Part shown: positions 1 to 64,000 of the stretch, piece after piece
Position numbering within the stretch: position 1 is the stretch's first letter
How the letters are laid out: every line of letters begins with the position of its first letter
Assembly: GCA_000004985.1 (NCBI GenBank)
Contig: GG738860.1
DNA length: 64,000 nt
Source: Naegleria gruberi
Lineage: Eukaryota
Direction: 5' to 3' (one strand)
Made by a program: the position numbers and the translations under genes
The notes under the pieces: generated by a model
What the model was told of the DNA's origin: nothing
Seen by the model: the letters and a program-made list of their open reading frames with translations, nothing else
Database searches by the model: none

Positions 1-1080
1 CAAATAACAGAGAAAGATTGCTTCCAATTGACCAGTTTGAACAACTTGTTGGAGTTAAATGAGGATTTTCTTGATAATATCATTGAAAAGAGGTCACTTT
101 TCAAAAATTCTCCTTCATTTACTGAAAAGATGAGGGACAGAGGAATTGAAATGGATGAAAATGATTCAGAACTATTGGAAATCAATCAAAGAGTTCCTGA
201 AAGATTCAGGAATTCTTATTTGACAGAATTGACTGTCACCATGAGTGAAAAGAACGATTTTACAGATGGGGAATCAGAAGCATTTAATGCATTTGGTTTC
301 AGATGGAATTTAAAAGTTCAGGAAGAAGGTGATCGGTTATTGATTGATATTAACTTACTCTCCTGTATTCCCCTCAATAGGAAATTTGATTCTTATGAAA
401 ATATTAATGGAAATGATGGAGATTCTATTGAAATTTCATTCATGTTACTGAATTATGATAATAATCCTTATTCTTACATGAGTGGAAGAAAAATATTCGA
501 TCAATCTTCAATGCAACATACCTTTGAAATTTCCACTACTTTGATTGAGGAGTTCTCTGAAAATAATTTCAAATTTCTAATTGGATTGGGCTTGATATCG
601 ATTAAGGAGAGAATAACATGTCCATTCACATCCACTCAATTTGTAATTCATAATTTGTCATTTGACATTGCTTCTGATTTGAAGGATTGCTATTTGGATG
701 AAATTATTCTTTATTCGGCTCCAATTACGATATTTGGAACTAATTGGAATGTGAAATTCGTACAGAAATTAGAAAGTGGAATAATTGAACTTTATTTAAT
801 GTTGGCCTCACTTGATCTATTTGATGACAAGGCAGCCATTCATGCTTGTTGTGTGGAATTTTATTTTGCCAATAAGAATCTTCATCCAGATTCCACTTTT
901 GGTATGAAAAGAAGTTTCAATTCTCAGAATACACCTTATGGTGGTCCAATTGAGCATCAAGAATTATTAAAACCTGAAAAGAGAGTAAATCTCAATGGTG
1001 AATTGGTTGATAGATATGAAATTTCGCTCATTATGAATGTTAAGAGTATTAGTAAGAAACACTATTCGAAATTATACTAA
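1..1080 (+). CDS. 5'-truncated hypothetical protein; possible tandem MATH/TRAF-like domains
   Basis: The reading frame is open from window position 1. The ORF-track start at 28 is a TTG, so the CDS continues upstream of the window. Two internally similar modules (FGFRWNLKV... and FGTNWNVKF...) resemble MATH domains, but this is weak. Confidence 0.4.
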   Translation, partial: QITEKDCFQLTSLNNLLELNEDFLDNIIEKRSLFKNSPSFTEKMRDRGIEMDENDSELLEINQRVPERFRNSYLTELTVTMSEKNDFTDGESEAFNAFGFRWNLKVQEEGDRLLIDINLLSCIPLNRKFDSYENINGNDGDSIEISFMLLNYDNNPYSYMSGRKIFDQSSMQHTFEISTTLIEEFSENNFKFLIGLGLISIKERITCPFTSTQFVIHNLSFDIASDLKDCYLDEIILYSAPITIFGTNWNVKFVQKLESGIIELYLMLASLDLFDDKAAIHACCVEFYFANKNLHPDSTFGMKRSFNSQNTPYGGPIEHQELLKPEKRVNLNGELVDRYEISLIMNVKSISKKHYSKLY

Positions 1081-1116
1081 ACAAAACTCTTCCATTAGAA
1101 ACATATAATACTCAAT

Positions 1117-1665
1117 TTATAATAAACGACGTTTAGTTGCCAATAGTTCAGCATCATCTTCATCTCCCTTAACAATGATCAAAATCAATGCACTAACAAT
1201 TGAAGCAATTCCACACAAAATATTCAAAATACTTGCAACTAAGAGACAAATAATTGATGAAGCAACTGGTAAGTGAAGAAAATTAACACTTCTAATTCCA
1301 TAAATTATAGAAAAGGATGCATCCAAATTCATTCCAAAACAAATAGAAGCAGCAATCAATAACGCAACCTTAAAGCCAAGAATGACATTTGGTGGAATGA
1401 CACATGAAGGTTCACTTGACATGCACTTGCTCATGTCCTTTTGTAATACATTAGACATGGTGATCAAGTTTAAAATGGCCACAACCATCTGTAAGAATGA
1501 ACACAAGCTCAGTGAAATATAACTTTCGAATGGAGAAATTGGCATTTTACTTCCGGCTACATCTGTAAAGTAAAGAATGAGTGCAACCAAATTGAATACC
1601 ACCAATAGCATGGATGGAATTGCAACGAGGGAGGAGAAGAGTTTAGGAAGAAGAGGTGTGGACAT
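1117..1665 (-). CDS. small four-TM membrane protein (hypothetical)
   Basis: The ORF runs 1117..1707 on the minus strand, but its first M is a TTG. The first genuine ATG gives MSTPLLPKLF... The protein has four hydrophobic helices and an acidic C-terminus. Confidence 0.45.
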   Translation of the reverse strand: MSTPLLPKLFSSLVAIPSMLLVVFNLVALILYFTDVAGSKMPISPFESYISLSLCSFLQMVVAILNLITMSNVLQKDMSKCMSSEPSCVIPPNVILGFKVALLIAASICFGMNLDASFSIIYGIRSVNFLHLPVASSIICLLVASILNILCGIASIVSALILIIVKGDEDDAELLATKRRLL

Positions 1666-1851
1666 TGTGTGAAATGATTCGTTTTTTTTTGCTTTAGAAT
1701 AGCTCAAAATTTATCCTTTTATTTCGTCTTATGAAATTAGAATTGAATTGGATTCTAATACGGAGTGAATTTGGCTAAGACCAACAATGTGGAAATTATC
1801 TGCTCTAATTATTTTGATATTAACTTTATTTCAGTCTTCTGACTCAACAAT

Positions 1852-4800
1852 TTAAAACCACACAAATAAGACCAATATCATTAATATTGTTGAAACTCTT
1901 AAAATGCTCAACTTGTTAGCATCTGAAGTTACTATTGAACTTTTTGGTTGAATTGTTGAGCTTGTTGGAATCATTGATATTTGTGCTGAAGGTGCTGTTG
2001 GTTGCTTACAAGTATCAAGTGGTGGCAGTGAAGGAATGGCAACAGTAGGAATAGAAAACGATGTCTGTACAGCTGTGAAAGTATTTACAAAAAATGTGTA
2101 AGGATCCTGATCATTTGGTATTGTAAATGGGAAAACAACTTGTAAAACTGGAGATGATGGAACAAATGTGGAATTGTAGGTAATATTCACATTAAGGGGT
2201 GTCCAAATGACAGTAACAGAATTGGCTGATTGAACCCATGTTGAACTTTGCTCTGAAAAGAATGCAGTACCAAATCCATTCATTGATGTACCATTGTACA
2301 GACCCTTACTATGTAACCAATGACCTGGTACACTTGGAGATGTAATTAGACTTTGAGTTTTTGCAGAATTCCATGAAGAATCTCCAATATGTGCCTCTCC
2401 ATTAGTTGTAATACTTTGAACAAGAATACTCTGACCGTCAGTTCTCAAATTTTGAATACTCAATATTTTAACTACCACGAGTGGTATTCCAGGAGCGTAG
2501 GAAACTACATTCACTTGTAACATGACAACGAGACCACGTGAGGAAATTCTCTGTTGAATGAGTACTGCGGCACTTGTTTCTGATATGCTGGCCTTTAATA
2601 CAGAGCTAGTGGTATCAGGAGCATTCCATGAGGTGCTACTTTCACTGGATAGCATTGTACCTGTTGTTATTCTCAAAGTAGCAAGTCTTGAACCTTTCCA
2701 CGACAGTCTCACAATGGAGCCATCAATTTTAACAGAACCAAAGTCATAAGCAAGCCCATCAGGAATCGATCCAGCTAAATTTTGAGCAGTGACATTACCA
2801 GTTGGTGATGAAAGTGGTTGAGTTTGATATATTGTGCTATTCAAACCTGCACTATGACGAGCACAAACATTGAAATTCATTGAAATGGCTGCTTGAACCA
2901 TGAGTGGGTAAGGATCATCATTCACATTCAGTAAACCATAATTGGAATTCTCAGGGAAAGTGGTACTAATACCAAGAGCTGGCTCATCAACATACATGAA
3001 ATAGGAATTACCAACAATTAATGGATGAGATTGTAAAAAAGTATTAAAGTAGGAATAACATTTGGCACGTTGAGCTTGATTATCAACTCTCATTCCAGCT
3101 CCATGAGTGGATGGTAAGCCAGCATCCAGAGCAGGGAACGACCACTCTGTAATGATTAGAGGACGATTATAATTTCCTACCCATTGTTGTGGAGTTTGTT
3201 GAACTTGTTTTGGAATTCCCAAATTGACCTCAATAGAAGGATACCAATTGTATGTAATGACATCACAATATTTGGCTGCAATATCTACAATGTCAGGCGC
3301 TTGTCCTGGAAAACGATTACACAAATAGACATGATTTGGATCAACTTTTTTGAGTGCTTGTGAAACTGTACTGAAATAAATCTCTGCAACATTTCTAACA
3401 AATTGACGTGAGACACTGATGGCCTTCTCACTCATTGGTATGGCAGGAGAGGTATTGTTAACAAGTGTTGCGAATGAATTAATTCCTGAAATACCCCATC
3501 CATTCATAAACTCTGTTTCCAAATTGACCAAACCAAAAGTATCAATAATGAGATTTGCCCAAGCAATCTTGGCAGTGTGATTTGACTCCTTAAGCCAAGC
3601 CTGATTAAACAAACAATAGTCCTTACTGGAACAACCACTATCTCCCCACCATTGAATTTCATTATCTACAAAGTGTCCAATAACCCACGGATCATCTCTA
3701 TATTGTAAATAATCTGAAAAGGTAAAATAGAGAAAATCAGTCCATTGTGGATGGAAAACATTTGGAAATCCAGTCCAAGTGGTCTTTGGTGTAATGTCAC
3801 TAATCTTGCCTGAAAATTCATTGGTTGTGTGAGTGATTGTGTGAGCTAGTCCCTTATATCTCAAATAGGTTGACACATCAGTTCCAAGAGTATTGAATCC
3901 CCATGATAGTAATCTCTGAGCTTGTGCATTGGCCCAATTAGATTCATTTCCATATTTAATAGAAACATTGCAAAACCTCCCAAAGCTTCAGTAGCAAATT
4001 CATAATAATTAACATGGTCAACTGCAACAAAATAGAATGGATTACCAACAGGATCAATGAACCACCACTTCCCTGTTGTAATATCTTGCTCGACACGGAA
4101 AAATCCAGTGGCTTTACGTGGACACATTGAAGTACAACTCAAAGATGGATTCCATGCAGGAAATTGTCGAGTAATTGTCATATTCACAGGTACTGTCCAC
4201 GATGAGGTAACATTACTATAGACAACATTAAGAAAACCAGTGTGAAAAGCACCTCTTCCTGTAAGTACTGCTTGTGGATTTGTGATACACCAACCAAGTG
4301 AGCTAACTACACTTCCATTGGAGGCAAAAGCCCATTTTGCTTGAACTTTAGCAATACAACTGATATTGTTGCTAGGATGATATCCACCAATGGACATGGA
4401 AATAGTTGCAGTATAATCTACACCATATTGCCAATTATAGGAACTTCCACTTGAAGGAAGTGAAATTGCATCCTGAGATGAAGAAAGCCAAACGCCATTC
4501 TTCATTTCACCCAACTCTACAAAGTGACTTGAGCCAGATTGTAATGGAGATTCAACAAGATGAGTAGCCCAATAATTACTCGAATCCTTATAAATAGCAA
4601 CACCTCCAGTCAACCACACAGTATTAGTAACTTGTGAAATACGGGACAATATTCTAACATTGGTAGAGAAGGTTGTATCATTGGCCAAACTAGCTGCCAC
4701 ATGCTGAACAGTGAGAGAACCATAACCATTATCAATCCAGAATTTACCCTCTGAAATGAATGAACCATACGAAGAAGCCAACCAATTCGGAGCTCCAAAA

Positions 4801-4937
4801 GCACCATTAATATAAGCAGCAGATGAGAAATTGTCGGTTACTGTTGTGGCTGTTATTGTTGTTGTTGTCGTTGTGGTGTGGATTGTGAAAATAAGCAACA
4901 GCAACAGCATCAACAATTGTCCGCAAAGTTTGTTCAT
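1852..4937 (-). CDS. secreted glycoside hydrolase, clan GH-A (GH5-like TIM barrel), with an apparent -1 frameshift near 3972-3975
   Basis: Two overlapping ORFs, 3861..4988 and 1852..3876, sit in different frames. The N-terminus has a signal peptide (MNKLCGQLLMLLLLLIF) followed by a poly-Thr linker. The catalytic acid/base motif FVDNEIQW (NE) and the nucleophile motif ITEWS are both present. Just after the frame switch, the sequence GFNTLGTD matches the GH5 GfNtvRi consensus. The frame switch maps to an A4/T4 homopolymer run. Confidence 0.6.
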
Positions 4938-5106
4938 TTTTTTTAATGATTCGAACTCATCTTTGAAAACATTGTAATCGGCAATCATCTTTCATTTTCA
5001 ATGTGAGATCTTGTCTTGGATTTCATTCTTCTTAATTTTTTACATTTTACATTTTTTTTACATTTTTATGTTTTTTGAAAAAGAGTTTTTTTAAATTACA
5101 AAAAAA

Positions 5107-6306
5107 ATGCAATACGAAGATGACGATCCCATGAGTGAAGCCTTATCACTCAATGATCCTTCTTCCGAAGTAGAGTATGATTTGGGATCGATGCCTTTGG
5201 AAGAATTAATTGAACTATATGAAAAGATGGAGAATGATCGGATTGACTTGGAAAAATTAAATGAAATTGTTTATGAAATTTGTGATGTGTACATGGTAGA
5301 AAATAATGAAGAGAAAGTCTTTGAATGGAAACTCAAGGCAGCAGAGAAGGGAATTGTAGATGCTCAAGCAAGTGTTGCAGAAATGTATGATGAAGGGCGT
5401 GGAGTTTCGGCCAATTATGAAAAGGCATTGTATTGGTTGATTAAAGCAGCTGAGGGAGGTGATTTGGAATCACAAATACTTCTTGGTTGGTATTATGAAA
5501 AAGGAAAAGGAATGGATCAACCAAATAATGAAATGTCATTTAAATGGTATAAGCAAGCTGCTGATTTTGGGGTTGTTGATGCCATTCATAGATGTGGTTA
5601 CTCACTATTGAAGATTGGAGATGCTCAAGGTGCCATGTCATGGTTTATAAAGGGATTGGAGTGTAGGGATGGACCATCAATGGTTGAGCTTGCAGAAATG
5701 TATAGAAGTGGTGAAGGAGTAGTTAAAGATATGAAGAAGTCGTTCGAATATTACGAAATGGCAGCCAAAGTTGAGTGTAGACGAGGTCTTATGGGTGTTG
5801 GAACGGCCTATCAATTTGGATTTGGTGTTGGAGTGAATTTTGAAAAGGCAAGGCATTATTTTGAATTGGGTGCTTTACAGAACTGCCCCGGCTCAATGAA
5901 TAATCTTGCGGATATGTATTGGAAAGGCGAGGGAGTCGAACGAAATTTCCAAAAAGCCCTTGAATGGGTTAAAAAATCTATTGAACTCGGTAGTTATGAT
6001 GGAATTGCAACATATGGAGAAATGATTTTGGCTGGTGATGGTGTAGAACAAGATTACAATAAGGCATTTGAAAATTTCAAAATTGCATCAGAAAACAACT
6101 GTTCCTTTGCACATGCCCTTCTTGGAAGAATGTATGAAAATGGTTGGGGATGTGAAAAGGATATTTCCAAAGCTTTTCTATTATATCTGAAAGGAGCAAA
6201 AGAATATGATGAGGCAGCAGTCGAGAGATTGGAATCAACATTTAAGACTTCCTTGTATAAAAAGTCATTTCATCTTTGTGATGTGGTGATTACAACTGAA
6301 CCATAA
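5107..6306 (+). CDS. Sel1-like repeat (SLR/TPR-like) protein
   Basis: Single 399-aa ORF starting at a real ATG preceded by an A-run. It contains repeated Sel1 motifs such as AAEKGxxxAQxxLGxMYxxGxGV and YEKALxWxxKAAExG. Confidence 0.8.
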   Translation: MQYEDDDPMSEALSLNDPSSEVEYDLGSMPLEELIELYEKMENDRIDLEKLNEIVYEICDVYMVENNEEKVFEWKLKAAEKGIVDAQASVAEMYDEGRGVSANYEKALYWLIKAAEGGDLESQILLGWYYEKGKGMDQPNNEMSFKWYKQAADFGVVDAIHRCGYSLLKIGDAQGAMSWFIKGLECRDGPSMVELAEMYRSGEGVVKDMKKSFEYYEMAAKVECRRGLMGVGTAYQFGFGVGVNFEKARHYFELGALQNCPGSMNNLADMYWKGEGVERNFQKALEWVKKSIELGSYDGIATYGEMILAGDGVEQDYNKAFENFKIASENNCSFAHALLGRMYENGWGCEKDISKAFLLYLKGAKEYDEAAVERLESTFKTSLYKKSFHLCDVVITTEP

Positions 6307-6553
6307 TTAAATTCTAAATTTAATTTCAATATTAGTATGAAATTATTGGCCTTATTTAAGGTTGGTTGAGCTAACATCTGAAAAGTAGAGAACAAGAGCC
6401 ACCCAATTGAAAACCAAAAGCAAAGCTTCAGATGGGAATGTAACGATCTTAAATATTAATTTTAAATAGTGTGAGTGTCATCATTTAGATGACCAAGTTA
6501 GTTTCGATTTATTAAGAATTTTTTCCAATCCTTAATAGAGATGATGTACAAAA

Positions 6554-7885
6554 TTACTGTTGGAGTTTTTCTAACAATTCAGCAGTTGTTTGTTGTGGTT
6601 GAGGTGTCGTGGTATTGGAAGTGAGTGGCTCAAAAGAAATTCTCACAATTCCATATTTCATTAAGGTATCCTCTCCCATCATGTCAATTGAGGTTGATGA
6701 TGAGGAAGAAGAGAAAGTACTCGAAACTCCATGAGTTGTCCTATTGGTTTTCAATTCACAAGATTCATTTTTCTTTTGATTGACAGGTGGTTTGGCTGAA
6801 GATGGAGTTCTTTTAAATGATTTCATTGAACACAATTCATTATTAGCTAAAGATGAGAGTGATTTGTTTGAATTTTGATTGTTGGACTGAGTTTGATCCA
6901 ATACATCATTTGAATAATCCTCAAAGAAGGCATCAAATGATGAAGAGCTTTGATGCATTGAATTATTTGGTTCAAGCATTTTCTTTTCTCCTAATTCACT
7001 TGTGCTCGTTTCAGATTTGAGTTCTTCCTTCATTGATGTTTGTTTTGGTGAATTATTTGCAGTAACTCTTGGTGAAGATTGAGAGGTTGGTGAAATAGTT
7101 TTAGGTTCTGAAAGCAACATGTTGAGTGTTCTCGATGATGGTATTCTCAAATTAAATTCAGAATAGTCAATATCCTCTGATTGACTTGTTGAGCTAGTAC
7201 CACTTGGTTGAGTAGTAGGCAAAGCTCCTGTTGTTGATGACGTTCTTTTACAATCCAAATCACCCGAAGATCTTCTCTTCTTTGAGAAGAAATCAAATCG
7301 TGGAGAGGTTGATGACTTTTTCTTTTCCTCCTTATTTTCTTTCAGAGCCAATTCATCCAAACAACTAGAAACCGAAGAACTTCTCTTATATTTGGAAAAT
7401 AACTTTCTCGATGTTCTTTTCGATGTGTTATTATTATTATTATTATTTTGATCTTGATGATGATTTGTATGATTACTATTTGTTGAATTGGCATCATCCA
7501 TAGAACTAGTTGATTTTCTATTATTTCCATCTCCGTCTAATGATATTCTGCTAGCAGAATTATTTCCTTGTTGTTGTTGTGGTTGTTGTTTTCTTGATAT
7601 ATTTGCTCTGATTTTCTCAGTATCCCATACAAAAAAGTGTTCTTCTTCTTCGACAATCATTGTGGCATCTTCTATGATCATCATATCATCCTCTCCACCA
7701 CTTGAATAGTGTAGTGAAGAGGAGGAAGAGTTACGTCTTCCTCGTGGTGTATTAGAACTGGAGTGGCATCTCCTCTGTTGATGCTTTTGATTTGTTTTTG
7801 TAATAGTTGTTGTATGATTCTCTTCATGATAATGTCGTGGCGAGAGTTTCTTCTTGATGGCACCAAAGAGTTTGACAATTTGCAT
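6554..7885 (-). CDS. low-complexity S/N/Q-rich hypothetical protein
   Basis: 443-aa ORF with a real ATG at 7883-7885. It carries poly-N, poly-Q and poly-S tracts of the kind common in dictyostelid proteins. No recognisable domain. Confidence 0.45.
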   Translation of the reverse strand: MQIVKLFGAIKKKLSPRHYHEENHTTTITKTNQKHQQRRCHSSSNTPRGRRNSSSSSLHYSSGGEDDMMIIEDATMIVEEEEHFFVWDTEKIRANISRKQQPQQQQGNNSASRISLDGDGNNRKSTSSMDDANSTNSNHTNHHQDQNNNNNNNTSKRTSRKLFSKYKRSSSVSSCLDELALKENKEEKKKSSTSPRFDFFSKKRRSSGDLDCKRTSSTTGALPTTQPSGTSSTSQSEDIDYSEFNLRIPSSRTLNMLLSEPKTISPTSQSSPRVTANNSPKQTSMKEELKSETSTSELGEKKMLEPNNSMHQSSSSFDAFFEDYSNDVLDQTQSNNQNSNKSLSSLANNELCSMKSFKRTPSSAKPPVNQKKNESCELKTNRTTHGVSSTFSSSSSSTSIDMMGEDTLMKYGIVRISFEPLTSNTTTPQPQQTTAELLEKLQQ

Positions 7886-7972
7886 TTTGTTTTTCTTATT
7901 ATTGCTGTTGGGAGGTGGTGATGGTGATGAGGATGATTGTTGTTGTTGTTGTAGGTGATGATAATTGTTTCT

Positions 7973-8022
7973 NNNNNNNNNNNNNNNNNNNNNNNNNNNN
8001 NNNNNNNNNNNNNNNNNNNNNN
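7973..8022. other. assembly gap (50 N)
   Basis: Run of 50 N characters. Plus-strand ORF 7915..8145 spans it and is an artifact. Confidence 0.99.
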
Positions 8023-8433
8023 TTTGATGAGTTAAGTTTGTATGCTTTTTTATATGAGATGAATATTGAGAGTCAATTATTGGAAAACAATGAGAGAGTA
8101 ATTATGAAACGAAAGAGAATCTATATTTTCTTTGATTCCTCTTGATGAAGATGATGTGTGTTTGTTGGGAAAGTGTTCAAAAGGCAATGAAAGGAAAGAA
8201 AAAACTTCAGTGAAAGAAGTACCACAAAAGTAATGCACATATTCTTATGGGTGAAGAATGACATTTTGAGCTAGCTTTCTCATTTCAGTTTTCTCATCTT
8301 TCATAAAAGCGTTAAACTTGACGATTGTTGAGCGAAAGTAGGATTATTGTGATTGTCTGAAAAGAGAAAGCCATTTATGAAGGTATTAAGCAATTACAAT
8401 ATGGTGGTTGCCATCATGATATCTTGAAAAAAA

Positions 8434-10141
8434 ATGAGACGACTGTCAAAGCTTGTAGGTCAACTGTCAATTAGTGAAGAAGAAGAAAAGCCTCCTCAAA
8501 CTCTTCGACAAGATGTTAATCCATCATCAGCATCATCATCAATTAACAAACATCAACGAACCATTATCTTTCTAGGATGTGGTGGTTCAGGAAAAAGTAA
8601 GTTTCCATTTCGAATAAACTTTCGAAATACAAAAAGGTTCAATCATGAGAGCCATTCATCCCATACCCGAATTCCTATCTCTCAAACTTATCGATTACAT
8701 GTACGAAAACATCCTAAATATTCCAACATTTATTTTGGGCACTGATTTTGGAAAGGAATTGAAAAAACGTAAAAATCAAGAATTTTTCGAAAATGAATTT
8801 AATCATCACAGTTTAATGATTTATATGGCAAAAACTGCAAGTATTTGGGATGAGGAATTTGCAAAGAAAATTTATTCAATGTGGTGGGATCCTGGTTTTC
8901 AGAAATTTGTCTTTGAAAGGAGGAGCAGTTTCGCATACATGGATGCAGTTCATTATTTTATACAGCAACGAAATTTTAAGAGGATAATGAGGAGTGGATT
9001 TCATCCGTGCAGAGAGGATACCTTCTATTGCATGATAAAGACGACTGGATTTGTGGAAATTTCGTACAGGAGTGGATATGTTTGTGTGGATAGTGGAGGT
9101 CAGAGAACTGAACGAAAGAAATGGCCAATCCACCTGCAATATGAAGAGGGAAAAGTCATTTGTTTTGTGGTTTCTCTTTCAGAGTTTGATGAATTGTGTT
9201 ATGAGGATGATGTTACCAATCGATATGAAGAGGGATTATCAAATTGGGACACGTGGTATCATAATGAACTAGTTCAAAAATTGCCAATTTATATCATATT
9301 TAACAAGATGGACGTTTTGGAGAGGAAGGTAAAGAATGGAATTAAATTTTCTGATTATGTCAAGTCCTATGATGGTGATGATAATGATCCAGAGGCAATT
9401 TCAGAATTTATCATTCAAAGATATTTGGAAATTGATACATTCTTTAATAGAGTTGTGAAACATTTTAAAATTTCTGCCAACAACTTTGATCAATGTGTTA
9501 ATACTATCAATGAGATATTCCACATTGATGAGAGGGTGAGTCCAGAAGATGCGAATTCACAGCAACATTCTCTTCCTGTTCAAAATACAAATAACACCAG
9601 AAGGAAAGTTGTGATAAATTCGGATCTTTTAATAGAGGATGTGATTTATAGTATTTTGGAATTCATGACTTTAGAAGAATTGTTGAACATCTTCTTGTTG
9701 GTCTCAAAGAAATGGAGCAAAGCAGGATTCAAAGTTCCCATTGATTTATTCAGACCTAATATGGATAATTTGGTGAATTCTAGATTTGAGAATGTGAGGA
9801 GTTTGAGTTTGCAATCAACATTTATGCAACGACGTCATATTGAACAGTTAGCTCACAATCCAATGTTTAAAAAATTGACCTATCTCAATCTGAGTAATAA
9901 CTACTCTCTATATATGCCTGATTGGAGCTATTTATTTGAACATAATCAATTTAAATATTTGGAGAAAATAGCATTGGATGATTGCTATCTTAATTCATCA
10001 CTCGTTGATTTCCTTCTCAAAATGCCAAGATTAAAAGAAGTCTCCCTACTTGGTAATCATTTATCACCTCTAGATTTGAAACGGATTAATCATATTTTGA
10101 AGGAAGACTTTGAAGATCCACTATTGGATTTGGAAAGGTAA
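8434..10141 (+). CDS. G-protein alpha subunit-like domain fused to a C-terminal F-box-like motif and leucine-rich repeats; two exons
   Basis: Exon 1 runs 8434 to about 8596 and ends at the P-loop (IIFLGCGGSGKS). A GTAAGT..AG intron of about 40 nt follows. Exon 2 runs from about 8637 to 10141. The spliced junction reads GKS|SIMRAIH, matching the G-alpha sequence GKSTIVKQMKIIH. Later G-alpha motifs are present: DSGGQRTERKKW (the DVGGQRSERKKW switch II) and FNKMD (NKxD). After these come an F-box-like segment (LLIEDVIYSILEFMTLEELLNIFLLVSKKW) and LRRs. The switch-I catalytic Arg in RVKTTGI reads MIKTTGF here. Confidence 0.75.
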
Positions 10142-10207
10142 TCACAGAAGCTATGAGTATGAGTAGTAACACTTTATTTAATGAATTTCGAAAATGGAGC
10201 TAGAATA

Positions 10208-10666
10208 TTAACCTCCTCTCAATCTCAAAACTAAATGAACTGTTGAATCCTTTTGAAGATTGTAATCGGAGAGTTGTCTTCCATCTTCTAATTGTTTACC
10301 TGCATAAATCAATCTTTGTTGATCAGATGGAATACCTTCCTTATCAAAGATCTTTTGTTTCATATTTTGAATAGTATCATTTGATTCCATTTCAATTGTA
10401 ATTGTCTTTCCAGTTAGGGTTTTAACAAAGAGTTGCATACCACCTCTCAATCTCAATACCAAGTGAAGAGTAGAGTCTTTTTGAATATTGTAATCATTGA
10501 TCGTTCTGCCATCTTCCAATTGTTTACCAGCATAGATGAGTCTTTGTTGTTCTGGTGGAATACCTTCCTTATCTTGAACTTTTCTTTTAACATTCTCAAT
10601 TGAATCATTTGATTCAACTTCCAATGTGATGGTTTTTCCAGTAAGTGTCTTGACGAATAATTGCAT
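10208..10666 (-). CDS. tandem di-ubiquitin-like protein (two divergent ubiquitin repeats, each ending LRLRGG)
   Basis: 152 aa, made of two 76-aa repeats. Repeat 1 differs from canonical ubiquitin at about 11 of 76 positions and repeat 2 at about 13 of 76. The canonical ubiquitin lysine positions K6, K11, K27, K29, K33, K48 and K63 (checked by eye on repeat 1) and the C-terminal GG are retained. Confidence 0.85.
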
Positions 10667-10795
10667 TGTTGTTAACTGCTTTTTTCTTGAATTGTTTGTG
10701 TTTCATGTGGTTAGTCCTCTTTGGTTTTATTGCAAATCTTGGAAAAATATTTTTAGACAAAAGTTCTGAAGAATATGAGAAAACCTTGATGAACT

Positions 10796-22828: not shown

Positions 22829-23089
22829 TTTTTGGTGTTGTTGAAGATTATTCTTAACAATGTAAATCTGAGTTTTTAAAATGTCTTATATCTTTGTTGG
22901 CCGAAGGAATTGCTTTATTCCTAAATTCAATATTCTTTAGAAGTGGACTTTAAATAATATGAAAACAATTTACTAAGTAAAACTTTGATTGATGAATAAT
23001 TGGACACATTCCAATACTCTTCTTCACTCTATGTTTGATGTGAGTCTTTGTTGTTTAAGAAGAAAGCAAATTAGTAGTATAAACATGGT

Positions 23090-25411
23090 TTACTTGTTTT
23101 TATTTTGTGGTCTTGGAAGAGATTGTTTCAAATTGTCAATACGTAAATATGGACATCTGAAGAAAACCAACTTCTTTTCACCAACCATGATTGGAATGAC
23201 AAGATAAGGTTTAGCAGAACTAGTAAGAAACTTGTCAATTACATCTAAAAAGTCATGAGTTAAATTGTAACAATCAGAGACTTTGAGATTGATGATATTT
23301 GACAGTGGTGTTCCCTTTCTTTCTGGGCTCGTTAACATGCTCAATAAACCATTATCCGAAAGTTTGGTTCCTGAAAAGTCAATTTCTGTTAAACATGGAA
23401 GTGAAGAAGGTTCAAATAATTGCTTACTAATCAAATAGTCTGGATCGCATTTGTTACAACTGTTGAGTTCCAATATTCTCAAGTATTTTGTCTGTCTCAA
23501 AATACTTTCGATTGCAATGTGAGTCACATCAAAGCAGAGTGCAAGCTTGAAATCTTGCAAATTTGTCAACTTTCTCAAATGGACCAATTTGAAAAATGCA
23601 TTATTTGATAACTGTCTACAATATCTCAAATCCAAATAAATTAATTTGGAACTGGCAAGGGATGAAATAGTTTCATCTTGAACCTCATTACATCCCATCA
23701 AACCTATGCTCTCCAAATTTGGAGCATTTGCGATTATAAATCTTATACTCTTATCACTTAACAAGTTTGCTCCATCAGCTTTGAAAACTTTCAGCTTTGG
23801 GAATACCAAATTTGCATTTTCATCATTTGGTAAAATATTTACAAGAGATTTACAGTCGCTAATATCTAAATAGGTTAAAGTTTTTCTCAAATTGAGGAGA
23901 GTATCACCAATTACAGAGTTGTTTCTACCAACAACTGATAAACCTTTCATCTTGAGTGTAGAAAGATTTGAAAGCTTGGACAACTTGGAAAGTTGAGCAT
24001 CTGAAATAGAAATGCGAGAAATGTCCAATTCACAAATACTAGACCATGAGTGAGTCCAAGTATCAAGAAAGACTAAATTTGTTGTACTGTCTGTGAGTGT
24101 CAACTTTTTAACATGTTGCAATTTTGGTAAATTCTCAACGAGCCTCGATTCAAATGCATCAGAATTGGCTTGATATAAATTACTAATGTCAAGAGAGGTG
24201 ACATTTGGGAATAAATGTACTATTGTTGGAAGATCATTGACTGAACCAGAAACGTTCACATCTAAAATGTTTGAAAACTTCTTTTGCCCAACAAAGCCCA
24301 AAAAGTGATGAACTTCTATTGTTTCTAATTGTGTCAAATTCAAACCGTCATAGATTTGATTAGATTGTTGTGTAACAATCAATTTGAGTTCTTTCAATTT
24401 CCCAAAGTTATTGTACATTTTACAAATAGAGTCTGTCTTCTCCTGTGTTGTATATTTAATGGAAAGGTTGGTAATATTTGGGAATAGATCATTTAAAATT
24501 GAGAGTAAATTACTTGTAACAACTGGAGTTTCCAAATGTAAACGTCTAAGATTTGGAAATGAAATATCTCTAATACTACTCAACTCTGATTCACTCGAGT
24601 CATAAAGACTCAAAGATCTTAAAAAGGAAGATGTCGATTGAATTTCTCTCAAACATCTTCTTCTCAAATCAGTATGTGCATCTCCATATACAGATATTGA
24701 TGAAAGTATTGGAAATTTCCTAACAAATTCCAACACATCCCCAGGTGTTGCAAATCTGAGCATACTCTTTGTAAAGTTCAATTGTAAACTCATTTCACTT
24801 TCAATAATAAATGAATTCCATTTCTGTGAAGCAACTCTAATAAATCTAAATCTCTCACTAAAATCCAAGAATGAGAAAATATCCTTCAACAAATCCTGTG
24901 GAATCATTGAAAGAATTGGTTTATCATTCACCAACACAACTTGTTCAATATTTTCTTCATACTGAACATTTTCCAATACTTGAAATTGACTCAAATTATT
25001 CAATTGGTTTGAATTAAACCTTGGAGAGAGTGGTGTATTACTTGCATTGGCCGTGCTATGAATACTTGAAGATGAAATTGATGGAGAAAGAATGGTTGGT
25101 GAGAGATCTCCTCCATTATTATTATTATTATAATAAGAAGTATTATTGTTGCTACCATTCTGTTGTTGTTGCTGATAGAAATGTTCCATCATTGGACTGT
25201 TACCATTGTGAGAACTGATATGACTTGGTGATTGATCGCCACTACCACTAATGAAATCATTATTAACTGATGATGGAGGTGAATTGTTATTGCTGCTGCT
25301 GTTGGTTGCTGTGGTTGTGGTGTTCATCATGATGCGAGAATTGTTGGGATGATCTTCAGAGTTGGTGGCAGAAACTCCACGAAAAATCAGGGAGGATAAT
25401 TTGGATAACAT
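23090..25411 (-). CDS. F-box/LRR-repeat protein with N/Q/S-rich N-terminal region
   Basis: F-box motif LKDIFSFLDFSERFRFIRVASQKWNSFI, followed by more than 10 FBXL-type LRRs (LDISDCKSLV..., LDLRYCRQLSNNAFFKL...). The ORF-track start at 25468 is a GTG, and the first real ATG is at about 25411 (MLSKLSS...). Confidence 0.75.
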   Translation of the reverse strand: MLSKLSSLIFRGVSATNSEDHPNNSRIMMNTTTTATNSSSNNNSPPSSVNNDFISGSGDQSPSHISSHNGNSPMMEHFYQQQQQNGSNNNTSYYNNNNNGGDLSPTILSPSISSSSIHSTANASNTPLSPRFNSNQLNNLSQFQVLENVQYEENIEQVVLVNDKPILSMIPQDLLKDIFSFLDFSERFRFIRVASQKWNSFIIESEMSLQLNFTKSMLRFATPGDVLEFVRKFPILSSISVYGDAHTDLRRRCLREIQSTSSFLRSLSLYDSSESELSSIRDISFPNLRRLHLETPVVTSNLLSILNDLFPNITNLSIKYTTQEKTDSICKMYNNFGKLKELKLIVTQQSNQIYDGLNLTQLETIEVHHFLGFVGQKKFSNILDVNVSGSVNDLPTIVHLFPNVTSLDISNLYQANSDAFESRLVENLPKLQHVKKLTLTDSTTNLVFLDTWTHSWSSICELDISRISISDAQLSKLSKLSNLSTLKMKGLSVVGRNNSVIGDTLLNLRKTLTYLDISDCKSLVNILPNDENANLVFPKLKVFKADGANLLSDKSIRFIIANAPNLESIGLMGCNEVQDETISSLASSKLIYLDLRYCRQLSNNAFFKLVHLRKLTNLQDFKLALCFDVTHIAIESILRQTKYLRILELNSCNKCDPDYLISKQLFEPSSLPCLTEIDFSGTKLSDNGLLSMLTSPERKGTPLSNIINLKVSDCYNLTHDFLDVIDKFLTSSAKPYLVIPIMVGEKKLVFFRCPYLRIDNLKQSLPRPQNKNK

Positions 25412-26282
25412 ATGATTACTAGAAGAATAGAATAAATATTTTAGATGATTGTTGATAATAAGATACACAAAACGCGTGTTATTGTTGTAGGTTATGATGA
25501 TTAGAAGTTTGTATTTTAAAAACTTCTTTTTAGAAACTAGCAGAAAGGCCTTGTAGAATTCTATTAGAAACTATAATGAAAATTCTATTACGCTGATGAT
25601 GATGATATTATTCTTTATTCTACAATACGAAACCTTTCGATAAGAGAGAGCGAATGAACCTCTCAAAGGATGACTAACTTTTTTTTGTTGTGAATTTCAT
25701 TTCGTGAATAACCACGGATGACAAGTCATCGAAGCTGTTTGATGGACCAATGACATGTTCAAAGCCGAAAGTCAAAAGAAACAACTATCAGTACTCATTG
25801 AAAAGATTCGAATGGTATTCATGTTTTCAATATAATGTTTCGAATACTAAAGTTATAATATTTTAGCATGCACATGTATCATTAAAAAGTGATAAAAAGG
25901 TAACAAGTTACATTTTATCAATAATTTCCGATAAAGAAGGAGAGATTTAAATTGGGTCACACCCTTCCAATCTTTGAGCGTTACCAAATAGATGAAAAAT
26001 CAACAATTTGAGGAAAGGTTTGGTTATGAAAATTGAACTCTCAATTTTTTACAAGTGATTGGAATGGATAGGGAATGGGCATCCAAGTATTCCAATACAT
26101 GTTTTTTCAATAATTATATGAACAAGTTGCGAGAAAAATTATAGATTCCTAAACCGTGAGTGGTTAAATTTGCAATGATCTATTAAAATTTACTTTATTC
26201 AATTCAAAATCTTTCAAAAATCAACAATTTCTCTTTAAAATTCAGTTTTTAGCATGGAATATTTAAATATTTTTTTTAAAAA

Positions 26283-27635
26283 ATGAATGAACACAATGCC
26301 AACAATTCCGATGCTTCTGGAAAATCATCAACAACAATAACAACTCCTCAAGTCGTTCAGATGATTAGCAGCGATGGTTTGGGAGGTAGTATTAAATCTA
26401 TTCAAACTATTAATAATTCAGTAGAAGCAACAACAAATGGAGGGGAACATCATCCCGATATTGAAACTCATTGGAATAAATTGGATAAGACCAAGTATTA
26501 TTCTATTGGAGTGGTTGCTTCCTATGGTTTACGTTCAATATTCTTTCCTATTAGTTTAATTGGAGCCCATCAAGTTGCAAATTTGCATGTAATGTATTAT
26601 TATTCGGAATTAAAATACTTAATATATGCTTAATATTAATTATAATATAATATATAACATAATAATTTTGGTTGGAATTTAATGATATTGACAATATTAA
26701 ACAGGCTCATGAATCCATGTCAACAGTTGCCAAGAGAATTTATTCACAACAGGGAATAAGAGGATTTTATAGAGGGTATTTTACAGCTGCCTCTGGTAAA
26801 TGTATGGTGCAATTCACATACTTGAGCTCATTGGAGTTAATCAATCAATATTTGGTTTCAAAGAGGAATGATGAGGGAATTTTCGGACATTTAACAACCT
26901 TCCAAAGACAAGCTGTTGGTATGTTTCATTCTTCTTTATTATTGTGAACTGTTGATAGCTGGATTATTGGCTGAGATGCTTTCAAACTTTATTGTGGTTC
27001 CTTTTGATGTGGTCTCACAAAGAATGATGATTTCAAATGTGACCCATCCAAATGAACATGTGAAATTATCGAGTGTTATCAAGGAAGTTTGGAGAATGGA
27101 AGGATTAAGAGGATTTTACAGAGGAATGCTTACTACATTAGCAACATATGGACCAGGTAAGATTCAACAGCCTTTATTTTTCTAATATGAATGAATAATA
27201 TTCGTGACAATTTAAATCTATGTGTATTTTACAGAGAGTGCATTTTGTTGGGGAACTTTTAGTGCTCTCAGAGAAAACATGTCAGATAAATTGGCTCCAC
27301 AATTTAAGAGAGATTTTGATTTGATGGTTGTGACTTCTGTAATCTCTGGAGCTTGTACTGGATTTTTATCAGCATTAATTTTCCATCCATGGGATATTAT
27401 AAGATTGAGAATTCAAACAGGCATTTCCTCTTCAGAGAGCGATAGTTTGAACCAACACAAATTTGGAACCTCTTCTGTGAGGCAAGTTGTGGTTGATTTG
27501 TTAAAAAGAGAAGGTTGGAGAGGATTTACTAAGGGAATATTCTCCAAGGTAATGTACAACTCTGGAACATGTTCGTTAGCAATGACAGTTTACTCAGTTT
27601 TGAAATGGACGTCTCGTAAACAGGAGAGTGATTAA
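26283..27635 (+). CDS. mitochondrial carrier family (SLC25) protein; 4 exons
   Basis: Exon 1 runs 26283 to about 26588. Exon 2 runs about 26705-26918, exon 3 about 26959-27156 and exon 4 about 27235-27635. Donors are GTAATG, GTATGT and GTAAGA, with AG acceptors. All three carrier signatures are present: VAKRIYSQQGIRGFYRGY, PFDVVSQRMMI...EGLRGFYRGM and PWDIIRLRIQ...EGWRGFTKG. The reading phase is conserved across every junction. Confidence 0.8.
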
Positions 27636-27636
27636 T

Positions 27637-30600
27637 TTATTGGTAGGCGCTATTCATCATGTAAAGAACATGATCAATTGTAATATTTCTAAATATTGAG
27701 ACTGTTGTTGGATTTGTGGGGACTGATTGCACATTTTGTTTTTTGCTCATAATAAGGTTCATTGTCATTGAGGTACTGAAATTCATCAAACTTAAAAAGT
27801 GACTATACCATTTCAAACTTTGTATTGTTGTTGGGAATTTGAATTCTACAACTCTACAGTTGTCTTGGTCCATCTTGATGACTATCTTTACAATACCTTC
27901 TATGGTTAAATGTAAAAGATCTGGTTGTTGTTTCAACATGTTTTGTGGAGGATAGTGATCAATCTTTAAAATTTGTGACATGTCCGAAAGGACAAGCTCC
28001 AATCTAGAAATACCAAAATAAATTGAACCATCATTGCAGAAGCAAATTCTTCCAGTTTTGGTATTTTCGTCCACTTGAATGAGTGAATCACTTCTCACAC
28101 TATCGTCCAATGATGAAATTTTGGAAAAGAAAAATGAGGCTTTACAAAAAGTGCTTTGGGTAAGAACGACATGTTTGTGAGATTCTTGATCTGCCAATAA
28201 GGATGATGGAACTTCAGAGAAAGACTCGATTTTTCTCAGTCTGAAAGTGGAATATTGGTTGAATTGATTAATAGTTCTGAACCATGAAAGGAATTTTTTG
28301 AGTGTTTCTGGGTTGAGCAATGTATCTGGAATGTTCAACTTGTCTTGTTGAATTTCAACGAGTTGTTGATACACTCTGTCTCCATCTTGTTTGGAGAAGA
28401 ACATTCCACTCTCGAATGTAATCATTGAGAACATTTCCTTTGAAATATTAACACAAGCAACCTCCTCATCCTTCTTTTTCTTTACAAATATGCTTGCACT
28501 TCTCCTTCTTAGACTTGATGCCTTGTTGATAGATTCGATATTCTTTGGTATGAGTTGTTGTTCAATTCTGGAGAAGTTAATATAGGGCAGCGATAAAAGA
28601 ATAGAACCATTCTTGGTGTTAATATTTGCAGTCCTACTGGATGGCACTTGTGATTGAAGTGGTGAATCGGTTGTGACATCAGTGAACGATAATGATCTAC
28701 GTTTGGTGAGAGGAGTTTGTAGGCCTTCAATATCATCATTTTCTGGTGGTGAGCTTGGAGAAACATCTTCAGTATCGTCTGGTAAAATAATTGATTCATT
28801 AGGAAGAGAAGAAGCAAGAGGGGTATCATTATTTTCTTCAAATGAGAAGGCATCAGTTTCTCCAGCTTCATCCAAATATTCGTGGAAGGATGTTCTTCTT
28901 CCACTCTTAATTGAAACATCTATGGTCTTGGATTGTTCAAATATTGATTTCACATCAGTGACATGACTTTGGTGCATTTCCATGATAATCTTTTCTAAAA
29001 AGCTTAATCTGTAATTGTCCTCAGGAGTTTGAATGTATTGAGTTTTCATCTTGGCTATATATTGTGAGAGGTTCTTCTTTGGGATTCGGAGAATGATCGA
29101 TTCAAACCATTCCCTCTTTATGAGCCTTTCATCCATACAGGTAGTAATACATTCGAGGGTATCTTCTAAGCATTTTATGTATTGCTCCTTTCTCTCATAA
29201 ATGAATGCTCTCATAAGTACAAGCCTAGATTTTACATAGTTCAATAAAATTTCATTATTACCTAGTGAGTGGGTATTATCTATTTTGTTCTCTATCCATA
29301 AAAGAAGAGAATCATTTGGATTGGATTGAGGTACTATTGAGTTTTCAAATAAATTAACATCAAAGTCGAGCAATGTGTTGGTACCAGAATAGTCGCTTGG
29401 CAATATCAGGTTTTTGTAATTTACCAATTGTTCCATCTCTCTATTTACGAATATCGAAAAGCAGAGCTCTTGGTAAAAGTATTGCTCCTCCATTCCGTGA
29501 TTGAGAAGCTCTGAAAATATCTGATTATTAAACAAATTTCTGAGAAATTCTTTAAGACGAATATCAATATCCTCTGCTTCTTCAGTAACATATTTCTTGA
29601 TATTGTCAATATAATCATTTTCGTTTCTCTTGTTTTTCTTTACCCATTTACGAGTAAGAATGTGAATATTTAAAGGTGAGAGTAATTTACAATAGAGTGA
29701 GGTAAAGGCTTCCCGAATTTTGGTGTCAGTAGAGGAATTTTGTTCATTCTGTGTGTAGGCAGCTCCTTGTAAAAAGTCCATTGTTTTGAAGGATGGCTTT
29801 TGGATAATTTTAAGTTTTTCAATTAATTGAAATCTGTATGGTTCTGGGAACTTGAATTCTCTTTCTGGAGATTTTCCATATAAGAACATGGAATTATCAA
29901 TATCTAGAACTATTAAACTCTTATCATGCTCGGTTTCTCCATTACTAATTTTTGCTGTTTGCTCAAACATTCTATTTTGTTGTTCAATTACTGAGAAGAG
30001 TTCTCTCTTGAGACTTCCATGAACACCCACAATATATGGCACGGGTGAAAGAATGGTTTCCAAAAGTTGTACAGGCAAATGTGGGATGAATGCAAACATG
30101 AGTGGAAATTGGAAAGGATATAATAGAATTCTAAGAGCTTCTGCACAGTAAGTCATGAGAGCAACACTATCACTAACGAGAATGATTTTCTTTTCGAGAA
30201 GGATAAGATTAATCAAATCAACAATCATCTCCTCAGATAAAACTCGGAATATAGTTTGAGATATGGAAATCTTTTTTCAGATTGACCTTGTTAAAATTGA
30301 AAATGTTTGAAAACAACATACATTACAAAAAGGTAACTCCTCCACATCTGGGAATCTAAGTGAATATTTCTTCTTTAAGGGTCTAAAACTCACAGAGCTA
30401 ATTCTAGAGGGTGCAGGTATTGGTACCTTATTCAGTAGCATATCTATTGTTCTTTGAAAAGCTGCCTTTTTGAGGGGAAGTTTGTCATCATTTGGGAATG
30501 TGGATCCATTGTTAAGTGTTGTGCTTTGATTTCTCATTTGTTCTTCTCTAAAACCCTTATTCAGAAAAATATCAAAAATTCCACAATTAAACATTTCAAG

Positions 30601-31611
30601 AACCATCTCTTTCAATAAATCATAAATTGGCAAAGAACTCTCAAATACTATTGCCACTTTTTCCAATTGATTATCAATTCTCAAACAAAAACAATAACAT
30701 TCATTCTTGAAAAAGTCTGTAGTAACAAATGGAAATAATTGTACAACAATTTCATCTCTATTTACATTATTCATGAGTGATGATTGTGATGTTGTTGGTG
30801 GAACTACTATCTTTGAATCTCTTGCAACATAACTCTCCTTGTTTTCATGTTGAGAATAGAAACAAAAGAGAGGCATGGATTTTAAATTTACCATCTTATC
30901 CTGTGATAGTACAGAAGGAAAGGTATAGACCAAATCTGCCTGTGGAGATGCAAACTTTTTCGGATTGAAACTCTCCTTCTGATTCGATTTTAAATGTTGT
31001 TGATAATTCATCACAGATGTTGATTCTGGTCTCTGAAAATCCAATGATGTTTTCTTCAAGGCAGGTGATGAAAAGCTCTTTCCCAACAATGATGGAGATG
31101 AAGGCTTGCTGCTATTATTCCTAGAAAATGATGAAGATGCTGATGAAACAATCGGAGAGGAAACAGGTGTAGAAGGTTGGCTGCTAAAACTATTCATAAA
31201 TAATTGATTTGAAACAGGTTGAGGAGATCCCACCTTCATCCGAGAAGACGATCCATTCAAAACACTCCCAAACAAATCACCATTCTGTTGTTGTTGTTGT
31301 TGCTGCTGGAGTTGTTCAGGTAATACAAACACGGCTACAGTCGATAAGAGAACTGCCGCTTTGGTGCTCATTTTTTCAAGATGAGAAAGAAGAGTGCTGT
31401 TACGAATAGACATACGATCCAAGAGTTTTGATGAGATATTTGAATAGGAAAGATGGACAAATTGAGAATGTACATGGATACTCGAAAGATTGTTAGAATG
31501 TTGCTGCTGGCAATAAGAAATGGTGGATGTCAATGGTTTTCTTAAATTTGGAATATTGTATGGAAATGTTGAATGAGTAAGATGGATTGTCCAGTTGATT
31601 TGTTTATCCAA
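27637..31611 (-). CDS. uDENN/DENN-domain protein (Rab GEF family); at least 2 exons. The 5' end is uncertain because the ORF-track start is a TTG.
   Basis: The downstream exon, 27637 to about 30270, begins ISISQTFIRVLSEEMIVDLINLILLEKKIILVSDS..., which is the DENN core, and continues LYPFQFPLMFAFIPHLPVQLLETILSPVPYIVGV. The upstream exon, about 30322..31611, ends ...SFRPLKKKYSLRFPDVEELPFCN, the uDENN/start of DENN. The two exons are in the same frame and are separated by a 51-nt GTATGT..AG intron (30271..30321) that contains the only in-frame stop. Confidence 0.7.
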
Positions 31612-31769
31612 AGAAAGTAAGGGCTTTAATAGATAATTTCCTTCTGGAATTTTTCGTATTTCTCAAATATTTGAACTGTGTTCTCTCCATGTTTGAAAAT
31701 ATGATTCTAAATTTAGTTCGCACATTCAATAAGTCAATTATTGAATGAAGGAATTCAATATTATTAAAA

Positions 31770-32471
31770 TCAATTATCCACCGAGAAGATTATTTGATTG
31801 TCTCCATCGACAGCTCTCTCAATTGAAGTTGTAACTTTTGGAATAATCTTTTGAGTCATATGATTCATGCAAAAATAGGTCATTAGCAATTTCTCATTAA
31901 CAGTCGTGAGAATAACCAAAATGATTGGCTGTTTGGAATCTAAGGCTTGTCGAACAGCATGTTCACTGAAACCTGAATAACTCACAAACACGCCAACTAC
32001 ATTTTGATTGGCTGATTTTTGTAATTGATAATGACTAAGTACTCCTTCAAATTCTCGAATATATTTCACTCCTACAGCATCCTTCTCCCTTTTACATTGT
32101 CCTAGAATTGGTATTGGATGAGGATTGACTTGCTTTAGAAAGGGAAAATTCCAAAAACCTTTAAAATCAATTCCCTGATCATGAGATCGTTTTGTTACAC
32201 TCAAATTAAAATCATACTCTGATAGGTATTCAACAACTTGTGCTTCAAATCTTCTTCCCAATTCTTGTGATGATGATGATGTAATTATTTCTTCCGAATT
32301 AACTTGATCCTCAGAAAGATTAATTGGAAATATTGACGAATATTTTCGTTTATCCAATGATAATCCATCAAAAAATCGTTCCGAAATAAATTGATGACTA
32401 TTCAATGAATGATGACAATTTAATTTTCCTCTCCGAGAAACAAAGAATCTTTGAGAAAGAAGTTTTTTCAT
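31770..32471 (-). CDS. Mrr-like restriction-endonuclease-fold (PD-(D/E)xK, DUF2034/RRG7-like) protein
   Basis: 233 aa with a real ATG. It carries the motifs DQGIDFKG ... ILGQCKREKDAVGVKYIREFEGVL ... VGVFVSYSGFSEHAVRQA. These match the Mrr_cat pattern (D-G-I-D ... Q-C-K-R ... f-v-t-s-x-f-t) found in yeast RRG7-type mitochondrial proteins. Confidence 0.55.
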   Translation of the reverse strand: MKKLLSQRFFVSRRGKLNCHHSLNSHQFISERFFDGLSLDKRKYSSIFPINLSEDQVNSEEIITSSSSQELGRRFEAQVVEYLSEYDFNLSVTKRSHDQGIDFKGFWNFPFLKQVNPHPIPILGQCKREKDAVGVKYIREFEGVLSHYQLQKSANQNVVGVFVSYSGFSEHAVRQALDSKQPIILVILTTVNEKLLMTYFCMNHMTQKIIPKVTTSIERAVDGDNQIIFSVDN

Positions 32472-32651
32472 TTTTTTAATTGTTTTTTAATAAATTTTTT
32501 TATTATTCACTTTTATTAAATTCATAAATCGAAAAGTCTATACAATTTTAAAAGAAATTATTCAAATTAAGTTCTAAATATAACAATTAACATTTTTGTA
32601 CTCTTAATTCCCAAAAAGAAGCTCTCAAGTTCATAGCAAAATCAAAAAAAA

Positions 32652-35196
32652 ATGCATCTCGTCACCCTAGCAACCTGTAACCTCGATCAGTGGTCTCTCG
32701 ATTTTACTGGGAACTTGGAAAGAATCAAGGAAAGTATTAAAATTTCAAAGGAAAAGGGAGCTCGTTATAGGTGTGGCCCAGAACTTGAAGTTTGTGGATA
32801 TGGTTGTGAAGATCACTTTCTTGAGAATGATACCTATACTCATTGTATGTTGTTGTATTAGTATTTCCATGATCCGAAGGTGGTATTAAATATTTTTGAT
32901 ATTATGATGAATTGATGATAATTTCAAAATTTCAATTTAGCAATGGAATGTTTGGCTGAATTGTTGAAGAGCGATTTAACTGATGATATTCTTGTAGATA
33001 TTGGTATGCCAATAATGCATAAGAGTGTAAGATATAATTGTAGAGTATTTCTATTGAATAGAAAAATTGTATTGATTCGTCCAAAATTGTTTTTGGCAAA
33101 CGATGGAAATTATAGAGAGACTAGATGGTTCTGGTAGGTTTTATTTCCTTCAATACGTATTGTTGACCTCGATTTACTTGTCTTTTGATTGATGGCTATT
33201 GAACTAATTGGAATATTTATCTAATATTTGATTTTAAAATTTGAAAAAGTGCTTGGACAAAGAGATTTGCTATTGAAGATTTCGTTCTCCCAGATTTTAT
33301 GAGAGAATTGACTGGTCAGAGAACCGTTCCAATTGGTGATTGTATTATTTCATTGAATGATACTGATTTGGCTGTTGAAACTTGTGAAGAATTGTTCACC
33401 CCAAACTCTCCTAATATTTATCTAGGTCTGGATGGTGTGGAAATTATTAGTAATGGATCTGGAAGTCATCATTCTCTTCGTAAATTGCATACTCGTATTG
33501 ATTTAATCAAGAATGCAACTGCTAAGAACGGCTTAGTATATCTTTATGCCAATCAACTAGGTTGTGATGGTGGAAGACTTTTATTTGATGGTTGTGCAAT
33601 GATTTGTTGTAATGGAGTGCTTCTTGCTCAAGGTTCTCAATTTTCCTTGAAACAGGTTGAAGTTGTGACGTAAGTTTTGATTGGATTTTTCAAGTATTTA
33701 AAATCAAAAGTGCCAATGTTGATTTAGATCAAGTGAGAGCATTTAGAAATAAGATTGCCAGTAGATCTGTGCAAGCTTCTGAATCTAGAGAATTCCCTAG
33801 AGTTCGTATTGATTTCACACTCAAAATTTCACACTATTCTCAAAGTTTGAAACCAACTCACCCAGTAGATGTCAAGTATTTCACAACCAATGAAGAAATT
33901 GCCCTAGGTCCAGCTTGTTACTTGTTCGATTATTTGAGAAGATCTAGCCAGGGTGGATATTTCCTTCCATTATCTGGAGGAGCTGATTCTAGTGCTACCG
34001 CTACTATTGTAAGCTTCTTTTATTTTCTACTGAATCTAAAATATTTTGTCAAATACTTATCATGTTATGCTTAATTTTTTTCTAGGTTGGATCAATGTGT
34101 CAATTGATTTATAAGGATTGTATTGAGGAAGCTAACTCATATGAGGAGGAATACAATAAGAAAATTGTCTTGAAGGAAATTAGAAGAATTTGTTCAAAGG
34201 GAGATGAGTGGATTCCATCCTCTCCAAAGGAAATTGCTAATATTATTTTCGTTACTTGTTATATGGGTACAGTGAATAGTTCAAATGAAACCAGAAACAG
34301 AGCTAAACAATTGGCTTCAGAAATTGGATCTCATCATATGGATATTGATATTGATACAGTTGTTAATTCAATGAAGGATTTATTTACCACTACTACTGGT
34401 AAAACTCCATCATTTGAGGGAAGTGCTGGAGAAAATATTGCTCTCCAGAATATTCAAGCCAGATTGAGAATGGTTGTCAGTTATTACTTTGCTCAATTAA
34501 TGAATTGGAGTAGAGATTTCAAACCAAAGAATTTACTTGTTCTAGGTTCTTCCAATGTTGATGAAGCTTTGAGAGGATATTTCACTAAATATGACTGCAG
34601 TTCTGCTGATATTAATCCTATTGGAAGTATTTCAAAGACTGACTTGAAAAAATTCCTCTTGTATGCCTCTGACAATTTGGGTTATCCTTCACTAAAGGAA
34701 GTTTTACAAGCCAAACCAACAGCTGAACTACAACCTCTCGAATCTCATCAAACAGATGAAGAAGATATGGGTTTGACCTATGATGAACTTTCTCGTTTTG
34801 GTATTTTAAGAAAGGTCTACGGTACGTGTTGTGTGAATATTAAGAATTGTTTATTAACATTTTTATTAATTGATTTATTGAATTTTTATTTAAATAGGAA
34901 ATGGACCTGTTGAATGTTTCAATAATCTAGTTTATGAATGGAGAGACAAGATGAGTATTCTTCAAATTGCTGATAAGGTTAAACGTTTCTACAGATACTA
35001 TGCAATCAATCGTCACAAAATGACCACTCTCACACCATCCTATCACTGCGAATCCTACAGTCCAGAAGACAATAGGTTTGACCTGAGACAATTTCTCTAT
35101 CCTGTTGATTTCCAATGGCAATTCAAACAAATTGATGATTTAGTAATTCAATATCAAGAGGAGGAAGAGAAGGTTAAAAAGAGTAGTAAATTGTAA
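32652..35196 (+). CDS. NADSYN1: glutamine-dependent NAD+ synthetase; 6 exons
   Basis: Approximate exons: 32652-32844, 32941-33133, 33250-33669, 33711-34008, 34086-34821 and 34898-35196. Donors are GTATGT, GTAGGT, GTAAGT, GTAAGC and GTACGT. The spliced protein aligns end to end with human NADSYN1/yeast Qns1: the nitrilase domain ([16 protein letters not shown]..., [34 protein letters not shown]), the PP-loop SGGADSS, and the C-terminus [20 protein letters not shown]. Confidence 0.9.
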
Positions 35197-35306
35197 ACTG
35201 TTTGTTTTAGTACAGAGATCTTAGTTACAATAATTCACTAATTAGCCGCTTAACTTGAATACCTAAACATTTAATTTTCGGAGTTAAAACTCCCATCTTT
35301 AAAAAA

Positions 35307-36185
35307 ATGAGTGATAACAAGAAACAACTTTCTATTGTCATCTTGTTGGTATTGATTGTGTTATTCTCAAGTGTTGGCCTAGCTCTTGCAGCTCCAATAC
35401 TAAAACCAGCAACACCATCAACCAACACACAAAATATTCGTCTCATTAGTTTTGATTTATTCGCTGCCCTGATGGATACCGGTTCCTCTATTATTGACAA
35501 CATTATCAGAGTGCTTTCTCCGTATTGTAGCAAGGATGAAGCAACACATTTAGCAGAAGAGTGGTTGAATCACTATGCAGGGACATTTTGGGAGTATAAT
35601 TCATTGGCCAGGGATCCGAATATGAAATTTGAAAATTCCAATATTTTCCAATTAATGTTACAAACTGGATTGGATTTTAATTTGAAAAGAATGAATCTTG
35701 AACATAGAATTCCACCAAATATTAAGCAAGACTTGTATTCAACTTGGTCAGAATTGAAGCCATGGCCAAATACAGGAAGAGTTCTTAATTTATTGAGGAA
35801 TATGACAGATTCGAATGGACAAAGAAGATTTAAACTTGCTGTCTTATCTAATGGAGATCGTTTGACTCTTCAAAACGCCACTCAAATCTTCAAAATTGAA
35901 AATGGTTTTGAATTTGATTATGTGATTGGTTCTAGTGATAGTGGACTTTTCAAACCAGATCCATTATTCTATGGAATGGTTGAAAAAATTTCAGGTTTGA
36001 ATAGAAATCAAATTCTTCATGTTGGAGGTTCAATGTACGATGCTAGAGGTGCTAAGGGATATGGATATATGGCTGCACTCAATTTCGGTAATCCAAACGA
36101 ATTTATCAACTTGACAGGTAATCCACAATATCAAATTGACTTTTTCTTGAAGGACCTGTCAGATTTACTTAAAATACTTCAATAA
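35307..36185 (+). CDS. L-2-haloacid dehalogenase-like HAD-II hydrolase with N-terminal signal peptide/anchor; intronless
   Basis: HAD motif I ISFDLFAALMDT (nucleophile Asp, no second Asp, as in L-DEX), motif II LSNGD, motif III FKPDP (Lys), and motif IV GGSMYDARGAKGYG. The N-terminus MSDNKKQLSIVILLVLIVLFSSVGLALA is hydrophobic. Confidence 0.7.
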   Translation: MSDNKKQLSIVILLVLIVLFSSVGLALAAPILKPATPSTNTQNIRLISFDLFAALMDTGSSIIDNIIRVLSPYCSKDEATHLAEEWLNHYAGTFWEYNSLARDPNMKFENSNIFQLMLQTGLDFNLKRMNLEHRIPPNIKQDLYSTWSELKPWPNTGRVLNLLRNMTDSNGQRRFKLAVLSNGDRLTLQNATQIFKIENGFEFDYVIGSSDSGLFKPDPLFYGMVEKISGLNRNQILHVGGSMYDARGAKGYGYMAALNFGNPNEFINLTGNPQYQIDFFLKDLSDLLKILQ

Positions 36186-36224
36186 ATTAATAATCAATAA
36201 TTCTAACTTTGCAAGTTATCATAA

Positions 36225-39166
36225 TTATTCTCTCCAAAGACCCTCAAAACCCAAGTCAGTAATTTCTGTCAGAAGCCTTCTTGCATGTACAGAATTGTCA
36301 ATCAAACTTTCAAACGAAATATTATTTGAAGAGTTTCTCAATAAAAGTAATTCACCCAACTTGTTACCAATATGTTGCTCAAATGAATTTGATTCCTTCA
36401 TCCATTTTTCAACCGAATAAATATTCAATCTATCAATAACAGGATTTTTCTCATTCCTTGTTCTAGCTGATTCCTTATATGGTAGAGTAGCTAGATAGTA
36501 ACACAAAAACATATCCTTAACCTTAAAATATACTTCCTCAGACATGACTACAATGTTTGGTTTCGACCTTGAAATCATGTAATTGCAAATAGCAACAGTT
36601 TCACCAAAGCATGAAAAATTAATTCTGCTCGATGTTGAGCCAGTATATCCCAGAACAATTTTACCACTGGATATAGCAATTTTGAATGAGAAAGTTGACC
36701 CTCTGCATTCAAATTGTTTGATTACCTCAATTTTTTCTTGAAGTATTTGCTGAACTTCGTATCCAGTAACACAAGCTTTCAGTTCATGATTTTCCACTGG
36801 AAGGCTACTATCATTCCACAAGGCATACAACTTGACACCGTTAACAACACTCAAATCAAAAACAAATCCATCATTGGCGTGAACAGCTCCGGTTATTTCT
36901 GAAATGATAGAATTTAAAATTTGGCAATAGTATTCAGAGCCAACAACTGACTGAATTTCACCAACATCCTCCAAATCGACAATCATCATAGTCATTTGTT
37001 GCTTTTTCATTGGGAACATCGGTTCTGTCTCTGATGATTTCAACACTGACTTGACTACCAATTCGGGACAAAATAAGGAAAAGTAAAAGATTGATTTTCT
37101 AAACTTTTCCACAGAGCTTTCCATCTTTCTAATGTCATGAAAGACACTCGTTGTATCTACCACCAAAGTTCTGGTACCATCCAATCTCAAAATATTATTC
37201 ATAATCTTATTCAATCTCTGTAGGGGATAGGTGATGGTTTTAAGAATGATAATCAGTACAACAGTTCCTAAACTAACCAACAAGATTAGAACGATTACTG
37301 ATATCAAGCTCGTATTAATAATATACGTAAGGAAACCAGTGTGATCAGTAATAATAATGACCTTTACAAATAGGCCATGAATTAGAAAGGAGTTAGCACT
37401 GAAATAATAGTCATTTCCGTTCACTGAAATATCACCACTAAGTACTCTACTACTATCTGATTCACCATTAACGGAGGAGAAATTGGAAAAGTTATATGCT
37501 TGCATTAACTTGAAAATTTCATAGTAAATAGTCTCATTACTAAAGTCTTGTGGAAATGTCTGAATGGACTGTGGTTCATTTAAGACTTTGGAAGCCTTGT
37601 GATTAATGGAGGCTGCCAACACGTGATTAGACTTGTCTAGAATAATCACTGTATTACCGGGCTCAGTGGTTGAATTGAGAAAATCTGAAATAGATTTTGT
37701 AAGGTACTGAATACCAGCCACACCAACAAACTTTCCACTTGTTTGATCTCTCACAAGCAATGACTGAGTAATTGAGAGTCTTGACTCGGATTTGAAAATG
37801 TCACTCCACACAGTATACTGTTTGGATGGAGGAAAATCAAAACTAGTGGTATTCACACTGTCTGTAATAGCCTTAAACCAAGGTCTAACTAAAATATTGA
37901 ATGAAAAATTCTGAAACTTGTAGCTTGATGTTTGAATGACATTATCCACAATTTCATATCTCAAATGTGATGTTTTGCAGAAAGTCTTGTCTGTGAGATC
38001 AGATGGGTTTGTAATATTTGTTTGGATGCAAGGTATCAGTGTAAATCTGTCTGTACCCTTATTTGCGTAAAGAACTATCATATTATCAGCTCTTCCAAAG
38101 TAAATATAATCCAAGTGGTCCGTATATGAACCAGTCATTGACATTACCCTTGCCCATCTTGTTAAATTATAAGGATTGACTCCAAGAGCTACCAATTCCC
38201 CATGCAGAGTTTTAGTAATAAAGCCTGCTGGATTAACAAAGTAATGAACCTCATTCGATAATTTTTGATAGACCACAGAGTGTTGCAATAAGACAACTTG
38301 TCTAGCCGTCTATTTTAATATGATTGATTATCCATTATTTCAGAAAAGTATTTAGAATTAGAAAAGTTCACAAGATAAGTGAAATAACAAAGTTTCGATA
38401 ATATCCGCATCAAATAATGCAATGGTGAATATTTTTCATCAAGATAAGAATAACTACTTACGGTTTCTCCTGCACTAAATAAAACTCCAAAGGTTGTTCC
38501 TATTGATATGGCAGCCTGAAATAAAAAGACCAACACGAGCACATTCATCACTGTGAATAGTGAGGGAATAAGGGAGAAGAGTTTCTTAATAGCCTTTGCA
38601 CATTTGTGGAGGAGAGGATATGATTCTTCAGGATTATGTAATGTGCCAGTCTTATTTTCAGTTCCATGACTATCTGGTGGCTCAATTGATTGCTCCTTTG
38701 GTTGTTGATTGAGGATGATTTGATTATCATCGACCAGGCTATTCACTGGAGGTTGAGCCAAGCTTATTGTACTCCGCGAGGTAATAATGTTATTCTGTGA
38801 GGTTGCTGTCATTTCATTAAATGTTGATTCATCTATTATTCCATTGTAGTTGTTATTGTTATTATTGTTACAAAGTCTATTATTGTTAGAAGCAGTTGAA
38901 GTGGAAGAATCATGTTTTTCAACACCATGATTAACATTATGATTGAACAATGTACTGGGTGATGATATCATACTTGTATGATGATAATACTGTTGTTGAC
39001 CATTATTAGTATTTTGGGATGATGAAGATGATGACTGTATTCCTCTCATTTCGGAGAGCTCAATCGTCGACGATAGCGAGCCAGGATACACAGCATAGGA
39101 AGATGTTGTCTCAAAAGAACGCCGTATCGTGTGTTGAGAGAGGCCCTGTTGTTGACTTTGGGGCAT
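36225..39166 (-). CDS. sensor nucleotidyl (adenylyl/guanylyl) cyclase, class III, ACG-like. Topology: cytoplasmic Q/N-rich N-terminus, TM, extracellular Cache/CHASE-like sensor, TM, cyclase domain. Two exons.
   Basis: Exon 1 runs about 38462-39166, from a real ATG (MPQSQQQ...), through TM helix LIPSLFTVMNVLVLVFLFQAAISIGTTFGVLF, and ends ...SAGET before a GTAAGT donor. Exon 2 runs 36225 to about 38309. The ORF there has no ATG, and the phase-0 acceptor ...aaaatag gives TARQVVLLQHSVVYQ. The extracellular ligand-binding-like region (GKFVGVAGIQYLTKSISDF) is followed by TM2 (SLISVIVLILLVSLGTVVLIIIL) and the cyclase domain (FSCFGETVAICNYMISRSKPNIVVMSEEVYFKV). Confidence 0.7.
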
Positions 39167-39408
39167 TTTCTTTGTTTATTTAAAGGGATGTGATATGATA
39201 GCGGCCTCTAAAGGCAAGTTTGCTTGACCAAAATAGTGAGCATTACCATGCCGCTTCGTGGAGTTTTTGAGAATACAATATAATAATTAAGGTCATAAAG
39301 AGGTATTTATTTGTCACAATGGTCACTAAATTGTTCAAAGCTTCTCACAGTTGGAATGGTCAATTGATGAATACTCACTAGTTTCAATTATTTTGATCAG
39401 CATAATGT

Positions 39409-39777
39409 TTAACACCATCTGTATGGATGATAACCACCATAACCACCATAGTATGGAATACCATAACCACCATATCCACCATAGTAAGGCATTGAGTATG
39501 CAGAGTTGTAATTATTTCCGTAGGAGGTTGGTCCTCTGTAATAAGATCCATAGCTTGCATAAGGTTGATAATTGATGGCATTGATTTGATTTGAATAGGC
39601 TTGAGTGTTTTGAGCATATTGATTATAGCTACCACCTGAAACACCATAATTTTGACCAGCACCACCATAAGAACCATATGCACTATTGTAAGCATTGTTA
39701 TATTGGCCACTAACAAGTGCCGAGCACAAAGAGACGATAATTGCAATTGCAACACAACAAATAATGTTCTTATTCAT
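39409..39777 (-). CDS. small secreted Gly/Tyr/Ser/Asn-rich protein
   Basis: Signal peptide MNKNIICCVAIAIIVSLCSALVSG, then GY-rich repeats (YGGYGGYGIPYYGGYGGYHPY). An alternative in-frame ATG lies at 39813. Confidence 0.55.
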   Translation of the reverse strand: MNKNIICCVAIAIIVSLCSALVSGQYNNAYNSAYGSYGGAGQNYGVSGGSYNQYAQNTQAYSNQINAINYQPYASYGSYYRGPTSYGNNYNSAYSMPYYGGYGGYGIPYYGGYGGYHPYRWC

Positions 39778-39837
39778 CTTGAGATTTCTTGTTTTTTCTT
39801 GTTTTTGTTTCATTTCACAATCTTTCTTAGAGGGTAT

Positions 39838-39845
39838 TTATAGGT
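39838..39845 (-). promoter_or_regulatory. TATA box (TATAAATA) about 25 bp upstream of the first ATG of the GY-rich gene
   Basis: The plus-strand sequence ggtatttatagg reads ctataaatacc on the minus strand, immediately upstream of the ATG at 39813. Confidence 0.35.
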
Positions 39846-40035
39846 GTTGCAATCTTTCAGAATCAATGTTGTGTTTTTCCAAAATGGTTATTGTATAATT
39901 GTGGAGTTTGTTCATTTTTGTTGTGTCGATATGTTTCGCACGAATTCTATTTACCTGAATTATTTCATTTTTGATCAATTTGGAATTATTACTTTTCAAT
40001 AACCCTTTACAATTTGCATAAAGTCAAAAATCATT

Positions 40036-41271
40036 TCAAGGATCACATGCATATTTGATAAAGTAATCCATTAATCTTTCGTAATTCATTAACTGAAAGA
40101 AATTCTTAACATTTTGAATTCTATTACCCATTGATGAATTATGGAAAGTGTACAAATCCATTTTCCTAACTCTTTTTGGTAAATTATACTCCATCTCAGT
40201 GATTGCATTACTCAGTGCTTCAGTATTATTCTCCTCCACATCGTATTCCTCAATTAATTGAATTACTTTTTGATATATTGGTTTTTGTAAAACTGATAAG
40301 AGCTTGTTAACCTTCTTTTCAAGTCTATGCGAAAGAATGTTTCTCATTAGTGGGTTTGAATAATTGTTGGAACATTTGAATACTTCTCTGAATGGTCTAT
40401 TACATCCAAAATTCGACAAAACTTTTCCAAGAATCATTAACCATATAGGTATATAATTCAAAGGACTCAAATCATATTGCTTCAATTCAGGAACTATTTG
40501 GTTCAATGCCTTTAGTAATGATTCTTCTCCACTTGTTTCGTATTGATCCTTTCTTTTTCTAAATATAAAAGCATCATGAAGAGGCAGTTCTCTTTCTTCC
40601 TCGTTTACATTGAAAATCTCATTGGATTGGAAATTTTTCAAATCATCTTGCAATGTTGAAATGTAAATGAAAAAGTTCTTTACATATCTGCTATATCCCA
40701 GAAAGTCCATATCGAATGAGAAATTTCTTCTCATAACATATTCTCCTACTCCAATTATTTCAAAAACTAATTTAATTTCAAATGAATCAAAATCCAACTC
40801 TGAGAATGCATACGAATCAAACAATTGAACCAATTCGTCACTATATGACAAGTTACAGTAATAAATTTCTTTAACTCTAATTCTTCCCATCACAAAACCA
40901 ATAAATTGTTTTAATATTCTCTCATCAAACAATGAAGAAATATTCGTGTCTACATTATTTTGAACAGAAATTGAGATAGGTCTTTGATTCGTAATGCTCT
41001 GTTTAATTTCTATTAAATTTGATAATTCATCCCTAATCAATTTCTTATAGATAGAACCACTCTCAGTACCCCCATCACTTGAGTAAATATATTTAGATTT
41101 AAATTCTGAGAGTAGACATTTCCATGATGGACCAGCCATTAAGCGAAAGTAATATTCCCATAAATTATCACTATTACACGCCTGAAACCATTCCGAACAG
41201 ACGAGGGAGTTTGTGATATGACTCCAGTCAAGAAACTGGAAGATGGAGATGAGGTTGTCTTGTACTATCAT
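40036..41271 (-). CDS. F-box-like domain protein (hypothetical)
   Basis: Real ATG. The N-terminus LISIFQFLDWSHITNSLVCSEWFQACNSDNLW fits an F-box. No other domain was recognised. Confidence 0.5.
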   Translation of the reverse strand: MIVQDNLISIFQFLDWSHITNSLVCSEWFQACNSDNLWEYYFRLMAGPSWKCLLSEFKSKYIYSSDGGTESGSIYKKLIRDELSNLIEIKQSITNQRPISISVQNNVDTNISSLFDERILKQFIGFVMGRIRVKEIYYCNLSYSDELVQLFDSYAFSELDFDSFEIKLVFEIIGVGEYVMRRNFSFDMDFLGYSRYVKNFFIYISTLQDDLKNFQSNEIFNVNEEERELPLHDAFIFRKRKDQYETSGEESLLKALNQIVPELKQYDLSPLNYIPIWLMILGKVLSNFGCNRPFREVFKCSNNYSNPLMRNILSHRLEKKVNKLLSVLQKPIYQKVIQLIEEYDVEENNTEALSNAITEMEYNLPKRVRKMDLYTFHNSSMGNRIQNVKNFFQLMNYERLMDYFIKYACDP

Positions 41272-41391
41272 TTTTTTTGATTAGTTTTTTATTTTGTAAT
41301 TTAAATTTAAATTTCAAATTTGGAGGGTTGTGCCATTTTTGGAAATTTAATCTATTGCAGAAGATTTTTTTAATTTTTAATAATATTATAT

Positions 41392-42306
41392 TTAAAATAA
41401 ACTTTCTCTCTTCTTCTCTCGTGCCCTCCTGAATGGAAGGTCTCTTTCGTAAAAATCTTCCAAACAAATAAAGGTATAAATAATAGACAATACATCCATA
41501 TTGAGGTTACATTCACTCTTGAAAACACACATAGTCAGTGTTTGGATTGTTTTTTTTAAGGAAGGCGTCAGGAATCTATGTACATTAGGATGCCATTCAA
41601 ATATCAAATCCCACATATTAACATGATTTTCCCTCATTAAATCATTTGTAGATATTTCATTTCCATCTCTTTTGAAAGGTATCGATGATAAAGCTCCATT
41701 GGAAAGAAGGAAATAATACAATTCTTCATCCTTGGAATTGATAGCAATGTGAAGAGGAGTGTATTCAATTTCAATATTAGTTTCGTTATTTCTATCAAAT
41801 CCATTACTTCTCATACGAGAATAACCATAATAATTGATGTCAGTTCCATAATTGATTAGTGCCTTGATCATTTGTGTTGTTGTATTTCTATGATGCTGGT
41901 GTAAATTACATGCCTCATGAATAGGCAGCTCCTTAACTTTCAAAGGATACTCTTCAGATAATTCAACTCTTCCAGATCCCAAAATATTAGGATTAGCTCC
42001 ATATTCCAATAAACAATTAAATACTTTCAAATTCTGATTAGAGACGCACATATACAAGTATGGATTATATAAATGTCTACTTCTCATATGACGTGTTCCT
42101 TTTACTAAAATTCCAATTGAAATATTTGGATCAGCTCCATATTCGAGAAATAGTCGTATCATTGGCATGTCTTCCTCAGCAACTACCCTTTGAAAAAATG
42201 ATGTAAAATTAGTTGATGAACAACTTTCATTAGGATCGGCCTTATGTTGAAACATTAATTCCATCGCCTCCAATCTATTCGATTTCCAATCCAATACTGT
42301 TTCCAT
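41392..42306 (-). CDS. ankyrin-repeat protein
   Basis: Several ANK repeats are present (TPLHIAINSKDEELYYFLLSNGA, LPIHEACNLHQHHRNTTTQMIKALINYGTDIN, LEYGANPN and so on). Real ATG. Confidence 0.75.
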   Translation of the reverse strand: METVLDWKSNRLEAMELMFQHKADPNESCSSTNFTSFFQRVVAEEDMPMIRLFLEYGADPNISIGILVKGTRHMRSRHLYNPYLYMCVSNQNLKVFNCLLEYGANPNILGSGRVELSEEYPLKVKELPIHEACNLHQHHRNTTTQMIKALINYGTDINYYGYSRMRSNGFDRNNETNIEIEYTPLHIAINSKDEELYYFLLSNGALSSIPFKRDGNEISTNDLMRENHVNMWDLIFEWHPNVHRFLTPSLKKTIQTLTMCVFKSECNLNMDVLSIIYTFICLEDFYERDLPFRRAREKKRESLF

Positions 42307-42947
42307 AATTTCTTCAATATCCGGGGAGTCTTTTCAAAGAAAAAGAAAACTTCCAATCATTATAGGATTTTGTTTTTCACTTACTGTAACAATCTGAGTT
42401 TTCAAAAGTGACACCAATTATTGCATCACTGAAGGCTTTGAAATTCTTATTGGAAGCTGCAGCATACACTTTCTGTCTGGCTTGTTGCATTTTTTTTTTA
42501 ATTGTTGAACCATTGATATTGTAATGAGTTCATCCACAACATACTAAAATGTCTGTGAATCTGTACAGACATTGAATGATTGTCTTTTAACAAAATTGTT
42601 CTTGTTTTTTCCATTGAGCAATTTTTCGATGTAATAGTCCCAACACAATCAACAGTTGTAAATGTCAATATTGACAGGTGGTAAATTAACTGTTAAATTG
42701 TTGTGAATTGAAAACGGTTTTTTCCCGCCTTTTAACAAATCGCGCCCAAATTTTTAGACAAAAAACAAGAAAAAATTGTCTAGATACCTGCTGCGCCCTT
42801 CCCTTCTAGACCAAGCCAGCACAAGCTTCCAACATTCACACGAAGTCAACGGTCTGAGCCAGCAGCTAAACTTTCATCAGCACCACCAAACACTATAGTA
42901 TTTTGGTCGTTAGTTTTAGTAATTATACAACCATCAACAAGAAAAAG

Positions 42948-45287
42948 ATGATGAAGAGCAAAAAAGTGTTTATTCAGCCATTTACTAAACAATTGTTCGA
43001 TGCGCTCGATGAGACGTCAGACTCACAAGAGCCTCCATCGGCAGTTGGTAATGGAGAACAATCACCTTGTACACCAACAGAGGCTGGAGGTCGTTTCTCC
43101 TTTAATGAAAACATTTTTGCAACACCAAAACTCTGTCCTCCAACTCCAACAAAAACTCCTGCAACAGCAACTCTTAAGCCATCATCATCAAAGACACTTT
43201 CTTCTTTAAAATCACCACTCTTTGACTCGGAGAGTGAAGAAAGTGATAATGATGAAAATAAGTTTGTGATCAAGTCTCCAATCTCAATCAAAGCTAGACC
43301 AAACCGTTTCCAAGTTCTTGGATCAACAACAAAACCAAGATCTCCTCTCATGCCTGTACAACCAAATCTACCACCACATCGTGACTTTTCTCAAATCAAA
43401 CTTGGTAACAAACAAAAACCAAAAAGACCTAGTTTCTCTCTCGTTCAACAAAGCACAAGTGATGATGAAATTGAAGAAGAATTAACACCACCTGGTATCT
43501 GTAAGAAGAGACCATTCGATGCTATCAGAAGTCCTGTCACCACTAAGAGCAGTACCTCAAGTAAACCTTCATCTCTTCTTGGTGGTACTCCTAACTTTGA
43601 TTTTCCTGACCTTTCAGAGGCTGATAGAAAGGTTTTCCCACCACCAAATAAGAAAACAGCAGGAACAACATTTATGGATATTTCTGGAGATTTCAATTCC
43701 CCTGGAATGTGTCCACCTAGTACAATCAAACCAAAATACACAAATAGTAGTGAACCAATGTCTTCTAATTGGTTTGCTAGTCCAAGTCTTACTAAGAGTA
43801 TTGTGGAAACTCCTCAAATTGAAATGACTCCACCATCCCCTGTATTATTCCAATCATCTAATAATTCAAAGGGTAACTTTTTCTCAAATCTCTCCCAATC
43901 TACCCTAGATTCTCCTGGTAACCCTTTTGAAACTGAAATTTTCCAAACTGATTTTGATGAAGCTGTCATTGATTGCTCTGATGATATGATTAGCGATGAT
44001 GATAATGCTTCAATGGAAGATTTTGGAGACATGTCAAGTCAAATGCAAGCTTCAACTCCACCTAGAGCAACCCTTTCCCAAACATCTCCAAATGCCCTCA
44101 ATGTACAACTCATTCCTGGTAGACTCACTGCCAATGAAGATGTTCATGAAAATCCATTCTCCCCTGAAAGAAACTTTAAAAAGACAAAAACTGAAGACGA
44201 TTACTTTTCCATTACAGATGATAAGAATACATCATCATATTTACAGGGAAAGATTGCCTCATGTAAAAAGTCAGCTAGAAAGAAGAGACAAAGTGACATG
44301 GCTCTTAATATTAGTGATGTGAATAACCTTAGTGAAGTTGACCCAATCTTTGAAGTGTACTTTTCTCGTTATTTGGAAGATTTCGAAGAGACTGGAGTTC
44401 TAGGCGATGGATGTTTTGGTAGAGTTACCAAGGCAAAGAATAGATTCGATGGTATTACGTATGCTATTAAATCCATGAAGAGAAAGATTAAAGGAAAGAA
44501 GGATCTAGATAAGATCTTGAAAGAAGTTCAAGCTCTTGCCACCCTTGTAGATAACCCATACCTTGTAAGATATTACTCATGTTGGATTGAAGGTAAACTT
44601 CCTCAATTTAGTTTATTTTTGCAAACCGAATTATGTGAGGGTGGTTCTCTTGCTAAGAGAATTGGCAAACAAATATTTAACGAATCTCAATTGATAGACC
44701 TTACGAGACAACTTGCATCTGGCTTGATGCAAATGCATGCCCAAAACATTGTACATCTTGACTTGAAGCCAGACAATATCTATCTAACATCAGCAGATGA
44801 TGATAAACCTCGATACAAGATTGGTGATTTGGGACTTGCCTCAAGCTCTTTAGAAACTTTAAAGGATGTCATGGAAGGTGACTCGAGATATCTTGCAAAA
44901 GAATTATTAAGTACTGAAGAAAATGTGAACACTGACTTGACGAAAGCTGATATTTTCTCTCTTGGTGCAACAATATACGAGTGTGCAATTGGTAGACCAT
45001 TACCAAACAATGGAAATGAATGGCATGATATTAGAAATGGTATACTGAAAGATTTCCCAAATCATTTTACTGACTCTTTCAAGAATTTATTACTTGCCAT
45101 GCTTAATATTCAACCAACTTGTAGACCTACAGCTTATCAACTTTTACAACATCCACTTTTTACCCAACAAAAACTCACTGAAAATGACTTGCTTCAAACC
45201 ATCCAACATCAACAAAATATCATCATCAAACTAAAAGAGCAAGAAGCTATTTTAAGAAGAAAAATTGAAGAAATGGAACGAAAATAA
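42948..45287 (+). CDS. Wee1/Myt1-family protein kinase with long S/P-rich disordered N-terminus
   Basis: The C-terminal kinase domain has GDGCFGRVTKA, AIK, HLDLKPDNI, DLG, and the Wee1-typical EGDSRYLAKELL in place of the APE motif. The ORF-track start at 42903 is a TTG, and the first ATG is at 42948 (MMKSKK). Confidence 0.8.
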   Translation: MMKSKKVFIQPFTKQLFDALDETSDSQEPPSAVGNGEQSPCTPTEAGGRFSFNENIFATPKLCPPTPTKTPATATLKPSSSKTLSSLKSPLFDSESEESDNDENKFVIKSPISIKARPNRFQVLGSTTKPRSPLMPVQPNLPPHRDFSQIKLGNKQKPKRPSFSLVQQSTSDDEIEEELTPPGICKKRPFDAIRSPVTTKSSTSSKPSSLLGGTPNFDFPDLSEADRKVFPPPNKKTAGTTFMDISGDFNSPGMCPPSTIKPKYTNSSEPMSSNWFASPSLTKSIVETPQIEMTPPSPVLFQSSNNSKGNFFSNLSQSTLDSPGNPFETEIFQTDFDEAVIDCSDDMISDDDNASMEDFGDMSSQMQASTPPRATLSQTSPNALNVQLIPGRLTANEDVHENPFSPERNFKKTKTEDDYFSITDDKNTSSYLQGKIASCKKSARKKRQSDMALNISDVNNLSEVDPIFEVYFSRYLEDFEETGVLGDGCFGRVTKAKNRFDGITYAIKSMKRKIKGKKDLDKILKEVQALATLVDNPYLVRYYSCWIEGKLPQFSLFLQTELCEGGSLAKRIGKQIFNESQLIDLTRQLASGLMQMHAQNIVHLDLKPDNIYLTSADDDKPRYKIGDLGLASSSLETLKDVMEGDSRYLAKELLSTEENVNTDLTKADIFSLGATIYECAIGRPLPNNGNEWHDIRNGILKDFPNHFTDSFKNLLLAMLNIQPTCRPTAYQLLQHPLFTQQKLTENDLLQTIQHQQNIIIKLKEQEAILRRKIEEMERK

Positions 45288-45289
45288 AC

Positions 45290-45721
45290 CTAAGCAGTTT
45301 CTCTATTCTGTTTAAACTTTTCCAATGTTGCAACCTTTTCCTTTTGAACATCTTGTAAATTCTTTAATTGTTCTCTATTGAATTCTAAAGAAATCATTAA
45401 ATCCTCTTCATTCAATCCACCAGGGAAGAATAAATGTTTGGTTTCATCTCTAGCGTAGGGTGTATAAAATTCGGGATAATCTATTGTTGGGAAGGCACCT
45501 GGCGAAGCATCCCACTTTTGTTCAATCTTGTATCGTTCCCAAAGTGCAACAAATATTGCCACACTCCATGTCAATAACATGGATGGAATGAACCCCTGAT
45601 AGAGAAATCTATTTTCATGTCTATTCCGAAGTCTTCTCACACTCTGATCTTCAAACAAACTTGCATAAACCTCATGTTTATGTCTGAATAGATAAAATAA
45701 TCGTTTTCCAATTCTTGTCAT
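45290..45721 (-). CDS. small single-pass membrane protein (hypothetical)
   Basis: 143 aa with a real ATG and one TM helix (GFIPSMLLTWSVAIFVALW). It is convergent with the Wee1-like gene, and the two stop codons are 2 bp apart. Confidence 0.45.
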   Translation of the reverse strand: MTRIGKRLFYLFRHKHEVYASLFEDQSVRRLRNRHENRFLYQGFIPSMLLTWSVAIFVALWERYKIEQKWDASPGAFPTIDYPEFYTPYARDETKHLFFPGGLNEEDLMISLEFNREQLKNLQDVQKEKVATLEKFKQNRETA

Positions 45722-45841
45722 TTTTTAATTCTCTTCTCCTTTTCTCAAACATCATCACGGAATGCAATTATTATTTAATAAATATTGTTGAACAGGTTAT
45801 TTAATTATTAAAAAAGAATAATAAATATATAATTTAAAAAA

Positions 45842-47320
45842 ATGAGTGTATTGATTAGTACATCACTAGGTGATTTTGTAGTTGATTTGTGGATTGAAGA
45901 ATGTCCATTTACTTGTTTTAATTTCCTCTCCCTCTGTAAAATTAAATACTATAATAATTGTAAAATATTTAATATTGAAAAGAATGCTTGGTTTCAAACA
46001 GGTGATCCATCATCCAATAACAATGATGAAAATGTAGGAAAGGGAGGACATTCCATCTTTCATCTCATTGAAAAATATAAACATGAAAAGGTGTTGAAAA
46101 AACCACTCACGGAAAACATTTACTTTAATGATGAAATTAATTTACTAAAGAAACATAATATGGAAGGCTTACTTTGTATGGCCAATAAGGATGGAAAACC
46201 AAATACCAATGCTAGTCAATTTTATGTCACTACTAGTGGCAGACATTTGGATTATTTGGATGGAAAACATACAATTTTTGGAAGAGTAGAAGAAGGAATG
46301 GAAGTTATTAAAGCAATTGATAGATTATATACGGAAAAGAAGAATGATATGGAAATTCCAATTCAAACTGTTAGAATAAGACATACACAAATTCTCTTTG
46401 ATCCATTTGAGGAGGAAGAATCTTTTAGGAAACAATTTGAAGAGTTTTTGGATGGTGTCAGTCTTTTAATTCCACCTAGCAGTCCTCTTCCTATTAGAGA
46501 TGATGAAATTATTGAAATATCTAAAGAAAAACTCACACTAGAGGAGAAACCAACTGAAAATAAGCGTCTCTCCAAAGAAGAATATGAAGCAAAGAAGGAA
46601 AGAGAGGCTAAATCAAAGGCTATTGTATTAGAAATGATAGGAGATTTACCAGATGCTGACGTCAAGCCACCAGATAGTGTTCTCTTTGTTTGTAGACTCA
46701 ATCCAATCACCTCAGAGAAGAGTCTTCGAACAATCTTTTTACAATACGGTAATATTGTAAAATGTGAAATTGTTAAAAACAGAAAGACTGGAAAGAGCAA
46801 AACTTATGCATTCATTGAATTTGAAGATGCTGAATCCTGTGAGCGAGCCTTCCTCAAATCTGAAGGATTAGTCATTGATGATCACAAGATTCACGTCGAC
46901 TTTTCTCAATCCATTGCCCATCTGTGGGCTCAGAATGAGAAGGAAAAAAAGCAGGCCGAAACATCACCACAACGACATGGAAATGACAAGGAAAGAAATG
47001 ATCGTCACCATGATAATAGAAGGGATAATAGAGATTACAACGATGATCATTATGGAAGAGAACATAGGAATTCCCATAAATCTGAATCGTCAAGTCATCA
47101 CAATAGAAGTTATAGAGATGATTATCATAGAGACTATAGGGATGATAGAAGAGATTACAGAAGGGATGATAGAAGGGATTACAGAGATGATAGAAGAGAC
47201 AACAGAGACCACAGAGATGACAGAAGATTGGACTCTGATAATAAGAGAAAGTACAATGATGACCACAAGTCAGAGAGAAGATTCAATGACTATGACCAAA
47301 ACAAAAAGCAAAAACGATAA
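45842..47320 (+). CDS. PPIL4: cyclophilin-RRM protein (peptidyl-prolyl isomerase-like 4) with RD/RE-rich C-terminal tail
   Basis: The N-terminus [40 protein letters not shown] aligns with PPIL4 ([38 protein letters not shown]). There is an RRM ([31 protein letters not shown]...YAFIEFE), followed by an R/D/Y-rich repeat tail. Confidence 0.85.
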   Translation: [492 protein letters not shown]

Positions 47321-47325
47321 ATTAT

Positions 47326-49284
47326 TTATTTCTCTGACTCCTCCTGCCTAATCTTCGAAGCATGACCAAAGAGGATAATGCCTATCAACACTTTGAATAA
47401 GAATAGACAACAATAAGTTAAAAAGACTAACAAGGCAGAAATGAAAGTTGATCCACTCTGTAAACGCCAAGATCTCTCTACTGAAATAATTATCAATCTG
47501 AGAATGAGACTAATGATTGGACCATCTACAAATCCAACCCTCCTCGAAGTTGTGTTTGCATTATCAAGAAATGACTTGAATAATTAAATTCAATCAGTAA
47601 AGTAATTAAACTTACACTAGCATTATTGACTGTTGAAAGATCAAAAGCTAATTTGACCTTGTATGATTGATAAGTGTTCGATTGAATGTCATTAAATTTA
47701 CAAATAAATGAATGCTTAATAGAGTCAACTGCCATCTCTGAAGAAATCATATACAAAATAATGTACAAAAATTCCTCAATTCTATAATCGCCACTCGATA
47801 AAGAGTTTTGAAAGAAAATTACAATACTAAATATTACAATCTCAAATCTTTCCACAATATCTATATTTAAATTAAGAAATTTTAATAGAGTAGTTGTAAC
47901 ATACCATTACAAGACAATTGGAATAATGCCTCTCTTACTGATTTCTTGAAAATATTTGCCTTAATTTCCACAAAATTAGTGGATATTAAAAGGGTCAATA
48001 GAGATTGATTTCTCGAGTTGAGGGCAATATTTAAAGTTACAATTCTCAATAGAGCAATTACGGTGTGAATATCTTGTTAGAGATTAATATATTAATTTGT
48101 AATAATTCAAACCTACATAAAACAAATGTATGTACAATAAAAGAGAAAATAGCTGTAAATATAAGCTTATTCCTCTCAGGGCCAATAGTAATAGAAAAAT
48201 TTGGATCAGTAGCTGAAAAGTACATTGAAGTTTGTGAATTCTGCTCAAATGACGAACACAACCTATCTAAAACCTCCAAAATACCATGAAACATGAACAA
48301 TTTCAGTACAGTCTCCCCTCTAATAACATGATACAGTAGTGAATAATCAGTCGTATAATAAATTACAATTACATTAATGATAATTGAGAATGTTTTCAAA
48401 AATTCACAAATATTAGTTTGTCCAATTGGTTTCCCTCTCAATAATCCAAACAGAGAAAACAACATTCTCAATGGAAAAAACGTAAAATGAAACAATAAAC
48501 TATCCAAACATATTGAAAATCCAAAAAAGAAGTACTTTTCCAAATTCCAAGGAACATTAATGAAATTGTAAATACTATTCCTTATTTCTTCTTCTGTTTT
48601 AGTTGGAATGGGTCTATCCTTTGATACATTTCCCATTGTTGATGATGATAATACATTATTTGAATTTCCTCCTCCATTCAATATTGTTTTCGAATTGCTT
48701 TTAATCATTACATTAGATTCCGAATCAATTATTGCCATCCTTTCCGTACTCTTTGAATTATTCATTGCAGATTGTGTCCAATTCTTATTTACATCCAATT
48801 CTCCTTGTAAATATTTGAATAAACTATTCACTCGACTAACTTTAGGCTTTGAAATCTTTCTAGGAGGTGTTCTAGGTGATAGATTACCACTATTATTCAT
48901 TAAATTAGATGATAAATCATTGGAATTTATAGAATTTGATGATGAAGAATTATTCAATGATGGTGGTGCTACTTGGAAGGGATTTGATTTCTTTCGATTG
49001 GGAGAATTAAGTCCCTGTAGAAGTGTTAGTGATGATCGTTTATTTCCCAGTGATGATAACAATAAGGATGGAACAGAGGAGTTGGAGTTTGATTCCAATG
49101 CTGATAGCGATGATGAAGATATTGATGGTGATGAAAATATTATTTCCGAAGAGGACTGATTGGTAACAACATTACTTGTTGTTGAAGGAATAACATGATC
49201 CCCTGATGATGTATTATTATTATTTGTAGGAGGGAGGAAATCGGAAAGATTAACACGACTTGTACTTCGACTCCTTAAAGACAT
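47326..49284 (-). CDS. TAPT1: TAPT1 (DUF747) family multi-pass membrane protein; 4 exons
   Basis: Approximate exons: 48117-49284, 47905-48072, 47616-47860 and 47326-47574. Donors are GTAGGT, GTATGT and GTAAGT. The spliced protein matches human TAPT1 across the exon junctions: IRGETVLKLFMFHGILEVLDRLCSSF, then ...VL|Y|IHTVIALLRIVTLNIALNSRNQSLLTLLISTNFVEIKANIFKK, then ...SCNG|DIVERFEIVIF..., then SEMAVDSIKHSFICKFNDI, and finally SRRVGFVDGPIISLILRLII. Confidence 0.75.
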
Positions 49285-49338
49285 TTTTTAGATTGAAAAA
49301 TTGTAAACAATTATAACATAATAATAATGTGAAACAAT

Positions 49339-52042
49339 TTAATCCTTTTTAACCTCTTCTTGACTATCAGAGGCCTTCTTTGGTCTTACAAATCTACTCT
49401 TTGCCTTATTGACTGTTGGTTCAGAATCATTGGCATGATTATCTGTCGTTGTGCCAACAATATTTCTAGCAGTGGATTGTGGTTCTTCCTCTGGTTCGTG
49501 TATGACCATTTGATCTTGTTCATCATCATCGTCATCATCACTATCACCTCCCTTTGGTGTTGGTTTCAGCTTCTTTGGATCACTTTGCAAATCACTTTGT
49601 GGGATAGGACTATATCTTCTCTTCATTGGTGACACTTCTCCTAAATTGGTGCTCATACCACTTGGTGGAACAGTAGTGGTAGGTTGTTGAGGTTGAGGTG
49701 GAGGACCTTGTTGCATTGGAGGTTGTGAAACTGGATAGTAAGGTGGCTGTGTCACTTGTGGAGAAGCTCCAACTACTTGTGATGATGGTGGAGGATTACT
49801 TGGTGCATTTCCATAAGGTGGTTGATTTGAAGGTGGTTGAGTTGTTCCATTAGTGGCACTAGTTGTTGGTGGAGGTTGTTGATAGGCTTGTTGTTGAGGT
49901 GGTGAATTATGTGGAGGGAAAGTAACATTATTAGATGTTGGATATGGTGAAAGAACTTCTTTAGGACCTTGAGAAGGTTGTGAAATACCAACAGGAGTGG
50001 ATTGAGAACCTCCTAATGGTTGTTGTTGTTGTTGAGAGAATGAAGGAGGATTCACATTGGCTGTACTTGCTGGTGGTGGATTATTGAGTGGTGGTGGATG
50101 TGAATAACTTGAGCCACCCCCAGTGCTAGTAGGACCATTGTAAGAACTTGCTGAACCTCCTTGTGGTTGCCTTTCTTGGAGTCTTTCTTGAAGTCTTTCT
50201 TGAGGTGGAGGCAAATAGTGTTGTTCCATTGGTGGTTGTCCATAACCATTCAAATTGTTTTGTGGACCATTCTGAGGTGGTAAATTTGTTGGAGGTTCCA
50301 ATTTTGGATAACGATCAACAGAATGATATGGTGGAGCTTGTGATGCTGGATTTGGTGGAGGATAATTACCAGGAGGATTTGGAAGGCCCAATGATTGAAT
50401 ATTTGGATTTGGTTGAGTATTACCAGCTGATTGAGGACCAGGGAATATGCCTGATTGGAATCCTGATTGAGGACCAGCAGTTGGTGGTTCAACAGCAGTC
50501 AAATTCTTTGGTTCTTCTGGATTACCTCTATCCATATTCTTAAGGAACATTAAACGTTGTTGAATGTGCTCATTATTTTGATCCAAATCAGCTGCACGTT
50601 GATAAGCGTCCAAAGCATCTGGAATTTGTGAACATGATTCGTACAGAGTACCCAAATCATACCAAACTTCACTCAAAAATGGATTCAATCTAATAGCTCT
50701 ACTATATGCATCCAAAGCATCCCTATATTGATTAATTTGATAATACAAGACACCAATTGAGCACCAGAAAGTTGGATTCTTTCCATCTCTGAAAACAGCT
50801 TGTTGGTAGGCATTGTATGCATAACGATATCTCTTTTGTGCCATAAAGCAACGTCCTAATAAATACCATGTTTGTCCACTTGATGGATCAGCATCAATAG
50901 ATTGTTGTAAATAAGTGATGGCTGTTTCTAAATTTTGGAATTCAGTATTTTGATGATAAAGCCATCCCAATTGTTGAAGAACCTTACTGTGGTTTGGATT
51001 GAATTTGAGTACCTTTTCGTATGAATTCTTTGCTTCTTGGAAATCCTTCTTTAATTCGTAAACGTGACCGATTTGGAACCAAATATCTGCTTCCGTCAAT
51101 GGTGGTGGTGGATTTTTACGAATTATTCCAAAACATTCCAAGCTTTGTTCATACTTCTTTTGTTGTTTGTATATAATACCTAGACGGAAGTAGATTTCAT
51201 TGATTTTTTCGAATTGTGCATCCATTTTCAATACACTTCTAAAAGCTTCTTCGGCATTGTCCAAACTATTGTATCTTTCATAGAGGATACCAATTCCGTA
51301 CCATAAATGTGGATCTTGTTTTGTTCTATTTTGTAATTTAGCATTGTAGATGGCTTGATGATAGGCAGTGTAAGCTTTAGTAAGATCGTCCATCATTAAA
51401 AAACAATGTCCCAGATTACCCCAGATTTCTGTATTGTTATCTTCGGTTTGAAGGGCAGTGTGATAATATTCGACTGCTTTTTGGAAATCTGGAGGATCCT
51501 TCATTCTATAAATTGAGGCAATACTCGTCAGAGCTTGAACATGATATTGATTATAACGTAAGATTCTCTCATAATAGTGAATGGCTTTATCGGCTTCATT
51601 CATAGACTCGGCAAGTTTACCTATTATAAAAGTATACACACAATGTTATTGTTCGCATATCATGATGTGTCGTGAGTTGTGTATATCATTTGATGATGTT
51701 GTTATTGTTGCAATAAAGATGATAATGCAATACAATGTTGATGAAATTAAAAGGTAACAATATTATGTTAAAAATCGAGATGGGCCATAGTACCGTAAAA
51801 ATGCGGGACAATTTAGCAGAAAGGGAAGCATCAATATTTGACACGTCATTGGGAATTTGGCCATTCATAATTATTAGCAACACACAATTTTGTTGTTGAA
51901 TAATAAAGCAGACAGTAATCCAACATTATCATTAGAATATGTAATACTTACCTAACCTCATCCAAATTTTTTCATTCTCCATATCCAATCTGGCATTAAT
52001 TGGACCAGGTGGAGGGCCATTAGGAGGATATCCACTATTCAT
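49339..52042 (-). CDS. Ssn6/Cyc8-like TPR transcriptional corepressor (dictyostelid trfA-like) with P/Q-rich C-terminus; 2 exons
   Basis: Exon 1 is about 51952-52042 (MNSGYPPNGPPPGPINARLDMENEKIWMRLG, phase 1) and ends at a GTAAGT donor. An intron of about 331 nt follows. Exon 2 runs 49339 to about 51620 from acceptor ...ataatag. The junction ...IWMRLG|KLAESMNEADKAIHYYERIL matches Cyc8 ETWLSIASLAETLGDGDRA. Ten TPRs are followed by a long P/Q/S-rich tail. Confidence 0.75.
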
Positions 52043-52837
52043 TACAAAGTAATAGTATACAAAATGATGTTCTAATTAAATTTTCTTATTGTAGGAAGAT
52101 CCCAACAATTTGTGAAACTAATGTGAAAGTACAATTCAACGTTCTTGATGATGATGGAAAACTGTAGTAATAATAACTATTACCAACACAACTACTACAG
52201 AAAAACTTTTCCAAAAAACGTTTGTTGTTGTTGATCGTTGAACACAAATAAATATTCTTCAAAATGGAGAATTTTTGCTACAGCCAACAAGAGCGTAAAA
52301 TGTTGTATTTTTTTTGACCCTTGTCGCGGTGTGTTCTCCCTCTATTTATAGTGGAGCCAAAAATGGAGCGATGGGTTTTAGCTTTAGTCAACCGCGCTGA
52401 TGAATCCCCACTTACCATCAAAAATGATGTTGGCCACTACTTTTACTGTTCGGGTAGTTGGTTAGTCCATCACTAGACATCAAATCACCAAAACAAACCA
52501 CCACCAACAATATTTTAAAGTTGAAGAGAGTATTTTCTAGTTGGAATATTTTACAACAACAATGCGAGTTGGAAATCGATATTTTCTACAACATGAAATT
52601 TATTCTTCTAGAATGGAAAAATTGATAAGGTTTCAAATAGGAAAGAAGATTCTCAGATATTTAATTTCATCAAATTTAGCAAGTTGATTATGAATTTATT
52701 ACAATAAGAAAAAAAATAACATCAATACTTATTGATACAACCTTGTGAACATCACTTTCTGATAAAAAATTTTTAATTAGAAATTCTAATTGGTTGAAAC
52801 AAACTACTAGGTGAAAGTGTAAAATAATTGTTGGAAA

Positions 52838-54362
52838 ATGTTGGCCATTCATCATCATCACAAACAACAAGAACACGAATTGGAAAGTCTAAAACAAAAT
52901 TATAAATTTAATATTGAAGCAGTTTTTGATCATGAAAGTGCTCGTGATTGTTTCCGAAAGTTTTTAAAGGATAATTTGAATGAAGATCCTTTCATGTTTT
53001 ATGAAATGGTTGAAAAGTATCAAAAAACAAGATTGGACAAGAATAGATTTGATATGGCTGTGGAAATTATGAATACTTTTATTGTTGTGAGTGCCAAACA
53101 TGAATTAAACTTGTCAATGACTATTAGAAATGATATTCTAAAGAATTGGAAGGTGATTCAGGAGCTAAATGAAGGGAAATCTGCTGAATTAATGGAATGT
53201 CCAACTGACTTGTTCCAAAAAGCTCAGAATGTCATCTTTTCCGAATTGAAACAAGATAATTTTCCAAGATTTATCGATTCTGAACAATTTGTAAAATATT
53301 TAAAGAAGGAAGCTAGAAAATCACAATTCAAGGGCTCACCAGCAACATTGTTAGACTTGTTGGGATCGAAAAAGGCAATGGAAAGGTCAGATAGTGGTCT
53401 ATCACATGAATTGACTGAATCCGGCTCTTTGGAAGACATGTCAGTGGTAGAAAACAAACCTTCAACTATTGCAGATAATGATAGACCTCTTGTTGATCCA
53501 CATTCTGTCTACATTTCATCAAAGGATTATGATATTGTGAATGAATTGATTTCTTCATTGAATGATAGTAGTAGATGGAAAGTAGTTGAAGAAAAGACAG
53601 GTATGAAAACATTGACCAGTGCTCATAATTATTATCTGAACCCATCAGATGGAGCTCTTCCTTTAATTTGTTTCACTGGTCTCGCTAAGGGAAATCACAA
53701 GGAATTATTTAATTTGATTTTTTCACAACATTTCGAAAAGAAAATGAGTGCTCTCCAAAAGAGGAAATTACAATTGGACTATATCAAAATTAATCCAGAG
53801 AATGGTGTGGATTATCCTAATTCAATAATTTACTCGGAACTCGATGTATGTATTCTTTTCAATTCTCAAATAATAATTAATTGAATTATTACAACAGACT
53901 CACTTTCCAATATCTAAAAGAGACCTAGTACTAGCCAAGACAGTTATACCAGATCTTTACAATCCAGAAACTGATGATTTTGATCGATATTCCATAATTC
54001 AGAAACCATGCACTCATCAAGATGCTCCAATCTCTAAGGAATTTATCAGAGTTTCACTCTTCTCAGCAATAATTGTAGAGAAAAAGACTAATGACACTTT
54101 GAGATACTACATGTTTGATTTTATGGATTTGAAAGGAAAAGTTCCAAAGAAACTCTTATCAGGAATTGCACGTTTTGCTGCTAAGGAATTTCATAAATAT
54201 CTCCAAAAACAATTTATCAATCCCAGAGATGGACGAATCAAATCACCCTCAGCCGATTCACCAACAGAAGAAGAATTATATAGCTCTGAAGGAATGGTTG
54301 AGTTGCTTCATGATCATATCAATTACATTCGAGAACACATTCTCCCAAAGAATACACTCTAA
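52838..54362 (+). CDS. RGS domain protein with C-terminal START lipid-transfer domain; 2 exons
   Basis: Exon 1 runs 52838 to about 53845. Its RGS domain reads SARDCFRKFLKDNLNEDPFMFYEMVEKYQ...IRNDILKNW. A GTATGT..cag intron of about 52 nt follows, and exon 2 runs from about 53898 to 54362. The START-like region spans the junction: MKTLTSAHNYYLNPSD...IYSELD|THFPISKRDLVLAKTV...LRYYMFDFMDLKGKVPKKLLSGIARFAAKEF. Confidence 0.75.
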
Positions 54363-54982
54363 TTTGTCTAAATTTAATTATGTTGTGAAGGACAAGTTTT
54401 TTGATAAACATAAATTCAAAGAGATTTATTATTGGAATCATAACTAAGGAAAGAAAGCATGTTATATGATGTTTGAAGTTTCAATTTCGATTTGATCAGA
54501 AAATAGAAAATGAGAAACCAAAACTTGCATCCATCAATTCAGGAGTTAAATATTCAATTTATAGAAGGGTGATCAACCTAATCAATATCTTCAAACAAAA
54601 CCTGAACCAACAAGATTCTGTCTTCGTTGCCTTCACTGTTCATACAGTCAAAGACTGTAGCGGGATTGTCGTCATATTCCTGGCAGGCTTCCCGTCCAAT
54701 GAAACCTAAAAGAATATCCAAAAATTAATGTTACTAAATTGTTAATAACTTAATTACTGAAAGTTTGTATTGAGTTGGTCGTGGATCGATTACAGAGCTT
54801 AATAGGTTAACCACTTTAAGTATTACTAAGTAGCATTAAGTTTTGCAAAGAAGTTCCATATTCTTTATATTCATTGCATTGATTTACCTTTGCTATTAAT
54901 CGTGACTCGTTATATTTGGAAAAGATTCGTCGTGCCAATGCTATCATGTTAATGGACACAATGGAAGATGATGAACTGAATG

Positions 54983-55100
54983 GCTACGGCCATATCACGA
55001 TGAATGCACCTCATCCCGTCCGATTTGAGAAGTTAAGCATCGTCGAGCCACATCAGTACTGAGGTTGGAGACAACTTGGGAACCTGTGGTGCTGTAGTCT
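54983..55100 (+). rRNA. 5S ribosomal RNA gene
   Basis: The sequence GGCTACGGCCATATCACGATGAATGCACCTCATCCCGTCCGATTTGAGAAGTTAAGCATCGTCGAGCCACATCAGTACTGAGGTTGGAGACAACTTGGGAACCTGTGGTGCTGTAGTCT matches the universal 5S blocks (ACGGCCATA, CATCCCGTCCGAT, GAAGTTAAGC, GTACT, GGGAA...GGTGCTGTAG). The ends pair to form helix I, and a T-run lies downstream. Confidence 0.8.
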
Positions 55101-55617
55101 ATTTAAATTCAACTTTTTAGATGTCGATTTTCAGAACAATTTGAAAGTTCAATAAACTTGTGAATAATTAATGCTTCAAAGCTTATAAAAAGTTTAACCA
55201 CAATTATTAATAGATTTTAAATTAATTGAATACATAGAGAGATCAACATTCATCATTCCATAGCAATCACACTGCAATCCAACAACCAAAGGTATCAGCA
55301 AAAGGCAACTTATGGGTTAGGGTATTCGATTGCTGTGAAGTGGGTACACTAGCTCAGTTGTCTTTTTTTCTATTTCCCAATCAATGAGTGCTTTTGGAGT
55401 ATGTTGATACATTTATTATTTACAAACTTTTTTGTTACAAATTTCAATCGAAATGCCTGAGAAATTTTTTAAAATGAAAGTGCCCAATCATTGATTATTT
55501 TCTCTATGGTTTTAAGAAATGAAACTTTGAAAATTGAATCTTAGCTAGATTACATATAATTTATCATATAATGATAAAATTAAATGTCAAATATAGGAGA
55601 TGGAGTCAAAAATTAAT

Positions 55618-55688
55618 CTCGAGTGCCGGGAATTGAACCCGGGTCGCCAGAGTGACAGTCTGGAATGCTACCACTATACCACACCCGA
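55618..55688 (-). tRNA. tRNA-Asp (anticodon GUC)
   Basis: The reverse complement is TCGGGTGTGGTATAGTGGTAGCATTCCAGACTGTCACTCTGGCGACCCGGGTTCAATTCCCGGCACTCGAG. The anticodon loop is CTGTCAC. Confidence 0.9.
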
Positions 55689-56251
55689 TTTCACATGTTG
55701 TATCACCAGTAACAGTATTTGTAGTTGTTCAAACGGATTACCATAAAAGGAACCTTAGTGTTTCTTTTTAATATAATTATACTTACATATATGTATACCT
55801 ACTGAGAATGGATCCATACAATCGATTACTCCAACGAACTAAATTTTGAATCTGCTAATTGTCAACAAATGATATTGTTAAACAAAATACAAACACTATG
55901 AAATGCACAACTTCATTCTAAACATTGTATTAGAAAAATTGGAAATAGGAAAGAATCGGTAAAATTGTCTCATAGTGATTCTCTCTTGTTTATGGCCATA
56001 AATACTTTTTTGGACAGTTTCGTATGAAATTGGGTTTTGTAATATTTATTTTCTATGACATGTCATGCATAATTTCTTGTACTTGCCATCTCAATGGCAC
56101 ACAAGGGTCACAACAAATTTTTTCTTCAAGAGGCACCACCTCCTTCTTGCTTGTTATTTCCAAATTTAAACTATGCGTGCTGTCAATAAACTGAAAAGCA
56201 AATGTCAAATGTTTTCTCTTCATCGCTTAAAAAAACAAACACACAATAACA

Positions 56252-59200
56252 ATGGCAATTGGAATCTCGTTCATTCCTTTGGCTAGTTACACAATTTTGT
56301 GTATTATCATGCTAATTGTTGTTGGTGGTGGACATGTTTCGTCAACATTAGCTGAAGAAACTAAACCTTTCCCAGTAATGAGAATGTTTAATTTGAAAGC
56401 AAGCCATCATTCCACCTCCACAACAAGTGATGATTCCATCTCCATGGTTTTAGGAAAGATTAAACAACTTCCTTTCATCCCAACTACCATGCACCCATTC
56501 ACCAGCAATTCCCAATTGACCAAAGCAATCGCTTCAGATCCTTACGATTTGGCTGAATATCCTCACTATAAGAAAGTCTCTGAACAACAAGTTAGAAGCA
56601 TGTACTCTAATATTGTCAATAGCAAAGCATCTAAAAGAAGTATCAAGAAAAATCTTGACATGTTGGTTACAGAAAGTGTTGATTATGTCAACTTGAATGA
56701 TGTTTCTCGTTTTTCAGCAATGGGATCTTTGCATAGATATTCTGTTGATGCAAATGTTTTATCAGGTGTTGCTTCATTGGATTATGAGCAAAATGTATGG
56801 GATGTCACATGTTCTGTCCTGTCAGATGAACAAACTGAAATTGTTGTTGATTTTGCAAATGGTCATACAACTGCCATGAAATGGGTACCAGGTACAAGAA
56901 TTATCATTGGAAAGCAATGGAATTGTTATGGTGATTTGACTGATCAACTTTACAATAAGGATCAAGCAAGATTTTACTTGATTTTGACAAGATCTATTAT
57001 CGTAACAGATGAAAACATGTTGAGAATTAAATTCCTCACACAACCACTCACCTTCTCTCAATTATTTATGAATGGTAGAGTTGAATATTCTTCCACACCT
57101 CTCTTGACAGAATCTTTGGACGAAACTAATGTTTTCACTCAAGGTGCATCTTCAAGAAGTCTCAGATCAAGAAAGGCACAATTTTCTTACACTAAAAGAA
57201 TGGCAGCATTCAATTTCAATTACAATGATGCAACTGGTCAACCTGTCAATGATGAAGTTACCATGTATGATCAGGATGGTTTGAAAATTATTTGTGAAAA
57301 GTGTTATGCTTATTTGAATACCGAATTCAGAGTAGAATTTGAGTTTTCATGGACTCAATTACAAGTTACCAAGGCAGAAGCATCTGTCGGTGGTCAATGG
57401 AAGGCAACTGCCAATGTCAAGGCCAGTATTACAAAATCTTTCCAAAAAAAGATTGGTCCAAACACTATTATTCAAACTCCACCAATTGGTTTGACATTCT
57501 TCATTTGGGTAATTCCAGTTTATGTAGATTTCACTCCAAAACTTCAATATTCCTTCAATTTCCAATTGACTGGTACTTTGGAATATTCCAGAAAGTTTGA
57601 TATGGCCTATGAGAAGTATATTGGTTTCTCATATACACCAGAAGCAGGTTATAATAAGGTTACTAGAGGTGATGATGCCATTTCCTTCACAAGTTCTTCA
57701 CCTGGTCTTCGTATTGAGCTCGATGGGTCAATTGAGGTTGCACTCATTCCAGCATTGGATATTACTTTCTATAAATTGGCAACAGTTTCGATTGGAATTG
57801 TGCCATCTTTGAAAGCAGATTTACATGCAGAAGGTATCATTTCCTCACTTGATAATTACAAGGCATTCGTTAGTGTCAAATGTTCTTACAAGATTGGTTT
57901 GACATTTGATGTTTTAATCAAGAACTTTGAATTTACTTTATTAGATTATCAACCAATTGAAAAATTGAGTGGAACCTATTCCATCCAATCAGCATCCTAC
58001 AAGGCAATCAATCCAAATGATCAAATCTATTCCAAAGATAATTTACTCCCAACCATTCCAGACACAGCAACAACTTCCAACACCATGTTCTCATTCGAAA
58101 TTAGTGGATTGACAGGTAATTACTACATGGAATATCAATATCAAGATATCAAATTGAGCCCATTGCTATACAGAACTGCACCAACTCAATCCTGTGTTTC
58201 AGGTTCTGTCTGTAAAATTGCCGAATTGAAACCTGACTTTAGTTATTCCTATCTTTACTTTAGATTTTTGAAGGATGTTCCATTGTGGTTTGATGATACT
58301 GTATTGGTGGATTATATTGAGCAGAAGAATTATGTTACTACTCAATCGAGTCAAACCATATTTGGTAATACTAATGCTAAAGTTATTGTAAAGCCAACTG
58401 ATTTGACAATTTCATTTTCGAATACTCCAACTAATTCGTTTAAATTACCAACTGGTATTAGTACTATTAATGTAAAATTATCTCCAATCAATAGTTTGTA
58501 TTACATTTCATTTACAACAGATAGTGCCATTTCCATCACAAACGTTGCCATGCAATTTAGCTCAGATTCGAATGGTTTCCATTATGCTTTCAATGGAACT
58601 CTTCCTGGAGGTACAATTTTAATTTCAAATTCTGTTTCTGACAATAATTTGAAATTCCATCAATATTTCTCATTTGATTTGACAAAGGAGAAACAAACTT
58701 TAACTCCGGCACCAACTCCTATTACAAGTATGAATGCTATTAGTTCATTCCTACAAGTGGTAAAGAAGAATTCTCCAAGATATGCCGTCTCTGCAAAGAT
58801 TAAAGGTAATTTCGTTGTCATGATCTTTGAAGGTTGGGACAATGGAGTTTCTTTCGTTCAAACTAAAGGAAGAAAGTTTAGTCAAACCTCAATTCCTATT
58901 AAGAATGGAAATGTCACTCTCACTGAGCCATTATCTTATTACTGGACTATTTCCATGGAAAATGACTTTGGTTCATCGAGTCATTACATTGCAGCTCAAT
59001 TCCTTCCTGTTGATTCGTATGGTTTCATATTGGAAAGTGTCAAGATTGATCCATATACTGAATTGAGTGTTTCAAGTTCTAATACTTTGGAGGATGTAGA
59101 CAATGCCATTATTAATCAAGTTTCTAGCGTTAATTTGTATCCTTACATGGCAGTTTCTAGACCAGATTCGAATAGTTTCACTGCCAGATTAGGTAACTCT

Positions 59201-60610
59201 GTATTTGATGTTTTTAACAATTTAAAGTCTCAAATCTCACTTTCCATTCAAAAATCTGCTCGTATCCCCATTGACAATTCCTATCTCAACGCCGACGGCT
59301 CATTAGCTCTTTCACTTTCCTCCTCAGCCAACGTTACAATCTTTAACAATTACAAATTATTGAATGGTATGGCATCTGTTGGAAAGAAATTCGAAAGTGC
59401 ACTTTCATTTGCAGTTTCATGTGATACCTTATTGAGTGTTATTGGTGATTTGAGTAGATCTGGTGATATTTTCATTAGAATTTTGGATGGGTTGACCAAT
59501 AGAGCTCTTGAAAATAGAGGATTTTCCATTAGTTTGGAATTGGCAAAACCAAACTCTGATATAGTTTCAATTCATATGGTTAATTCCAAATCTGGTTTGA
59601 ATGAGGCATTGTTTAATGTTGATTCACCTTCTAAAATCTTGAGTTCATGCAATTCGAATCCAACCTATTATGTCAGAGTTATTCTCACACGTTTGGATGT
59701 TTCTCTCTCAAGTAAGACAGTTCAAGTAGAATTCTCGTTCAGTAAGAAGGTTCTTAGCACTCTCCCACAAACAAGAAGTATTCTATCCGAATCCATTGAT
59801 CCAAAGACGAAAGGTATTTCCATTTTGGATTTGAGTGATTTAATTCAAAAAGAAAAGAGTTTGGGAAGTATTGGTATTGTATTGCAAGCTAATACTCAAA
59901 ACTGCAATATTGACATGTATATTAATAGTAATAATGCAAGTGCTCCTCCATCTTTCTTTGATCCAGCAACAATATTCGATTCCACTTCAAGAAATTCCCT
60001 CACTTATGAAGCATTGCCAATTTCCTTCCTTTCTTCATATGGTTCCAGTGTCATGCTTTATTCTGAAAGTGCATGTACTTTTGATTTATCCTATTCTCAA
60101 TTGAAACTTACCTATTTGACAATGAAATTTATAGATTTGAAGGGAAGTGCAGTTGATAGTGTGATTTTCTATTCAAACACCTCAACAACCATTCAATTAC
60201 TTATCAATGATGAAAATCATTCATTCGAAAAGACTTGGGTAACTTCACTTCAATCAAATCCATCATTGATTTTCTCAATTTTCAAATCTACAAAGAAATC
60301 AGATGGAACAGCAGCTAAATTGAGTGATTATTTCAAGAGTGCTGTTTGTAATTTAGTTAATGCTCAAACTCTTCAATTCGAAATGATTCCAAAGAGTGGA
60401 GTTGTCTTTACCAATATTTTATCAATTGAATTCAATGCTCAAAATTCAATGTTCACATCAAGATATAATTTGAGATCATCAAATGTTGTTAGTTTGGGAG
60501 AGAATGTTCAACCTATTGTTTACAAATCTACATCTTCTGGTCAACCAAAGGGAGGACAATCTGGAAGAATGAATGGAGGAAATGGCTTGAATTTGTTGTT
60601 GGTTTGTTAA
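56252..60610 (+). CDS. very large (1452 aa) secreted S/T/N-rich hypothetical protein; intronless
   Basis: Real ATG, then signal peptide MAIGISFIPLASYTILCIIMLIVVGGG. The ORF is uninterrupted for 4.36 kb, with no recognisable domains. Confidence 0.6.
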   Translation: MAIGISFIPLASYTILCIIMLIVVGGGHVSSTLAEETKPFPVMRMFNLKASHHSTSTTSDDSISMVLGKIKQLPFIPTTMHPFTSNSQLTKAIASDPYDLAEYPHYKKVSEQQVRSMYSNIVNSKASKRSIKKNLDMLVTESVDYVNLNDVSRFSAMGSLHRYSVDANVLSGVASLDYEQNVWDVTCSVLSDEQTEIVVDFANGHTTAMKWVPGTRIIIGKQWNCYGDLTDQLYNKDQARFYLILTRSIIVTDENMLRIKFLTQPLTFSQLFMNGRVEYSSTPLLTESLDETNVFTQGASSRSLRSRKAQFSYTKRMAAFNFNYNDATGQPVNDEVTMYDQDGLKIICEKCYAYLNTEFRVEFEFSWTQLQVTKAEASVGGQWKATANVKASITKSFQKKIGPNTIIQTPPIGLTFFIWVIPVYVDFTPKLQYSFNFQLTGTLEYSRKFDMAYEKYIGFSYTPEAGYNKVTRGDDAISFTSSSPGLRIELDGSIEVALIPALDITFYKLATVSIGIVPSLKADLHAEGIISSLDNYKAFVSVKCSYKIGLTFDVLIKNFEFTLLDYQPIEKLSGTYSIQSASYKAINPNDQIYSKDNLLPTIPDTATTSNTMFSFEISGLTGNYYMEYQYQDIKLSPLLYRTAPTQSCVSGSVCKIAELKPDFSYSYLYFRFLKDVPLWFDDTVLVDYIEQKNYVTTQSSQTIFGNTNAKVIVKPTDLTISFSNTPTNSFKLPTGISTINVKLSPINSLYYISFTTDSAISITNVAMQFSSDSNGFHYAFNGTLPGGTILISNSVSDNNLKFHQYFSFDLTKEKQTLTPAPTPITSMNAISSFLQVVKKNSPRYAVSAKIKGNFVVMIFEGWDNGVSFVQTKGRKFSQTSIPIKNGNVTLTEPLSYYWTISMENDFGSSSHYIAAQFLPVDSYGFILESVKIDPYTELSVSSSNTLEDVDNAIINQVSSVNLYPYMAVSRPDSNSFTARLGNSVFDVFNNLKSQISLSIQKSARIPIDNSYLNADGSLALSLSSSANVTIFNNYKLLNGMASVGKKFESALSFAVSCDTLLSVIGDLSRSGDIFIRILDGLTNRALENRGFSISLELAKPNSDIVSIHMVNSKSGLNEALFNVDSPSKILSSCNSNPTYYVRVILTRLDVSLSSKTVQVEFSFSKKVLSTLPQTRSILSESIDPKTKGISILDLSDLIQKEKSLGSIGIVLQANTQNCNIDMYINSNNASAPPSFFDPATIFDSTSRNSLTYEALPISFLSSYGSSVMLYSESACTFDLSYSQLKLTYLTMKFIDLKGSAVDSVIFYSNTSTTIQLLINDENHSFEKTWVTSLQSNPSLIFSIFKSTKKSDGTAAKLSDYFKSAVCNLVNAQTLQFEMIPKSGVVFTNILSIEFNAQNSMFTSRYNLRSSNVVSLGENVQPIVYKSTSSGQPKGGQSGRMNGGNGLNLLLVC

Positions 60611-60789
60611 TGACAATCTTGTTGAATATTGTTTTATTGTTGTAATTGAATAAAAACTTCATCTATTCATTGAATGATCATTGTGTATTAATGAATAATA
60701 ATAATTAATATTGAATTTAAATTGAAACACGGAAATGAAATTCTAAGATAGTAATTCCGAATACAAAAACAAAGAAAGACAAAACAAAA

Positions 60790-60870
60790 CGTTGAGGATG
60801 GGATTCGAACCCACGCGGATTACTCCACCAACTTAGCAGGCTGGCGCCTTAACCACTCGGCCACCTCAAC
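60790..60870 (-). tRNA. tRNA-Ser (anticodon GCU), class II with long variable arm
   Basis: The reverse complement is GTTGAGGTGGCCGAGTGGTTAAGGCGCCAGCCTGCTAAGTTGGTGGAGTAATCCGCGTGGGTTCGAATCCCATCCTCAACG. The Ser-type D-loop (GGCCGAGTGGTTAAGGC), anticodon loop CTGCTAA and a long variable arm are all present. Confidence 0.85.
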
Positions 60871-61154
60871 TTCATGGCTAAACTAAGAAAATACTAAAGT
60901 CATGGTACGACAATCAAACCCTTAATGAACAGCTTCTTTTTCGTATCAACTGTTGAGGTGTTATTGGTTAGATTGTTTAATTGTTCAATACTGATTTAAG
61001 CTGTTTCTTAGGAGTATCACTTATCTTTCATTTGGTGGCCAAAGAATCTGTGTTCAACATACTGCTATAGATTAGATTCAGCCATTCAAATTTCAACAAA
61101 AGAAAGTATTGATTGATACCTCCGATTTCAGATAATATTTAATAAATTGCTGTT

Positions 61155-61811
61155 TTATTGAAGAACCTTCCCACAAGTCAACATGGAATGATCTTTACAA
61201 ACATTAGTTCGTCCATTCAAACTATACGTAAAACTATTAGCACTGCAACTTTCATCCTTCAAATAATAAGACCTTGTCCAAGTTGTTTGATTGCAGGAAA
61301 CCCTTTCGAATTCCTTTCCAGTAACTTGTTCACAATAATTTACATCTTCTCCAGCAATTGAAACCAAATTCCCAGAACAACTATTCTCTGCATCTATATA
61401 TTCAAATGAATAGGTGTACAATAAAGGAACTACAAGTTGTGGAATATTTCCACATCCGACATTTTGCATTCCACATTCATTCTTGTGAAATTTCCAATCG
61501 TAGACAGCATCACAATATTGGCAGTTACTGTCTACACAGTATGTATAGATGGTGGCTGAATCCTTTCCACAAACTGCCTTCATGTATTTGAAATGGGATG
61601 AGCTTTCAAAGTTTTGGAAACAAGTTCCATTTTGTCCATAAACAGGATAGATTTCAATAGCTGAAATAGATTGTTGATTGCATGAATTATCATGGTAGTA
61701 GATGGAGTAGGCGAAAGTGGTTGGTTTTTCGAGGGGTTGTTTTGCATGCAAGAAGGAAATGATTGCAAGAATGATGAAGAAGGTACAGAGGGAATAGTTT
61801 AGTTTCATCAT
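61155..61811 (-). CDS. secreted cysteine-rich hypothetical protein
   Basis: The first ATG gives MMKLNYSLCTFFIILAIISFLHA (a signal peptide). About 20 Cys residues are spaced regularly through the protein. The ORF-track start at 61820 is a TTG. Confidence 0.5.
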   Translation of the reverse strand: MMKLNYSLCTFFIILAIISFLHAKQPLEKPTTFAYSIYYHDNSCNQQSISAIEIYPVYGQNGTCFQNFESSSHFKYMKAVCGKDSATIYTYCVDSNCQYCDAVYDWKFHKNECGMQNVGCGNIPQLVVPLLYTYSFEYIDAENSCSGNLVSIAGEDVNYCEQVTGKEFERVSCNQTTWTRSYYLKDESCSANSFTYSLNGRTNVCKDHSMLTCGKVLQ

Positions 61812-62569
61812 TTTTTTCAAGTACTGATGTTCATCTACGCCAAATTAGCAAATATGTGTTCGAATGCCAAATCATGTCCTTCCTTATCATCTCCGTAGAA
61901 GAAGAGGTGTTTTGAAATAATGTCCATGCACAACCACATAGTGGTTCTATTTACGACGAATACCAAGCTTCTTTAACGAATATCCTTGCGAAGAGAAAGT
62001 TATAAATATTACAATACATCATCGCTTCAAAGGGGTTGTGCTTGCTGATATTGAATGATGTTGTATTATTGTCTTGTTGTTGTTACTCCGTTCATTGTCC
62101 ACAGTCAGGAAAAGTATTATAAATTTTTTTCTATATTATTAAATTATTATTTTGACAAAGAGGAGCAAGCAGGAACGAAACAAAACCAACAAAATGTATT
62201 CAATTTAATTGTTCAGGGTAAAGAAGAAAGAAAATTACTTGATATTGATTTTGACTTTTTTATTTAAATGTTTTTGGATTTTTAATTTTTTAAACAAGTC
62301 ACTCTTCTAGGATTATGTAAATATCAAGTTATTGTTGTTAGACTTGATAAATCCGAGAATCATCATTGGACCTGTTCTTTCAAAGTATGAGTAAATATAT
62401 CTTGAATAGTAACTACATGTTGTGTTAAAATTTGTATAAAAACTCTACAAGTGCTTTCGCAAAGTAATCTTAAACTGTACCAGTGATATGTGAAATGAAA
62501 TGGTTAATCAACAAAGATTGTGATCAGTTTCAACACAATCTTCTCCGCATCATTTCTCTAGTTTGATGT

Positions 62570-63334
62570 TTAAGCATTGGTCAATCTAGTCTTCAAGACA
62601 CGATCTTCCAAACAAACACAAAAGCTTGGAATATTGACAGTCTTTGGAAGTGGGCTGTTAATAGCAAAACAATCCCAATCATCTTCTTCTCTATCTTCAT
62701 CATTTACCAATTCAACTTCAATTTCATCACCTCTGACAGCAATAACTTTACCCAATTTACCTTGTAATTGTGGATCGACACTTTGGAGTAAAGCCATTTC
62801 ATCATCAACATTGATGAGGACTGTATCATTCTTCTTGAGTAATCTGCTTGTATTAGTATTAGAAACAAATCTCTTAATAGTTGATGATGAAGAAATAATT
62901 GAAGCACTTCTTGTAGATTGCATCTTCTTTTGCTTGTGAATACCTCTTGCTGTTGTATTATTTGATGATTGCATCATGGACATGAAGGAAATTCCCTGAT
63001 GTGGTTTATAAGATGAGGAGTACATATCCATTGAGGAATCATTATTATTCATCATTTGGTTACCAGTGGCATTAACTCTTTTCAAGAACATTTTGTATTG
63101 CGTTGTTGTTGGTTGCGTTGTTTTTTTTCGATGTGAAAATGTCTGATCGTTTTCCATAAATTTATTGCGTTTGTGCAAGTTCCACAAGCAACTGGCTTCC
63201 GCTGCGTGTTCAAAATCGAGCTTAAAATAGAACTTCAAAAATGTTTTGCTGCATACGGAATTCGTTTGGGCGCCAAAGAATTTGATGAGTGTGGAAAAAG
63301 GATTCCGTGAGAGTGAATCTTTTCTGCAAATCAA
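62570..63334 (-). CDS. hypothetical protein (S/N-rich, acidic C-terminal region)
   Basis: 254-aa ORF with no recognised domain and an uncertain start. Coding potential rests only on ORF length and the local codon bias. Confidence 0.3.
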   Translation of the reverse strand: MICRKDSLSRNPFSTLIKFFGAQTNSVCSKTFLKFYFKLDFEHAAEASCLWNLHKRNKFMENDQTFSHRKKTTQPTTTQYKMFLKRVNATGNQMMNNNDSSMDMYSSSYKPHQGISFMSMMQSSNNTTARGIHKQKKMQSTRSASIISSSSTIKRFVSNTNTSRLLKKNDTVLINVDDEMALLQSVDPQLQGKLGKVIAVRGDEIEVELVNDEDREEDDWDCFAINSPLPKTVNIPSFCVCLEDRVLKTRLTNA

Positions 63335-64000
63335 AAAGATTGATCATCAATCTTTATGAAGCTATTACAATAATTGATTGTATTATCATTATTCAAATGA
63401 TCAACCACAAAAGATACAGTAAAGGTACCATTCCGAATATCACGACTATATGATTTGGTAAAGGTAGAGATGACTGATAGTTGAACAGCTTTCCATCTCA
63501 ACTGAAATTATCGGAAATTAATCTTCATCCAACAACATTCAATAATATTATTATTGAAAACAGTCTGCTTCATCCACTTTGAAATTAATAGAAACAACTT
63601 CTTCTACAACATTCAATATAATATTGAAAACAGCACTGCTTCATTGCCTTACTTGGTTTGGCTTCATTATAAACGCACTTTTCATTCCCTCACTAGAACT
63701 AGGGCTTTAAGGATTAGAACAGTACAACTATGGTTCATTGTTCGTGTCTCCTCTCCCTAACCTCAATAATGCAGGAATAATAATCCAACAACCAGAAGGA
63801 TAGAACATCAAGAGAAAAAAAGCTTTTGAGAAGAGATGAATTATCTCCTTCAGGGATTTTCAGAAAAATCTTCATCTACTAACCAATCAATAATGAAAAA
63901 CAAGTCAAGAAAGGGGTGGAGCAATGCACTGTTCCTCCTTAACTACTTTATCATCATGATGATAATTTTACAAATATCAACCAATTACTACTGTTTGGCC

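Follow-up and report, generated by a model that had tools for sequence, protein, structure and literature searches.

Ubiquitin is the textbook case of a nearly invariant protein. This raises the question of what is encoded by a gene of Naegleria gruberi in which two ubiquitin repeats depart both from ubiquitin and from each other: the ordinary ubiquitin of this lineage, a decaying copy, or modifiers that are used beside ubiquitin. The gene lies in a stretch of 64,000 nucleotides of contig GG738860.1, which we call the window. We found that it belongs to a multigene family and is not a unique locus. This membership, which went unmentioned in an earlier sequence-only reading of the same DNA, is our main new result. 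The gene and its two repeats are arranged as follows.

10208 to 10666, minus strand: di-ubiquitin coding sequence, 152 codons plus TAA, taken from the list of open reading frames and its translation
10439 to 10666, minus strand: repeat 1 (R1-type, 76 aa), ending in LRLRGG and followed by the Met of repeat 2
10211 to 10438, minus strand: repeat 2 (R2-type, 76 aa), ending in GG and followed by TAA

The open reading frame starts with ATG, encodes 152 aa and closes with TAA at 10208-10210, immediately 3' of the codons for the second GG; it contains no frameshifts and no internal stops. Pfam PF00240 (ubiquitin) matched the product in two stretches (E = 1.7e-60), and a di-ubiquitin in the PDB matched it with E = 1.5e-81. 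When human ubiquitin was used as a tblastn query against the 64-kb window, both matches (E = 1e-42 and 3e-39) fell in this gene, and the same search gave no further ubiquitin-like match in the window. Thus, the sequence-only reading was right that two 76-aa repeats stand head to tail in an intact frame and that translation ends directly after the second GG. An exact-sequence look-up identified the protein as the N. gruberi entry XP_002678908.1 (UniProt D2VAZ0), so it was already in GenBank as a "polyubiquitin" prior to the present analysis.

We then compared the repeats with ubiquitin and with each other. Repeat 1 is identical to human ubiquitin at 65/76 residues (85.5%) and to the canonical ubiquitin of Naegleria at 88.2%; for repeat 2 the values are 61/76 (80.3%) and 82.9%. 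Identities to ubiquitin of about 85% and 83% had been claimed, and the first of these stands, while the second is too high. That 82.9%, the value for repeat 2 against Naegleria ubiquitin, resembles the earlier 83% is a coincidence. Between repeat 1 and repeat 2, 15/76 residues differ (80.3% identity), and the nucleotides are 76% identical, which agrees with the earlier statement that the repeats are unlike. The identity of about 96% or more and the identical repeats within a gene that characterize near-invariant ubiquitin are therefore not seen here.

The residues on which ubiquitin depends are nevertheless kept, as had been proposed for the lysines, the L8/I44/V70 patch and the C-terminal LRLRGG. 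As read from the sequence, both repeats carry K6, K11, K27, K29, K33, K48, K63, L8, I44, H68, V70 and LRLRGG, and R42, R72, L73, R74, G75 and G76 are likewise present in both. The junction at residues 71-82 of the protein has no spacer, with RGG followed directly by Met, and the extra C-terminal residue or residues of usual polyubiquitins are missing, TAA coming right after GG. The substitutions lie mainly in the hydrophobic core, where all are conservative (I3L, L15I, V17M, V26M, I30V, I61L and L67V), and also on the helix and the 55-64 faces. Since the I44 face and the tail are untouched, the core functions of ubiquitin would be expected to be kept, and some readers or erasers may differ.

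How widespread is this kind of gene? The family was revealed with a 101-aa query made of the R1 tail and R2; the full 152-aa query matched tri-ubiquitins of 197-266 aa. N. gruberi has at least six distinct di-ubiquitin proteins on at least five scaffolds, namely, P0220 (the window gene), P0294, P0305, P0313, P0320 and P0324. Others are P0243 and P0250 in N. fowleri and P0328 in N. lovaniensis. In all three species, every member is 152-156 aa long and has a pair of repeats and no more, R1-type first and R2-type second. L3, S19, N20 and D64 occur family-wide in both repeats, and all second repeats have Y45, L61 and V/I67. The window gene has the length, the layout and the signature residues of the family. 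Its repeat 1 is identical to the R1 of P0294 and P0286, and its repeat 2 bears the R2 signature (I15, M17, M26, Q28, F31, S38, Y45, L61, D64 and V67) together with three changes exclusive to the window copy (E24Q, T55Q and I56L). A 21-letter peptide that had been put forward as variant-specific is indeed present in repeat 1. However, it is not gene specific: P0294, P0305 and P0286 have it too, as do N. fowleri P0243 and N. lovaniensis P0328 in their second repeats.

We aligned 11 family sequences from the three species and obtained a mean column identity of 92%. With its N. gruberi-type relatives (the five N. gruberi paralogues and the metagenome sequence P0286), the window gene shares 93-98% identity, and with the N. 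fowleri and N. lovaniensis members 84-86%. K6, K27, K29, K48, K63, L8, R42, I44, G47, H68, R72, R74 and G75-G76 are unchanged in both repeats of 11/11 sequences, and the Met that follows the first GG is also present in all 11. K11, K33 and V70 vary in some first repeats: K11 is not kept in repeat 1 of several members, and repeat 1 of N. lovaniensis has V70D. To judge from these changes, some repeats of the family may be less than fully competent ubiquitins. C-terminal extensions (Y, C, A, TLCI or VDL) occur in P0294, P0305, P0286 and the N. fowleri and N. lovaniensis genes; the window gene and three paralogues terminate exactly at GG. R2-like repeats were also found in organisms known from metagenomes (P0049, P0263 and P0289). 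In a check of synteny, the G-alpha locus of N. lovaniensis (L007) contained no ubiquitin gene, and the N. fowleri di-ubiquitin gene adjoins an XRN gene and has no synteny in common with the window locus. A literature search for the accessions and for Naegleria di-ubiquitin or ubiquitin variants returned nothing on the family.

The sequence-only reading had held that the gene is not simply the ubiquitin of its lineage, and this depends on whether Naegleria has another one. The canonical ubiquitin of N. fowleri is represented by PDB entry 5VIX, which consists of two tandem copies, each with P19S, S20N and A28S relative to human ubiquitin. We reconstructed its monomer by score matching over 15,726 candidates and then confirmed it by exact look-up. 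It is 96% identical to human ubiquitin (PMC7990177). An exact look-up of one to five untagged copies of this monomer gave no match in the collection searched. Another sequence, P0020 (ESNDT...LADYN), was rejected as the canonical Naegleria ubiquitin; it lies on a contig of 60% GC that is not from Naegleria, and the 5VIX score was not obtained with it. Judged by sequence, the genus Naegleria has a canonical ubiquitin apart from the di-ubiquitin family, known here from N. fowleri, and on this point the earlier reading was upheld. S19 and N20 are common to the family and to the canonical ubiquitin of the genus, which indicates that the ubiquitin of this lineage gave rise to the family. We discarded a horizontal or viral origin, given the match at S19/N20 to the ubiquitin of the genus, a GC3 of 0.24 against 0.23-0.33 for the window, and native-looking flanks.

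Relaxed or diversifying selection had been suggested for the gene, and our comparisons contradict this. We obtained a dN/dS of 0.089 between repeat 1 and repeat 2 (dS 1.57), 0.04-0.05 between the window gene and paralogue P0324 (dS 0.7-0.8), and 0.043 against repeat 1 of N. fowleri; comparison of two P0324-type loci gave 20 synonymous differences and 0 nonsynonymous ones. The paralogues are unlike at about 45-50% of synonymous sites (pS). Wherever it could be computed, dN/dS was thus 0.04-0.09. The di-ubiquitin family is under strong purifying selection, like that on ubiquitin genes, around a shifted sequence optimum. In a second strain, the open reading frame has three synonymous SNPs, one nonsynonymous SNP (A46T, in repeat 1) and no indels, and the 195 bp of flanking intergenic DNA has three indel events that hit both flanks. 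The companion claim, that the gene is not a dead pseudogene, agrees with the low dN/dS and with a frame that stays intact in this strain while indels are confined to the flanks.

The flanks contain several blocks that could serve in expression.

10681 to 10692, minus strand: conserved block ATTCAAGAAAAA, 15-26 nt upstream of the ATG, a candidate transcription start or leader element
10748 to 10757, minus strand: TATA-like block TCTAAAAATA, 82-91 nt upstream of the ATG, unchanged in paralogue loci L008 and L009
10788 to 10794 and 10799 to 10817, minus strand: conserved blocks GTTCATC and TTTGTGGCTAGAAACAAAA, common to the paralogue loci
10173 to 10178, minus strand: AATAAA, about 30 nt past the stop codon, a candidate polyadenylation signal

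The TATA-like block is a putative promoter element. GTTCATC and TTTGTGGCTAGAAACAAAA (10788 to 10817) overlap the 3' end of the last open reading frame of the upstream gene, and their conservation despite a paralogue dS of about 0.7-0.8 suggests that they have a regulatory role. L008, L009 and, in N. fowleri, L010 each have an AATAAA-like motif at a comparable distance, and the motif in the window may act in polyadenylation. An upstream heat-shock element, as in stress-inducible polyubiquitin genes, was also considered, but we do not argue for one, as the TTCnGAA-like strings are without canonical HSE spacing.

AlphaFold predicted two beta-grasp units (beta-beta-alpha-beta-beta-beta) connected through residues 72-76, a linker of low confidence (pLDDT <50), with a mean pLDDT of 74, a pTM of 0.49 and no confident packing between the domains; the input alignment of 11 sequences was shallow. 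In this model, the product would resemble beads on a string, like linear di-ubiquitin.

What, then, would the gene be for? We think it reasonably probable that it encodes a polyubiquitin-type precursor of a Naegleria-specific family, cleaved into two conjugatable variants that are used alongside canonical ubiquitin. Polyubiquitin is normally processed at an RGG-Met junction, and deubiquitinases would cut the 152-aa product after Gly76 of repeat 1, as in any polyubiquitin, to give an R1-type and an R2-type monomer. At the E1 step, ubiquitin is told apart from NEDD8 by R72. Both variants appear to retain the features needed in the ordinary pathway (R72, LRLRGG, the L8/I44/H68/V70 patch, R42/R54 and K48/K63), which argues that the ubiquitin E1 would activate them and that they would be conjugated to substrates and into chains beside canonical ubiquitin. 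Transcription, cleavage, activation by E1, conjugation and a specialized role are what we infer for the family from these features. Our search for a transcript, peptide or conjugate of the family returned none from the literature, the accessible part of a proteomics supplement or an N. fowleri transcriptome supplement, the last of which is without matching gene identifiers. Among the entries listed in the part of the N. gruberi proteomics that was available, the only "polyubiquitin" is the 191-kDa XP_002669208.1.

The precursor could also be more than a source of monomers. If monomers are released, a fixed order of two repeats is not required, and this order could be a sign that the dimer functions intact. 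The mature product might then be a di-domain protein, left uncleaved or conjugated en bloc via its C-terminal GG, like ISG15/FAT10 or a linear (M1-type) di-ubiquitin signal. The constancy of exactly two repeats in R1-R2 order across three species would fit this, as would L61 and V/I67 in every second repeat; moreover, no blocking residue follows the last GG in the window copy, which ends there as three paralogues do, so that the uncleaved precursor could itself be activatable. However, LRLRGG followed by Met in repeat 1 of 11/11 sequences is a normal deubiquitinase site, and the AlphaFold model, shallow as its alignment is, offers no confident contact between the domains. The fixed number is also explained more simply: repeats that are only 76% identical in DNA disfavor unequal crossing-over, and this would hold their number at two. 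We therefore consider an intact dimer quite unlikely. Somewhat less doubtful, but still to be regarded with reserve, is a second dedicated modifier pair, with R1 and R2 supplied 1:1 from the multicopy family and functionally distinct from ubiquitin, either with readers and erasers of their own or as an intact ISG15-like or linear-di-ubiquitin-like unit. Each repeat type is constrained, the layout is genus-wide and R2-like repeats occur in metagenomes, observations that fit such a pair.

The remaining explanations assign the products a lesser or a more ordinary part. That the di-ubiquitin genes are simply the drifted ubiquitin of Naegleria and its main source would be in keeping with at least six family genes in N. 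gruberi, with the common S19/N20, and with a canonical ubiquitin that is known here from N. fowleri and not from N. gruberi itself. Yet N. fowleri has the canonical polyubiquitin of 5VIX, 96% identical to human ubiquitin, in addition to P0243 and P0250, and two repeat types that differ at 15/76 residues do not make up a single drifted ubiquitin. Antibodies to human ubiquitin and to K48 and K63 linkages also stain structures in N. gruberi (PMC11772885), which points the same way, with cross-reaction with the variants possible. We give this explanation very little weight. It is just as improbable that the products go unconjugated and act as free ubiquitin-like proteins, which might decoy ubiquitin-binding domains or deubiquitinases, terminate chains, or form a reservoir for times of stress with no specific signaling. 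Several members have another residue in place of K11 in repeat 1, and the helix differs from species to species (R/Q/S at position 28, Q/F/T/A/C at position 31) in a way compatible with altered partner recognition. However, G75-G76, R72, R74, K48 and K63 are family-invariant under strong purifying selection, and an invariant C-terminus with invariant acceptor lysines is hard to explain unless they are used. Finally, the window gene could be a decaying paralogue or pseudogene whose frame is merely still open. E24Q, T55Q and I56L in repeat 2 are absent from every paralogue, A46T is found in repeat 1 of the other strain, and our search for evidence of expression found none. Against decay stand the dN/dS of 0.04-0.09 with synonymous divergence saturated between repeats and between paralogues, a frame free of indels between flanks that both carry them, the conserved promoter blocks and AATAAA, and functional residues that are all intact. 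A decaying copy is scarcely credible on this evidence.

We thus favor the cleaved precursor of two conjugatable variants. To our knowledge, natural variants that are 12-17% off the ubiquitin of their own lineage and keep all activation and chain residues are rare. A genus-wide family under ubiquitin-like purifying selection offers a natural experiment in where the surface of ubiquitin can vary. Were the variants to be conjugated, part of the "ubiquitylation" in Naegleria, including that in the pathogen N. fowleri, would be variant modification; the diGly remnant would be the same, and chain peptides would be distinguishable (LIYAGK versus LIFAGK). A dedicated modifier pair, if true, would amount to a natural and ancient "ubiquitin variant code" in a protist. 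Should the variants be redundant with ubiquitin, what is left is a curated correction, in that "polyubiquitin" annotations hide a distinct family.

Comparison with known systems places the family closest to polyubiquitin in layout and apart from it in sequence. Like the canonical polyubiquitins (yeast UBI4, human UBB/UBC and 5VIX), the Naegleria genes have 76-aa repeats with no spacer, LRLRGG followed by Met, all the lysines and the I44 patch. They also combine strong purifying selection with high synonymous divergence, and some of the paralogues have a C-terminal blocking residue. Unlike canonical polyubiquitins, their repeats are 80-88% and not 96-100% identical to ubiquitin, differ at 20% of residues, are not homogenized and are fixed at two in number, and the window copy lacks the blocking residue.

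In NEDD8, position 72 is occupied by Ala (A72), and identity to ubiquitin is about 58%. The Naegleria gene shares with NEDD8/RUB1 and the plant ubiquitin-RUB1 precursors (about 153 aa) a precursor of two units and about 152 aa whose second unit is a ubiquitin relative released after GG. However, neither Naegleria repeat is canonical ubiquitin, and both have R72 and 80-88% identity to ubiquitin, so neither shows the A72 or the level of identity of NEDD8. ISG15 and FAT10 use dedicated E1 enzymes; their identity to ubiquitin is only about 30-40%, and their internal GG has been lost. They resemble the Naegleria protein in having two ubiquitin folds per polypeptide and a conjugatable GG on the second domain (LRLRGG in ISG15). 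In contrast to their first domain, which has no GG cleavage site, repeat 1 of the Naegleria protein ends in LRLRGG at an internal junction with Met, and R72 is present in both repeats.

Other comparable cases are human UBBP4, which encodes UbKEKS, and Arabidopsis UBQ8 and UBQ9, which Callis et al. are said to have described as polyubiquitin-like genes in 1995 (Genetics 139:921). As in Naegleria, these are ubiquitin-derived repeats with substitutions and a kept GG tail that exist beside canonical ubiquitin. UbKEKS becomes attached to specific targets, and its effects there are unlike those of ubiquitylation (PMC7066184). It differs from ubiquitin at 4 positions, whereas the Naegleria variants differ from their own canonical ubiquitin at 9-13. 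Unlike UBBP4, a lone, recent, pseudogene-like locus, the Naegleria genes, known here from sequence, form a constrained, genus-wide, multicopy family.

The window gene encodes two ubiquitin units of 76 residues each, without a spacer between them.

10208-10666, minus strand: di-ubiquitin ORF, 152 codons, ATG start, TAA at 10208-10210

When human ubiquitin was searched against the 64 kb (tblastn), there were exactly two matches, both units of this gene (E = 1e-42 and 3e-39), and no ubiquitin-like match elsewhere in the 64-kb window. The protein matched PF00240 twice (Pfam, E = 1.7e-60). Translation, tblastn and Pfam confirmed the two head-to-tail 76-aa repeats proposed in the sequence-only reading. 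Its observation that translation ends right after the second GG was also correct: the TAA is directly 3' of that GG, and no residue follows the last repeat. Repeat 1 is identical to human ubiquitin at 65/76 positions (85.5%), in line with the roughly 85% estimated earlier; repeat 2, put at about 83%, measured 80.3% (61/76). Fifteen residues distinguish the two repeats, whose DNA identity is 76%, with 16, 4 and 34 nucleotide differences at codon positions 1, 2 and 3. The reported retention of the ubiquitin lysines, L8/I44/V70 and LRLRGG held for both repeats, each of which carries K6, K11, K27, K29, K33, K48 and K63 as well as L8, I44, H68, V70, R42, R72 and LRLRGG.

An exact-sequence look-up showed that databases already list the 152-aa protein, under the name 'polyubiquitin [Naegleria gruberi]' (XP_002678908.1/EFC46164.1, UniProt D2VAZ0), with a second, identical N. 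gruberi entry (XP_002668516.1/EFC35772.1). A literature search returned nothing on these accessions or on di-ubiquitin variants in Naegleria. With 34% GC, the window is AT-rich; it is eukaryotic and densely packed with genes. The di-ubiquitin gene and a G-alpha gene are convergent, their stops 66 bp apart, and 129 bp separate the di-ubiquitin gene from the preceding ORF on its own strand. The adjoining G-alpha ORF is 100% identical to an N. gruberi predicted protein on a 536,960-bp scaffold.

Other features of the window
8434-10141, plus strand: G-protein alpha subunit gene (Pfam E = 1e-61) with a C-terminal tail of ~200 aa
10796-11146, minus strand: last ORF of an upstream large NHL-repeat/EGF-like transmembrane protein
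31770-32471, minus strand: eukaryotic ORF, Mrr_cat restriction-endonuclease-like / RRG7 domain (Pfam E = 2e-14, 1e-12)
7973-8022 and 11151-11200: assembly gaps, 50 N each

The G-alpha tail gave only sub-threshold matches (F-box, E = 0.028; LRR, E = 0.0024); G-alpha with an SCF-adaptor-like tail would, if real, be an unusual fusion. A 22-bp interstrain indel at ~10827 alters the C-terminus of the NHL-repeat/EGF-like protein between the two strains.

We asked how the repeats compare with the ubiquitin of their own genus. The N. fowleri 'polyubiquitin with 3 ub domains' (PDB 5VIX) is 96% identical to human tri-ubiquitin (PMC7990177). We reconstructed the 5VIX sequence by score matching, with a local phmmer whose bit scores for human di-ubiquitin matched those of the PDB search tool. 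Of 15,726 candidate monomers, P19S/S20N/A28S was the sole exact match to both observed 5VIX scores. As a query, the reconstructed sequence gave the predicted self-score of 317.0 bits, and an exact look-up identified its tagged form as 'Chain A, Polyubiquitin [Naegleria fowleri]'. Naegleria thus also has a canonical ubiquitin, as seen in N. fowleri. Repeat 1 is identical to it at 67/76 positions (88.2%) and repeat 2 at 63/76 (82.9%). A further N. gruberi protein annotated 'polyubiquitin', XP_002669208.1, is encoded outside the window. Mass spectrometry detected this 191-kDa protein in N. gruberi with 11 peptides and 11% coverage; it is therefore not a simple polyubiquitin, and the generic label covers heterogeneous proteins.

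A full-length protein search returned mostly tri-ubiquitins, with a closest match of 85%. The family was found with a 101-aa query (the end of repeat 1 plus repeat 2) and targets below ~177 aa. N. gruberi has five more such proteins of 152-153 aa (P0294, P0305, P0313, P0320 and P0324), on scaffolds of 693,645, 379,849, 502,116 and 222,118 bp, and a near-identical strain in an ENA 'metagenome' assembly has variants P0219, P0286, P0292 and P0318.

Family proteins in other Naegleria species
N. fowleri: P0243, FDP41_010776, 156 aa
N. fowleri: P0250, FDP41_002230, 155 aa
N. lovaniensis: P0328, C9374_001527, 153 aa

The layout is identical in all members. Every family repeat has L3, S19, N20 and D64 (compared with human ubiquitin), and every one has Y45 except the first repeats of P0313, P0320 and P0324 (F45). 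All second repeats share Y45, L61 and V or I at 67; those of N. gruberi also share I15, M17 (T in P0305), M26, Q28, F31 and S38. Repeat 1 of the window gene has the same sequence as in P0294 and P0286, and its repeat 2 carries E24Q, T55Q and I56L, which are absent from all paralogues. Several members have 1-4 residues beyond the last GG (Y, C, A, TLCI, VDL; N. fowleri P0243 ends GG-TLCI), and the window copy and three paralogues have none. S19 and N20, common to the family and native ubiquitin, indicate on sequence grounds that the family arose from the ubiquitin of this lineage rather than by acquisition from another source. The family is apparently undescribed, its members being annotated generically as polyubiquitin.

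Five first repeats, those of P0313, P0320 and P0324 (N. gruberi) and of P0243 and P0250 (N. fowleri), have R in place of K11; thus, K11 linkage is not conserved for this first-repeat type. In N. lovaniensis P0328, the first repeat has K33T, Q41L, E64H and V70D and may be degenerating. Three metagenome proteins of unknown organism, P0049 (encoded at 1447-2148 of locus L006, 40% GC), P0263 and P0289, contain a repeat with L3/Y45/L61/D64/I67, as in the Naegleria second repeat, and with its 13-residue motif. These repeats suggest that the variant type may extend beyond Naegleria and predate the genus.

The sequence-only reading had proposed relaxed or diversifying selection and a dN/dS check. We ran this check, and values were 0-0.11 across comparisons.

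dN/dS by Nei-Gojobori
Repeat 1 vs repeat 2, window gene: 0.089 (dS 1.57, saturated)
Repeat 1 vs repeat 2, other family genes: 0.04-0.11
Window gene vs paralogue P0324: 0.04-0.05 (dS 0.7-0.8)
L008 vs L009, P0324-type loci: 0 (20 synonymous, 0 nonsynonymous)
Window gene vs N. fowleri repeat 1: 0.043

Relaxed or diversifying selection does not fit repeat and paralogue values of 0.04-0.11, or 20 synonymous against 0 nonsynonymous changes. Ubiquitin genes generally are under strong protein-level purifying selection while their synonymous sites diverge freely. The window gene is under strong purifying selection around two shifted sequence optima, and this pattern rules out a recent pseudogene. In the second strain (L003), overall identity across the locus is ~97.4%. 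Its ORF differs by four SNPs, three of them synonymous and the fourth A46T, and contains no indel, whereas the intergenic flanks (66 bp and 129 bp) carry three indel events. The earlier view that this is not a dead pseudogene was therefore borne out. Loci L001-L004 and L008 come from ENA ERZ929261 (run ERR1078381), an assembly labelled 'metagenome' with contigs that match the window at 97-98% identity across several kilobases. In effect, a second N. gruberi-like strain is contained in it, and the assembly is useful for population-type comparisons. The protein encoded by L009 194-652 (GCA_006365155.1, contig VFQN01114259.1, 799 bp) has the sequence of N. gruberi P0324, and its gene differs from the ENA-strain copy, L008, only synonymously. 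The assembly that holds L009 is unrelated and highly fragmented. L009 probably reflects contamination by Naegleria DNA or the presence of a different Naegleria species in that sample.

Upstream of the ATG, several blocks are invariant in alignments of the window gene with the P0324-type loci, despite a coding dS of ~0.7-0.8.

Upstream regions: window 10681-10817 (minus strand); L008 500-672; L009 20-193
TTTGTG.C.AGAAACAAAA: block invariant in window gene, L008 and L009
GTTCAT: block invariant in window gene, L008 and L009
TCTAAAAATA: TATA-like block, 82-91 nt before ATG
ATTCAAGAAAAA: block 15-26 nt before ATG

AATAAA occurs 30-40 nt past the stop in the window, L008, L009 and the N. fowleri locus L010. 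Together, these elements suggest a predicted shared transcriptional control. The N. gruberi proteomics and N. fowleri transcriptome listings that were covered gave no usable sign of expression.

Compared with Naegleria ubiquitin, the repeats have conservative core exchanges (I3L, L15I, V17M, V26M, I30V, I61L, L67V) and surface changes in the helix, at 38-39 and at 55-64 (T22S, E24Q, S28R/Q, Q31F, P38S, D39E, T55Q, L56I, S57N, E64D). No substitution touches the I44 face, R42, R54, R72, the tail, K48 or K63, all of which are invariant family-wide, save V70D in the first repeat of P0328. R72 favours activation by the ubiquitin E1 rather than the NEDD8 E1, RGG-Met is the polyubiquitin processing site, and proteasomal targeting depends on the I44 patch and K48. 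Because the I44 face, R72, tail, K48 and K63 are kept along with an RGG-Met junction, the best-supported reading, which we hold to be somewhat probable, is a precursor cleaved into two conjugatable ubiquitin variants. The 152-aa protein would be cut into its two variants, which would then be activated and conjugated, possibly in a specialised role.

In the main rival reading, the dimer would function as one uncleaved unit, in the manner of ISG15 or as a pre-made linear di-ubiquitin. Such a unit would agree with the strictly conserved order of the two repeats and the free GG end of the window copy, but not with the perfect conservation of the internal LRLRGG-Met junction. The fixed repeat number is explained more simply by suppressed unequal crossing-over, as the DNA of the repeats is 24% diverged. 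An AlphaFold model from the family alignment (pTM 0.49) placed two beta-grasp domains around low-confidence residues 72-76, as would be expected of independent domains on a flexible tail, like linear di-ubiquitin.

The window gene is polyubiquitin-type in structure and, presumably, in working. Diverged ubiquitin paralogues are common among protists, judging by the many 70-80% matches in protein searches. The gene is real and the present evidence does not demonstrate a new function; a strongly constrained pair of 83-88% variants is noteworthy to the ubiquitin specialist and easily testable by mass spectrometry. Compared with ubiquitin itself, the gene lacks near-invariance and identical repeats. 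NEDD8 was rejected, since the gene has R72 rather than A72 and 80-88% identity to ubiquitin rather than ~58%, as was an ISG15/FAT10-type protein, given the kept internal GG and the high identity to ubiquitin. The closest known kind is the ubiquitin variants encoded by polyubiquitin-like loci, of which the Arabidopsis polyubiquitin-like genes are an example. Another is human UbKEKS, from UBBP4 (PMC7066184). Unlike either, the Naegleria family is much more diverged, multi-copy and genus-wide, and its genes are heterotypic, with two distinct variants per gene.

What the first reader, a model, noticed from the sequence alone, without database searches (positions are those of the whole stretch)
31770..32471. 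Mrr-type restriction-endonuclease-fold protein in a eukaryotic nuclear locus
The 233-aa protein carries the Mrr catalytic-domain signature: DQGIDF, then ...QCKREKDAVGVKYIREF, then ...VGVFVSYSGFSEHA, a PD-(D/E)xK-like core. Such domains are bacterial restriction components, but they are also found in the fungal/amoebozoan mitochondrial RRG7 family (DUF2034). The N-terminal 60 residues are basic and hydrophobic, like a mitochondrial presequence. If the catalytic residues are intact, this could be an organellar nuclease of unknown substrate.
Basis: partly seen in the sequence, partly recalled or inferred. Interest (0 to 1): 0.5.

Follow-up and report, generated by a model that had tools for sequence, protein, structure and literature searches.

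The report
Naegleria ortholog of mitochondrial Rrg7 nuclease-fold protein
This is an ordinary, already catalogued Naegleria gruberi nuclear gene for a member of the eukaryote-wide RRG7 family, a small restriction-enzyme-like (Mrr-type) protein that probably works as a nuclease inside mitochondria but whose substrate nobody has identified.

Summary
Window 31770..32471 (-) is an intronless 233-aa ORF identical to N. gruberi XP_002678914.1 / UniProt D2VAZ7 ("predicted protein"). It matches Pfam Mrr_cat (E=2e-14) and RRG7/DUF2034 (E=1e-12).

- **Family:** All 129 closest relatives scanned, taken from the best 150 hits of a 1.84-billion-protein profile search, match RRG7. The named ones are eukaryotic: Heterolobosea, Amoebozoa, an oomycete and fungi. 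No close bacterial, archaeal, plasmid or phage relative was found.
- **Yeast link:** A profile-profile comparison with yeast Rrg7 gives 97.7% probability.
- **Catalytic residues:** The Mrr-type set is intact. E76, D98, D102 and K127 are 129/129 conserved and Q125 is 127/129. D102 and Q125 align to MspJI D334 and Q355, whose mutation abolishes cleavage.
- **Targeting:** The first 30 residues have 6 K/R and no D/E, which is presequence-like.

Best reading: a mitochondrially imported, metal-dependent nuclease orthologous to yeast Rrg7. Localisation, activity and substrate are inferred, not shown. Yor305w/DUF2034 was already placed in the PD-(D/E)xK superfamily (2005, 2012). Low novelty.

The parts
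31770..32471 (-). Complete intronless CDS (233 codons plus stop), identical to N. gruberi XP_002678914.1 / EFC46170.1 / D2VAZ7 (NAEGRDRAFT_66035)
   Evidence: ORF list. Exact-sequence look-up.
32382..32471 (-). Residues 1-30: presequence-like N-terminus (6 K/R, 0 D/E, S/L-rich). Putative mitochondrial targeting signal.
   Evidence: Composition. Family-wide versus control comparison. Inference only; no trained predictor was available.
32280..32381 (-). Residues 31-64: poorly conserved, predicted-disordered linker. It contains an R-x-Y|S (R-3-like) candidate processing site at R42-K43-Y44-S45.
   Evidence: pLDDT <50 (7-sequence alignment) and 47-64 (129-sequence alignment). Regex hit. The processing site is speculative.
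31899..32270 (-). Residues 68-191: PD-(D/E)xK (Mrr-type) nuclease core, with elements a1-b1-b2-b3-a2-b4-a3-b5
32244..32246 (-). Glu76 codon: invariant acidic residue of helix a1
   Evidence: 129/129 conserved. Aligns to yeast E38.
32166..32183 (-). H97-D98-Q99-G100-I101-D102: the 'D' half of the Mrr D...QxK motif. D102 corresponds to MspJI D334.
   Evidence: D98 and D102 are 129/129 conserved. Profile alignment to 4f0p. D334A abolishes MspJI activity (PMC2938202).
32091..32099 (-). Q125-C126-K127: the QxK half of the motif. Q125 corresponds to MspJI Q355 and K127 to K357.
   Evidence: Q 127/129, C 128/129, K 129/129. Alignment to 4f0p. Q355A abolishes MspJI activity.
31773..31898 (-). Residues 192-233: RRG7-specific C-terminal extension (b-strand, short helix, two b-strands) with near-invariant Asn203. 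It is absent from the 115-position Mrr_cat model.
32472..32651 (.). 180-bp A/T-rich intergenic spacer shared with the divergently transcribed glutamine-dependent NAD synthase gene. Presumed bidirectional promoter.
   Evidence: Sequence. CN_hydrolase and NAD_synthase hits in ORFs at 32652.., 33299.. and 34095... Promoter function is inferred.

Best explanation
The gene encodes the Naegleria gruberi ortholog of yeast Rrg7 (Pfam RRG7/DUF2034), a stand-alone Mrr-type PD-(D/E)xK nuclease domain with no DNA-reader domain. The likely mechanism has three steps. First, the basic N-terminal ~30-45 residues direct import into the mitochondrial matrix and are removed. Second, the mature ~19-21 kDa protein folds into the a-bbb-a-b restriction-endonuclease core. 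In that core E76, D102 and Q125 coordinate Mg2+, and K127 positions the attacking water, as in Mrr and MspJI. Third, the enzyme cleaves phosphodiester bonds in mitochondrial nucleic acid. The substrate is most probably mtDNA, recognised by structure (branched or damaged molecules) or non-specifically rather than by sequence or modification. The family-specific C-terminal beta extension probably provides oligomerisation or substrate contacts. Shown here: gene identity, family membership, fold, and conservation of catalytic residues across four eukaryotic lineages. Inferred: import, catalysis, substrate and physiological role.
Against: No biochemical activity has been reported for any RRG7 member in the papers searched. 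Merz & Westermann judged that the yeast deletion strain 'presumably' acquired its respiratory defect independently of genotype, so even the yeast phenotype is soft. The protein was not found in the ~600 stored rows of the N. gruberi mitochondrial proteome table. That is inconclusive, because 344 rows (the unknown-function class) were truncated. My targeting test is a simple charge count. Residues 31-60 are net acidic, and the Willaertia ortholog model lacks a basic N-terminus. Nothing shows whether the substrate is DNA or RNA.
Confidence: 0.7

Rival explanations
1. Inactive nuclease-fold protein. The domain is kept as a nucleic-acid- or protein-binding scaffold, as with the Rpb5 N-terminal domain or NACHT-associated inactive REases, and no longer cleaves anything.
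For: There is a weak Pfam hit to NA-iREase1 (E=0.15). Five relatives hit that model. The Rpb5 fold appears among structural neighbours. No activity has ever been reported for the family.
Against: Inactivated PD-(D/E)xK domains typically lose the acidic and lysine residues. Here E76, D98, D102 and K127 are 129/129 conserved and Q125 is 127/129 across very divergent eukaryotes. That is the pattern expected of a working metal site.
Confidence: 0.12
2. Mitochondrial RNA-processing nuclease. The same protein and location, but the substrate is mitochondrial RNA (transcript end processing or turnover), as for the PD-(D/E)xK protein Pet127.
For: PD-(D/E)xK members acting on RNA exist, including Pet127 and the tRNA-splicing endonuclease (PMC3424549; Sen34 appears). 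Most high-confidence yeast pet genes concern mitochondrial translation or RNA maturation.
Against: All the closest structural and sequence neighbours (AF1548, NucS, FokI, MspJI, AspBHI, LlaBIII, Hjc) are DNA enzymes. The only mtDNA-related phenotype is loss of mtDNA.
Confidence: 0.12
3. Active nuclease that is not mitochondrial. It would act in the nucleus or cytosol, for example on Naegleria's extrachromosomal rDNA circle or on ingested bacterial DNA.
For: Localisation was not measured. The protein is absent from the visible part of the N. gruberi mitochondrial proteome table. The Willaertia ortholog model has no basic N-terminus.
Against: The N-terminus is presequence-like here and in most relatives. 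The yeast ortholog is reported as mitochondrial. No nuclear localisation signal or extra domain was seen.
Confidence: 0.05
4. Recent horizontal acquisition of a bacterial Mrr-type restriction or defence nuclease (or bacterial contamination), working as a modification-dependent restriction enzyme.
For: The Mrr_cat score is slightly higher than the RRG7 score for this protein (54 versus 48 bits). There are weak PADLOC hits to the nuclease domains of PDC-S02, mREase_II and ZorD.
Against: The gene sits on a 537-kb N. gruberi scaffold among eukaryotic genes, and its GC content matches the surroundings. All nearest relatives are RRG7 proteins from eukaryotes. A motif-guided scan of 185,579 prokaryotic genomes found no relative, and tblastn found none in plasmids or phages. 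The protein lacks the N-terminal DNA-reader domain of Mrr and MspJI. The PADLOC hits cover only the C-terminal nuclease part of much longer proteins.
Confidence: 0.01

Closest known systems
Saccharomyces cerevisiae Rrg7 (YOR305W) / Pfam PF10356 RRG7 (formerly DUF2034)
   Same: It shares the single-domain architecture: an N-terminal extension, the Mrr-type core and a C-terminal extension. The conserved residues match; the Naegleria-to-yeast pairs are E76/E38, D98/D62, D102/D66, Q125-C126-K127/Q124-C125-K126, R139-E140/R139-E140 and N203/N212. The Pfam RRG7 hit is above cut-off. Size is similar (233 versus 242 aa).
   Different: Pairwise identity is only ~21% over 152 aligned profile columns. 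Yeast proteins carry a ~40-residue insertion between b2 and b3 that Naegleria lacks. Because of this the Naegleria protein also scores well on the generic Mrr_cat model, whereas the S. paradoxus Rrg7p scanned here does not and most Saccharomycetaceae relatives carry no precomputed Mrr_cat hit. The yeast presequence is short (the domain starts at about aa 29) against ~65 aa here.
Bacterial Mrr-family catalytic domain (Pfam PF04471 Mrr_cat), e.g. E. coli Mrr, MspJI (PDB 4f0p/4f0q), AspBHI, LlaBIII nuclease domain
   Same: It has the same D...QxK variant of the PD-(D/E)xK site and the same fold. Evidence: Foldseek E=5e-5, the family-profile hit to MspJI E=3e-5, and residue-for-residue alignment of D334, Q355 and K357.
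   Different: The bacterial enzymes couple the nuclease to an N-terminal modified-DNA reader (winged helix or SRA-like) and act in restriction. This protein has no reader domain. It has a targeting-like N-terminus, a family-specific C-terminal beta extension and an almost invariant Cys in QCK (MspJI has QAK).
AF1548 (PDB 1y88), archaeal stand-alone Mrr_cat-group protein of unknown function
   Different: Identity is 16-17%. It is archaeal with no organellar context. Only about 110 of the ~168 folded residues align.
Archaeal structure-specific PD-(D/E)xK nucleases (NucS/EndoMS, Hjc Holliday-junction resolvase)
   Different: There is no detectable sequence-family membership. Their catalytic motif is (D/E)xK rather than QxK. 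Dimer interfaces and substrates are unknown for RRG7.

Membership tests
RRG7 (Pfam PF10356, DUF2034) | Significant match to the family HMM above the curated cut-off | tested here: met
   48.3 bits against a cut-off of 22, E=1e-12.
RRG7 (Pfam PF10356, DUF2034) | Nearest relatives in sequence space are RRG7 proteins, including homology to the founding yeast protein | tested here: met
   129/129 of the best profile hits scanned match RRG7. hhalign against Saccharomycetaceae Rrg7 gives 97.7%, E=1.4e-12. The yeast sequence was verified at 100% to P0174 and 88% to S. paradoxus Rrg7p.
RRG7 (Pfam PF10356, DUF2034) | C-terminal extension beyond the Mrr_cat core, with the conserved Asn motif | tested here: met
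   hhalign runs to aa 217. N203 (124/129 conserved) pairs with the invariant yeast N212. The extension is confidently modelled as beta strands.
RRG7 (Pfam PF10356, DUF2034) | Mitochondrial localisation | not testable with these tools
   Only composition evidence is available: 6 K/R and 0 D/E in the first 30 aa. The N. gruberi proteome table held here is truncated. Yeast Rrg7 is reported as mitochondrial (PMC2768984).
RRG7 (Pfam PF10356, DUF2034) | Requirement for respiratory growth or mtDNA maintenance | not testable with these tools
   This is a genetic phenotype, known only for yeast, and the reports disagree in part.
Mrr_cat (Pfam PF04471) / PD-(D/E)xK superfamily | HMM match and restriction-endonuclease-like a/b fold | tested here: met
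Mrr_cat (Pfam PF04471) / PD-(D/E)xK superfamily | Intact D...(Q/E)xK metal-binding motif | tested here: met
   D102, Q125 and K127 align to MspJI D334, Q355 and K357. They are invariant or near-invariant in 129 relatives.
Mrr_cat (Pfam PF04471) / PD-(D/E)xK superfamily | Phosphodiesterase activity | not testable with these tools
   This needs an in vitro nuclease assay.
Type IV (modification-dependent) restriction enzymes of the Mrr/MspJI kind | N-terminal modified-DNA recognition domain fused to the nuclease | tested here: not met
   No domain lies upstream of aa 65. That region is disordered, unconserved and presequence-like.
Type IV (modification-dependent) restriction enzymes of the Mrr/MspJI kind | Prokaryotic defence context | tested here: not met
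   The locus is eukaryotic and nuclear. No close prokaryotic, plasmid or phage relatives were found. PADLOC gives only weak, domain-only hits.

The most novel reading that the evidence does not exclude
RRG7 proteins are catalytically active endonucleases that were already present in the mitochondria of early eukaryotes. In this reading a restriction-type (Mrr) nuclease domain lost its reader domain and became a housekeeping enzyme that resolves, trims or destroys aberrant mtDNA molecules. Naegleria, whose protein lacks the fungal insertion and looks closest to the generic Mrr core, would then be a convenient minimal member for finding the long-unknown substrate.
Probability: 0.3. Interest if true: 0.5.

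Novelty: already known. Interest (0 to 1): 0.25.

Why it matters
For genome annotation, it allows a 'predicted protein' of N. gruberi to be named as an Rrg7 ortholog. More broadly, RRG7 is one of the few widely conserved proteins with a reported mitochondrial localisation (in yeast) that has an obviously enzymatic fold and still no known substrate. The active site is invariant across at least four distant eukaryotic lineages: Heterolobosea, Amoebozoa, oomycetes and fungi. That argues that a real nuclease activity is under selection, and it makes a simple biochemical test worthwhile. The Naegleria gene itself adds no new principle.

Tried and rejected
- **NCBIfam:** no hit, as expected for a library of prokaryotic naming models.
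- **PDB by single sequence:** only a marginal MspJI hit (E=0.57). The family profile was needed to reach E=3e-5.
- **afdb50 fold library:** not installed.
- **Prokaryotic genome scan with alignment A1:** 102 pattern matches, none confirmed by tblastn. Absence of bacterial relatives therefore rests on a motif-guided scan plus the RRG7-only composition of the top hits. It is not based on a phylogeny with a bacterial outgroup.
- **Synteny:** not conserved with N. fowleri, where the gene lies between a DEAD-box helicase and a protein kinase. Gene order gives no functional clue.
- **Literature search by accession** (NAEGRDRAFT_66035, XP_002678914, D2VAZ7, EFC46170): no papers.
- **N. gruberi mitochondrial proteome supplement:** the protein is not in the stored rows, but 344 rows are cut.
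- **Acanthamoeba and Andalucia proteome supplements:** nothing usable.
- **Bacterial promoter/terminator scan:** at shuffle level, and irrelevant for a eukaryote.
- **Domain fusions as functional hints:** the only one is a Dak1/Dak2 fusion in an Aphanomyces model, probably a merged gene model.
- **HGT/contamination and inactive-domain readings:** considered and rejected or down-weighted, as set out under the rival explanations.

Full report
**1. The observation**

Window 31770..32471 on the minus strand is an uninterrupted ATG-initiated ORF of 233 codons. I verified on the DNA that 32166..32183 encodes HDQGID and 32091..32099 encodes QCK.

Pfam gives Mrr_cat E=2e-14 (54.2 bits, aa 72-186, profile 6-106 of 115) and RRG7 E=1e-12 (48.3 bits). 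Both are well above the curated cut-offs.

**2. Where the window comes from**

An exact-sequence look-up shows that the protein is Naegleria gruberi XP_002678914.1 / EFC46170.1 / UniProt D2VAZ7, 'predicted protein NAEGRDRAFT_66035'. Four other window ORFs are also exact N. gruberi NEG-M proteins on the same 537-kb scaffold.

The surroundings are typical nuclear DNA of this amoeboflagellate:
- GC content is 31-38% throughout.
- An intron-split glutamine-dependent NAD synthase is transcribed divergently from a 180-bp spacer.
- Other neighbours are a HAD hydrolase, a Cache/adenylate-cyclase protein, a DENN-domain protein and ankyrin repeats.
- There are five tRNA genes and a 5S rRNA gene.

A metagenomic contig (L004) is 98.4% identical over 2.9 kb. 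Within the CDS it differs by 4 synonymous changes, all in the domain, and 2 amino-acid changes, both in the N-terminal 34 residues.

**3. Relatives**

A word-indexed search found orthologs in N. fowleri, N. lovaniensis, Willaertia magna and Acrasis kona at 34-54% identity. The core blocks SHDQGIDFKG, GQCKREKD..GVK.IREFEGVLS and G.FVS.SGF are almost identical among them, while the N-termini vary greatly.

An exhaustive HMMER profile search of 1.84 billion representatives returned 1183 proteins at E<=1e-3 and 402 at E<=1e-10. I aligned 129 of the best 150. All 129 match Pfam RRG7 and 123 also match Mrr_cat.

Those that carry names come from:
- Glomeromycota (Rhizophagus, Acaulospora, Gigaspora, Diversispora, Funneliformis);
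- Basidiomycota (Pleurotus) and Ascomycota (Kalaharituber, plus Saccharomycetaceae through);
- Amoebozoa (Balamuthia, Dictyostelium);
- an oomycete (Aphanomyces);
- EukProt transcriptomes.

A motif-guided scan of one genome from each of 185,579 bacterial and archaeal species confirmed no relative. tblastn against 72,556 plasmids and 50,697 phage records found nothing at E<=1e-3. The gene is therefore a member of a eukaryote-wide family, not a recent bacterial import.

**4. Relation to yeast Rrg7**

The S. cerevisiae Rrg7 sequence, which I supplied from memory, was verified by the database. It is 100% identical over its full length to P0174 and 88% identical to 'Rrg7p [S. paradoxus]', with dozens of relatives named 'Required for respiratory growth protein 7, mitochondrial'.

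A profile of 18 Saccharomycetaceae Rrg7 proteins aligns with the heterolobosean profile at 97.7% probability, E=1.4e-12, over aa 64-217. The aligned pairs, Naegleria to yeast, are:
- E76 to E38
- D98 to D62
- D102 to D66
- Q125-C126-K127 to Q124-C125-K126
- R139-E140 to R139-E140
- G143 to G143
- N203 to N212

On the yeast side all of these are invariant or >=90% conserved. Yeast proteins have an extra ~40 residues between strands b2 and b3. This probably explains why the Naegleria protein scores well on the generic Mrr_cat model while yeast Rrg7 does not.

**5. Catalytic residues**

Across the 129 relatives, E76, D98, D102 and K127 are 129/129 conserved. Q125 is 127/129, C126 is 128/129, R139 is 128/129 and N203 is 124/129.

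The family profile hits one solved protein by sequence, MspJI (4f0p), at E=3e-5. The alignment places D102 on D334, Q125 on Q355 and K127 on K357. In MspJI the D...(Q/E)xK motif is described as the metal-binding catalytic motif, and D334A and Q355A abolish cleavage (PMC2938202). The site is thus the Mrr variant of PD-(D/E)xK, and it is intact.

**6. Structure**

AlphaFold2 with the 129-sequence alignment gives mean pLDDT 83, pTM 0.72 and values mostly above 90 from residue 65 to 233. The 7-sequence run gave the same topology.

The elements are a1 68-86, b1 88-92, b2 103-107, b3 120-127, a2 135-151, b4 159-164, a3 170-178 and b5 183-191. An extra b 194-202, a 204-209, b 213-219 and b 225-231 follow. 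Residues 1-64 are low-confidence.

Structural neighbours:
- Foldseek: MspJI first (E=5e-5), then AspBHI, NucS/EndoMS, Hjc, AF1548 and the Rpb5 N-domain.

**7. N-terminus**

Residues 1-30 (MKKLLSQRFFVSRRGKLNCHHSLNSHQFIS) have 6 K/R and no D/E, and are rich in S, L and F. The first acidic residue is E31. Residues 31-60 are net acidic, so '60 basic residues' overstates the case.

An R-x-Y|S pattern at R42-S45 is a candidate processing site, but it is only a regex hit. Among relatives that start with Met and have at least 25 residues before the domain, 67 of 99 have net charge >=+3 with at most one acidic residue in the first 25 positions. Only 2 of 26 long ATG ORFs in the window do.

This is a crude but consistent signal. 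No trained predictor was available, so localisation remains an inference. Yeast Rrg7's reported mitochondrial localisation supports it (PMC2768984). The N. gruberi mitochondrial proteome table (PMC8134430) does not list the protein in the ~600 rows held here, but 344 rows of the unknown-function class were cut. That check is inconclusive.

**8. What it most likely does**

The protein is a reader-less Mrr-type nuclease domain with a targeting-like extension. The most economical mechanism is import into mitochondria followed by Mg2+-dependent phosphodiester cleavage. E76, D102 and Q125 would bind the metal, and K127 would position the attacking water.

With no sequence- or modification-reading domain, substrate choice is probably structural, non-specific or partner-dependent. 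The structural neighbours NucS and Hjc show that small PD-(D/E)xK proteins can read DNA structure. The C-terminal extension may supply oligomerisation or contacts.

Yeast data tie the family loosely to respiration and mtDNA:
- RRG7 is a pet gene of unknown function.
- The deletion strain was scored as having lost mtDNA (PMC4149433).
- The deletion strain showed ~7-fold higher CoQ6 (PMC8435697).
- However, Merz & Westermann thought the respiratory defect might be independent of genotype.

None of this defines a substrate.

Confidence by step:
- Family membership: about 0.95.
- Active nuclease: about 0.6-0.7.
- Mitochondrial location: about 0.7.
- DNA rather than RNA substrate: about 0.6.

**9. 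Rivals**

- **Inactive scaffold.** Disfavoured by the invariant catalytic set.
- **RNA substrate.** Possible, since Pet127 is a mitochondrial PD-(D/E)xK precedent (PMC3424549). All close neighbours, however, are DNA enzymes.
- **Non-mitochondrial nuclease.** Not excluded, but it runs against the N-terminal signal and the yeast localisation.
- **Recent HGT, contamination or a restriction enzyme.** Effectively excluded by genomic context, the eukaryote-only nearest relatives and the lack of a reader domain. PADLOC gives only weak hits to the nuclease ends of much longer defence proteins.

**10. Comparison with the known, and novelty**

[quoted passage not shown] The 2012 superfamily survey groups Mrr_cat with DUF2034 and notes 'Eukaryota (without Plantae), Bacteria, Archaea, phages' and 'DUF2034 function is unknown' (PMC3424549). 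[quoted passage not shown] Public databases already attach PF10356 and PF04471 to this cluster and name the N. fowleri ortholog 'Restriction endonuclease type IV Mrr domain-containing protein'.

The finding is therefore correct but already known: an ordinary ortholog in a described, still uncharacterised family. Its residual interest lies in that family's unknown substrate and in the strict conservation of the active site across distant eukaryotes.

Noticed in passing
window 32091..32099 (Q125-C126-K127): The middle residue of the QxK catalytic motif is Cys in 128 of 129 RRG7-family proteins, whereas MspJI has QAK. A near-invariant cysteine next to the catalytic lysine is unexplained. It could be a metal ligand, a redox switch or a packing constraint.
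   Followed up: partly
window 54982..55100 (+); tRNAs at 16507..16577 (-), 22080..22150 (+), 22756..22828 (+), 55618..55688 (-), 60790..60870 (-): A 5S rRNA gene (Rfam 105 bits) and five tRNA genes (Gly-GCC, Trp-CCA, Ala-TGC, Asp-GTC, Ser-GCT) are scattered among the protein-coding genes.
   Followed up: no
L001 8001..8975 (N. fowleri) versus window 31770..32471: Gene order around the ortholog is not conserved between the two Naegleria species. In N. fowleri it lies between a DEAD-box helicase and a protein kinase. In N. gruberi it lies between an unknown polyQ ORF and NAD synthase. The N. fowleri and N. lovaniensis proteins are also 76-91 aa longer, with low-complexity insertions after a2 and before the C-terminal extension.
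   Followed up: partly
P0095 (Aphanomyces stellatus, 755 aa): An oomycete gene model joins an N-terminal RRG7/Mrr_cat domain (aa 37-144) to a full dihydroxyacetone kinase (Dak1 + Dak2). It could be a merged gene model or a real fusion. This was the only domain fusion seen among the 129 relatives.
   Followed up: no
L004 1..2922 versus window 30288..33229: An environmental metagenome contig (ENA ERZ929261, PRJEB11402) is 98.4% identical to this stretch of the N. gruberi genome, so a close N. gruberi strain or sibling species was present in that sample.
   Followed up: partly
window 30277..31611 (-): The adjacent 444-aa ORF contains a (Gln)9 run and is Ser-rich. It has no Pfam match and begins at a TTG in the ORF list, so its true start or exon structure is unclear. 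It may belong with the DENN-domain ORF at 27637..30228 as one intron-containing gene.
   Followed up: no
A3 (Saccharomycetaceae Rrg7) versus A1: Budding-yeast Rrg7 proteins carry a ~40-residue insertion between strands b2 and b3 of the nuclease core. Heterolobosean proteins lack it, as do most other relatives inspected.
   Followed up: partly

Follow-up and report, generated by a model that had tools for sequence, protein, structure and literature searches.

The gene at positions 35307..36185 of the 64,000-nucleotide stretch of DNA analyzed here (the window) is best explained as encoding a vertically inherited, secretory type II-like HAD hydrolase. It would belong to a mainly eukaryotic branch, which we name group A, and act through an aspartate nucleophile on a non-classical substrate. 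We give this reading a probability of about 0.72. The original prediction, made from the same DNA, had proposed that a bacterial L-2-haloacid dehalogenase gene had been acquired.

The locus is an intact, real gene consisting of one exon, as had been predicted, and encodes 292 amino acids followed by a stop codon on the plus strand, to which all positions below refer unless stated otherwise. The reading frame runs from ATG to TAA and starts, in the ORF listing, at the first ATG after an in-frame stop; since both termini of the protein match the ends of its homologues in the alignment, the gene is complete in this single exon. It lies between two genes that do contain introns, in agreement with the original description. 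Upstream is a gene for a glutamine-dependent NAD synthase (32652..35196; Pfam CN_hydrolase and NAD_synthase), to which tblastn mapping and reading of the junctions assign 6 exons and 5 short introns, and whose stop codon precedes the HAD start codon by 110 nt. Downstream, a convergent gene on the minus strand (36225..39166) encodes a protein with Pfam matches to dCache and adenylate/guanylate cyclase domains and has at least one intron of ~63 nt, identified by junction reading; the two stop codons are 39 nt apart. Bacterial contamination was rejected in view of these intron-bearing eukaryotic genes at such short distances on the same sequence. An antisense ORF of 102 aa with a TTG start (35225..35533) was taken as spurious. 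Rfam matches comprised only 5S rRNA and tRNAs.

An intronless gene for a secreted protein had been read as the signature of horizontal gene transfer (HGT), the scenario being a recent import of a bacterial L-2-haloacid dehalogenase that was given a signal peptide, adapted its codons to the host, and serves to detoxify halo-acids. The intron-containing neighbours are in keeping with that scenario, as are the abundance of the type II HAD fold in bacteria, the position of group A amid bacterial-type sequences in a rooted neighbor-joining (NJ) tree, and the report that many genes transferred from bacteria to Acrasis kona acquired signal peptides (PMC11589745). Single-exon genes are nevertheless common, both in the window, which holds many long single-exon ORFs, and in A. 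kona, where about half of the genes are intronless (PMC11589745). The Paratrimastix orthologue, moreover, has introns. Nor does the composition of the gene show any anomaly against the window background: its GC3 of 0.284 compares with 0.280 ± 0.035, and its CAI of 0.717 with 0.699 ± 0.038, for the other ORFs in the window, so that the host-adapted codon usage already recognized in the original prediction is confirmed and speaks against the import. The GC content of each homologue tracks that of its own host.

The relatives of the protein point the same way. The collection searched contained no identical HAD protein. The closest are a metagenome protein (60–62% identity) and the proteins of Willaertia magna (55%) and A. 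kona (49%), whereas the bacterial relatives found, which belong to a different subgroup, reach 27–33%. The similarity search and phylogeny that had been suggested as a check on bacterial acquisition thus return eukaryotic nearest neighbours, Willaertia, Acrasis, and other eukaryotes. The window protein forms with Willaertia and Acrasis a six-member clade with bootstrap values of 97 and 97 in two NJ analyses, which differed in alignment and distance measure, all trees being distance-based only. The Willaertia protein (KAL9647064.1, a hypothetical protein) and the Acrasis protein (P0002, named “haloacid dehalogenase”) are probable orthologues of the window protein, with which they share the signal peptide, the altered active-site residues, glycosylation sequons, and the lack of introns; gene order around the HAD gene differs among them, and the Willaertia linker is longer and Asn-rich. 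Synteny with Acrasis was considered, as the HAD gene lies near a cyclase gene there too, and was rejected: the two cyclases have no tblastn similarity, and the shared neighbourhood is taken as a coincidence, given that there is no cyclase near the Willaertia gene and that cyclases are very numerous in Acrasis (PMC11589745).

Judged by these comparisons, the gene is not a recent bacterial import, and we regard that scenario as very improbable. The HAD gene, found in two heterolobosean genomes, would instead have been inherited vertically in a heterolobosean-like amoeba lineage common to Willaertia and Acrasis, “heterolobosean-like” being a placement taken from the HAD gene tree by itself. In searches with an NAD synthase exon, one ENA metagenome contig matched (protein 100% and DNA 98.95% identical), and all remaining matches stood at 61% identity or lower. 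No dictyostelid names occur in either the NAD synthase or the HAD matches, which makes a dictyostelid origin of the window appear improbable. The original prediction had named a vertically inherited clade present across Amoebozoa as the finding that would speak against acquisition; what emerged is essentially such a eukaryotic clade, but a heterolobosean-like rather than an Amoebozoa-wide one.

The branch to which this clade belongs, group A, consists of 43 mainly eukaryotic type II-like HADs and was recovered with bootstrap values of 60 and 72 in the two NJ analyses. It is marked by a hydrophobic N-terminal extension, by the absence of Arg at the site of R41 of the dehalogenase L-DEX YL, and by A/G-G-S/A/G in place of S-S-N, and the window protein shows all three marks. 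Members with a taxon label comprise 11 eukaryotes (Willaertia, Acrasis, Ancoracysta, Nutomonas, Salpingoeca, Paratrimastix, Mucochytrium, Chromera, Chromosphaera, Rotaria, and one EukProt transcriptome) and 1 bacterium, Piscirickettsia litoralis, a real bacterial genome in which the gene carries a signal peptide; most of the 43 are unlabelled metagenome sequences. A word-indexed search with the family profile yielded 5 proteins and no added taxon labels, the method being insensitive enough to miss even the 55%-identical Willaertia protein. A scan of bacterial genomes with a single peptide pattern gave 8 loci and missed Piscirickettsia, so that bacterial relatives are undercounted. Literature searches on secreted HADs in Naegleria, or on type II HADs transferred to eukaryotes, turned up nothing relevant.

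Because group A nests among bacterial type II HADs, the whole branch possibly descends from an ancient bacterial member of that family. A fuller version of this idea holds that one or a few ancient transfers from bacteria with group B-like genes (group B being the nearest bacterial-type sequences in our trees) founded group A, which gained the signal peptide, lost the Arg, and spread patchily from eukaryote to eukaryote, while the window copy was still inherited vertically. We take this as a serious possibility, at somewhat less than even odds. It would account for the punctate occurrence across Discoba, Metamonada, Alveolata, Stramenopila, Holozoa, ancyromonads, and Ancoracysta, although an ancestral eukaryotic gene lost in some lineages and kept in others gives the same pattern. 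The group A tree departs from the species tree, with Chromosphaera next to Mucochytrium and Rotaria next to metagenome sequences, but the internal nodes are weak (e.g., bootstrap 11–32) and do not demonstrate a conflict. Likewise, the A14 and A-G-S signature is common to group A and bacterial group B, yet a sister relationship between the two is without support, their joint node having a bootstrap of about 0–1 and the deep nodes lacking resolution. The Rotaria copy, which is intronless and adjoins a reverse-transcriptase gene, also fits the old-transfer scenario.

As regards the protein itself, it belongs to the HAD superfamily, HAD-IA variant 2, type II-like, with a family match far beyond chance. 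Pfam models PF00702 (Hydrolase; 39.3 bits, cutoff 26.4, E 1.2e-9) and PF13419 (HAD_2; 31.1 bits, cutoff 23.8, E 3e-7) both match, as does NCBIfam TIGR01493 (HAD-IA variant 2; 43.9 bits, above the curated cutoff of 39), and the family profile matches the PDB sequence of L-DEX YL over its full length (E 1e-34). The AlphaFold (AF2) model, with a pLDDT of 93.1, gives the mature protein a Rossmann-like core to which a helical cap is added. In Foldseek comparisons, the model matched many HAD type II structures with a probability of 1.00, the best matches being CESH[L], L-DEX, DehIVa, and PA0810 (target-normalised TM 0.78–0.87). With TIGR01428, the equivalog model for type II L-2-haloacid dehalogenases, the window protein scores 70.8 bits, below the cutoff of 125.4, in the range of eukaryotic group A (69–75 bits), whereas L-DEX YL scores 262, bacterial group B 152–154, and Piscirickettsia 114. 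The proposed match to the L-2-haloacid dehalogenases accordingly holds for fold and subfamily neighbourhood, but not for the enzyme in the strict sense.

All four HAD motifs listed in the original prediction were located. Motif I (F49-D50-L-F-A-A-L-M-D57; 35451..35477), in which F49 and D50 are invariant, provides one nucleophile Asp, D50, followed by F52 at Asp+2 and by A54 in place of T14 of L-DEX. The helical cap, residues 58–164 (35478..35798), is inserted after motif I and comprises model helices 58–70, 76–101, 113–128, 137–148, and 156–164; within its W86-L87 pair, L87 (35565–35567) occupies the site of the halide-binding R41 of L-DEX. Motif II (S181-N182-G-D184; 35847..35858) is invariant and corresponds to L-DEX S118-N119. 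Motif III (K216-P-D-P-L-F-Y222; 35952..35972) contains the K216-P-D-P219 lysine motif, with K216, P217, and Y222 invariant, and supplies the counterparts of L-DEX K151 and Y157. The motif IV region (L237-H238-V-G240-G241-S242-M-Y244-D245-A-R-G248-A249; 36015..36053) has a single Asp, D245, equivalent to L-DEX D180, at dehalogenase-type spacing; H238, G241, D245, and G248 are invariant, and relative to L-DEX, G240 stands for S175, S242 for N177, and Y244 for W179.

In the alignment of 21 diverse members, six catalytic residues, the nucleophile D50 together with S181, N182, K216, Y222, and D245, are invariant, and a reading of the family as pseudoenzymes was rejected on account of this conservation. 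The general phosphatase that the original prediction had left open has also lost ground; such a function, or that of a secreted enzyme resembling acid phosphatases, appears to us extremely improbable. HAD phosphotransferases need the general acid of a DxD (or DxT/E) motif, which is acidic or polar. All aligned family members carry Phe or Tyr at Asp+2, and with Phe at this position in the window protein, Mg-dependent phosphoryl transfer is not expected. The single Asp and the spacing of motif IV argue in the same direction. Some relatives do bear the JGI names “phosphoglycolate phosphatase-like” or “FMN phosphatase YigB,” and there is weak NCBIfam similarity to phosphoglycolate phosphatase, PpaX, and nucleotidases; it is sub-threshold throughout, since every phosphatase equivalog model scores far below its cutoff, the best being PpaX (25.7 bits against 218) and the phosphoglycolate phosphatase models reaching 15–20 bits against cutoffs of 225–466.

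L-DEX YL (Pseudomonas sp. YL; PDB 1JUD/1ZRM) and DehIVa (PDB 2NO4) resemble the window protein in their type II HAD fold and helical cap (TM 0.77–0.87), at only 21–25% identity to it. The counterparts of D10, S118, N119, K151, Y157, and D180 of L-DEX YL are all present in the window protein, so the two-step Asp-ester mechanism is probably common to both as well. Mutagenesis identified nine residues as essential in L-DEX YL, namely D10, T14, R41, S118, K151, Y157, S175, N177, and D180 (PMC4899344). Five of the nine are kept (as D50, S181, K216, Y222, and D245) and four are replaced (T14 by A54, R41 by L87, S175 by G240, and N177 by S242). The loss of the Arg is general in group A, where none of the 43 members has it, in contrast to 17 of 18 members of group B and 14 of 15 outgroup sequences.

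With the halide-binding Arg and the residues that hold the nucleophile or water (T14, S175, and N177) replaced throughout the group, efficient classical L-2-haloacid dehalogenase activity seems unlikely, and the true substrate is probably a different compound. These replacements and the low TIGR01428 score weaken the proposed role in halo-acid detoxification and count further against a recent import. A different halide pocket could still permit dehalogenation, and the protein would then be a genuine secreted L-2-haloacid or fluoroacetate dehalogenase that detoxifies environmental halo-acids. Such an enzyme would be consistent with the PDB entries that match best in sequence and fold, which are L-2-haloacid dehalogenases and defluorinases, and with the retention of the nucleophile Asp, the Ser-Asn pair, the Lys, the Tyr, and the water-activating Asp. 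We nevertheless consider it unlikely, as the halide-accepting Arg41 is among the activity-critical residues replaced (PMC4899344) and missing in the entire group, the score stays under the equivalog cutoff, and the fold also serves cis-epoxysuccinate hydrolase and azetidine-2-carboxylate hydrolase.

Enzymes of this latter kind offer another comparison. CESH[L] (Rhodococcus/Klebsiella/Bradyrhizobium; PDB 8WBQ, 8WBK, 8WNH, and 8WMT) gave the top Foldseek match (8wbq, E 7e-15, TM 0.81), and both CESH[L] and L-azetidine-2-carboxylate hydrolase (PDB 3SMV) match the window protein in sequence over their full length at 18–21% identity. They are cytosolic bacterial enzymes, and the likeness is one of fold and sequence, with no claim of membership. 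By analogy with them, opening of a strained ring instead of removal of a halide is plausible for the window protein. Group B (Paenibacillus WP_074729700.1 and MAGs of Chloroflexota and Betaproteobacteria), annotated as “haloacid dehalogenase type II,” is 27–31% identical to the window protein and shares with it the derived A14 and H-V-A-G-S (H238-V-G-G-S242 in the window protein) in place of T14 and F-V-S-S-N. Unlike the window protein, group B has kept Arg41, lacks a signal peptide, is ~227 aa long, and passes the TIGR01428 cutoff.

The window protein also departs from L-DEX YL and DehIVa in being encoded by a eukaryotic gene and in having a signal peptide, a linker, and N-glycosylation sequons. 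The N-terminal signal peptide or anchor described in the original prediction is evident as a hydrophobic N-terminus (residues 1–28; 35307..35390) that forms a helix in the model (3–28) and consists of an n-region, MSDNKKQ, a 13-residue hydrophobic core, L8–F20, and a c-region, SSVGLALA. Cleavage probably occurs after A28 (A-L-A|A-P), a site assigned by eye; alternatively, the hydrophobic stretch of 21 residues could remain uncut and serve as a signal anchor. A hydrophobic N-terminal extension is present in 38 of the 43 group A members, compared with 1 of 18 sequences in one of the bacterial-type groups and 0 of 15 in the other. A Pro/Thr-rich linker (residues 29–43; 35391..35435), which differs in length among the homologues, joins the signal peptide to the catalytic core, and model confidence is lower here (57–64 for the residue blocks 21–40). 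Three N-glycosylation sequons follow: N165-M-T (35799..35807), kept in the window gene, P0001, Willaertia, P0003, and P0006; N190-A-T (35874..35882), present as NAT or NAS in the window gene, P0001, Willaertia, Acrasis, and P0006; and N268-L-T (36108..36116), kept in the window gene, P0001, Willaertia, and P0006. The protein has no further membrane segment, nor does it end in a KDEL- or HDEL-type sequence, so that export or delivery to the phagolysosome is to be expected.

From these features, the following course can be proposed for the vertically inherited group A enzyme. The signal peptide would direct the protein into the ER and probably be cut off after A28, up to three of the conserved sequons would be N-glycosylated in the secretory pathway, and the protein would then be exported or sent to phagolysosomes. 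D50, whose chemistry we infer by homology with L-DEX YL, DehIVa, and CESH[L], would attack an electrophilic carbon of a small, probably carboxylate-bearing substrate to form an enzyme-ester intermediate, with S181, N182, and K216 positioning substrate and nucleophile. D245, together with Y222, would activate the water molecule by which the product is released.

A bolder proposal, which we hold to be rather doubtful, is that group A represents a class of hydrolases with a new function, acting extracellularly or in the phagolysosomes of free-living protists. Their aspartate nucleophile would attack something other than a halo-acid, with strained-ring or ester-type metabolites of bacteria or algae as candidates. 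The exclusion of halo-acids follows here from the lack of the halide-binding Arg in all group A members, and the punctate spread of the group, including P. litoralis and bdelloid rotifers, would have come about through repeated eukaryote–eukaryote and eukaryote-to-bacterium transfer.

The analysis removes a false HGT candidate from the genome scan and illustrates that lack of introns, secretion, and membership of a bacterial-looking family together make a weak case for HGT in a compact, intron-poor protist genome. It also marks out a branch of type II HADs that have signal peptides, are spread over at least six or seven supergroups of eukaryotes, and have uniformly lost the Arg that defines the dehalogenases; in view of these features, the names given to its members in the databases (“haloacid dehalogenase,” “phosphoglycolate phosphatase-like,” and “FMN phosphatase”) are probably wrong. 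Although the group A findings do not overturn current views, modest biochemistry could bring to light a new secreted activity in phagotrophic protists.

Among the type II HAD hydrolases, the window gene falls in an uncharacterised branch that is secreted and mostly eukaryotic. It runs for 292 codons at 35307..36185 (+), from an ATG that is the earliest start past an in-frame stop to a TAA, and both termini of its product align with those of homologues in the alignment of relatives, so that it is complete in a single exon; the original prediction had likewise described it as intronless. The four HAD motifs named there are all present in the window protein: motif I, F49-D50-L-F-A-A-L-M-D57; motif II, S181-N-G-D184; motif III, K216-P-D-P219; and motif IV, D245-A-R-G-A249. 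The predicted secretory N-terminus was also recovered, with MSDNKKQ followed by LSIVILLVLIVLF and SSVGLALA↓AP, arranged as in cleavable signal peptides; cleavage would fall near A28 (LALA↓AP). In the AlphaFold model, residues 3–28 form a separate helix leading into a Pro/Thr-rich linker of low confidence.

The gene is tightly spaced between neighbours that do carry introns, as described previously: NAD synthase (32652..35196, +; 6 exons, 5 short introns) ends 110 nt from its upstream side, and a convergent dCache-cyclase gene (36225..39166, −) with at least 1 intron of about 63 nt lies 39 nt from its downstream side. Overall, the window has a GC content of 34% and a very compact gene layout. 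A 233-aa single-exon ORF directly upstream of the NAD synthase (31770-32471, −) contains an Mrr_cat restriction-endonuclease-like/RRG7 domain, RRG7 being a fungal mitochondrial protein family. A lone 5S rRNA gene (54982-55100, +; 105 bits) is dispersed among the protein-coding genes, about 500 nt from one of 5 similarly interspersed tRNA genes (16507-16577, −; 22080-22150, +; 22756-22828, +; 55618-55688, −; 60790-60870, −). The NAD synthase region (33241-35140) matches a 1.9-kb metagenome contig (L005; ENA ERZ929261/ERR1078381, PRJEB11402) with 98.95% DNA identity and an identical protein, so this organism, or a strain very close to it, occurs in that environmental sample; a literature search for PRJEB11402 found no paper mentioning the project. 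Apart from this contig, the NAD synthase exon matched, at ≤61% identity, proteins that are distant or without names, and none of its top hits bore a dictyostelid, Naegleria, Willaertia, or Acrasis name. The tree of the HAD gene, a single locus, points to a heterolobosean-like amoeba with only distant relatives among annotated genomes; none of the analyses supported the dictyostelid affinity assumed in the original prediction.

The window protein scores above cutoff with Pfam PF00702 (Hydrolase; 39.3 bits) and PF13419 (HAD_2; 31.1 bits) and is a member of NCBIfam TIGR01493 (HAD-IA variant 2; 43.9 bits, cutoff 39). Its top NCBIfam match is TIGR01428, "haloacid dehalogenase type II," at 70.8 bits, short of the cutoff of 125.4. 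Scores with this model decrease from 262 bits for L-DEX YL, the L-2-haloacid dehalogenase of Pseudomonas sp. YL, to 152–154 for bacterial-type proteins (group B), 114 for the Piscirickettsia protein, and 69–75 for the eukaryotic members of the branch containing the window protein (group A), a branch whose naming in public databases is inconsistent. The AlphaFold model, built from an alignment of 21 relatives (mean pLDDT 93.1, pTM 0.84), is closest to solved structures that are all type II HAD proteins, namely, CESH[L], L-DEX YL, DehIVa, PA0810, Rha0230, and Bpro0530 (target-normalised TM 0.78–0.87, sequence identity 18%–25%). CESH[L] is a cis-epoxysuccinate hydrolase, and Rha0230 and Bpro0530 are defluorinating enzymes. 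The family profile gives a full-length match to L-DEX YL (E 1e-34), which permits a residue-by-residue comparison.

PMC4899344, summarising Kurihara et al. 1995, lists nine residues of L-DEX YL that mutagenesis showed to be important: D10, T14, R41, S118, K151, Y157, S175, N177, and D180. The same source describes R41 as a member of the halide cradle and acceptor of the leaving halide, and T14, S175, and N177 as holding the hydrolytic water and the nucleophile. The window protein retains D10 (D50), S118 (S181), K151 (K216), Y157 (Y222), and D180 (D245), whereas T14, R41, S175, and N177 are replaced by A54, L87, G240, and S242, respectively. The proposed match to type II L-2-haloacid dehalogenases holds for the fold and motifs but not for the TIGR01428 cutoff or for 4 of the 9 residues listed in that source. 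The residue at motif I Asp+2 is a dehalogenase-like Phe. With all four of these residues replaced and the equivalog cutoff not reached, we consider it improbable that the protein is a true dehalogenase. Phosphatases have an acidic residue at Asp+2, and the Phe makes a phosphatase a most unlikely alternative. Across the alignment of 21 relatives, the catalytic set D50, S181, N182, K216, Y222, and D245 is invariant; the halide-cradle Arg is absent from the entire family, no member of which retains the residues that hold the nucleophile.

Exhaustive HMMER searching of 1.84 billion representatives retrieved just 274 relatives with a threshold of E ≤ 1e-3, and 56 when this was tightened to 1e-10. 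Key residues and N-termini of the best 150 of the 274 define four types. Group A, including the window protein, has a hydrophobic N-terminal extension, never Arg at the R41 site, Ala at position 14, and A or G, then G, then S, A, or G at the positions of S175-S176-N177. The other three lack the extension and have Arg at the R41 site: group B (about 227 aa; e.g., Paenibacillus) combines A14 with A-G-S, group C (e.g., L-DEX YL) T14 with S-S-N followed by W179, and group D (e.g., PDB 3UMC) T14 with A-A-H. In a reduced set, signal-peptide-like N-termini occur in 38/43 group A, 1/18 group B, and 0/15 outgroup proteins, and Arg at the R41 site in 0/43, 17/18, and 14/15, respectively. Five metagenomic group A members (P0019, P0021, P0038, P0042, and P0046) are 390–500 aa long; P0019 and P0021 end in a Ser/Thr/Ala-rich stretch and a hydrophobic segment, with an additional Asn-rich tail in P0019, which suggests that the long members may be cell-surface-anchored forms of the same enzyme.

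Taxon labels, taken from cluster members of the 30 best representatives and, for Acrasis and a EukProt transcriptome (GDKI01), from an earlier search, place group A in Heterolobosea (Willaertia magna, Acrasis kona), Metamonada (Paratrimastix pyriformis), an ancyromonad (Nutomonas longa), Ancoracysta twista, Alveolata (Chromera velia), Stramenopila (Mucochytrium quahogii), and Holozoa (Salpingoeca macrocollata, Chromosphaera perkinsii, and Rotaria species), with the EukProt transcriptome as a further member. The sole bacterium among the labelled members is Piscirickettsia litoralis, in which the gene lies within a true bacterial contig of 3.05 Mb. The product of this copy (L017, 4001-4903) has a signal peptide but no Arg at the R41 site; the surrounding genes are normal for a bacterium, and the 2.2 kb beyond them contain no called genes. 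Scanning 185,579 bacterial and archaeal species genomes with a single conserved peptide pattern returned 8 loci with 27%–30% identity, an undercount because Piscirickettsia was missed. In five of the 8, the match falls in a full-length ORF, in every case of group B type; two (L009 and L011) have a short out-of-frame ORF alone at that point and were left untyped. The eighth (L014, 3001-3270), on Verrucomicrobiaceae MAG contig JAIYDP010000485.1, is a partial group A-like fragment comprising the first third of the gene, without Arg after the conserved Trp and with 51% identity to protein P0018 before the frame breaks; either misbinning of an intron-bearing eukaryotic contig or decay to a pseudogene could account for this. 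About ten near-identical copies occur across two Rotaria species, and in Rotaria magnacalcarata an intronless copy is located 2 kb from an RVT_1 reverse-transcriptase gene (L015, 1-1065 and 3001-3855), a setting resembling known foreign-gene regions of bdelloids.

The acquisition of a bacterial gene by this amoeba, as originally proposed, is not supported by these data, and every element of the suggested transfer signature fails or is uninformative. The nearest neighbours of the window protein are eukaryotic (49%–62% identity, versus 27%–33% for bacterial proteins). Two neighbour-joining analyses (MAFFT auto, Kimura distances, 105 sequences; L-INS-i, BLOSUM-based scoredist, 76 sequences) unite it with Willaertia and the JGI metagenome protein P0001 (bootstrap 88 and 80), and these with Acrasis and the unlabelled P0003 and P0006 (97 in both). 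This is essentially the placement, in a eukaryotic clade of vertical descent, that the original prediction had named as refuting it, except that the clade is heterolobosean-like rather than amoebozoan. Codon usage is host-like, as had been noted: GC3 is 0.284 against 0.280 ± 0.035, and CAI 0.717 against 0.699 ± 0.038, in 26 other window ORFs. Composition of the homologues likewise tracks the host (GC3 0.18 in a 26% GC locus in Willaertia, 0.36 in a 40% GC locus in Acrasis). Absence of introns is not distinctive: long uninterrupted ATG-initiated ORFs (e.g., 1688, 1452, and 399 aa) are numerous in the window and about half of A. kona genes are intronless (PMC11589745). The Willaertia, Acrasis, and Rotaria copies also lack introns, and that of Paratrimastix is in at least 4 exon pieces. 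The signal peptide and the three N-glycosylation sequons (N165, N190, and N268), which are eukaryotic adaptations, are common to the window protein and its closest relatives and hence predate the split of those lineages. Group A as a whole received bootstrap values of 60 and 72; both analyses concur on the main groupings and resolve no bacterial-type sister at deeper nodes. In the L-DEX-rooted tree, group A nests inside bacterial-type diversity, so that a bacterial origin of the entire group, long ago, is plausible.

Two resemblances were noted around the relatives' genes. Willaertia has, 6 kb from its HAD gene, an NHL/teneurin-EGF protein (L006, 16916-20981) with 34%–35% identity over about 660 aa to the 1688-aa single-exon window protein at 11143-16209 (−), which carries NHL/teneurin-NHL repeats, teneurin-type EGF domains, and a REJ domain; this probably reflects an expanded family, not synteny. 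A cyclase lies near the HAD gene both in Acrasis (L001/L002, 1153-6159) and in the window (36225-39166). Synteny was rejected here and the arrangement judged coincidental, because the architectures differ (ANF-receptor/Peripla_BP versus dCache) and tblastn detected no similarity between the two cyclases.

With the halide cradle and nucleophile-holding residues replaced in every member and the catalytic core invariant, we think that group A is an active enzyme whose substrate would be something other than an L-2-halo-acid. Such chemistry is feasible, since the fold is shared by enzymes known to open rings, namely, cis-epoxysuccinate hydrolase and azetidine-2-carboxylate hydrolase. Homology to L-DEX, DehIVa, and CESH[L] suggests that D50 attacks a carbon of the substrate; the resulting ester intermediate would then be hydrolysed by water that D245 activates, and Mg-dependent phosphoryl chemistry would play no part. 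The protein would enter the ER, be cleaved and glycosylated, and be exported or delivered to phagolysosomes. It is a tentative and rather doubtful proposal that group A combines a new secreted activity with transfer of genes among eukaryotes and also from a eukaryote into a bacterium.

What the first reader, a model, noticed from the sequence alone, without database searches (positions are those of the whole stretch)
52838..54362. Unusual RGS-START domain architecture
Exon 1 encodes a regulator-of-G-protein-signalling (RGS) domain and a linker. After a 52-nt intron, exon 2 completes a START lipid-binding domain (LRYYMFDFMDLKGKVPKKLLSGIARFAAKEF). The START region begins in exon 1 and spans the junction. 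START domains normally pair with RhoGAP, PH, homeodomain or thioesterase domains. Coupling one to an RGS GAP domain suggests lipid- or sterol-gated control of G-alpha GTPase activity. This is interesting next to the GTPase-deficient G-alpha-like chimera 44 kb upstream.
Basis: partly seen in the sequence, partly recalled or inferred. Interest (0 to 1): 0.55.

Follow-up and report, generated by a model that had tools for sequence, protein, structure and literature searches.

The report
Naegleria RGS–START fusion protein gene
This is a real two-exon Naegleria gruberi gene. It joins a G-protein "off-switch" (RGS) domain to a lipid-binding START domain, and it belongs to a large, already catalogued but functionally unstudied family in heterolobosean amoebae.

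Summary
Exon 1 (52838..53845), a 52-nt GT..AG intron (53846..53897) and exon 2 (53898..54362) give a 490-aa protein. It is 100% identical to the annotated N. gruberi 'regulator of G-protein signaling 8-like protein'.

- **RGS domain:** Pfam RGS scores E=1.8e-18. The model superposes on RGS8 and RGS4 at 1.2 Å.
- **START domain:** This protein alone is below Pfam's START threshold (14.3 vs 22 bits). Other evidence confirms it: a family profile hits PCTP (E=4.5e-5), an AlphaFold model (pLDDT 89.5) has the canonical helix-grip topology, and the top Foldseek hits are CERT, STARD10, StAR, STARD4 and PCTP.
- **One gene:** The START profile runs without a break across the intron, and a relative encodes both domains in one uninterrupted ORF.

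The architecture is not rare in this lineage. Of 100 relatives, 68 are RGS–START, and all 15 named ones are Heterolobosea (Naegleria, Willaertia, Acrasis). Some add a BLUF light-sensor domain. De Mendoza et al. 2014 already list START among RGS partner domains and count 229 RGS genes in N. gruberi.

Lipid-gated GAP control is plausible but untested. The link to the G-alpha gene 44 kb upstream has no support. Verdict: ordinary to moderately interesting, a new member of a known kind.

The parts
52838..53845 (+). Exon 1 (aa 1-336). It encodes an N-terminal helix, the RGS domain, a Ser-rich linker and the first half of START (a1 to b5).
   Evidence: tblastn of P0001 is 100% identical.
52916..53296 (+). 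RGS domain (Pfam envelope aa 27-153; the helical bundle in the model runs aa 26-175).
   Evidence: Pfam RGS E=1.8e-18. PDB sequence hits to RGS8, RGS4 and RGS10 at E~1e-7. Foldseek hits RGS8 2ode_D (target TM 0.95, rmsd 1.2) and RGS4 1agr_H (target TM 0.93). The equivalents of RGS4 N128, D163 and R167 are N91, D140 and R144, all conserved.
53384..53452 (+). Disordered core of the inter-domain linker (aa 183-205). Its length varies and it is Ser-rich in orthologues.
   Evidence: pLDDT is below 50 for aa 183-205. The alignment shows large indels here.
53519..53845 (+). START domain, exon-1 part (aa 228-336): a1, b1-b3, a2, a3, b4, b5.
   Evidence: AF2 secondary structure. START HMM positions 1-123 map to this ORF.
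53846..53897 (+). Intron of 52 nt, GTATGT...ACAG, phase 0. It lies in the b5-b6 (omega-1) loop of START.
   Evidence: Orthologue alignments have no gap at the junction. Unspliced read-through ORFs from related metagenomic contigs (P0004, P0007) lose similarity right after the equivalent 'ELD'.
53898..54215 (+). START domain, exon-2 part (aa 337-442): b6-b9 and the C-terminal helix a4. It includes the conserved FPxxxRD motif (R344).
   Evidence: START HMM positions 123-266 continue here. R344 is present in 59 of 60 family members. The PCTP alignment pairs PFPMSNRDYV with the family consensus PFPitkrdlv.
54285..54338 (+). Family-specific extra C-terminal helix (aa 466-483), beyond the canonical START a4.
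   Evidence: AF2 helix H466-483, with pLDDT about 84-96 in that block. G468 is invariant and there is a conserved D-G-x-L-E-x-L motif in the Naegleria clade.
54360..54362 (+). Stop codon (TAA).

Best explanation
The locus is a single two-exon Naegleria gruberi gene encoding a soluble 490-aa protein. An N-terminal canonical RGS domain is tethered by a flexible Ser-rich linker to a C-terminal START (helix-grip lipid-binding) domain, which is followed by a short family-specific helix. It is one paralogue of a large RGS-START family that is expanded across Heterolobosea.

Most likely mechanism (inferred, not shown): the RGS domain binds an activated G-alpha subunit and accelerates its GTP hydrolysis. 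The START domain binds a hydrophobic ligand or membrane lipid. This determines where or when the GAP acts, through membrane or compartment targeting or lipid-dependent modulation. The arrangement parallels the RhoGAP-START (DLC/STARD8/12/13) proteins of animals.

Shown here: gene structure, both domain identities, conservation of key G-alpha-contact residues, and family distribution. Inferred: GAP activity, lipid binding, and coupling between the two domains.
For: **Gene model**
- The spliced product is identical to the annotated protein.
- The START profile is contiguous across the intron: HMM positions 1-123 in exon 1 and 123-266 in exon 2.
- A relative, P0016, encodes RGS and START in one uninterrupted 482-codon ORF.

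**RGS domain**
- Pfam RGS E=1.8e-18.
- rmsd 1.2 Å to RGS8 and RGS4 chains from their G-alpha complexes.
- The equivalent of RGS4 Asn128 is N91, present in 56 of 60 family members. D163 corresponds to D140 (40/60) and R167 to R144 (39/60).
- Naegleria RGS domains are experimentally proven GAPs for Naegleria G-alpha subunits (PMC9283941).

**START domain**
- PCTP E=4.5e-5 with the family profile.
- The AF2 model has pLDDT 89.5 and the canonical topology.
- 67 of 100 relatives pass Pfam START at E<=1e-3, best 5.9e-45. For example, P0021 scores 40.6 bits over profile positions 9-204 of 207.

**Family**
- 68 of 100 relatives have RGS followed by START in the same order.
- All 15 named members are from Naegleria, Willaertia or Acrasis.
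Against: - No experimental or expression data exist for this gene.
- This protein alone fails Pfam's START gathering threshold (14.3 vs 22 bits).
- Two RGS4 residues of the switch-I pocket are not conserved: Asn88 is Pro51 and Ser85 is Asn48. G-alpha binding could therefore be altered.
- The ligand cannot be inferred. PCTP Trp101 is not conserved in the alignment; that it belongs to PCTP's choline-binding cage is my recollection.
- The tools returned no inter-domain confidence (PAE) or model coordinates. Nothing is known about contact between the RGS and START domains.
Confidence: 0.8

Rival explanations
1. Allosteric lipid gate. Lipid occupancy of the START cavity changes how START packs against the RGS domain and switches GAP activity on or off in cis.
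For: - The same domain order (GAP domain N-terminal, START C-terminal, flexible linker) is conserved in 68 of 100 relatives.
- A conserved extra helix after START a4 could act as a coupling element.
- Relatives append a BLUF light sensor after START, which suggests that sensory inputs are plugged into this scaffold.
- Precedent from my own knowledge, not tested here: the Them1/ACOT11 START domain allosterically regulates its thioesterase.
Against: - The linker is long, disordered and variable in length (about 50 to more than 100 aa). This fits independent domains better than a fixed interface.
- No inter-domain contact information was obtainable.
- No ligand is known.
Confidence: 0.2
2. Lipid-transfer protein with an RGS targeting module. 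START is the working part and shuttles a lipid. The RGS domain serves mainly to dock the protein on activated G-alpha at a membrane, as the PH domain does in CERT. GAP activity would be secondary or lost.
For: - The closest structural relatives are true lipid-transfer proteins: CERT, STARD10 and PCTP.
- Some RGS domains are known to be non-catalytic scaffolds (PMC3971589).
- The Asn88 and Ser85 equivalents have diverged.
Against: - The catalytically critical Asn128 equivalent is nearly invariant across the family (56/60).
- The Asp163 and Arg167 equivalents are retained.
- The RGS N-terminal half is the most conserved part of the protein: a 76-aa identical run with paralogue P0002.
Confidence: 0.15
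3. Annotation artefact: two neighbouring genes (an RGS gene and a START-fragment gene) wrongly merged by a predicted intron.
For: - The intron was inferred from sequence, and no transcript data were available here.
- Retaining the intron would give a 348-aa ORF ending at 53884.
Against: - START would be split in mid-fold, between b5 and b6. Neither half is a viable domain.
- The START HMM coordinates are exactly contiguous across the junction.
- Orthologues align without a gap at the junction.
- P0016 has both domains in one intron-less ORF.
- 68 relatives share the architecture.
Confidence: 0.02
4. The C-terminal domain is some other Bet v 1-like/SRPBCC fold (for example a DUF3074-like, cyclase or Aster-like domain), not a START-family member.
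For: - Pfam START is below threshold for this protein.
- 12 of 100 relatives also touch DUF3074.
Against: - All top Foldseek hits are START sensu stricto. Other Bet v 1-like folds (Aster, cyclases, norcoclaurine synthase) appear only at E>=2e-4, about seven orders of magnitude weaker.
- The full nine-strand, four-helix START topology is present, about 215 aa long.
- The profile hits PCTP and STARD10 by sequence.
Confidence: 0.03

Closest known systems
DLC1/DLC2/DLC3 (STARD12/13/8): animal SAM-RhoGAP-START proteins
   Same: - A GTPase-activating domain lies N-terminal to a C-terminal START domain, joined by a linker.
- The START of STARD13 is among the structural hits (2pso, E~1e-9 to 1e-8).
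- The logic is the same: a G-protein off-switch coupled to a lipid-binding module.
   Different: - The GAP domain is RGS, which acts on heterotrimeric G-alpha subunits, not RhoGAP, which acts on small Rho GTPases.
- There is no SAM domain.
- The fusion arose independently in a different eukaryotic supergroup.
- The START sequence is closest to the PCTP/CERT group, not the DLC group.
R4-type RGS proteins (RGS4, RGS8)
   Same: - The RGS domain superposes at 1.2 Å (target TM 0.93-0.95).
- Sequence identity is 24-27%.
- The Asn128, Asp163 and Arg167 equivalents are retained.
   Different: - Animal R4 RGS proteins are small, with only an N-terminal amphipathic helix and no lipid-binding domain.
- This protein has a 14-residue insertion relative to RGS4 after the a5-a6 region.
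- It has Pro in place of Asn88.
PCTP/STARD2-group START domains (PCTP, STARD10, CERT/STARD11)
   Same: - They are the best sequence-profile hits (PCTP 4.5e-5, STARD10 0.024).
- They are the best fold hits (CERT 1.6e-11, STARD10 1e-10).
- They share the PFPxxxRDxV motif.
   Different: - Identity is only 14-19%.
- PCTP Trp101 is not conserved in the alignment; that it belongs to PCTP's choline cage is my recollection, so the ligand is probably different.
- There is an extra conserved helix after a4.
- The domain is fused to RGS instead of standing alone or pairing with PH/FFAT.
Heterolobosean RGS-START paralogues and RGS-START-BLUF proteins (e.g. N. gruberi D2VTQ0, D2VW93, D2VHA1, D2VA42; Acrasis kona KAL0486363.1)
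   Same: Same family and same domain order.
   Different: - The window's gene belongs to a Naegleria-specific subclade. Its orthologues are in N. lovaniensis and N. fowleri, at 53% and 41% identity in the A1 alignment.
- It has no BLUF, ankyrin or deaminase additions.

Membership tests
RGS (PF00615) | Sequence-profile match above the curated threshold | tested here: met
   67.5 bits against a cut-off of 23.9, E=1.8e-18, profile positions 3-116 of 117.
RGS (PF00615) | All-helical RGS-box fold that superposes on solved RGS domains | tested here: met
   The AF2 model has pLDDT of about 95-98 over the domain. Foldseek hits RGS8 2ode_D (target TM 0.95, rmsd 1.2 Å) and RGS4 1agr_H (target TM 0.93, rmsd 1.2 Å).
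RGS (PF00615) | G-alpha switch-contact residues. RGS4 Asn128 is essential; the others are Ser85, Glu87, Asn88, Asp163 and Arg167. These residue roles come from my knowledge of the RGS4-Gi-alpha-1 structure (1AGR). | tested here: inconclusive
   N128 corresponds to N91 (56/60 in the family), D163 to D140, R167 to R144 and E87 to D50, all retained. N88 corresponds to P51 and S85 to N48, both changed.
RGS (PF00615) | GAP activity on a G-alpha subunit | not testable with these tools
   There is only indirect support. Other Naegleria RGS domains are GAPs in vitro (PMC9283941).
START (PF01852, StARkin sensu stricto) | Sequence-profile match above the curated threshold | tested here: not met
   This protein alone scores 14.3 bits against a cut-off of 22 (E=0.026), covering profile positions 104-203 only. 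Homology is nonetheless supported transitively. The family profile hits PCTP at 4.5e-5. It also hits P0021 at 1.6e-14, and P0021 passes Pfam START with 40.6 bits. 67 of 100 relatives match at E<=1e-3.
START (PF01852, StARkin sensu stricto) | Helix-grip fold of about 210 aa: a1, b1-b3, a2-a3, b4-b9 and a long C-terminal a4 | tested here: met
   DSSP elements are H228-239, E247-253, E256-266, E274-284, H287-294, H297-306, six further strands from 307 to 413, and H420-442. The top Foldseek hits are all START domains, with E down to 1.6e-11 and target TM of 0.65-0.75.
START (PF01852, StARkin sensu stricto) | Hydrophobic tunnel that binds one lipid molecule | not testable with these tools
GAP-START fusions (DLC-like logic) | A GTPase-activating domain and START in one polypeptide, with the GAP domain N-terminal | tested here: met
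   RGS is at aa 27-153 and START at aa 228-442 in one gene. It is not homologous to the DLC family, because the GAP domain is RGS and not RhoGAP. This is an analogy, not membership.

The most novel reading that the evidence does not exclude
The RGS-START family is a lineage-specific class of sensor-coupled G-alpha GAPs. In this reading, the START domain senses a membrane lipid and allosterically gates RGS activity. In the RGS-START-BLUF relatives, a flavin blue-light sensor acts through the same scaffold. These would be the first RGS proteins directly controlled in cis by a small-molecule or light sensor, and a natural template for optogenetic or chemogenetic G-protein off-switches.
Probability: 0.15. 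Interest if true: 0.6.

Novelty: new member of a known kind. Interest (0 to 1): 0.33.

Why it matters
Naegleria has one of the largest G-protein signalling repertoires known: 229 RGS proteins in N. gruberi, and 28 7TM-RGS plus 79 other RGS proteins in the pathogen N. fowleri. How these RGS proteins are regulated is largely unknown.

A conserved RGS-START family, with orthologues in N. fowleri, suggests a direct link between membrane-lipid state and the switching-off of G-alpha signalling. This parallels RhoGAP-START proteins in animals.

Practically, the START domain of this gene is missed by standard Pfam annotation, so databases list only RGS. The BLUF-bearing relatives could interest people who build light-controlled signalling tools.

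However, the architecture has been catalogued before, and nothing here demonstrates function.

Tried and rejected
**Searches that gave nothing or could not run**
- Foldseek against afdb50, intended to map the taxonomic spread of the two-domain architecture, was unavailable.
- Anantharaman et al. 2011 (PMC3396428) is the most likely place where RGS-START was first described. It is not held in the library.
- The supplement of de Mendoza et al. 2014 (fig. S6) is not held.
- The look-up of encoding contigs had no record for P0001 or P0002. I therefore could not test gene conversion between the paralogues at the DNA level.
- A word-indexed homologue search with the 60-sequence profile returned almost only Naegleria proteins, because of the 8000-candidate limit. 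It added nothing on distribution.
- Literature searches for RGS + START + Naegleria, 'RGS domain' + 'START domain', BLUF + RGS + START, and Acrasis kona + RGS found no dedicated study.

**Ideas considered and rejected**
- A second copy in the window. The paralogue P0002 is on the same scaffold but not in the window, and a six-frame HMM scan finds only one RGS and one START.
- A merged gene model (see rival explanations).
- A functional link to the G-alpha gene at 8434..10141. Its proximity is within chance expectation.

Full report
**What is there.** The window is AT-rich eukaryotic DNA, about 33% GC. On the + strand, an ORF opens at the first in-frame ATG (52838) and runs to a GTATGT at 53846. 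After 52 nt ending in ACAG (53897), the frame continues to a TAA at 54360-54362. Splicing 52838..53845 to 53898..54362 gives a 490-aa protein. This protein is 100% identical over its full length to the annotated Naegleria gruberi 'regulator of G-protein signaling 8-like protein' (P0001). No other ORF of note overlaps the locus on either strand.

**Domain 1, RGS.** Pfam RGS matches aa 27-153 at E=1.8e-18, 67.5 bits against a threshold of 23.9. phmmer against PDB sequences finds RGS8, RGS4 and RGS10 at about 1e-7. In a 60-sequence AlphaFold2 model (mean pLDDT 89.5; 95-98 over this domain), the domain superposes on two solved chains from G-alpha complexes. These are RGS8 in its Gi-alpha-3 complex (2ode_D, target TM 0.95, rmsd 1.2 Å) and RGS4 in its Gi-alpha-1-AlF4 complex (1agr_H, target TM 0.93).

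I used the RGS4 alignment and my knowledge of the 1AGR interface to check the G-alpha-contact residues:
- The catalytically critical Asn128 corresponds to N91, kept in 56 of 60 family members.
- Asp163 corresponds to D140, and Arg167 to R144.
- Asn88 is Pro51 and Ser85 is Asn48, so these two are not conserved.

The domain looks like a competent G-alpha binder and GAP with some lineage-specific interface changes. Other Naegleria RGS domains have been shown to be selective GAPs for Naegleria G-alpha subunits (PMC9283941).

**Domain 2, START.** On its own, this protein only grazes Pfam START: E=0.026, 14.3 bits against a threshold of 22, covering only the C-terminal half of the profile. Taken strictly, the refutation criterion 'profile searches fail' is half met, so I tested further.
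- *Profile against PDB sequences.* A profile of the C-terminal region of five Naegleria homologues (A2) hits phosphatidylcholine transfer protein at E=4.5e-5 and STARD10 at 0.024. It aligns the family's PFPxxxRDxV motif with PCTP's PFPMSNRDYV.
- *Profile against 1.84 billion representative proteins.* The same profile finds 126 relatives. Of the 100 scanned, 67 match Pfam START at E<=1e-3, the best at 5.9e-45. For example, P0021 is hit by the profile at 1.6e-14 and itself scores 40.6 bits over START positions 9-204 of 207.
- *Predicted structure.* AlphaFold2 models have the textbook START topology: a1 (228-239), b1-b3 (247-284), a2/a3 (287-306), b4-b9 (307-413) and a long a4 (420-442). The second used 60 (pLDDT 89.5).
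- *Fold search.* Foldseek against the PDB puts only genuine START domains on top: CERT, STARD10, STARD5, StAR, PCTP, STARD4, STARD13, STARD3 and the Bombyx carotenoid-binding protein. E-values go down to 1.6e-11, probability is 1.0 and target TM is 0.65-0.75. Other Bet v 1-like folds appear only from E~2e-4.

The START call is therefore correct. The nearest relatives are the PCTP/CERT/STARD10 (phospholipid/ceramide) group, not the sterol carriers. PCTP Trp101, which I recall as part of its choline-binding cage, is not conserved, so I do not infer a ligand.

**One gene, not two.** The intron lies after aa 336, between strands b5 and b6. Neither exon alone encodes a viable START domain. Four further results support a single gene:
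- A six-frame HMM scan of the whole window finds exactly one RGS and one START. START HMM positions 1-123 fall in the exon-1 ORF and 123-266 in the exon-2 ORF, with no gap or overlap.
- Orthologues from N. lovaniensis and N. fowleri, and the paralogue P0002, align across the junction without a gap.
- Two metagenomic ORFs called without splicing (P0004, P0007) lose similarity exactly after the equivalent 'ELD'. This indicates that the intron position is shared by related strains or species.
- A more distant relative (P0016, on a 321-kb JGI contig) encodes RGS and START in a single uninterrupted 482-codon ORF.

**How unusual is it?** It is not unusual in this lineage. Of 100 relatives retrieved through the START domain, 65 match Pfam RGS. 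A local iterated HMM finds RGS N-terminal to START in 68. Each of these is a representative of a 50%-identity cluster, so the family is large.

All 15 relatives that carry an organism name are Heterolobosea:
- N. gruberi: D2VTQ0, D2VW93, D2VHA1 and D2VA42.
- N. fowleri and N. lovaniensis.
- Willaertia magna and Acrasis kona.

Elaborated forms also occur:
- RGS-START-BLUF: 11 of the 100 carry BLUF, 7 of them with all three domains.
- Ankyrin-RGS-START (P0047).
- RGS-START-cytidine deaminase (P0053).

De Mendoza et al. 2014 count 229 RGS proteins in N. gruberi. [quoted passage not shown] I found no paper that studies an RGS-START protein functionally.

**Mechanism.** Shown: a soluble protein with a structurally canonical RGS box, a disordered linker (aa 183-205, pLDDT below 50) that varies in length, a complete START domain, and a conserved extra helix (aa 466-483).

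Inferred: the RGS domain accelerates GTP hydrolysis on one or more of Naegleria's many G-alpha subunits. START binds a lipid and sets the place or time of that action. The closest analogy is the animal RhoGAP-START (DLC) family.

Precedents from my own knowledge, not tested here:
- The Them1/ACOT11 START domain allosterically regulates its thioesterase.
- Plant HD-Zip START domains modulate transcription-factor activity.
- Mammalian RGS4 is inhibited by acidic phospholipids.

Because the linker is long and variable, I rate START-mediated targeting or membrane recruitment as more likely than a rigid allosteric gate (about 0.2). A role for RGS as a mere docking module for a lipid-transfer protein is less likely (about 0.15), since the Asn128 equivalent is nearly invariant. 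The RGS N-terminal half is also the most conserved part of the protein. It shows a 76-residue identical run with paralogue P0002, against 51-62% identity in START.

**The G-alpha neighbour.** The ORFs at 8434..10141 do encode a G-alpha-like protein (Pfam G-alpha E=9.8e-62) with a C-terminal extension of about 200 aa. N. gruberi has 229 RGS genes. Assuming a genome of about 41 Mb (my recollection), an RGS gene within 44 kb on either side is expected about 40% of the time. The proximity is not evidence of a functional pair.

**Verdict.** The locus is a new, previously START-unannotated member of a known and catalogued but functionally unexplored family. Interest is low to moderate. The most interesting lead is the family as a whole, especially the BLUF-bearing relatives.

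Noticed in passing
Relatives P0021, P0026, P0034, P0059, P0083 (Acrasis kona KAL0486363.1), P0089, P0117; fragments P0044, P0048, P0078, P0122: Some relatives have an RGS-START-BLUF architecture, with a blue-light FAD sensor domain appended after START. P0021 scores RGS 1e-10, START 2.3e-10 and BLUF 9.3e-27. The Acrasis protein is named 'photoactivated adenylate cyclase subunit alpha', although only RGS, START and BLUF match in Pfam at E<=0.01. I found no literature on this architecture.
   Followed up: partly
P0053 (Logan assembly) and P0047 (N. lovaniensis XP_044546214.1): There are further elaborations of the same core. P0053 is RGS-START-cytidine/dCMP deaminase; RGS and the deaminase are Pfam hits, while START was found only by the family HMM. 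P0047 is ankyrin repeats-RGS-START, judged from aggregate Pfam counts and the local HMMs. Both show that the RGS-START module is re-used.
   Followed up: no
window 52898..53128 (aa 21-97) versus paralogue P0002 (same 537-kb scaffold, outside the window): The N-terminal half of the RGS domain is identical to paralogue P0002 over a 76-aa run (97% over aa 21-98). The rest of the proteins are 33-76% identical. This suggests gene conversion or a very strong constraint. The DNA of P0002 could not be fetched to test synonymous sites.
   Followed up: partly
window 54285..54338 (aa 466-483): A confidently predicted, conserved helix lies about 25 residues beyond the canonical START C-terminal helix. It carries an invariant Gly468 and a 'DGxLExL'-like motif that also recurs near the C-termini of distant family members. 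It is not part of canonical START domains, and its packing partner is unknown.
   Followed up: no
window 8434..10141 (+): This is a G-alpha-like gene (Pfam G-alpha E=9.8e-62, aa 16-291 of the 498-aa ORF), with an upstream exon carrying a GCGGSGKS P-loop and a C-terminal extension of about 200 aa with no Pfam match. By eye, the switch-I motif reads 'MIKTTG' where Gi-alpha has 'RVKTTG', so the catalytic Arg appears to be missing. The switch-II 'GGQR' Gln is present. I did not analyse it further.
   Followed up: partly
window 49339..51639 (-); L001 4482..6032 (-): The upstream divergent neighbour is a TPR protein, which by eye looks Cyc8/Ssn6-like (TPR_1 E=7e-50), with a long Pro/Gln-rich tail. 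The RGS-START gene on the unrelated metagenomic contig L001 also has a TPR-protein gene directly next to it, in a different orientation. This is probably coincidence, and I did not test orthology.
   Followed up: no
window ~11150..11210 (within the minus-strand ORF 11143..16209): A run of ambiguous bases (translated as 18 X) lies near the 3' end of a 1688-aa NHL/EGF-like repeat surface-protein ORF. It is an assembly gap in the scaffold.
   Followed up: no
window 10208..10666 (-): This is a di-ubiquitin ORF: two diverged tandem ubiquitin repeats, each ending in RGG.
   Followed up: no

What the first reader, a model, noticed from the sequence alone, without database searches (positions are those of the whole stretch)
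54983..60870. Dispersed chromosomal 5S rRNA gene within a Pol III island (5S, tRNA-Asp, tRNA-Ser)
A complete 118-nt 5S rRNA gene with all universal blocks lies 520 bp from tRNA-Asp on the opposite strand. tRNA-Ser lies 5 kb further on. In Dictyostelium discoideum the 5S genes are carried on the extrachromosomal rDNA palindrome. A chromosomal, tRNA-linked 5S copy therefore says something about rDNA organisation in this species, or marks an orphan or pseudogene copy. About 200 bp downstream of the 5S (near 55345-55375) there is also a tRNA D-arm-like fragment, tagctcagttg, followed by a T7 run. This could be a truncated tRNA or a small Pol III transcript.
Basis: partly seen in the sequence, partly recalled or inferred. 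Interest (0 to 1): 0.5.

Follow-up and report, generated by a model that had tools for sequence, protein, structure and literature searches.

The report
Ordinary dispersed 5S gene of Naegleria
This is an intact 5S ribosomal RNA gene beside a tRNA gene in the chromosome of the amoeba Naegleria gruberi (not Dictyostelium), one of about 279 such scattered copies already catalogued in 2012, so it is ordinary.

Summary
A full-length 5S rRNA gene lies at 54982-55100 (+) (Rfam 105 bits). tRNA-Asp(GTC) lies 517 bp away on the opposite strand, and tRNA-Ser(GCT) 5.1 kb further on. The interpretation rests on the wrong organism. The neighbouring RGS gene is 100% identical to a Naegleria gruberi protein, so the Dictyostelium palindrome is irrelevant. 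In Naegleria the 18S/5.8S/28S genes sit on a 14-kb extrachromosomal circle that carries no 5S. A 2012 paper lists 279 chromosomal 5S genes on 117 scaffolds, and 72% of them have no other 5S within 10 kb. A lone chromosomal copy is therefore the norm here, not an orphan. This copy looks functional. Every consensus helix is paired, 18 pairs covary among relatives, box A is present, a T5 terminator follows, and an independent metagenomic copy differs by 1 nt. The 'Pol III island' is not supported. With 924 tDNAs in 41 Mb, 6-15 such 5S-tRNA neighbours are expected by chance. Two syntenic loci from relatives lack both genes, and 14 related 5S-bearing contigs hold no tRNA. The 'D-arm fragment' is a real 11-mer but not a tRNA. 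It is one arm of a stable, strand-specific hairpin that ends in T7. That hairpin is unexplained and is the only open point.

The parts
54982..55100 (+). 5S rRNA gene, full length (119 nt by Rfam; the mature ends need RNA data)
   Evidence: RF00001 at 105.4 bits, E 4e-22, model 1-120. All 39 consensus pairs are standard pairs in this copy, and 18 pairs show compensatory changes among 10 related sequences. It differs by 1 nt from the 5S in metagenomic locus L007.
55031..55038 (+). Box A of the internal control region (AGTTAAGC, gene positions 50-57)
   Evidence: Exact match to the box A pattern N(G/C)(C/T)(C/T)AANC used in PMC3369914. Its function is inferred from the type 1 Pol III promoter model.
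55061..55078 (+). Box C-like element (gene positions 80-97)
   Evidence: Best match in the gene to NNGRTGGGNGWCCNYNNG, with 2 mismatches. Inferred only.
55114..55118 (+). T5 run, the likely Pol III terminator of the 5S gene (a T3 lies at 55102-55104)
   Evidence: Read directly from the sequence. The related 5S copies also carry T4-T6 runs within 1-16 nt of the 3' end.
55300..55369 (+). Imperfect hairpin of about 25 bp (55300-55362) followed directly by T7 (55363-55369). Its 3' arm holds the tRNA D-arm/A-box-like 11-mer at 55350-55360. Function unknown.
   Evidence: MFE -25.5 kcal/mol, z -4.08 against 200 shuffles. Best of the 96 segments that precede a T>=6 run: -25.2 against a mean of -9.5, sd 4.1. 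Eighth among non-overlapping 70-nt loci on both strands, top 0.07% of windows. The opposite strand gives only -7.5 to -9.4. No Rfam match at E<=10. No similar sequence elsewhere in the window or loci. No counterpart downstream of related 5S genes.
55618..55688 (-). tRNA-Asp(GTC) gene, convergent with the 5S; its own T5 terminator is at 55608-55612 (read on the - strand)
   Evidence: ARAGORN; RF00005 at 57.1 bits; downstream sequence ATTAATTTTTGAC.
60790..60870 (-). tRNA-Ser(GCT) gene, 180 bp downstream of the 1452-aa ORF, with a T4 run immediately 3' of it
   Evidence: ARAGORN; RF00005 at 62.4 bits; downstream TTTTGTTTTG.
52838..54362 (+). Flanking protein gene: RGS-domain protein in two exons (52838-53848 and 53898-54359, plus stop). 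It identifies the organism.
   Evidence: 100% identity to an NCBI N. gruberi 'regulator of G-protein signaling 8-like protein'; tblastn exon map; Pfam RGS match.
56252..60610 (+). Flanking 1452-aa ORF with no Pfam domain; it forms the right-hand boundary of the 1.9-kb intergenic spacer that holds the 5S and tRNA-Asp
   Evidence: ORF list; no Pfam family at E<=0.01.

Best explanation
The 5S at 54982-55100 is one ordinary member of the dispersed chromosomal 5S rRNA gene family of Naegleria gruberi, which has about 279 copies. In this genus the 18S, 5.8S and 28S rRNA genes are carried only on a multicopy 14-kb circular extrachromosomal element that has no 5S gene. The 5S RNA is therefore supplied from single-copy units scattered through intergenic spacers of the chromosomes. 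The likely mechanism is inferred from the standard type 1 Pol III model. Internal control elements (box A at +50-57, a box C-like element at +80-97) recruit TFIIIC and TFIIIB, RNA polymerase III starts at or near 54982, and it terminates at the T-runs just downstream (T3 at 55102, T5 at 55114). The transcript is trimmed and joins the large ribosomal subunit. The nearby tRNA-Asp and tRNA-Ser are independent Pol III genes with their own terminators. They are close to the 5S because both families are very numerous (924 tDNAs, 279 5S) and confined to short intergenic spacers, not because they form a functional unit. Shown here: gene identity, structural integrity, organism, family size and dispersal, and lack of positional conservation. 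Inferred: that this copy is transcribed, and the promoter mechanism.
For: Organism: the adjacent gene is 100% identical to an N. gruberi protein on a 537-kb contig, and GC is 32-36%. Gene integrity: RF00001 at 105.4 bits, full length, no non-canonical pair. All 39 consensus pairs are kept, and 18 covary among relatives. Box A is exact, box C has 2 mismatches, and a T5 lies 14 nt downstream. The copy is 1 nt from an independent copy in unrelated flanks (L007). Family: PMC3369914 reports 279 N. gruberi 5S genes that are not located with the rDNA unit. Its Table S1 places them on 117 scaffolds; 200 of 279 have no other 5S within 10 kb, and the median gap is 34 kb. The extrachromosomal element carries only 5.8S, 18S and 28S (PMC5805870). 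All 14 related metagenomic contigs with a 5S match hold a single 5S, and the flanks of the 12 compared are unrelated. Chance adjacency: with 924 tDNAs (PMC2888827) in 41 Mb, P(a tRNA within 520 bp of a given 5S) is 0.023, or 0.054 if both families are confined to non-coding DNA. That gives 6-15 such pairs genome-wide by chance. The syntenic loci in N. lovaniensis (L001) and a further relative (L017) have RGS followed by a PROPPIN gene, with no 5S and no tRNA.
Against: No expression data are available, so this copy could be silent. It has T at gene position 24 (55005, loop B) where L007 and 10 of the 11 more distant relatives compared have A. Whether T is common among the other 278 copies could not be checked, because the N. 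gruberi genome is not searchable with these tools. No TATA-like element or other conserved upstream motif is evident, although PMC3369914 reports a TATA box for its example. TFIIIA was not found in N. gruberi by that paper, so the type 1 promoter mechanism is assumed rather than shown. The window holds 5 tRNAs against 1.44 expected (P=0.016), so some regional enrichment of Pol III genes is not excluded. The test on relatives is weak: 0 tRNAs in 40 kb against 0.9 expected, P=0.41.
Confidence: 0.88

Rival explanations
1. The 5S, tRNA-Asp and tRNA-Ser form a genuine Pol III gene cluster (an 'island') kept together by selection, for example through shared TFIIIC/TFIIIB loading, nuclear positioning, or a chromatin-boundary role between the flanking protein genes.
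For: The window has 5 tRNAs against 1.44 expected (P=0.016). P(at least 2 tRNAs within 5.8 kb of a 5S) is 0.029. The 5S and tRNA-Asp share one 1.9-kb spacer in convergent orientation. The spacer sits at a synteny break relative to two relatives.
Against: Adjacency at this distance is expected 6-15 times genome-wide by chance. The arrangement is absent from the syntenic loci of N. lovaniensis and L017. None of the 14 related 5S-bearing contigs has a tRNA gene in about 40 kb of sequence, although the power of that test is low. Each gene has its own terminator.
Confidence: 0.08
2. This 5S copy is an orphan or silent pseudogene, a recently dispersed duplicate that is no longer transcribed.
For: T at position 24 where most relatives have A. 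No recognisable TATA-like element at -30. The first T-run after the gene is only T3, and the T5 lies 14 nt downstream. Table S1 of PMC3369914 lists about 15-20 truncated or divergent copies, so pseudogenes do exist in this family.
Against: The copy is full length, scores higher against Rfam than 11 of the 12 full-length related copies, and has no broken pair. Its single difference from L007 lies in a loop. Box A is intact. Copies in Table S1 commonly differ from one another by 1-2 nt.
Confidence: 0.1
3. The hairpin plus T7 at 55300-55369 is a separate small RNA gene or RNA element. Options are an uncharacterised Pol III transcript, a processed hairpin RNA, or a fail-safe terminator for read-through from the 5S. 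On this view it derives from, or mimics, the 5' part of a tRNA.
For: It is the best of 96 segments preceding a T>=6 run and has z -4.08 against shuffles. The stem depends on G.U pairs and collapses on the opposite strand. It lies on the same strand as the 5S, 245 nt past the 5S T5, and ends in a strong Pol III terminator. The 11-mer matches the tRNA A box/D arm.
Against: No Rfam match at E<=10, no B box, and no tRNA-model match. No copy elsewhere in the window or in 17 loci. No equivalent hairpin lies downstream of 5S genes in relatives, including the near-identical L007. Five non-tRNA loci in the same 64 kb fold at least as well. The strand asymmetry is partly a by-product of picking the better strand. 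The A-box-like motif sits at the 3' end, where it could not act as an internal promoter. There is no comparative or expression evidence.
Confidence: 0.15

Closest known systems
Dispersed chromosomal 5S rRNA gene family of Naegleria gruberi (279 putative copies; PMC3369914, Table S1)
   Same: Same organism. Same length class (117-119 nt), an internal control region, T-run terminators, no linkage to the rDNA unit, and a solitary position in an intergenic spacer. An independent copy (L007) differs by 1 nt.
   Different: Nothing substantive. I could not map this copy to a specific row of Table S1, because the offset of the window within its scaffold is unknown. The paper's Table 1 labels the arrangement 'tandem', but its own coordinates show mostly solitary copies.
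Naegleria closed circular extrachromosomal rDNA element (CERE, about 14 kb, about 4000 copies per cell)
   Same: It is the other half of the same rRNA supply system. It explains why the 5S must be encoded somewhere other than the rDNA unit.
   Different: The element carries 18S, 5.8S and 28S only, with no 5S (PMC5805870). The window is chromosomal DNA containing ordinary protein genes.
Dictyostelium discoideum extrachromosomal rDNA palindrome, which carries the 5S gene
   Same: In both organisms the large rRNA genes lie on a multicopy extrachromosomal element.
   Different: In D. discoideum the 5S is on the palindrome (PMC5391098). In Naegleria it is chromosomal and dispersed. The organism here is a heterolobosean, not an amoebozoan.
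Dispersed 5S rRNA genes of other eukaryotes, such as Neurospora crassa, Schizosaccharomyces pombe and Acanthamoeba (from my own knowledge, not checked here)
   Same: Single 5S units scattered among protein genes, each with internal promoter elements and its own T-run terminator. Sequences stay similar across copies although the flanks are unrelated.
   Different: A different lineage, and an unusually high copy number for a 41-Mb genome.

Membership tests
5S rRNA (Rfam RF00001) | Covariance-model score above the curated gathering threshold over the full model | tested here: met
   105.4 bits against a gathering score of 38, model positions 1-120 of 120, E 4e-22.
5S rRNA (Rfam RF00001) | Three-way junction with helices I-V formed by standard pairs and supported by covariation | tested here: met
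   No non-canonical pair is flagged in the alignment. There are 39 consensus pairs, 18 with compensatory changes among 10 sequences, and the window copy pairs at all of them.
5S rRNA (Rfam RF00001) | Pol III gene anatomy: internal control region (box A, box C) and a downstream T-run terminator | tested here: met
   Box A is exact at +50-57, box C has 2 mismatches at +80-97, and a T5 lies at 55114-55118. Promoter function is inferred, not shown.
5S rRNA (Rfam RF00001) | The RNA is expressed and incorporated into ribosomes | not testable with these tools
   No RNA-seq data are available.
Dispersed chromosomal 5S family of N. gruberi (PMC3369914) | Located in N. gruberi nuclear chromosomal DNA, not on the rDNA circle | tested here: met
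   The flanking gene is 100% identical to an N. gruberi protein on a 537-kb contig. The window contains many protein ORFs and no 18S or 28S.
Dispersed chromosomal 5S family of N. gruberi (PMC3369914) | A solitary unit in unique flanks, not part of a head-to-tail array | tested here: met
   One 5S in 64 kb with no further copy or fragment found by BLAST. Its flanks are unrelated to those of 12 other copies. In Table S1, 72% of copies have no neighbour within 10 kb.
Dispersed chromosomal 5S family of N. gruberi (PMC3369914) | Sequence identical or nearly identical to the majority genomic copy | tested here: inconclusive
   The only close copy available, L007 from a metagenome, differs by 1 nt. 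The other 278 genomic copies could not be retrieved with these tools.
Pol III gene cluster ('island') | Density or adjacency of Pol III genes beyond chance | tested here: inconclusive
   P=0.016 for 5 tRNAs in the window. The 517-bp adjacency itself has P 0.02-0.05 per 5S, so 6-15 cases are expected genome-wide by chance.
Pol III gene cluster ('island') | The arrangement is conserved in related species or recurs at other 5S loci | tested here: not met
   No 5S or tRNA at the syntenic loci L001 (N. lovaniensis) and L017. No tRNA in the 14 related 5S-bearing contigs.
5S on an extrachromosomal rDNA element (Dictyostelium type) | The 5S gene is physically linked to the 18S/28S unit on the extrachromosomal element | tested here: not met
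   The window has no large rRNA genes. The N. gruberi element carries only 18S, 5.8S and 28S (PMC5805870). PMC3369914 scores 'located with rDNA units' as No.
tRNA gene or truncated tRNA (for the fragment at 55343-55369) | Match to the tRNA covariance model or ARAGORN; cloverleaf; B box | tested here: not met
   No ARAGORN call. No RF00005 match at E<=1 on 12 kb or at E<=10 on the 517-bp spacer alone. Only the 11-mer TAGCTCAGTTG (tRNA positions 8-18) matches.

The most novel reading that the evidence does not exclude
The strand-specific hairpin of about 25 bp at 55300-55362, ending in a T7 Pol III-type terminator and carrying a tRNA A-box/D-arm 11-mer, could be an undescribed small RNA gene or a tRNA-derived RNA element. 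It lies between two convergent Pol III genes in Naegleria. Possible roles are a hairpin RNA fed into the RNAi machinery, or a fail-safe terminator or insulator for 5S read-through.
Probability: 0.12. Interest if true: 0.35.

Novelty: already known. Interest (0 to 1): 0.1.

Why it matters
It matters little as a discovery. Chromosomal, dispersed 5S genes in N. gruberi were catalogued in 2012, and their separation from the extrachromosomal 18S/28S element follows from the sequenced element. The useful outcome is corrective. The window is Naegleria, not Dictyostelium, so any first-stage findings from this window that were framed against dictyostelid biology should be re-read. Two small points may help annotators. 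[quoted passage not shown] Second, the 2012 paper labels the 5S arrangement 'tandem', whereas its own coordinates show mostly solitary copies. The hairpin with its T7 is a minor lead that small-RNA data could settle quickly.

Tried and rejected
1. Dictyostelid origin. Rejected: GC is 32-36%, and the flanking gene is 100% identical to an N. gruberi protein.

2. Retrieving other N. gruberi genomic 5S copies or the parent scaffold through exact-protein look-ups. This failed because the N. gruberi gene positions are not on record. The consensus of the 279 copies and a genome-wide 5S-tRNA distance test could therefore not be computed. Published counts were used instead.

3. Conserved synteny of the 5S/tRNA-Asp pair. 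Rejected: N. lovaniensis L001 and contig L017 keep the RGS gene followed by a PROPPIN gene, but have no 5S or tRNA.

4. Systematic 5S-tRNA linkage. Rejected: there is no tRNA in the 14 related 5S-bearing contigs. The power of this test is low.

5. Fragment as a truncated or permuted tRNA. There is no tRNA-model match. By eye, no sequence complementary to the putative acceptor strand GGTACAC lies upstream, and the B-box-like GGTATTCGATTGC needs two indels. Rejected.

6. Spacer as a snoRNA. Only chance-level C/D-box matches appeared on the minus strand (19 bits, E 2.7-3.4), and no D box is evident. Rejected.

7. Hairpin as a repeated element or MITE. No second copy exists in the window or the loci. 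Rejected.

8. Hairpin as a regular accessory downstream of 5S or tRNA genes. It is not seen at 11 related 5S loci or at the other four tRNAs in the window. Rejected.

9. Conserved upstream promoter motif among 5S copies. None is visible in 80 nt of upstream sequence.

10. The Cell 2010 genome paper is not held in the library.
Full report
**Observation**

A scan of the whole window against Rfam finds one 5S rRNA at 54982-55100 on the + strand. It scores 105.4 bits (gathering score 38), spans model positions 1-120 of 120, and has no non-canonical pair flagged. ARAGORN and Rfam both find tRNA-Asp(GTC) at 55618-55688 (-) and tRNA-Ser(GCT) at 60790-60870 (-). The window holds three further tRNAs: Gly at 16507-16577, Trp at 22080-22150 and Ala at 22756-22828. 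The gap from the 5S to tRNA-Asp is 517 bp and the two genes are convergent. tRNA-Ser lies 5.1 kb beyond tRNA-Asp. The string TAGCTCAGTTG is at 55350-55360 and is followed by T7 at 55363-55369.

**Organism**

GC content is 32-36% across the window. The ORF at 52838-53884 is 100% identical to an NCBI Naegleria gruberi protein, 'regulator of G-protein signaling 8-like', on a 537-kb contig. tblastn maps that 490-aa protein to two exons, 52838-53848 and 53898-54359. N. gruberi belongs to Heterolobosea within Discoba. The statement that D. discoideum carries its 5S gene on the extrachromosomal palindrome is correct (PMC5391098), but it does not apply here.

**What is known for Naegleria**

The 18S, 5.8S and 28S genes are carried on 3,000-5,000 copies of a 14-kb circular extrachromosomal element, and no 5S is listed on it (PMC5805870). 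A 2012 comparative study searched the JGI N. gruberi genome and reported 279 putative 5S genes. It scored them as not located with the rDNA units and as having an internal control region and a TATA box. It found no TFIIIA but did find TFIIIB and TFIIIC subunits (PMC3369914).

I transcribed all 279 coordinates from its Table S1. They lie on 117 scaffolds. 200 of the 279 have no other 5S within 10 kb. The median gap between consecutive copies on a scaffold is 34 kb. The closest pairs are typically 1-3 kb apart rather than head to tail. A solitary chromosomal 5S is therefore the normal state in this species. At 279 copies per 41 Mb, a 64-kb window has a 35% chance of holding at least one.

**Integrity of this copy**

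A scan of metagenome contigs for a 20-mer from loop C/helix III returned 15 contigs. Fourteen gave a 5S match, and each of these holds a single 5S. L007 differs from the window copy by 1 nt (T against A at gene position 24, in loop B) but has completely unrelated flanks. The other contigs differ at 26-37 positions.

In an alignment of 10 of these sequences, RNAalifold recovers the 5S fold with 39 pairs. Eighteen pairs show compensatory double changes, and the window copy forms a standard pair at every position. Box A (AGTTAAGC, +50-57) matches exactly. A box C-like element at +80-97 has two mismatches. A T5 run lies 14 nt past the 3' end. No upstream motif is shared among copies, which fits reliance on internal promoter elements. 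Nothing marks this copy as a pseudogene. Whether it is transcribed cannot be tested here.

**The 'Pol III island'**

N. gruberi has 924 tDNAs (PMC2888827). With uniform placement, the probability that a given 5S has a tRNA within 520 bp is 0.023. It rises to 0.054 if both families are confined to the non-coding roughly 42% of the genome. Chance alone therefore gives 6-15 such neighbours among the 279 copies. Five tRNAs in 64 kb against 1.44 expected gives P=0.016, so a mild regional enrichment cannot be excluded.

The arrangement is not conserved. The syntenic N. lovaniensis locus keeps the DUF747, TPR and RGS gene order, then continues into a PROPPIN/WD40 gene, with no 5S or tRNA. A second relative, L017, shows the same RGS-PROPPIN order, again with neither gene. 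None of the 14 related 5S-bearing contigs carries a tRNA. That test is weak, however, because only 0.9 tRNAs would be expected in the 40 kb scanned. Each gene also has its own T-run terminator. I conclude that these are independent Pol III genes sharing a spacer, which in N. gruberi lies at a synteny break.

**The fragment at 55345-55375**

The 11-mer is non-random as a string: two occurrences against 0.01 expected, the other inside the true tRNA-Ala. It is not a tRNA. ARAGORN makes no call. RF00005 gives no match at E<=1 on 12 kb or at E<=10 on the 517-bp spacer alone.

The 11-mer forms the 3' arm of an imperfect hairpin of about 25 bp spanning 55300-55362, which runs straight into the T7. 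Several measures show that the hairpin is unusual:
- Its MFE is -25.5 kcal/mol, z = -4.08 against shuffles.
- Among 96 segments that precede a T>=6 run on either strand, it folds best: -25.2 against a mean of -9.5 (sd 4.1), with the next best at -19.5.
- Among all 70-nt windows on both strands it ranks eighth by locus, in the top 0.07%. Two of the seven loci above it are true tRNAs.
- The stem depends on G.U pairs, so the opposite strand folds at only -7.5 to -9.4.

Other results argue against a function:
- The sequence has no second copy in the window or in the 17 fetched loci.
- No comparable hairpin follows the 5S in relatives, including L007, or follows the other tRNAs in the window.
- Five non-tRNA loci in the same window fold at least as well.
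- The strand asymmetry is partly a consequence of choosing the better strand.

I leave the hairpin unexplained. I put the chance that it is a real RNA element at about 12-15%.

**Verdict**

This is an ordinary, apparently intact member of a published dispersed 5S gene family in N. gruberi. It sits next to unrelated tRNA genes at a distance that chance explains. Novelty: already known. Interest is low. The only open item is the hairpin with its T7.

Noticed in passing
window 55300-55369 (+): A stable, strand-specific hairpin of about 25 bp runs directly into a T7 run, midway between the convergent 5S and tRNA-Asp genes. It is the best of 96 T-run-preceding segments and ranks eighth among all 70-nt loci in the window. 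It has no Rfam match and no second copy.
   Followed up: partly
window 54362-56252, compared with L001 10001-13352 and L017 254-3430: In N. lovaniensis and another relative the RGS gene is followed directly by a convergent PROPPIN/WD40 gene. In N. gruberi it is followed by 5S, tRNA-Asp and a 1452-aa ORF with no Pfam domain. The Pol III genes therefore sit at a synteny break.
   Followed up: partly
window 16086-16155 (-): This is the strongest non-tRNA hairpin in the window: -28.6 kcal/mol, a single stem, with the opposite strand at only -12.5. It lies about 350 nt downstream of tRNA-Gly on the same strand. It was not examined further and may lie in coding sequence.
   Followed up: no
window 16507-16577, 22080-22150, 22756-22828, 55618-55688, 60790-60870: The window holds five tRNA genes in 64 kb against 1.44 expected from the published 924 tDNAs in 41 Mb (P=0.016). 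tRNA-Trp and tRNA-Ala are only about 600 bp apart on the same strand.
   Followed up: partly
window 55005 (5S gene position 24): The window copy has T in loop B, where the near-identical copy L007 and 10 of the 11 more distant relatives compared have A. Whether this variant is common among the 279 genomic copies is unknown.
   Followed up: partly
Literature: PMC3369914 Table 1 against Table S1; PMC5805870: The 2012 paper scores the N. gruberi 5S arrangement as 'tandem', but its own coordinates show that 72% of copies have no neighbour within 10 kb. [quoted passage not shown]
   Followed up: yes
L003-L006, L008-L012, L014, L015 (metagenome contigs VFQM.../VFQO...): One or more unidentified relatives carry a 5S variant that differs from N. 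gruberi at 26-30 positions, largely through compensatory changes. The copies with enough flanking sequence sit in unrelated flanks, with a T4-5 run at or near the 3' end. This suggests that 5S genes are dispersed there too.
   Followed up: partly
window 52389-52457 (+), 55210-55275 (-), 55521-55571 (-): Sub-threshold C/D-box snoRNA-like matches: sn2841 at 23 bits (E 0.43), snoZ175 at 19 bits (E 2.7) and SNORD30 at 19 bits (E 3.4). All are far below the gathering scores and are most likely chance.
   Followed up: no
window 54690-54700 (+): The 11-mer TCCCGTCCAAT matches the 5S loop C segment TCCCGTCCGAT (55014-55024) at 10 of 11 positions and lies about 300 bp upstream of the gene. It is probably chance. 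BLAST finds no other 5S-derived sequence around it.
   Followed up: no
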